Positions 1 through 12,284 of a DNA stretch of 12,284 bases are shown piece by piece (position 1 is the first letter of the stretch; each line of letters opens with the position of its first letter). The notes below the pieces were generated by a model. It made no database searches, had not been told where the DNA came from, and saw only the letters and a program-made list of their open reading frames with translations. This DNA is from Promethearchaeota archaeon (GTDB taxonomy: Archaea; Asgardarchaeota; Lokiarchaeia; Sigyniarchaeales; SOKP01). The position numbers and the translations under genes are program-made. The DNA lies in the NCBI GenBank assembly GCA_008080735.1, contig SHMW01000104.1, positions 1 through 12,284 of the forward strand, given 5' to 3'.

Positions 1-138
1 AAAAATTATTTTAATATTTTTTTAATATAGTCAAGGCAAGATCAAAGTTATTAGCAGCATAATAGATGCTTTTATAGGGAAAGACAAATCGATTAGTTAC
101 CAAATTTGTATAAAAAATTGTAAATAAAATGATGAGAG

Positions 139-612
139 ATGGGTTTTAAAGAACGCACGAGTAACTATTTTGAAAACATCCCAAATATGGAGAAAGGAAA
201 AGCAACTAAATATATCGTGATTGGTATCTTTCTGATTATAATATTTGGATTAATAGCAAGTATCAGTACATCGATTGCTGATAATGCAAATGACTGGAAA
301 AGTATGGTAGATCAGATTGCTTTAAATCAATTAAACGATGGCATAATAGATAGCAACCAATATAATGCGATAATTGCTCAAAACACAGTTACTCGATACG
401 CAATGCAGTGGCAAGAGGCAATTGTCGTGAGTATAGCTAAAGTAGGAATAGATATTGCTTTATTGTTAATTTCTATCGGGTTCATAAGTTTTGCATTAAA
501 TGAGTCCTATGATCAAAGAACACGTTGGATTTGTCTTATTATTTCTGGAGTCATTTTATCGGTAATATTATTCACCACCTTGTTCACCAATATATCACTT
601 TCAATAGCCTAA
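139..612 (+). CDS. Hypothetical integral membrane protein (about 3 transmembrane helices)
   Basis: 157-aa ORF with hydrophobic stretches YIVIGIFLIIIFGLIA, IALLLISIGFISFAL and WICLIISGVILSVILFTTLF around a polar loop; followed by oligo-T tracts. Confidence 0.8.
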   Translation: MGFKERTSNYFENIPNMEKGKATKYIVIGIFLIIIFGLIASISTSIADNANDWKSMVDQIALNQLNDGIIDSNQYNAIIAQNTVTRYAMQWQEAIVVSIAKVGIDIALLLISIGFISFALNESYDQRTRWICLIISGVILSVILFTTLFTNISLSIA

Positions 613-624
613 ATCAATAATAAG

Positions 625-648
625 TTTTTTTATTTTTTTCATTTTTTT
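625..648 (+). terminator. Oligo-T (archaeal-type) terminator candidate
   Basis: Three consecutive T7 runs (TTTTTTTATTTTTTTCATTTTTTT) starting just after the stop of 139..612, between convergent genes. Confidence 0.55.
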
Positions 649-669
649 GTTAGTATTCATAGATATAGA

Positions 670-1350
670 TCAATTTGAGAAAGGTTTATTTTTAAGGTTA
701 AATACGTTCCAATTTTTTAGTGCTCTCCATCTCCATCCGAGGTTTGCAAAAAGTTTAAACATTCCCATCGGAATAGTCTGTTCGGCTACCAATTCTTTTG
801 CCTCTTGGGAGATTGGCTTATCTTGGGATAAATTCCTACCAGCGATTTTTAATCCTTTTTTAAGGGATTCAGTCATCCTTCCCGCATCTTCAAGATCACG
901 CCCATGAATGACCTCACCACCTCCAAATTGTAAGCCTCCTTTCCATTGAAAGCCCATTTCATCGGTAAAAACCTGACAAATTTTTATGGCAAGATCAATT
1001 TGAGAAGCTTCGGGAAATCCCGAATTGGAGATCGCTATAAGACTTTTATTCTGCGGTCTCTTTAGATTACCCTTCATTTCATAAATGATCTCCATAGTTT
1101 TAATCAGTGGTGCGGGTAGATGATCGACATATAATGGAAATGAAAAGACAATTAGATCTGCCTTGTTTATTAGATTAATTAAATAATCGCGTTTTTCTTC
1201 TCTCACAACAAGTCGATGGGTATATTCTTTTATCAGTGAAAATCTCTCATGATTCATTTGTCTCCATAAAAACATTCCCAAAGATTCAGATGTGCTATTA
1301 GCGGCTCTAGGACTCCCCACTAACAATAAAAATTGTTTTGTGTCGCTCAT
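670..1350 (-). CDS. NAD(P)H-dependent oxidoreductase, flavodoxin/FMN_red fold, without Fe-S motif
   Basis: N-terminal LLVGSPR..NSTS FMN-phosphate loop; ADLIVFSFPLYVDHLPAPL; ISNSGFPE. GGAGGT RBS at 1363-1368. ATGA overlap with the upstream gene. Confidence 0.85.
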   Translation of the reverse strand: MSDTKQFLLLVGSPRAANSTSESLGMFLWRQMNHERFSLIKEYTHRLVVREEKRDYLINLINKADLIVFSFPLYVDHLPAPLIKTMEIIYEMKGNLKRPQNKSLIAISNSGFPEASQIDLAIKICQVFTDEMGFQWKGGLQFGGGEVIHGRDLEDAGRMTESLKKGLKIAGRNLSQDKPISQEAKELVAEQTIPMGMFKLFANLGWRWRALKNWNVFNLKNKPFSN

Positions 1351-1922
1351 AGTCTACTCTTAACCTCCATTATAATATTTTGAAGCTGCGTTTTGAATAT
1401 TGAGATATCCCCATTCTGAATATAGACAAGGGTCTCAAAAATATCCCCCTCCATATTTAAAGCGTTTCGTTGAGTCAGTTCTTTGAAGATGTCTTCCTTC
1501 TCCTCATCAGAATTTTTCATAAATCCTATAAATATTTTAGAGGAAATGTTATCATATCTCTGTTTGTGATGAATCTCCCCATTTACTTCCTTGAAAAATG
1601 GGAGAAGATTTGGTATAAACCTATCGACTGCTTTTTTAAGTTCAAAAGAATACCCTCCGAATGTAATGGGAGTTATAAGAATAATCAGATCGTTATTGAC
1701 CATTAAGTTGGTTATTTCTCGTCCAAAATCATCAATTCGACATATTCCAGGAGTTTTTAGCCAGCAATCGAAACAACCTTGACAGTATGTGATTTGTTTA
1801 TCTGCAAGAAGGATATAAGTTGATTCACTTTGAGTATCCTTCAGAAGTTCATCCACAATTGAATTGATTTCCTCTTGAATGGGATGTTTCGGTTTAGAAC
1901 CATCTAATATTAAAGTCTTCAT
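1347..1922 (-). CDS. Flavodoxin family / iron-sulfur flavoprotein-like protein
   Basis: LILDGS start; CQGCFDCWLKTPGIC (Cx2Cx2Cx7C) Fe-S motif; DLIILITPITFGGYSFELKKAVDR; HHKQRY. Confidence 0.88.
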   Translation of the reverse strand: MKTLILDGSKPKHPIQEEINSIVDELLKDTQSESTYILLADKQITYCQGCFDCWLKTPGICRIDDFGREITNLMVNNDLIILITPITFGGYSFELKKAVDRFIPNLLPFFKEVNGEIHHKQRYDNISSKIFIGFMKNSDEEKEDIFKELTQRNALNMEGDIFETLVYIQNGDISIFKTQLQNIIMEVKSRL

Positions 1923-2134
1923 TTTTTACTAAATTGTAATTTTTCCTACTAATTAAATGAAGTATTTGTCTTTTATTAAAAGATGGGAGACCATTGTTTG
2001 AGAATCCCAGAAGAATTTTACTAATAACTTAATCACTTTAGTGCTTTCCAGAATTCTAATAACCTCTAAGCATAAACTATAAAATATGAAATACACAATT
2101 TAAACTAAAGTGAGTATATAGTTGTGTGTGGTAA

Positions 2135-3346
2135 GTGAAGAAAATGGAAAAATCAATCACCGTGTTCCAATTGAAAGGTTCTGAGTATGAAATGGGAGTT
2201 AAGCAAGGAACTCATTTCAGATATGAAATTAACGAGTTATATAGGAAACTCACATCTTCAGAAGAATTTTTAGCATCAAAACCATTCCTTATTCCTAAAT
2301 TCCTATATAAGGGTTTGGCAACGATAGTTTCTTCAGGAATGATTAAAGAATCAATACAAGAATATTTTCCCTCTCAATGGAGGTTTCTGGAAGGGTTAAG
2401 TGAAGGAGCGGATATCTCTCTAAGAAAGCTTTTATTTATGCAAGCTATTGATGCGCTTGGAACCCAAATAACCAATTATAAAATAGAAAAGAACATCTCA
2501 ACCTCCTTTAATCATTGTAGTGCGGTAGGCGTTAGCGGATCTAAGAGTACCACGGGGGGCGTCTTAATGATCAAGAATTGGGATGGTCCGGAATACTTGG
2601 CCGAATATACCATATTTAGAAATATCATCCCTTCGGGAGAACGATTCTCAACAATCGGTTCTGGAGTAGCTGGGCTGGTCGGAATTAATAATGGGTTGAA
2701 TGAAAAAGGCCTTTCTATCGTATATAATTATGCATATCCAAAAGATATCGGTGATGAAGGCGTTCCCGCCATGATCATTATCAGAGAGGCATTAGAAACT
2801 TGTGGTACGGTGAAGGAAACCATAGACCTTTTTAAGAAATATCCTCGAATCGGAGGATCGAATGTGATGATGGCAGATAAAAAAGGAGATTTAGCGGTCT
2901 TGGAAGTTGGGCCTTCAAATGTGGAAGTACGTCGTGAAGATGATGAGGGGCAAAAAGGATGGTTAATTTGTACTAATCATTATCTCACTTCCGCTATGAA
3001 AAAATTAGAAGTTTCCAGGGATGCCATATACAGTGAGGGTGCTGCCGAAGTGTTTCGCGGAAAACCTGTACATAAAACTTCGCTCTTACGATATGAAAAT
3101 GCTCGTGAGATTTTGAAAAATGATTCCCCAGAACAAATCTCCTTAGATTTTCTTAATAATAAAATTCAATGCAGCCATGGGAGAGAAAATAAACCATCGG
3201 AATTTACATTCTGTAATCATGGAATAAAAATCTCAACTGGATTTGGGGTAATGGTAGACGTGGATAATGAACAATTCTATGCCGCTCTTGGAAAACCTTG
3301 TCAGAAGGAGATGGAAAACTTAAGTGAGCAGATAAAATCCGATTAA
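2135..3346 (+). CDS. C45 family autoproteolytic acyltransferase/peptidase (Ntn hydrolase)
   Basis: GSEYEMGVKQG N-terminus; putative nucleophile Cys128 in NHCSAVGV (codon 2516-2518); KNWD, GLNEKGL, CTNHY and S..RY motifs. Start may be ATG 2144. Confidence 0.88.
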   Translation: MKKMEKSITVFQLKGSEYEMGVKQGTHFRYEINELYRKLTSSEEFLASKPFLIPKFLYKGLATIVSSGMIKESIQEYFPSQWRFLEGLSEGADISLRKLLFMQAIDALGTQITNYKIEKNISTSFNHCSAVGVSGSKSTTGGVLMIKNWDGPEYLAEYTIFRNIIPSGERFSTIGSGVAGLVGINNGLNEKGLSIVYNYAYPKDIGDEGVPAMIIIREALETCGTVKETIDLFKKYPRIGGSNVMMADKKGDLAVLEVGPSNVEVRREDDEGQKGWLICTNHYLTSAMKKLEVSRDAIYSEGAAEVFRGKPVHKTSLLRYENAREILKNDSPEQISLDFLNNKIQCSHGRENKPSEFTFCNHGIKISTGFGVMVDVDNEQFYAALGKPCQKEMENLSEQIKSD

Positions 3347-3422
3347 ATCTTCTCTTTCTTAGCATTTTTAATGATCTCATAATTTAATGTTATATTTATA
3401 ACATTTTATAATAATTCTATAT

Positions 3423-3620
3423 TTGGAGAATATAATTAAGATGGGGAAAATTGATGATATACCTCCCTCTGAATTGATGGAATATCAAGATGTAATTGAT
3501 TTTCTAACTCTCTTTTATGCAAATAAAGAGCGAGTAGATATAGACTTAATCACAAGAAAAGCAAGACAAGTGAATTTGGAAAGTACCCTTAGAAAGCTGC
3601 TCGAATTAGAGATTTATTAG
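3423..3620 (+). CDS. Small hypothetical protein, possibly the C-terminal remnant of a nucleotidyltransferase (DUF6036/AbiEii-like)
   Basis: 65-aa ORF (TTG 3423 or ATG 3441). QDVIDFLTL...VDIDLITRKARQVNLESTLRKLL resembles, by eye, the helical C-terminal tail of such NTases; no N-terminal GG/DxD catalytic motif. Confidence 0.45.
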   Translation: MENIIKMGKIDDIPPSELMEYQDVIDFLTLFYANKERVDIDLITRKARQVNLESTLRKLLELEIY

Positions 3621-3644
3621 ACTATTTAGACACAGTTTGGTTTC

Positions 3645-4169
3645 TCATTTAAGGGAAACTTTAATTAAATTGATAATTTCATCTGGGGACAATCCGTTGC
3701 AATCGATAGTGAGGTTCGAATATTTATTGTAGAGTGTTATTCTCTCTTGATATAATTCAGGGAGAGAAAGGGAATCCAATCCAACAATACCTCGAGATTC
3801 TTTATTATCTAATCGCTCTTTTAGAACTTCTAAAGGTAAATCTAAAAATATTATAGTTGAGATCTGATTTAATTTATTCATAACTGTCTTAGAATAGATC
3901 ACCGAACCACCCGGAGAAATAACAGAATTTTGCAGAGGAAGTAATTCTAAAATTGCTTCTTCCTCTATTTCGCAGAATTTTTCATTCCCATTGGTATCTA
4001 TGATCTCTTGGAGATTTCTTCCTTCTTTCTCTTCAATATAATCATCAGTATCGATAAAATCGAAGTCTAACTCATCTGCCAGTAATTTGCCGATAGTTGA
4101 TTTTCCCGATCCTGGCATTCCAATAAGAGTGATATTTTCACACTTTTTCATCTCTCTTCTTGTATACAT
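3645..4169 (-). CDS. aroK: Shikimate kinase, bacterial AroK-type (P-loop NMP kinase fold)
   Basis: ITLIGMPGSGKSTIG Walker A; FIDTDDYIE; VISPGGS; IFLDLPLEVLKERL; LYQERITLY. Start may be ATG 4151. Confidence 0.88.
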   Translation of the reverse strand: MYTRREMKKCENITLIGMPGSGKSTIGKLLADELDFDFIDTDDYIEEKEGRNLQEIIDTNGNEKFCEIEEEAILELLPLQNSVISPGGSVIYSKTVMNKLNQISTIIFLDLPLEVLKERLDNKESRGIVGLDSLSLPELYQERITLYNKYSNLTIDCNGLSPDEIINLIKVSLK

Positions 4170-4204
4170 TAATATCTTAGTATAGGTTTACAAAAGGGGG
4201 TAAA

Positions 4205-4265
4205 ATGGCTTAAATACTTCCATAATACTTATATATTCGGTTAGCAAATAAGATTATTATATAAT
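4205..4265. promoter_or_regulatory. Divergent promoter region with TATA-like boxes
   Basis: TTAAATA (about 4210), TTATATA (about 4229) and TTATATAA (about 4257) lie between divergently transcribed aroK and the SCP2 operon; AT-richness limits specificity. Confidence 0.35.
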
Positions 4266-4332
4266 TAAGATAAATTGATAGAAAATCATCAAAATATTCT
4301 ATTAAAAACAAATTTACGTGAAGGGAAAAAAT

Positions 4333-4800
4333 ATGGTAAAGTTTGAAGATATAGAAGAAATCGGGAAGAAATGGGCGAACGAATATTGTGAGGCGTTAAA
4401 TAACAGTAAGGCATACGAAGAGGCAGCAAAAGGATGGGGTATTGATTTTGATGGCTCGATGTTATTTGTAATGGAACCTTCGGGGGAGATTGAAGAAGGA
4501 GTATCTGCGTTTTTAGATTTAAAGGATGGAAAATGCTTAGGAATTCAGATCCTCCAACCAGAAGAAGAACCTCCTAGAGATCCCATCATGACCTTAAAGG
4601 GCTCCTTTCTTTTATGGAAAAAATTAGCATTTCAAGAAATTGACCCCATCCAAAGTCTGATGTCTGGGAAATTAAAATTGGAAGGAGAGATGTCCCTCGC
4701 GATGCGATATGCCAGAGCTGCGATGGAGCTTGCCAATGCGACCCAAAATACCGATACGACATTCTTTACAAAATTTGATCTGGGAGAAGAGACTGAATGA
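4333..4800 (+). CDS. SCP2 sterol/lipid-binding domain protein
   Basis: WANEYCEALNNSKAYEEAAKGW; FLDLKDGKC; WKKL...IDPIQSLMSGKLKLEGEM, the SCP2 signature. ATG 4333 preferred over GTG 4318. Confidence 0.88.
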   Translation: MVKFEDIEEIGKKWANEYCEALNNSKAYEEAAKGWGIDFDGSMLFVMEPSGEIEEGVSAFLDLKDGKCLGIQILQPEEEPPRDPIMTLKGSFLLWKKLAFQEIDPIQSLMSGKLKLEGEMSLAMRYARAAMELANATQNTDTTFFTKFDLGEETE

Positions 4801-4813
4801 GGTGGAAAAGAAT

Positions 4814-5566
4814 ATGACTGATTATAAACAGCAGATTGATTATTCAATGCCACGACAAAACGGATTATTCCCACCTCCTCCGTATGAATATCCTAATATG
4901 CGTGCAATAGTGGTCCTCTTTCAATGTAAAGCAGGGATAAAAGAGAAATATCTTCCTCCAGAGCTGGAACCGATTGAATTTGGCTTTGATGCGATTTTTA
5001 TTTCAGATTATCCAGACTCCAGCGTTGGGCCTTATTTTGAAAATCTTATTGTATTAAATTGTAAATATAAAGACCAACCGGGAGCATTCGTGTTTAATAT
5101 CTATGTTACAACAGAAGAGGCACTAACCGCGGGAAGAGAGATATGGGGATATCCAAAAAAGCTCTGCGATATTAAACTCTCACCAATTCAAGAAAAGGAT
5201 GGCAAGAAAAAAGTCTATGGAAGCCTTACTAGAAAAGACATCACATTTCTCGAAGTGGAACTCAATGTGTTAGATGATCCCCCGGGTATGGATCCCCAAG
5301 GAATGATCGAAAATATGCCGCTTTATAATTTGAAGCTCATTCCCGATGTTTCAAGTAATTCTACTCCAGCATTACGGCAATTAACTGAAACCAATATGAA
5401 ATATAAAGATTTTACTAAACAATTTGGGGCGGAAACGAGTTTTGTAAAATCAACATATTCAAAATATGATATTTGTCATGACCTTCTCAAGGATGCGAAT
5501 ACAAATTTAGGTGGCTTTTATATCGAATGCACTCAAATCCTTCCAAATGGGAAAATTTTGGAATAA
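4814..5566 (+). CDS. Acetoacetate decarboxylase-like superfamily protein (Schiff-base Lys)
   Basis: Start reassigned to ATG 4814 (GAGGTG RBS at 4799-4804; removes the overlap with SCP2). FPPPPYEY, GPYFE, AGREIWGYPKK (Lys115, codon 5156-5158), YNLKLIP. Confidence 0.9.
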   Translation: MTDYKQQIDYSMPRQNGLFPPPPYEYPNMRAIVVLFQCKAGIKEKYLPPELEPIEFGFDAIFISDYPDSSVGPYFENLIVLNCKYKDQPGAFVFNIYVTTEEALTAGREIWGYPKKLCDIKLSPIQEKDGKKKVYGSLTRKDITFLEVELNVLDDPPGMDPQGMIENMPLYNLKLIPDVSSNSTPALRQLTETNMKYKDFTKQFGAETSFVKSTYSKYDICHDLLKDANTNLGGFYIECTQILPNGKILE

Positions 5567-5591
5567 AAATAAATCCGAAGTTATTTTTATT
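5562..5591. promoter_or_regulatory. Perfect 11-bp inverted repeat inside the operon (hairpin or operator candidate)
   Basis: AATAAAAATAA (5562-5572), 8-nt spacer ATCCGAAG, TTATTTTTATT (5581-5591), then a T-rich tail. Confidence 0.4.
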
Positions 5592-5631
5592 GTTTATTTT
5601 ATAAGTTTATACTAATTAATAGGTGGAATAT

Positions 5632-7155
5632 ATGAATGTGATAGGAAATGCGTTTGAAGAAATAGAAGATATAGTGGGGACTAAATATGTGACGGATTCT
5701 GAGCCTATCTGTTATTCTTACTCAATGAATTGTGATACTGTACTTCAAGGAATCCCTGAGATTGTTGTAAAACCTAGTTCTTCAGAAGAAGTTGCGGGAA
5801 TTCTAAAAGTTGCCAACAAATATAAAATAAAAGTTATCCCTCGAGGGGGTGGCGCGGACCTTACTGGAGGAGCGAAACCGATTGGTGATGGAGGTATTAT
5901 TGTAGATATTACGCGGATGAATCAGATTTTAGATGTTGATGAGAAGAATCATATCGTCACCGTAGAATGTGGGATTTCGTGGAGTGAATTATGCGCACAA
6001 TTAAAAAAAGTGGGAGTGGGATATTATACTGGTTCTACGGGACCAGGATCCGGTTTTTCTGCCACTATTGGAGGCGGGCTTTCGAATAATACCTTAGGAG
6101 GCGGGGGTGCTGCAATGTATGGGAATGTGACCGAGCAATGTGTGGGATTAGAGGTTGTTCTTCCCACGGGCGAGATAATTTATACGGGAGCAAAAGCTAA
6201 TTCATTCTGCAAGAAACCATTTACTCGGTTTGGATTAGGACCCGATTATTCAGGACTATTTTTGGGAGATGTCGGTATCCATGGCATAAAAACACAAGCC
6301 TCACTTAAATTGTATCCCATTCCAGAATATGCCGCCTATAGTACCTATGAGATTAATGACAATCAAGATAGAAAAGAATATATAAAGGTTATGAAGGTTA
6401 TGCAGAGATGGCAGCAAAAGCACCTTCCACTACACGATTATTACTATTATACCAAAGGATATACCAAACTCCTCACCACGTTTCAAATCAAAAAGAACTT
6501 AGCAAATATGGGGGTAGAAGGGAGTGTGATGTTTTATACCACGGTCGCGGACACCCAAAAAGAGTTAGAGAACTCCGTTGAACAAATTGAGGGAATTGCT
6601 GAGAAAGGAGGATTGAGTAAGCTTGGAGAAACTGTAGAAGAGGGAAACTTGGGGAAATGGTTTTATGAAGAAGACGGGCGTTGGCAATGGGCGCACATCT
6701 ATTGGGGGCTATATGGTCCAGAAGGGACGAGCTTAGGTACATGCCTCAAATGCCCAACATACCAATTACCCGACTATATTCAATTATATGAGGATTGGGC
6801 AAATCGGAACCGTGAGAAATTTTGGAGTGTGGGAGGTGGCGGAGCGAATTTTATTGTGATAGGATGCCATCCCTGTTATATAGACGTTACTGGCGGGATC
6901 ACACTCCATACCGACATCAAAAACAGAAAAATATATTATGAACTCTGGGAAGATCTTCTCCTATCTCAAATCAAGGATTTGGGTGCTATTCATTATTGGA
7001 TGGGTGAGATTATTGGTAAAACCTTAGTTGATTCCGGAGCTTTATCAAAAGAATATTACGATTTTATGATCTCGGTTAAAAAAGCCCTTGATCCAAAAGG
7101 TATTATGAGTCCCGGTAAATTTTATCTGAACAGGGCATATGGAGGTGGTGTTTAA
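5632..7155 (+). CDS. FAD-binding oxidoreductase, VAO/PCMH superfamily (GlcD/D-lactate dehydrogenase-like, divergent)
   Basis: PEIVVKPSSSEEV; IPRGGGADLTGGA; SATIGG; GLEVVLPTGEI; VKKALDPKGIMSPGK. ATG 5632 follows an AGGTGG RBS at 5621-5626. Confidence 0.9.
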   Translation: MNVIGNAFEEIEDIVGTKYVTDSEPICYSYSMNCDTVLQGIPEIVVKPSSSEEVAGILKVANKYKIKVIPRGGGADLTGGAKPIGDGGIIVDITRMNQILDVDEKNHIVTVECGISWSELCAQLKKVGVGYYTGSTGPGSGFSATIGGGLSNNTLGGGGAAMYGNVTEQCVGLEVVLPTGEIIYTGAKANSFCKKPFTRFGLGPDYSGLFLGDVGIHGIKTQASLKLYPIPEYAAYSTYEINDNQDRKEYIKVMKVMQRWQQKHLPLHDYYYYTKGYTKLLTTFQIKKNLANMGVEGSVMFYTTVADTQKELENSVEQIEGIAEKGGLSKLGETVEEGNLGKWFYEEDGRWQWAHIYWGLYGPEGTSLGTCLKCPTYQLPDYIQLYEDWANRNREKFWSVGGGGANFIVIGCHPCYIDVTGGITLHTDIKNRKIYYELWEDLLLSQIKDLGAIHYWMGEIIGKTLVDSGALSKEYYDFMISVKKALDPKGIMSPGKFYLNRAYGGGV

Positions 7156-7157
7156 GA

Positions 7158-8399
7158 ATGAGTGAAAATAAATCCGAAAACCAATTGAAGAATTTAGAAA
7201 AGGTAAAAGATGCGGCATTATCATGCGTGCATTGTGGGCAGTGTCGGGTGGCAAATTGGCCAATCCAAAATTTTTATTATGTATGTCCTGTCTATAAATC
7301 CCAAGTATCCCCTCAATTTGATCCGTATTTCGCGCGCGGAAAAAATATTATCTTAAAAGGATTATTATGGGGAGATTTGAAATTGAGTAGGGAAATTACT
7401 GAATTGTTTTCTCAGTGTTCTCTGTGCGGAGCATGTGAAGAATTTTGCCATAATGCTATGAATGAGAATTTTGATTTTCCGACTCATAGGTGGACAAGTA
7501 TGGTCGAAGTTTTCGAAGCTTTGCGGGCGGATTTAGTGGAAGCGGGGTTCGCGCTTGATTCACATTCTTCAATGAATAAAGCTTTAACAGAAAAACTGAA
7601 TCCCTATGACCGTGATAATAAGGAAAAAAGTAAGTGGACGGATCAAATCGACTTTAAAGTGAAGGATGCTTCCAAAAAGCCAATAGATCTTCTTTATTAT
7701 GTGGGATGTACAGCAGCCCTTACTCCCAATATTCAAAATATTGCCATCTATACCTCCAAAATATTACATAAACTTGGGATAGATTTTGGGATCTTAGGAG
7801 AACACGAGATTTGTTGCGGCAGCGTAGCTCTCAGAACGGGTGATAGGAAGGCATTTGAGACTATATCCGAGAAAAATGTAGAGCTATTAAAAAGATTAGG
7901 GATTAAAACTATTATAACCAGCTGTGCGGGATGTTATAGAACTTTAAAGAAAGATTACAACAAGAAATTAGATGGAATAGAAATTTTCCATACAGTAGAA
8001 TTTCTCCAAACTTATCTTCAAGAAAAAGAGATCAGTCTCAAGAATTTAGAAATTAGAACAACCTATCACGATCCTTGCCACATTGGGCGCCATATGGGAA
8101 TGTATGAAATTCCACGAGAAGTATTAGCGCAAATATCTGACCCTATTGAAATGCAGACAAACCGAGAAGGGGCTATGTGTTGCGGAGCGGGAGGTGGATT
8201 ACGAAAAGGGAATGCAGAACTTTCCTTAGATCTGGCTAAAAATCGTGTTAAAGAAGCTATGGAAACAGGGGTTGAAAATCTTGTGAGTACCTGCCCCTTT
8301 TGTTATCGAAACCTTTCAGATGCGTTAGAAGAACTCAATTCTGAAATGAAAATGATTGATTTAGTTCAATTGATTTATGATTCCCTTAATCGAAAATGA
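7158..8399 (+). CDS. (Fe-S)-binding protein, GlcF/HdrD family (two ferredoxin-type motifs plus two CCG domains)
   Basis: CVHCGQC...CP; CSLCGACEEFC; VGC..ICCG..SCAGC; HDPCH..MCCGAGGG..TCPFC. GGAGGTG RBS at 7141-7147; starts 2 nt after the upstream stop. Confidence 0.92.
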   Translation: MSENKSENQLKNLEKVKDAALSCVHCGQCRVANWPIQNFYYVCPVYKSQVSPQFDPYFARGKNIILKGLLWGDLKLSREITELFSQCSLCGACEEFCHNAMNENFDFPTHRWTSMVEVFEALRADLVEAGFALDSHSSMNKALTEKLNPYDRDNKEKSKWTDQIDFKVKDASKKPIDLLYYVGCTAALTPNIQNIAIYTSKILHKLGIDFGILGEHEICCGSVALRTGDRKAFETISEKNVELLKRLGIKTIITSCAGCYRTLKKDYNKKLDGIEIFHTVEFLQTYLQEKEISLKNLEIRTTYHDPCHIGRHMGMYEIPREVLAQISDPIEMQTNREGAMCCGAGGGLRKGNAELSLDLAKNRVKEAMETGVENLVSTCPFCYRNLSDALEELNSEMKMIDLVQLIYDSLNRK

Positions 8400-8631
8400 A
8401 TTTATTACCTAAAAAAACCATAGGACAGAAGAAATAAAATCTGGTCTTAACCATATTCTAAAAGATGGATTTACATCACAGATTATGGTAAATTTGGATT
8501 CTGGTACTTTTTTAATCTGCTAGTTCAAGAACTCTTGTTTTTAGAGCTTCACTACTCCCCATCTCTTCTAGATAGAAGGGTTGAAGATGTTTTCCTACAA
8601 AGATTAGGTCATAGATGAGGGAATAGACTCT

Positions 8632-8684
8632 CATCTCAATGTAAGAGTGTCTCACTGTAAGAGTTAGGCTCTGACATTGAGATG
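8632..8684. repeat. 16-bp inverted repeat with one mismatch
   Basis: CATCTCAATGT-A-AGAG (8632-8647) pairs with CTCT-G-ACATTGAGATG (8669-8684). TGTAAGAGT is also directly repeated at 8640-8648 and 8656-8664. Confidence 0.6.
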
Positions 8685-8723
8685 GTAGATTTGGTTGAAT
8701 TAATCCATGAATCTCTAAAATAA
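8661..8723 (+). pseudogene. Orphan 3' fragment of a second GlcF/HdrD-family gene
   Basis: Translates as ELGSDIEMVDLVELIHESLK*, versus ELNSEMKMIDLVQLIYDSLN (8331-8390) in the upstream gene: 11/20 identical with no gaps. An in-frame TAA at 8658-8660 lies immediately upstream. Confidence 0.7.
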
Positions 8724-8752
8724 AACAAAATAAGGTAATAAATTTTGCTCCT

Positions 8753-9862
8753 TTAAATAAATAAGAATTCTTGTCTCTCACCAACAGCTTCGGGGATCTG
8801 AGTCTCTAAATTAAATCGATTTTTTAAAATACGAGAAAGACTTAGAGCCTCAATAGTTCTGCCCTCTTCCCAAAAATCTATGTCGCAAATAAGATTTGAG
8901 AGGTGTATGATGGAATCTATTGTTGGTGTGTCAATTTTTAAGAATCTTCCTAAGGATGCTAATGGAACTAATCCAGTAGGCACATCTTCAGTGAAATACC
9001 TAGTTTTTAACTCCGATGGTGCGTCAATTCCCTTATAGACACTTATTTTCTGAAGTGTGTCATAAATATTTTTCCCAGATTCTCCATACACTTGTTTAGC
9101 CCAGCTACAAAAATCAAATCTCCTCAAGCCTATCTTTTTCAAAATTTGATTAATTTCGGTTTGTAGTTTTTCAAGGATTTTACATATACTTTTTGAAGCC
9201 CCTTCTCCATAAAATTTGAAATTAAGTCCAGTTTCAATTGCTCCTGAATTTAGTAAAGCTACCGATGGATGTAAGAGCATACCTATATTATTTAGAGTAA
9301 GTTGAAAATAATTTTTGGCTGGAATTAGTTGTGGAAAAAAGGCTTTTAATTTCTTATGAATGTAAGGATTCTCATTTACACGAAAGGAAGAAAATTTCAC
9401 ACTATCTTTTATTTTATGTATTCTAACCATATCTTTTTCTAAGCTTCTTGATGTGAATAAAAGAGTTTGAGTTTCAGCGATATAGACTTTCAAATTTTTT
9501 CGCTGCTGTTTAATATATTTACTAACCTCAACAGATCCAAAAGTTCTTCCAGGATTAAGTAGTATTATCTGATCATCAGTTAAAAATGGAGCAAGTTTCT
9601 TTGCCATTTCTTTATGTGCGGAGGCAGGTACCACTACCATTAAAATATCTGTATTTTTTACTGCCTTTTCAAGATTTTGGGTGATTTTCGCTAAAGGATA
9701 GAACCCGTATATTGCCCCTTCAGCTCTAATTCCACCAGAATTTTTTATATGTTTTATTCGCGAGGGGGATCGATTATAAAGATTTACTGGATAATTCAAT
9801 GAAGATAAATACGCAGCTACAGCTCTTCCTCCAGATCCCGCACCAATTACACAGAATTTCAA
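8753..9862 (-). CDS. NAD/NADP octopine/nopaline (opine) dehydrogenase family protein
   Basis: VIGAGSGG Rossmann motif; LNPGRTFG; AETQTL; NIGMLLHP (catalytic His); FKFYGEG; RYFTEDVPTGLVP (catalytic Asp). TTG start with AGGTGA RBS at 9873-9878 inside the upstream gene. Confidence 0.92.
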   Translation of the reverse strand: MKFCVIGAGSGGRAVAAYLSSLNYPVNLYNRSPSRIKHIKNSGGIRAEGAIYGFYPLAKITQNLEKAVKNTDILMVVVPASAHKEMAKKLAPFLTDDQIILLNPGRTFGSVEVSKYIKQQRKNLKVYIAETQTLLFTSRSLEKDMVRIHKIKDSVKFSSFRVNENPYIHKKLKAFFPQLIPAKNYFQLTLNNIGMLLHPSVALLNSGAIETGLNFKFYGEGASKSICKILEKLQTEINQILKKIGLRRFDFCSWAKQVYGESGKNIYDTLQKISVYKGIDAPSELKTRYFTEDVPTGLVPLASLGRFLKIDTPTIDSIIHLSNLICDIDFWEEGRTIEALSLSRILKNRFNLETQIPEAVGERQEFLFI

Positions 9863-9864
9863 GA

Positions 9865-11592
9865 TTATGTACTCACCTTTTCATTTTGATTCTCACTTAT
9901 CAATTCAACATTATAATCGTCTAAGTCAAGTAAAATCTCCGAAATTCTTTCTATTTCACTGATAGGTTCATTATATTCATTTATAGAATCATAACCCCCC
10001 TTAATTACCTTTGTCTTAATCATACCCTTACCAAATCTGTTATTCTTTAGATGGGGGGCGTCAAAAATTCCCAATTCAACCAGTCGGGATAAGATAGAGG
10101 GATTTAACCAAGGACATTCAATATTTTCATGATCTCTTGTTAATCGAGGGATTAAGTTGACAATCCATTTAGCTTGTTTTATTAATGATTCTTTTCTCTC
10201 ATTATATAATTTATTATCTAATCTAACATTACTTGAGCTCATCTTTTTAACGACTTGATCAACAATTTGACAACTTTCGATTATATCTTCGGGAAACGCC
10301 GCATGTGAAGCCTCTGAAAAACTAACCACATGGATAATATTGGGCTTTAATAATAGCTGAATCAAACTAGACGCTGCTAATTGTCCTTTAGCTTTATTAG
10401 TATTCAATGGAAAACTTGCTAAACCCGTTCTAACTTGCGTAATGATCCTAAATGAATCATTTTCTAAGGTTTTAAGCAATTCGTTTTTTGCTAATATCTT
10501 CGCTAAATCCATTTCAAAAGATATATTTGGCGGAGTATTAAACATATACTGAGCAATAAAATGTTTAACACCTAGTTTTTTAGCAATTATTCCACATAAA
10601 TACATATCAGCGACAGCAATTGCATCCGGTGCATTTCTCAGACTCCAATGATGAGGATCATTTATTTCTACAGGAATCGAACGCTTTCCATGCCATCTAA
10701 TTGCCTCTAGATGTTGCTGAATCGATCTTCTTAATGAGAGGGGGCCTCTTCGGTCCATTTGGTTAAACCAGAAAATTGGAATTGCTGCCCACGCATTATT
10801 AATCGTCTTATTGTAGAGTTTGGCCAATTTGATGAAATCTCTTGTTCCTGCATAAATCCGTAATAATGGTGTATTTCCATATTGACGAGCCTTATCGAGT
10901 TTATTAAAATCATCTACATTTCGTAGAGGAACTCCACCTGCGCCTGATAATTCTTCTTTTTGTTCTTGTGGATGAAAAAAATTTTCTTGAGTATTCTGAT
11001 CGGGAGCAATCGAAATAACATCGAGAACCTTTGCTTCAGCTATTTTTTTTATGCCTTGAAGTGTCCTCTCTAAACTGGGGAGACCGAAATGCGCTCTTAT
11101 TAATGGAAATGGTTTTTTCCATTCCAAACGTGAGATTAATGAAGAAGGTATATCCGAAGAATGATTTATTTTATTATGAACGTTTTCATTTTTTAATATC
11201 GAAATGATTTCATATCGTGATTCATCTCCAATAAAGTATCTGTCAAATTGCTTAAATTGCTTAACTATCTCTATAACTTTTGCGGTACCCGCAAAATAGA
11301 GCTGCTCTGCTTGATGATCTAATTTTTGATACTTCCTAAAAAATGATTTAAGTAAGGGTTTAACAGTTTCAGGTGTCAAACGATAACTCAATCCAATAAT
11401 ATCAGGTTGGTGCTTTTTGATTGATTTAATTACATCTGATATAGAATTAGCAGGACCTAAAAAAATGCAATTATAACCCAATTTTTCAGCTATACTAATA
11501 AAATTCTGAGTTCCAGCTACATGTACACATTGGCCGATGCTTGCAGTAAGTATTATCTTTTCTTTTTTAAATTTTAATTGATTTTTATCCAT
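9865..11592 (-). CDS. Cobalamin-dependent mutase-like protein: N-terminal B12-binding domain fused to a GlmE-like TIM barrel
   Basis: GQCVHVAG (DxHxxG variant); FLG; PDIIGLSYRL; YFAGT. The C-terminal region is collinear with remembered glutamate mutase E motifs (e.g. GLASFP..AKG, VSFSEA, GIFDAP...GKG). GAGGT RBS at 11601-11605. Confidence 0.8.
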   Translation of the reverse strand: MDKNQLKFKKEKIILTASIGQCVHVAGTQNFISIAEKLGYNCIFLGPANSISDVIKSIKKHQPDIIGLSYRLTPETVKPLLKSFFRKYQKLDHQAEQLYFAGTAKVIEIVKQFKQFDRYFIGDESRYEIISILKNENVHNKINHSSDIPSSLISRLEWKKPFPLIRAHFGLPSLERTLQGIKKIAEAKVLDVISIAPDQNTQENFFHPQEQKEELSGAGGVPLRNVDDFNKLDKARQYGNTPLLRIYAGTRDFIKLAKLYNKTINNAWAAIPIFWFNQMDRRGPLSLRRSIQQHLEAIRWHGKRSIPVEINDPHHWSLRNAPDAIAVADMYLCGIIAKKLGVKHFIAQYMFNTPPNISFEMDLAKILAKNELLKTLENDSFRIITQVRTGLASFPLNTNKAKGQLAASSLIQLLLKPNIIHVVSFSEASHAAFPEDIIESCQIVDQVVKKMSSSNVRLDNKLYNERKESLIKQAKWIVNLIPRLTRDHENIECPWLNPSILSRLVELGIFDAPHLKNNRFGKGMIKTKVIKGGYDSINEYNEPISEIERISEILLDLDDYNVELISENQNEKVST

Positions 11593-12039
11593 CTAAAATT
11601 ACCTCTAATTAGGAGTTTTTAGAACTTTTAAATATAAAGAAATTATTCTTAATTGAATTTGACAAAATAAATCCATATAATTAAGATTTCCGAAATAATG
11701 CAATTTAGTAATTTTTTAAAAAGCATATTTCTACACATACCATTTAAGTAAAAAATTGTATAAAAATATTGGTATATTTTAAAGAATTTTTGTTCTATCA
11801 AAGAGATTGTTAATTAATTAGACAGTTTTAAAAAAGTTTTTTAATTATTTATTCGATTAATTAATTTGTGTTAAAATATTAAATATATAGCAGTATACAT
11901 CAGATTTAGAAAAAGAGAGATTATATATTTCTATATAATAGTTGATGAAACAAAATGAATTAATAAAATCTTCATATTTCTTGCTTGTATCATAAATTCG
12001 TCTTTTGTGTCATCTCTAATTACTAGTGTTTTAGAATCT

Positions 12040-12200
12040 GATTTTGCTAATAATAAGATTTGAACTACCAGCCCCTAAAAGAGCTGGATTCTTGCTTCAG
12101 CGACCACCGCACCTAAATGGTGTCTTACACGATCTCCACAAGCGTAACTTCCCGTAGTCACTACGGTATGTCATGAAATCACGATGATACCTCTTTCCTC
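12040..12200 (-). ncRNA. Predicted TnpB omegaRNA (reRNA): scaffold plus flank-derived guide; boundaries approximate
   Basis: GC-rich structured tract downstream of tnpB with hairpins CCGTAG-TGA-CTACGG (12152-12166), CACC-ATTTA-GGTG and the terminal hairpin. The predicted guide starts at 12059: 5'-ATCTTATTATTAGCAAAATC. Confidence 0.7.
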
Positions 12201-12284
12201 TAAGAGACGTATTCCTTCTTTCTTAATATTGACCGAGGCGTTCTTATCTCGGTGATGATGCGTGCCACATTCGGGACACGTCCA
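12060..12284 (-). mobile_element. IS200/IS605-family element, right end (partial; runs off the window)
   Basis: tnpB 3' end followed by a subterminal hairpin CCAGCTCT-TTTA-GGGGCTGG (12068-12087) and the terminus TAGTTCAA, with TCAA at 12060-12063; abrupt switch to AT-rich host DNA beyond it. Confidence 0.85.
12171..12284 (-). CDS. tnpB: RNA-guided endonuclease TnpB, C-terminal 37 aa (partial; missed by the ORF track)
   Basis: Minus strand reads [37 protein letters not shown]: second zinc-finger CxxC and the RuvC-III RDxNA motif. Confidence 0.92.

Follow-up and report, generated by a model that had tools for sequence, protein, structure and literature searches.

A putative single-chain adenosylcobalamin isomerase of the glutamate mutase lineage, paired with an opine dehydrogenase, in an Asgard archaeon

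P0001, a gene lying on a 12,284-nucleotide stretch of Promethearchaeota archaeon DNA (contig SHMW01000104.1; hereafter the window), probably encodes a single-chain adenosylcobalamin (AdoCbl) isomerase of the GlmE lineage, whose substrate would be something other than free glutamate and which would form a module with the opine dehydrogenase (ODH) P0002 encoded next to it. P0001 is one chain, made up of an N-terminal B12-binding domain and a GlmE-like TIM barrel (Table 1). Since the arginines of the GlmE claw are replaced and the opine dehydrogenase is a near-constant partner, the enzyme most likely carries out a B12-dependent rearrangement which has not yet been described. AdoCbl-dependent rearrangements are few, some twelve being known, and additions to that list are rare; the reaction of P0001 is directly testable because its partner enzyme is defined and the substrate class of that partner has been measured.

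Table 1. Location of the mutase and opine dehydrogenase genes, their domains and the residues discussed, in window coordinates.
Feature	Position	Strand	Basis
P0001, whole gene, 575 aa	9865..11592	-	ORF list and translation; PF02310, PF06368; AF2 pLDDT 91
B12-binding Rossmann domain, residues 12-135	11188..11559	-	PF02310 at 14-74; profile matches corrinoid proteins and mutase small subunits
C22-V-H24-V-A-G27, His-on cobalamin motif, Cys at the canonical Asp position	11512..11529	-	translation
GlmE-like TIM barrel and C-terminal region, residues 161-575	9865..11110	-	Foldseek, VIA-align, hhalign
R166-A-H168, barrel strand 1 (model strand E164-168)	11089..11097	-	hhalign map, conservation, translation
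Q202, at the GlmE R100 position	10987..10989	-	hhalign map, conservation
R245-I-Y247, barrel strand 3 (model strand E243-246)	10852..10860	-	hhalign map, conservation, translation
D280-R-R282, loop after strand 4, candidate substrate ligands	10747..10755	-	conservation
R388, strand 7 (model strand E381-389), candidate carboxylate ligand	10429..10431	-	conservation
E427, counterpart of GlmE E330 (adenosyl-ribose contact)	10312..10314	-	hhalign map, conservation
P0002, opine dehydrogenase, 369 aa, TTG start, CENDH-like	8753..9862	-	PF02317 E 1.8e-40; 1bg6 E 8.3e-69
P0002 R106 (Arthrobacter ODH position 111), acidic amino acid determinant	9545..9547	-	1bg6 alignment
P0002 G194 (Arthrobacter ODH position 198), second determinant	9281..9283	-	1bg6 alignment
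Mutase/ODH gene junction	9860..9885	-	sequence read directly

At the junction of the two genes the mutase stop codon TAA is followed, after 2 nt, by the TTG start of the ODH gene, with GGTGA placed 9 nt upstream of the TTG, and in homologous loci the two genes overlap by 4 nt; this layout suggests that their translation may be coupled. The pairing extends well beyond the window, as an ODH gene adjoins the mutase gene in 69 of 83 loci from Asgard, Bathyarchaeota, Thermococci, Bacillota, Chloroflexota, Bipolaricaulota and Poribacteria, and two independent in-frame ODH-mutase fusions (L118 and P0227) were found. The mutase and the CENDH-type ODH would thus act as a fixed two-gene module; complex prediction for the two proteins returned a score of 0.01 against a mark of 0.32, to which we attach no weight on either side as regards binding. 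P0002 aligns with the Arthrobacter CENDH 1bg6 over its full length, and both R106 and G194 were present in all 70 of the 70 mutase-linked ODH partners compared. Mutagenesis has demonstrated that positions 111 and 198 switch the preference of mODHs to Asp/Glu and pyruvate (PMC10787698), and fragments of the enzymes from that study are 55-65% identical to the mutase-linked ODHs. P0002 is predicted, on the strength of its sequence, to join pyruvate to L-Asp or L-Glu by condensation.

P0001 has more than 4,000 close homologues, and the family occurs in at least 590 GTDB species genomes from two domains of life. Within the phylum the gene was found in 121 of the 301 sampled genomes and is therefore accessory, a point which counts against the explanation we prefer. 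Of 22 Bacillota loci, 21 have a c-di-AMP riboswitch upstream of the gene pair, as does one locus from Chloroflexota. Rfam detected no RNA family in the window, which consequently holds no counterpart of the bacterial riboswitch, and a scan of the window for sigma-70 promoters and terminators gave counts at the level of shuffled sequence, these being bacterial signals that are uninformative for an archaeon. Genes for Ddl-like ATP-grasp ligases and AsnB are recurrent neighbours, and a distant branch of the family having the same active-site residues resides in polysaccharide gene clusters, next to ODH and ATP-grasp ligase genes. Our literature search found nothing that joins an opine dehydrogenase with a cobalamin mutase, with the c-di-AMP/ydaO riboswitch or with a carboxyethyl polysaccharide.

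The polysaccharide biosynthesis clusters and adjoining ligases point to synthesis rather than catabolism. Enzymes that form amides, namely AsnB and Ddl-like ATP-grasp ligases, probably take over the product of the module, and it may end as an anionic osmolyte in Bacillota or as a polysaccharide substituent in the Bacteroidota-like clusters. As to what the mutase acts on, we consider it possible, and put forward only tentatively, that the substrate is the opine, N-(1-carboxyethyl)-L-Asp or -Glu. Another possibility is the reverse order, in which the mutase would make an acidic amino acid for the ODH to condense. A fuller version of the former proposal, which we regard as rather doubtful, is an AdoCbl rearrangement of a new kind on the ODH-made secondary-amine tricarboxylate N-(1-carboxyethyl)-L-Asp/-Glu, whose inert anionic product would serve as a c-di-AMP-controlled osmolyte in Bacillota and as a polysaccharide substituent in Bacteroidota-like organisms. 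Such a rearrangement could proceed by a migration of the N-substituted glycyl fragment of the glutamate mutase type, or by an 'aza' version in which the alpha-alanine arm would become a beta-alanine one. No precedent is known in biochemistry for an opine with a secondary amine undergoing a 1,2-shift, and this weighs against the preferred explanation.

Gene neighbourhood could also be read in the opposite direction, with P0001 as an AdoCbl eliminase or lyase, or an enzyme that cleaves C-N bonds, whose substrate would be an opine or an amino compound and whose role would be to break down peptides or opine-like compounds taken up by the cell. The reaction of the ODH can run both ways, and genes for an ABC-type (oligopeptide) transporter ATPase, a C45 hydrolase, Peptidase_C26 and a 2-oxoacid:ferredoxin oxidoreductase lie near some members, both of which would agree with such a role. 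However, the nearest relatives of P0001 by fold and by profile are isomerases and not diol dehydratase or ethanolamine lyase, and the polysaccharide clusters and ligase neighbours likewise argue against breakdown; we hold this reading to be unlikely.

The kinship of the barrel with GlmE, on which our preferred reading as an isomerase is built, was evident from several comparisons. Foldseek with the AF2 model of P0001 returned GlmE as best matches (1cb7_B, E 1.3e-17, and 6h9e_B), and all the following matches were AdoCbl isomerases. VIA-align superposed model residues 148-552 on GlmE with a Z of 31.8 (371 residues, 3.0 A), while the AdoCbl isomerases as a group gave Z values of 20-32 and the pterin-binding barrels of DHPS about 15.5. 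Thus the comparison that had been set beforehand for the predicted structure came out with GlmE as the best fit, other AdoCbl isomerases next and no methyltransferase barrel. PF06368 matched residues 164-481 of P0001 with 31.6 bits (gathering cut-off 26.6; E 8.4e-8), and chance resemblance of the barrel to GlmE is excluded by PF06368, Foldseek and VIA-align. Sequence searches of the PDB with the single protein, with an Asgard profile and with a diverse 39-sequence profile recovered B12 domains only and did not reach GlmE; the residue map was therefore derived from GlmE genes of Clostridia using hhalign. As GlmE reference we used P0292, to which TIGR01503 gives 818 bits; its identity to the C. 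cochlearium chains 6h9e_B/1cb7_B is about 80%, and it shares their numbering up to about residue 282. With 19 more GlmE sequences it made a set of 20. Alignment of the 39-sequence family with these 20 gave a probability of 95.8% (E 6.9e-9) in local and 97.8% (E 6.3e-12) in global mode. The original prediction, drawn from an alignment made by eye, had proposed one ungapped stretch and five further blocks shared with GlmE, and hhalign reproduced them: residues 163-203 pair with GlmE 61-101 free of gaps, LLRIYAGT/LQARHGT pair with one gap, and LGVKHF/QGVKNI, GLASFP/MGGFP, VSFSEA/KTPHEA and GIFDAP/GVIDIP are paired as well.

The same comparisons bear on whether P0001 might be a PLP-dependent aminomutase of the lysine or ornithine type, with the dehydrogenase oxidising the shifted amine as in lysine/ornithine fermentation. 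In fold KamD (Z 30.7) and OraE (Z 27.7) come just behind GlmE, the nearness of KamD being an observation that weighs against our preferred reading, and aminomutase and dehydrogenase pairs are a known arrangement. Against it, P0001 has no PF09043 match, and with 4-sequence profiles hhalign matched GlmE at E 1e-4, while KamD was matched at E 0.018 with a probability of 2.5% and OraE via the B12 domain only. Moreover, residues 1-140, which comprise the Rossmann domain, contain no conserved Lys for PLP, and at the conserved lysines of the barrel, K365 and K402, some members have Arg instead. An aminomutase of this type is accordingly improbable.

In the B12-binding domain, 113 of the 118 aligned sequences have the predicted cobalt ligand H24, and 113 have G27. 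The Asp position of the DxHxxG motif, residue 22, is occupied by C in 90 and by D in 23 of them, and this exchange, too, sits uneasily with an isomerase reading. No cap domain preceding the Rossmann domain was detected by Pfam, and strand 1 begins at residue 13 in the AF2 model. MutL, the GlmL-type accessory protein, is fused to relatives of P0001 (P0143, P0147 and P0150), and a stand-alone MutL gene adjoins the mutase gene in others (L064 and L074). The genome, which is 93% complete, has two genes for the adenosyltransferase CobA and three for mutases of the MCM type; MutL and a PduO-type adenosyltransferase were not found in it, which counts against the preferred explanation. Taken together, H24/G27, the missing cap, the MutL fused or adjacent in relatives and the two CobA enzymes support a predicted AdoCbl role for P0001, whose catalysis would be radical.

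Public records name P0001 'methionine synthase', and the closest solved relatives of its B12 domain by sequence are indeed corrinoid proteins of methyltransferases (MetH, MtgC and 4jgi-type), a likeness that also speaks against an isomerase. That P0001 is a corrinoid methyltransferase or a methyl carrier is nevertheless very improbable: besides the missing cap domain, Pfam gave no match to an Hcy- or pterin-binding domain in P0001, whose likeness to such proteins is confined to the B12 domain, the barrel resembles AdoCbl isomerases more than the pterin-binding DHPS, and neither the fusion of relatives to MutL nor the conserved Glu for the adenosyl ribose fits such a role.

The AdoCbl isomerase that we favour differs from GlmE mainly in its active site. 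In GlmE, R66, R100 and R149 form the arginine claw for the carboxylates of glutamate, E171 lies at the substrate amino group and E330 contacts the adenosyl ribose. All 20 GlmE sequences keep the claw arginines, and they vary little if at all at the other mapped positions. Local and global hhalign gave an identical map, in which R66 corresponds to H168, R100 to Q202, R149 to Y247 and K326 to V423, E171 falls opposite a gap, and E330 is kept as E427; GlmE Q64 and Q147 correspond to R166 and R245. The map thus bore out what had been noticed by eye, namely that the claw is lost, that the base E171 is not evident, that the adenosyl-ribose Glu is kept and that new arginines precede the lost ones by two residues. 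Conservation analysis agreed with it, as each of the replacing residues, the new arginines and E427 is shared by 111-117 of the 118 archaeal and bacterial family members (Q202 in 114 of the 118 aligned sequences, E427 as E in 115), and further positions are equally constant: D280 is D in 118/118, R282 is R in 117/118 and R388 is R in 116/118, while R319 is another family-invariant arginine. Strand periodicity, as opposed to measured distances, would place R166 and R245 one rung further into the barrel. These deeper arginines, along with the invariant R282, R319 and R388, suggest a deeper pocket for a larger, multi-carboxylate substrate, and a residue such as D280 or E309 might stand in for E171 in space. 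Judged from sequence, the pocket appears rigidly conserved and is clearly not that for glutamate. The view that AdoCbl chemistry is retained with a remodelled, non-glutamate pocket is therefore supported, as a prediction, by the fold, the residue map, H24/G27, the missing cap, the MutL links and CobA.

That P0001 is an ordinary fused glutamate mutase interconverting L-glutamate and 3-methylaspartate is the least probable reading of all, for although GlmE is its nearest fold and Pfam family and the ODH partner takes Asp-like amino acids, of which 3-methylaspartate is one, the claw arginines and E171 are all absent with conserved replacements, the TIGR01503 equivalog model gives 16.2 bits against a cut-off of 390, and no GlmE equivalog was found in the genome. 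We also found no literature on glutamate mutase in Asgard or on methylaspartate in Lokiarchaeota.

For the non-glutamate isomerase that we prefer, homology to GlmE would have H24 of the N-terminal Rossmann domain hold cobalamin in the base-off/His-on state, the barrel cap the upper face of the corrin, and E427 take over the hold on the adenosyl ribose. Binding of the substrate would then bring about Co-C homolysis, and the 5'-deoxyadenosyl radical would abstract a hydrogen and lead to a 1,2-shift. The identity of the product would give a function to the Asgard genes that are mis-named 'methionine synthase', would account for one part of the regulon that c-di-AMP controls in thermophilic Bacillota, and might bring to light a solute or a glycan substituent not seen before.

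Among known systems the glutamate mutase GlmS/GlmE of Clostridium cochlearium (EC 5.4.99.1; 1cb7, 1ccw, 1i9c, 6h9e) is the one that the barrel matches best, both in fold and by profile, at an identity of about 15-16%. GlmE and P0001 have in common G68/G170, D96/D198 and the ribose Glu, together with a His-on B12 that is predicted here, and GlmL/MutL-type accessory proteins belong to glutamate mutase and to relatives of P0001 alike. They differ in that the B12 domain is a separate S subunit (GlmS) in glutamate mutase and an N-terminal fusion in P0001, where the motif reads CxHxxG instead of DxHxxG; in that GlmE R66, R100, R149, E171 and K326 give way to H, Q, Y, a gap and V while the arginines of P0001 occupy the positions of two GlmE glutamines; and in the opine dehydrogenase that partners P0001. 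KamDE and OraSE (8t0v, 1xrs, 3kp1) are AdoCbl enzymes which likewise combine a TIM barrel with a Rossmann domain and come near GlmE in fold similarity (Z 27-31), but they are PLP-dependent with a Schiff-base Lys in the Rossmann domain, whereas P0001 has no conserved Lys there and its barrel resembles theirs weakly at the profile level.

In 2009 Zhang, Rodionov, Gelfand and Gladyshev predicted, in 11 bacteria, a B12-dependent family with a distant N-terminal B12 domain, always located beside a pfam02317 dehydrogenase and having D-Ala-D-Ala ligase and asparagine synthase nearby (PMC2667541). P0001 matches this description and is a member of that family. Their study assigned no reaction, no relationship to GlmE and no active-site analysis, and the range seen here goes beyond those 11 bacteria to Asgard and other archaea. 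The hot-spring mODHs (PMC10787698) share with P0002 the Arg111/Gly198 pair to which they owe their preference for Asp/Glu and pyruvate; they were described as isolated biocatalysts, in a paper silent on genomic context, natural function and cobalamin, whereas P0002 is one half of a B12-enzyme module.

P0001, the 575-residue mutase of the window, is predicted to be an orphan AdoCbl isomerase of the GlmE (glutamate mutase E subunit) lineage, with a pocket that has been rebuilt and is non-glutamate. In Pfam, its residues 14-74 gave a weak match to the B12-binding domain and residues 164-481 matched Met_asp_mut_E (PF06368) at 31.6 bits, above the gathering score of 26.6, while the NCBIfam GlmE equivalog TIGR01503 gave only 16 bits, its cut-off being 390. 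B12 dependence of this mutase family was predicted from 11 bacterial genomes by Zhang et al. 2009 (PMC2667541), who noted ODH (opine dehydrogenase), Ddl and AsnB neighbours and assigned no reaction; no biochemical study of the family was found in the literature. Public records name the Asgard mutase genes 'methionine synthase', which is unsupported by the evidence of the present analysis. Close homologues of the family number more than 4,272, and the best 120 listed are 60-73% identical and come, where the source is named, from Asgard MAGs; 656 proteins of a 50%-identity representative library match P0001 at E up to 0.001. The family is carried by at least 590 species genomes, and since 121 of 301 sampled genomes of the same phylum as the window possess the mutase, it is an accessory gene there. 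In a FastTree phylogeny the main Asgard type forms one well-supported clade and two other Asgard lineages are placed elsewhere. Mutases of such other lineages, in loci L115 (3306-5933), L116 and L117, are 42-50% identical; those of L115 and L116 (family f9) are shorter, about 505-515 aa, with the ODH first as in bacteria, and that of L117 (family f2) has 568 aa and the mutase-first order. Their position outside the main clade hints at separate acquisitions.

Coordinates of the features discussed (window positions unless a locus is named)
Feature	Position	Strand	Remarks
P0001 ORF	9865-11592	-	575 residues
Stretch of the original prediction	9865-11110	-	residues 161-575 of P0001
CxHxxG cobalamin motif	11512-11529	-	canonical Asp replaced by Cys
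C45/AAT-family autoproteolytic hydrolase gene	2135-3346	+	6.5 kb from mutase
Shikimate-kinase-fold gene	3645-4169	-	best score 'Desulfo-type' homoserine kinase (NF040667)
Four co-oriented genes	4318-8399	+	SCP2, acetoacetate-decarboxylase-like, FAD-binding GlcD-like, CCG/Fe-S HdrD-like
c-di-AMP riboswitch RF00379, example	L060:4660-4792		Bacillota loci lie within L039-L080
Deep-branch clusters	L127:5809-13000, L129:5719-8821		mutase 27-30% identical, active-site residues same

The fold was examined on an AlphaFold2 model of P0001 (pLDDT 91, pTM 0.88) built with A2, an alignment of 39 mutase-family sequences with identity down to 25%. In Foldseek the top rank went to GlmE (E 1.3e-17); ornithine and lysine aminomutases came next, together with the methylmalonyl-CoA mutase (MCM) family. 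VIA-align also scored GlmE best (Z 31.8, 371 aligned residues, 3.0 A), before lysine 5,6-aminomutase (Z 30.7, 332 aligned residues), ornithine aminomutase (Z 27.7), MCM-type mutases (Z about 20-22) and pterin-binding DHPS barrels (Z about 15.5). By this ranking and these scores the modelled barrel has the fold of an AdoCbl isomerase, with GlmE the closest and the aminomutases only narrowly behind. Four-sequence profiles compared by hhalign reached GlmE at E 1e-4 and KamD at E 0.018, with the OraE match confined to its B12 domain, and by this measure GlmE is set apart from the aminomutases more clearly than by fold. In the mutase-family alignments the Rossmann domain has no conserved lysine that could hold PLP.

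Several features mark P0001 as a probable AdoCbl enzyme. Across 118 family sequences the B12 motif keeps its His ligand and its Gly, and the canonical Asp position holds Cys in 90 and Asp in 23; the latter 23 belong to the deep branch of the polysaccharide clusters. Neither Pfam nor the AlphaFold2 model revealed a cap domain in P0001. The GlmL-type protein MutL (PF13941), an accessory factor of glutamate mutase, is fused to the mutase relatives P0143, P0147 and P0150 and adjoins the mutase as a stand-alone gene (501 bits) in loci L064 and L074. The window, an entire contig of 12,284 bases, belongs to a 4.1-Mb Asgard (Promethearchaeota) genome bin, 93% complete. This bin encodes two adenosyltransferases of the CobA type along with three MCM-family mutases, which suggests that AdoCbl is made and used there. 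Seventeen B12-binding domain matches were counted genome-wide in this bin, and no MutL, PduO-type transferase or GlmE equivalog was found in it.

The gene of the partner ODH, P0002, starts with TTG two bases past the mutase stop codon, with GGTGA before it, and encodes 369 aa that are related over their whole length to the N-(1-D-carboxyethyl)-L-norvaline dehydrogenase of Arthrobacter (1bg6, E 8.3e-69). Mutase and ODH are adjacent in 69 of the 83 collected loci, most exceptions being cut contigs; the mutase comes first in the main Asgard clade and the ODH comes first in bacteria and another Asgard lineage. Two independent partial genes, L118:3-1589 and P0227, hold both in one reading frame, the ODH C-terminus being joined to the mutase N-terminus; L118 has a frameshift further on, within the mutase part. 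A 2024 study on hot-spring opine dehydrogenases (PMC10787698) showed that L-Asp is preferred, then L-Glu, with pyruvate, and that Arg at 111 and Gly at 198 (Arthrobacter numbering) switch that preference; it names the position of P0002 R31 as a determinant of cofactor preference. P0002 has R106 and G194 at positions 111 and 198, the Arg/Gly pair is present in 70 of 70 mutase-linked ODH partners, and fragments of the hot-spring enzymes are 55-65% identical to the mutase-linked ODHs collected here. The Arg at the R31 position is presumably a sign of NADPH use. P0001 is predicted to work with this acidic-amino-acid opine dehydrogenase, and the opine is our best guess for its substrate, a tentative one.

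ODH, mutase and amide-forming enzymes make up the shared context. A Ddl-like ATP-grasp ligase, scoring under the Ddl cut-offs, and asparagine synthase B (AsnB) are recurrent neighbours, the AsnB of Bipolaricaulota being above the equivalog cut-off and located between the mutase and ODH genes; Peptidase_C26/GATase genes recur in Asgard loci and L130. AsnB-like neighbours in L013, L014, L025, L034, L060 and L081, including all Asgard ones seen, lack the N-terminal nucleophile Cys (MAGIF..., or MPGIAG in the L081 ORF), and their glutaminase may be inactive; the copies of Bipolaricaulota, L071, L076 and L082 retain MCG. Among mutase relatives, P0124 carries a fused glutathione-synthetase/RimK-type ATP-grasp domain and P0134 has a weak, sub-threshold M15 peptidase domain match. 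In the deep branch the mutase gene is part of polysaccharide biosynthesis clusters, which also contain two ATP-grasp ligases, a DegT-type aminotransferase, glycosyltransferases and an ODH with the Arg/Gly pair described above. ODH, mutase and amide-forming enzymes together look like a small module for biosynthesis, with a carboxylate-rich product that would then be ligated or amidated. A c-di-AMP riboswitch (RF00379, 92-118 bits) directly precedes the ODH-mutase operon in 21 of 22 Bacillota loci; in 3 of the 21 a Ddl-like ATP-grasp gene leads the operon behind it. One Chloroflexota locus (L043) has the riboswitch as well; none was found in the other non-Bacillota loci searched or within the window. 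For Bacillota, the connection to c-di-AMP suggests that the role is osmotic or that of a potassium counter-ion.

As for the other window genes, the four (+) genes converge on the ODH gene and are probably unrelated to the mutase/ODH pair, because they were seen beside it in none of the other loci. The shikimate-kinase-fold gene scored 166 bits with NF040667, under the cut-off of 197. A PF03417 (AAT) gene stands directly ahead of a MutL-fused mutase relative in L119 (2503-3603) and L120; its occurrence there and in the window may be a coincidence.

When PDB sequences were searched, directly or with profiles, only B12 domains and no GlmE barrel were reached, and genuine GlmE genes were therefore taken from Clostridia genomes as a comparison set of 20 sequences. 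P0292 in this set has about 80% identity with 6h9e_B and 1cb7_B, the chains from C. cochlearium, and shares their numbering up to about residue 282. When A2 was aligned to this set by hhalign (local mode, probability 95.8%, E 6.9e-9; global mode, 97.8%, E 6.3e-12), all six blocks which the original prediction had paired by eye were paired alike, and both modes reproduced its residue map. The glutamate-binding claw R66, R100 and R149 is lost, being replaced by H168, Q202 and Y247; E171, for which no equivalent had been evident, faces a gap; K326 falls on V423; the ribose-contacting E330 is kept as E427; and Q64 and Q147 correspond to the new arginines R166 and R245, two residues upstream of the lost ones. 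The barrel observation is confirmed, and the proposed reading, that AdoCbl radical chemistry would be retained in a remodelled non-glutamate pocket, is supported.

Conservation was then scored over 118 non-identical members from Asgard, Bathyarchaeota, Thermococci, Bacillota, Chloroflexota, Bipolaricaulota, Poribacteria and unbinned metagenomes. D280 and D323 are kept in all 118, R166, Y247, R282, E309 and H421 in 117, H168 and R388 in 116, N311 and E427 in 115, Q202 and R319 in 114, H24 in 113 and R245 in 111, with Lys in six more. The deep branch, at about 27-30% identity, has the same residue set except K245 for R245. The pocket is thus a fixed design shared across the family, not a decayed site; having five invariant arginines, it would fit a substrate that bears several carboxylates. 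Since strand residues i and i-2 point the same way, R166 and R245, on the model strands 164-168 and 243-246, are probably arginines shifted one rung deeper into the barrel. Where GlmE has Gln/Arg pairs on strands 1 and 3, P0001 carries Arg/His on strand 1 and Arg/Tyr on strand 3.
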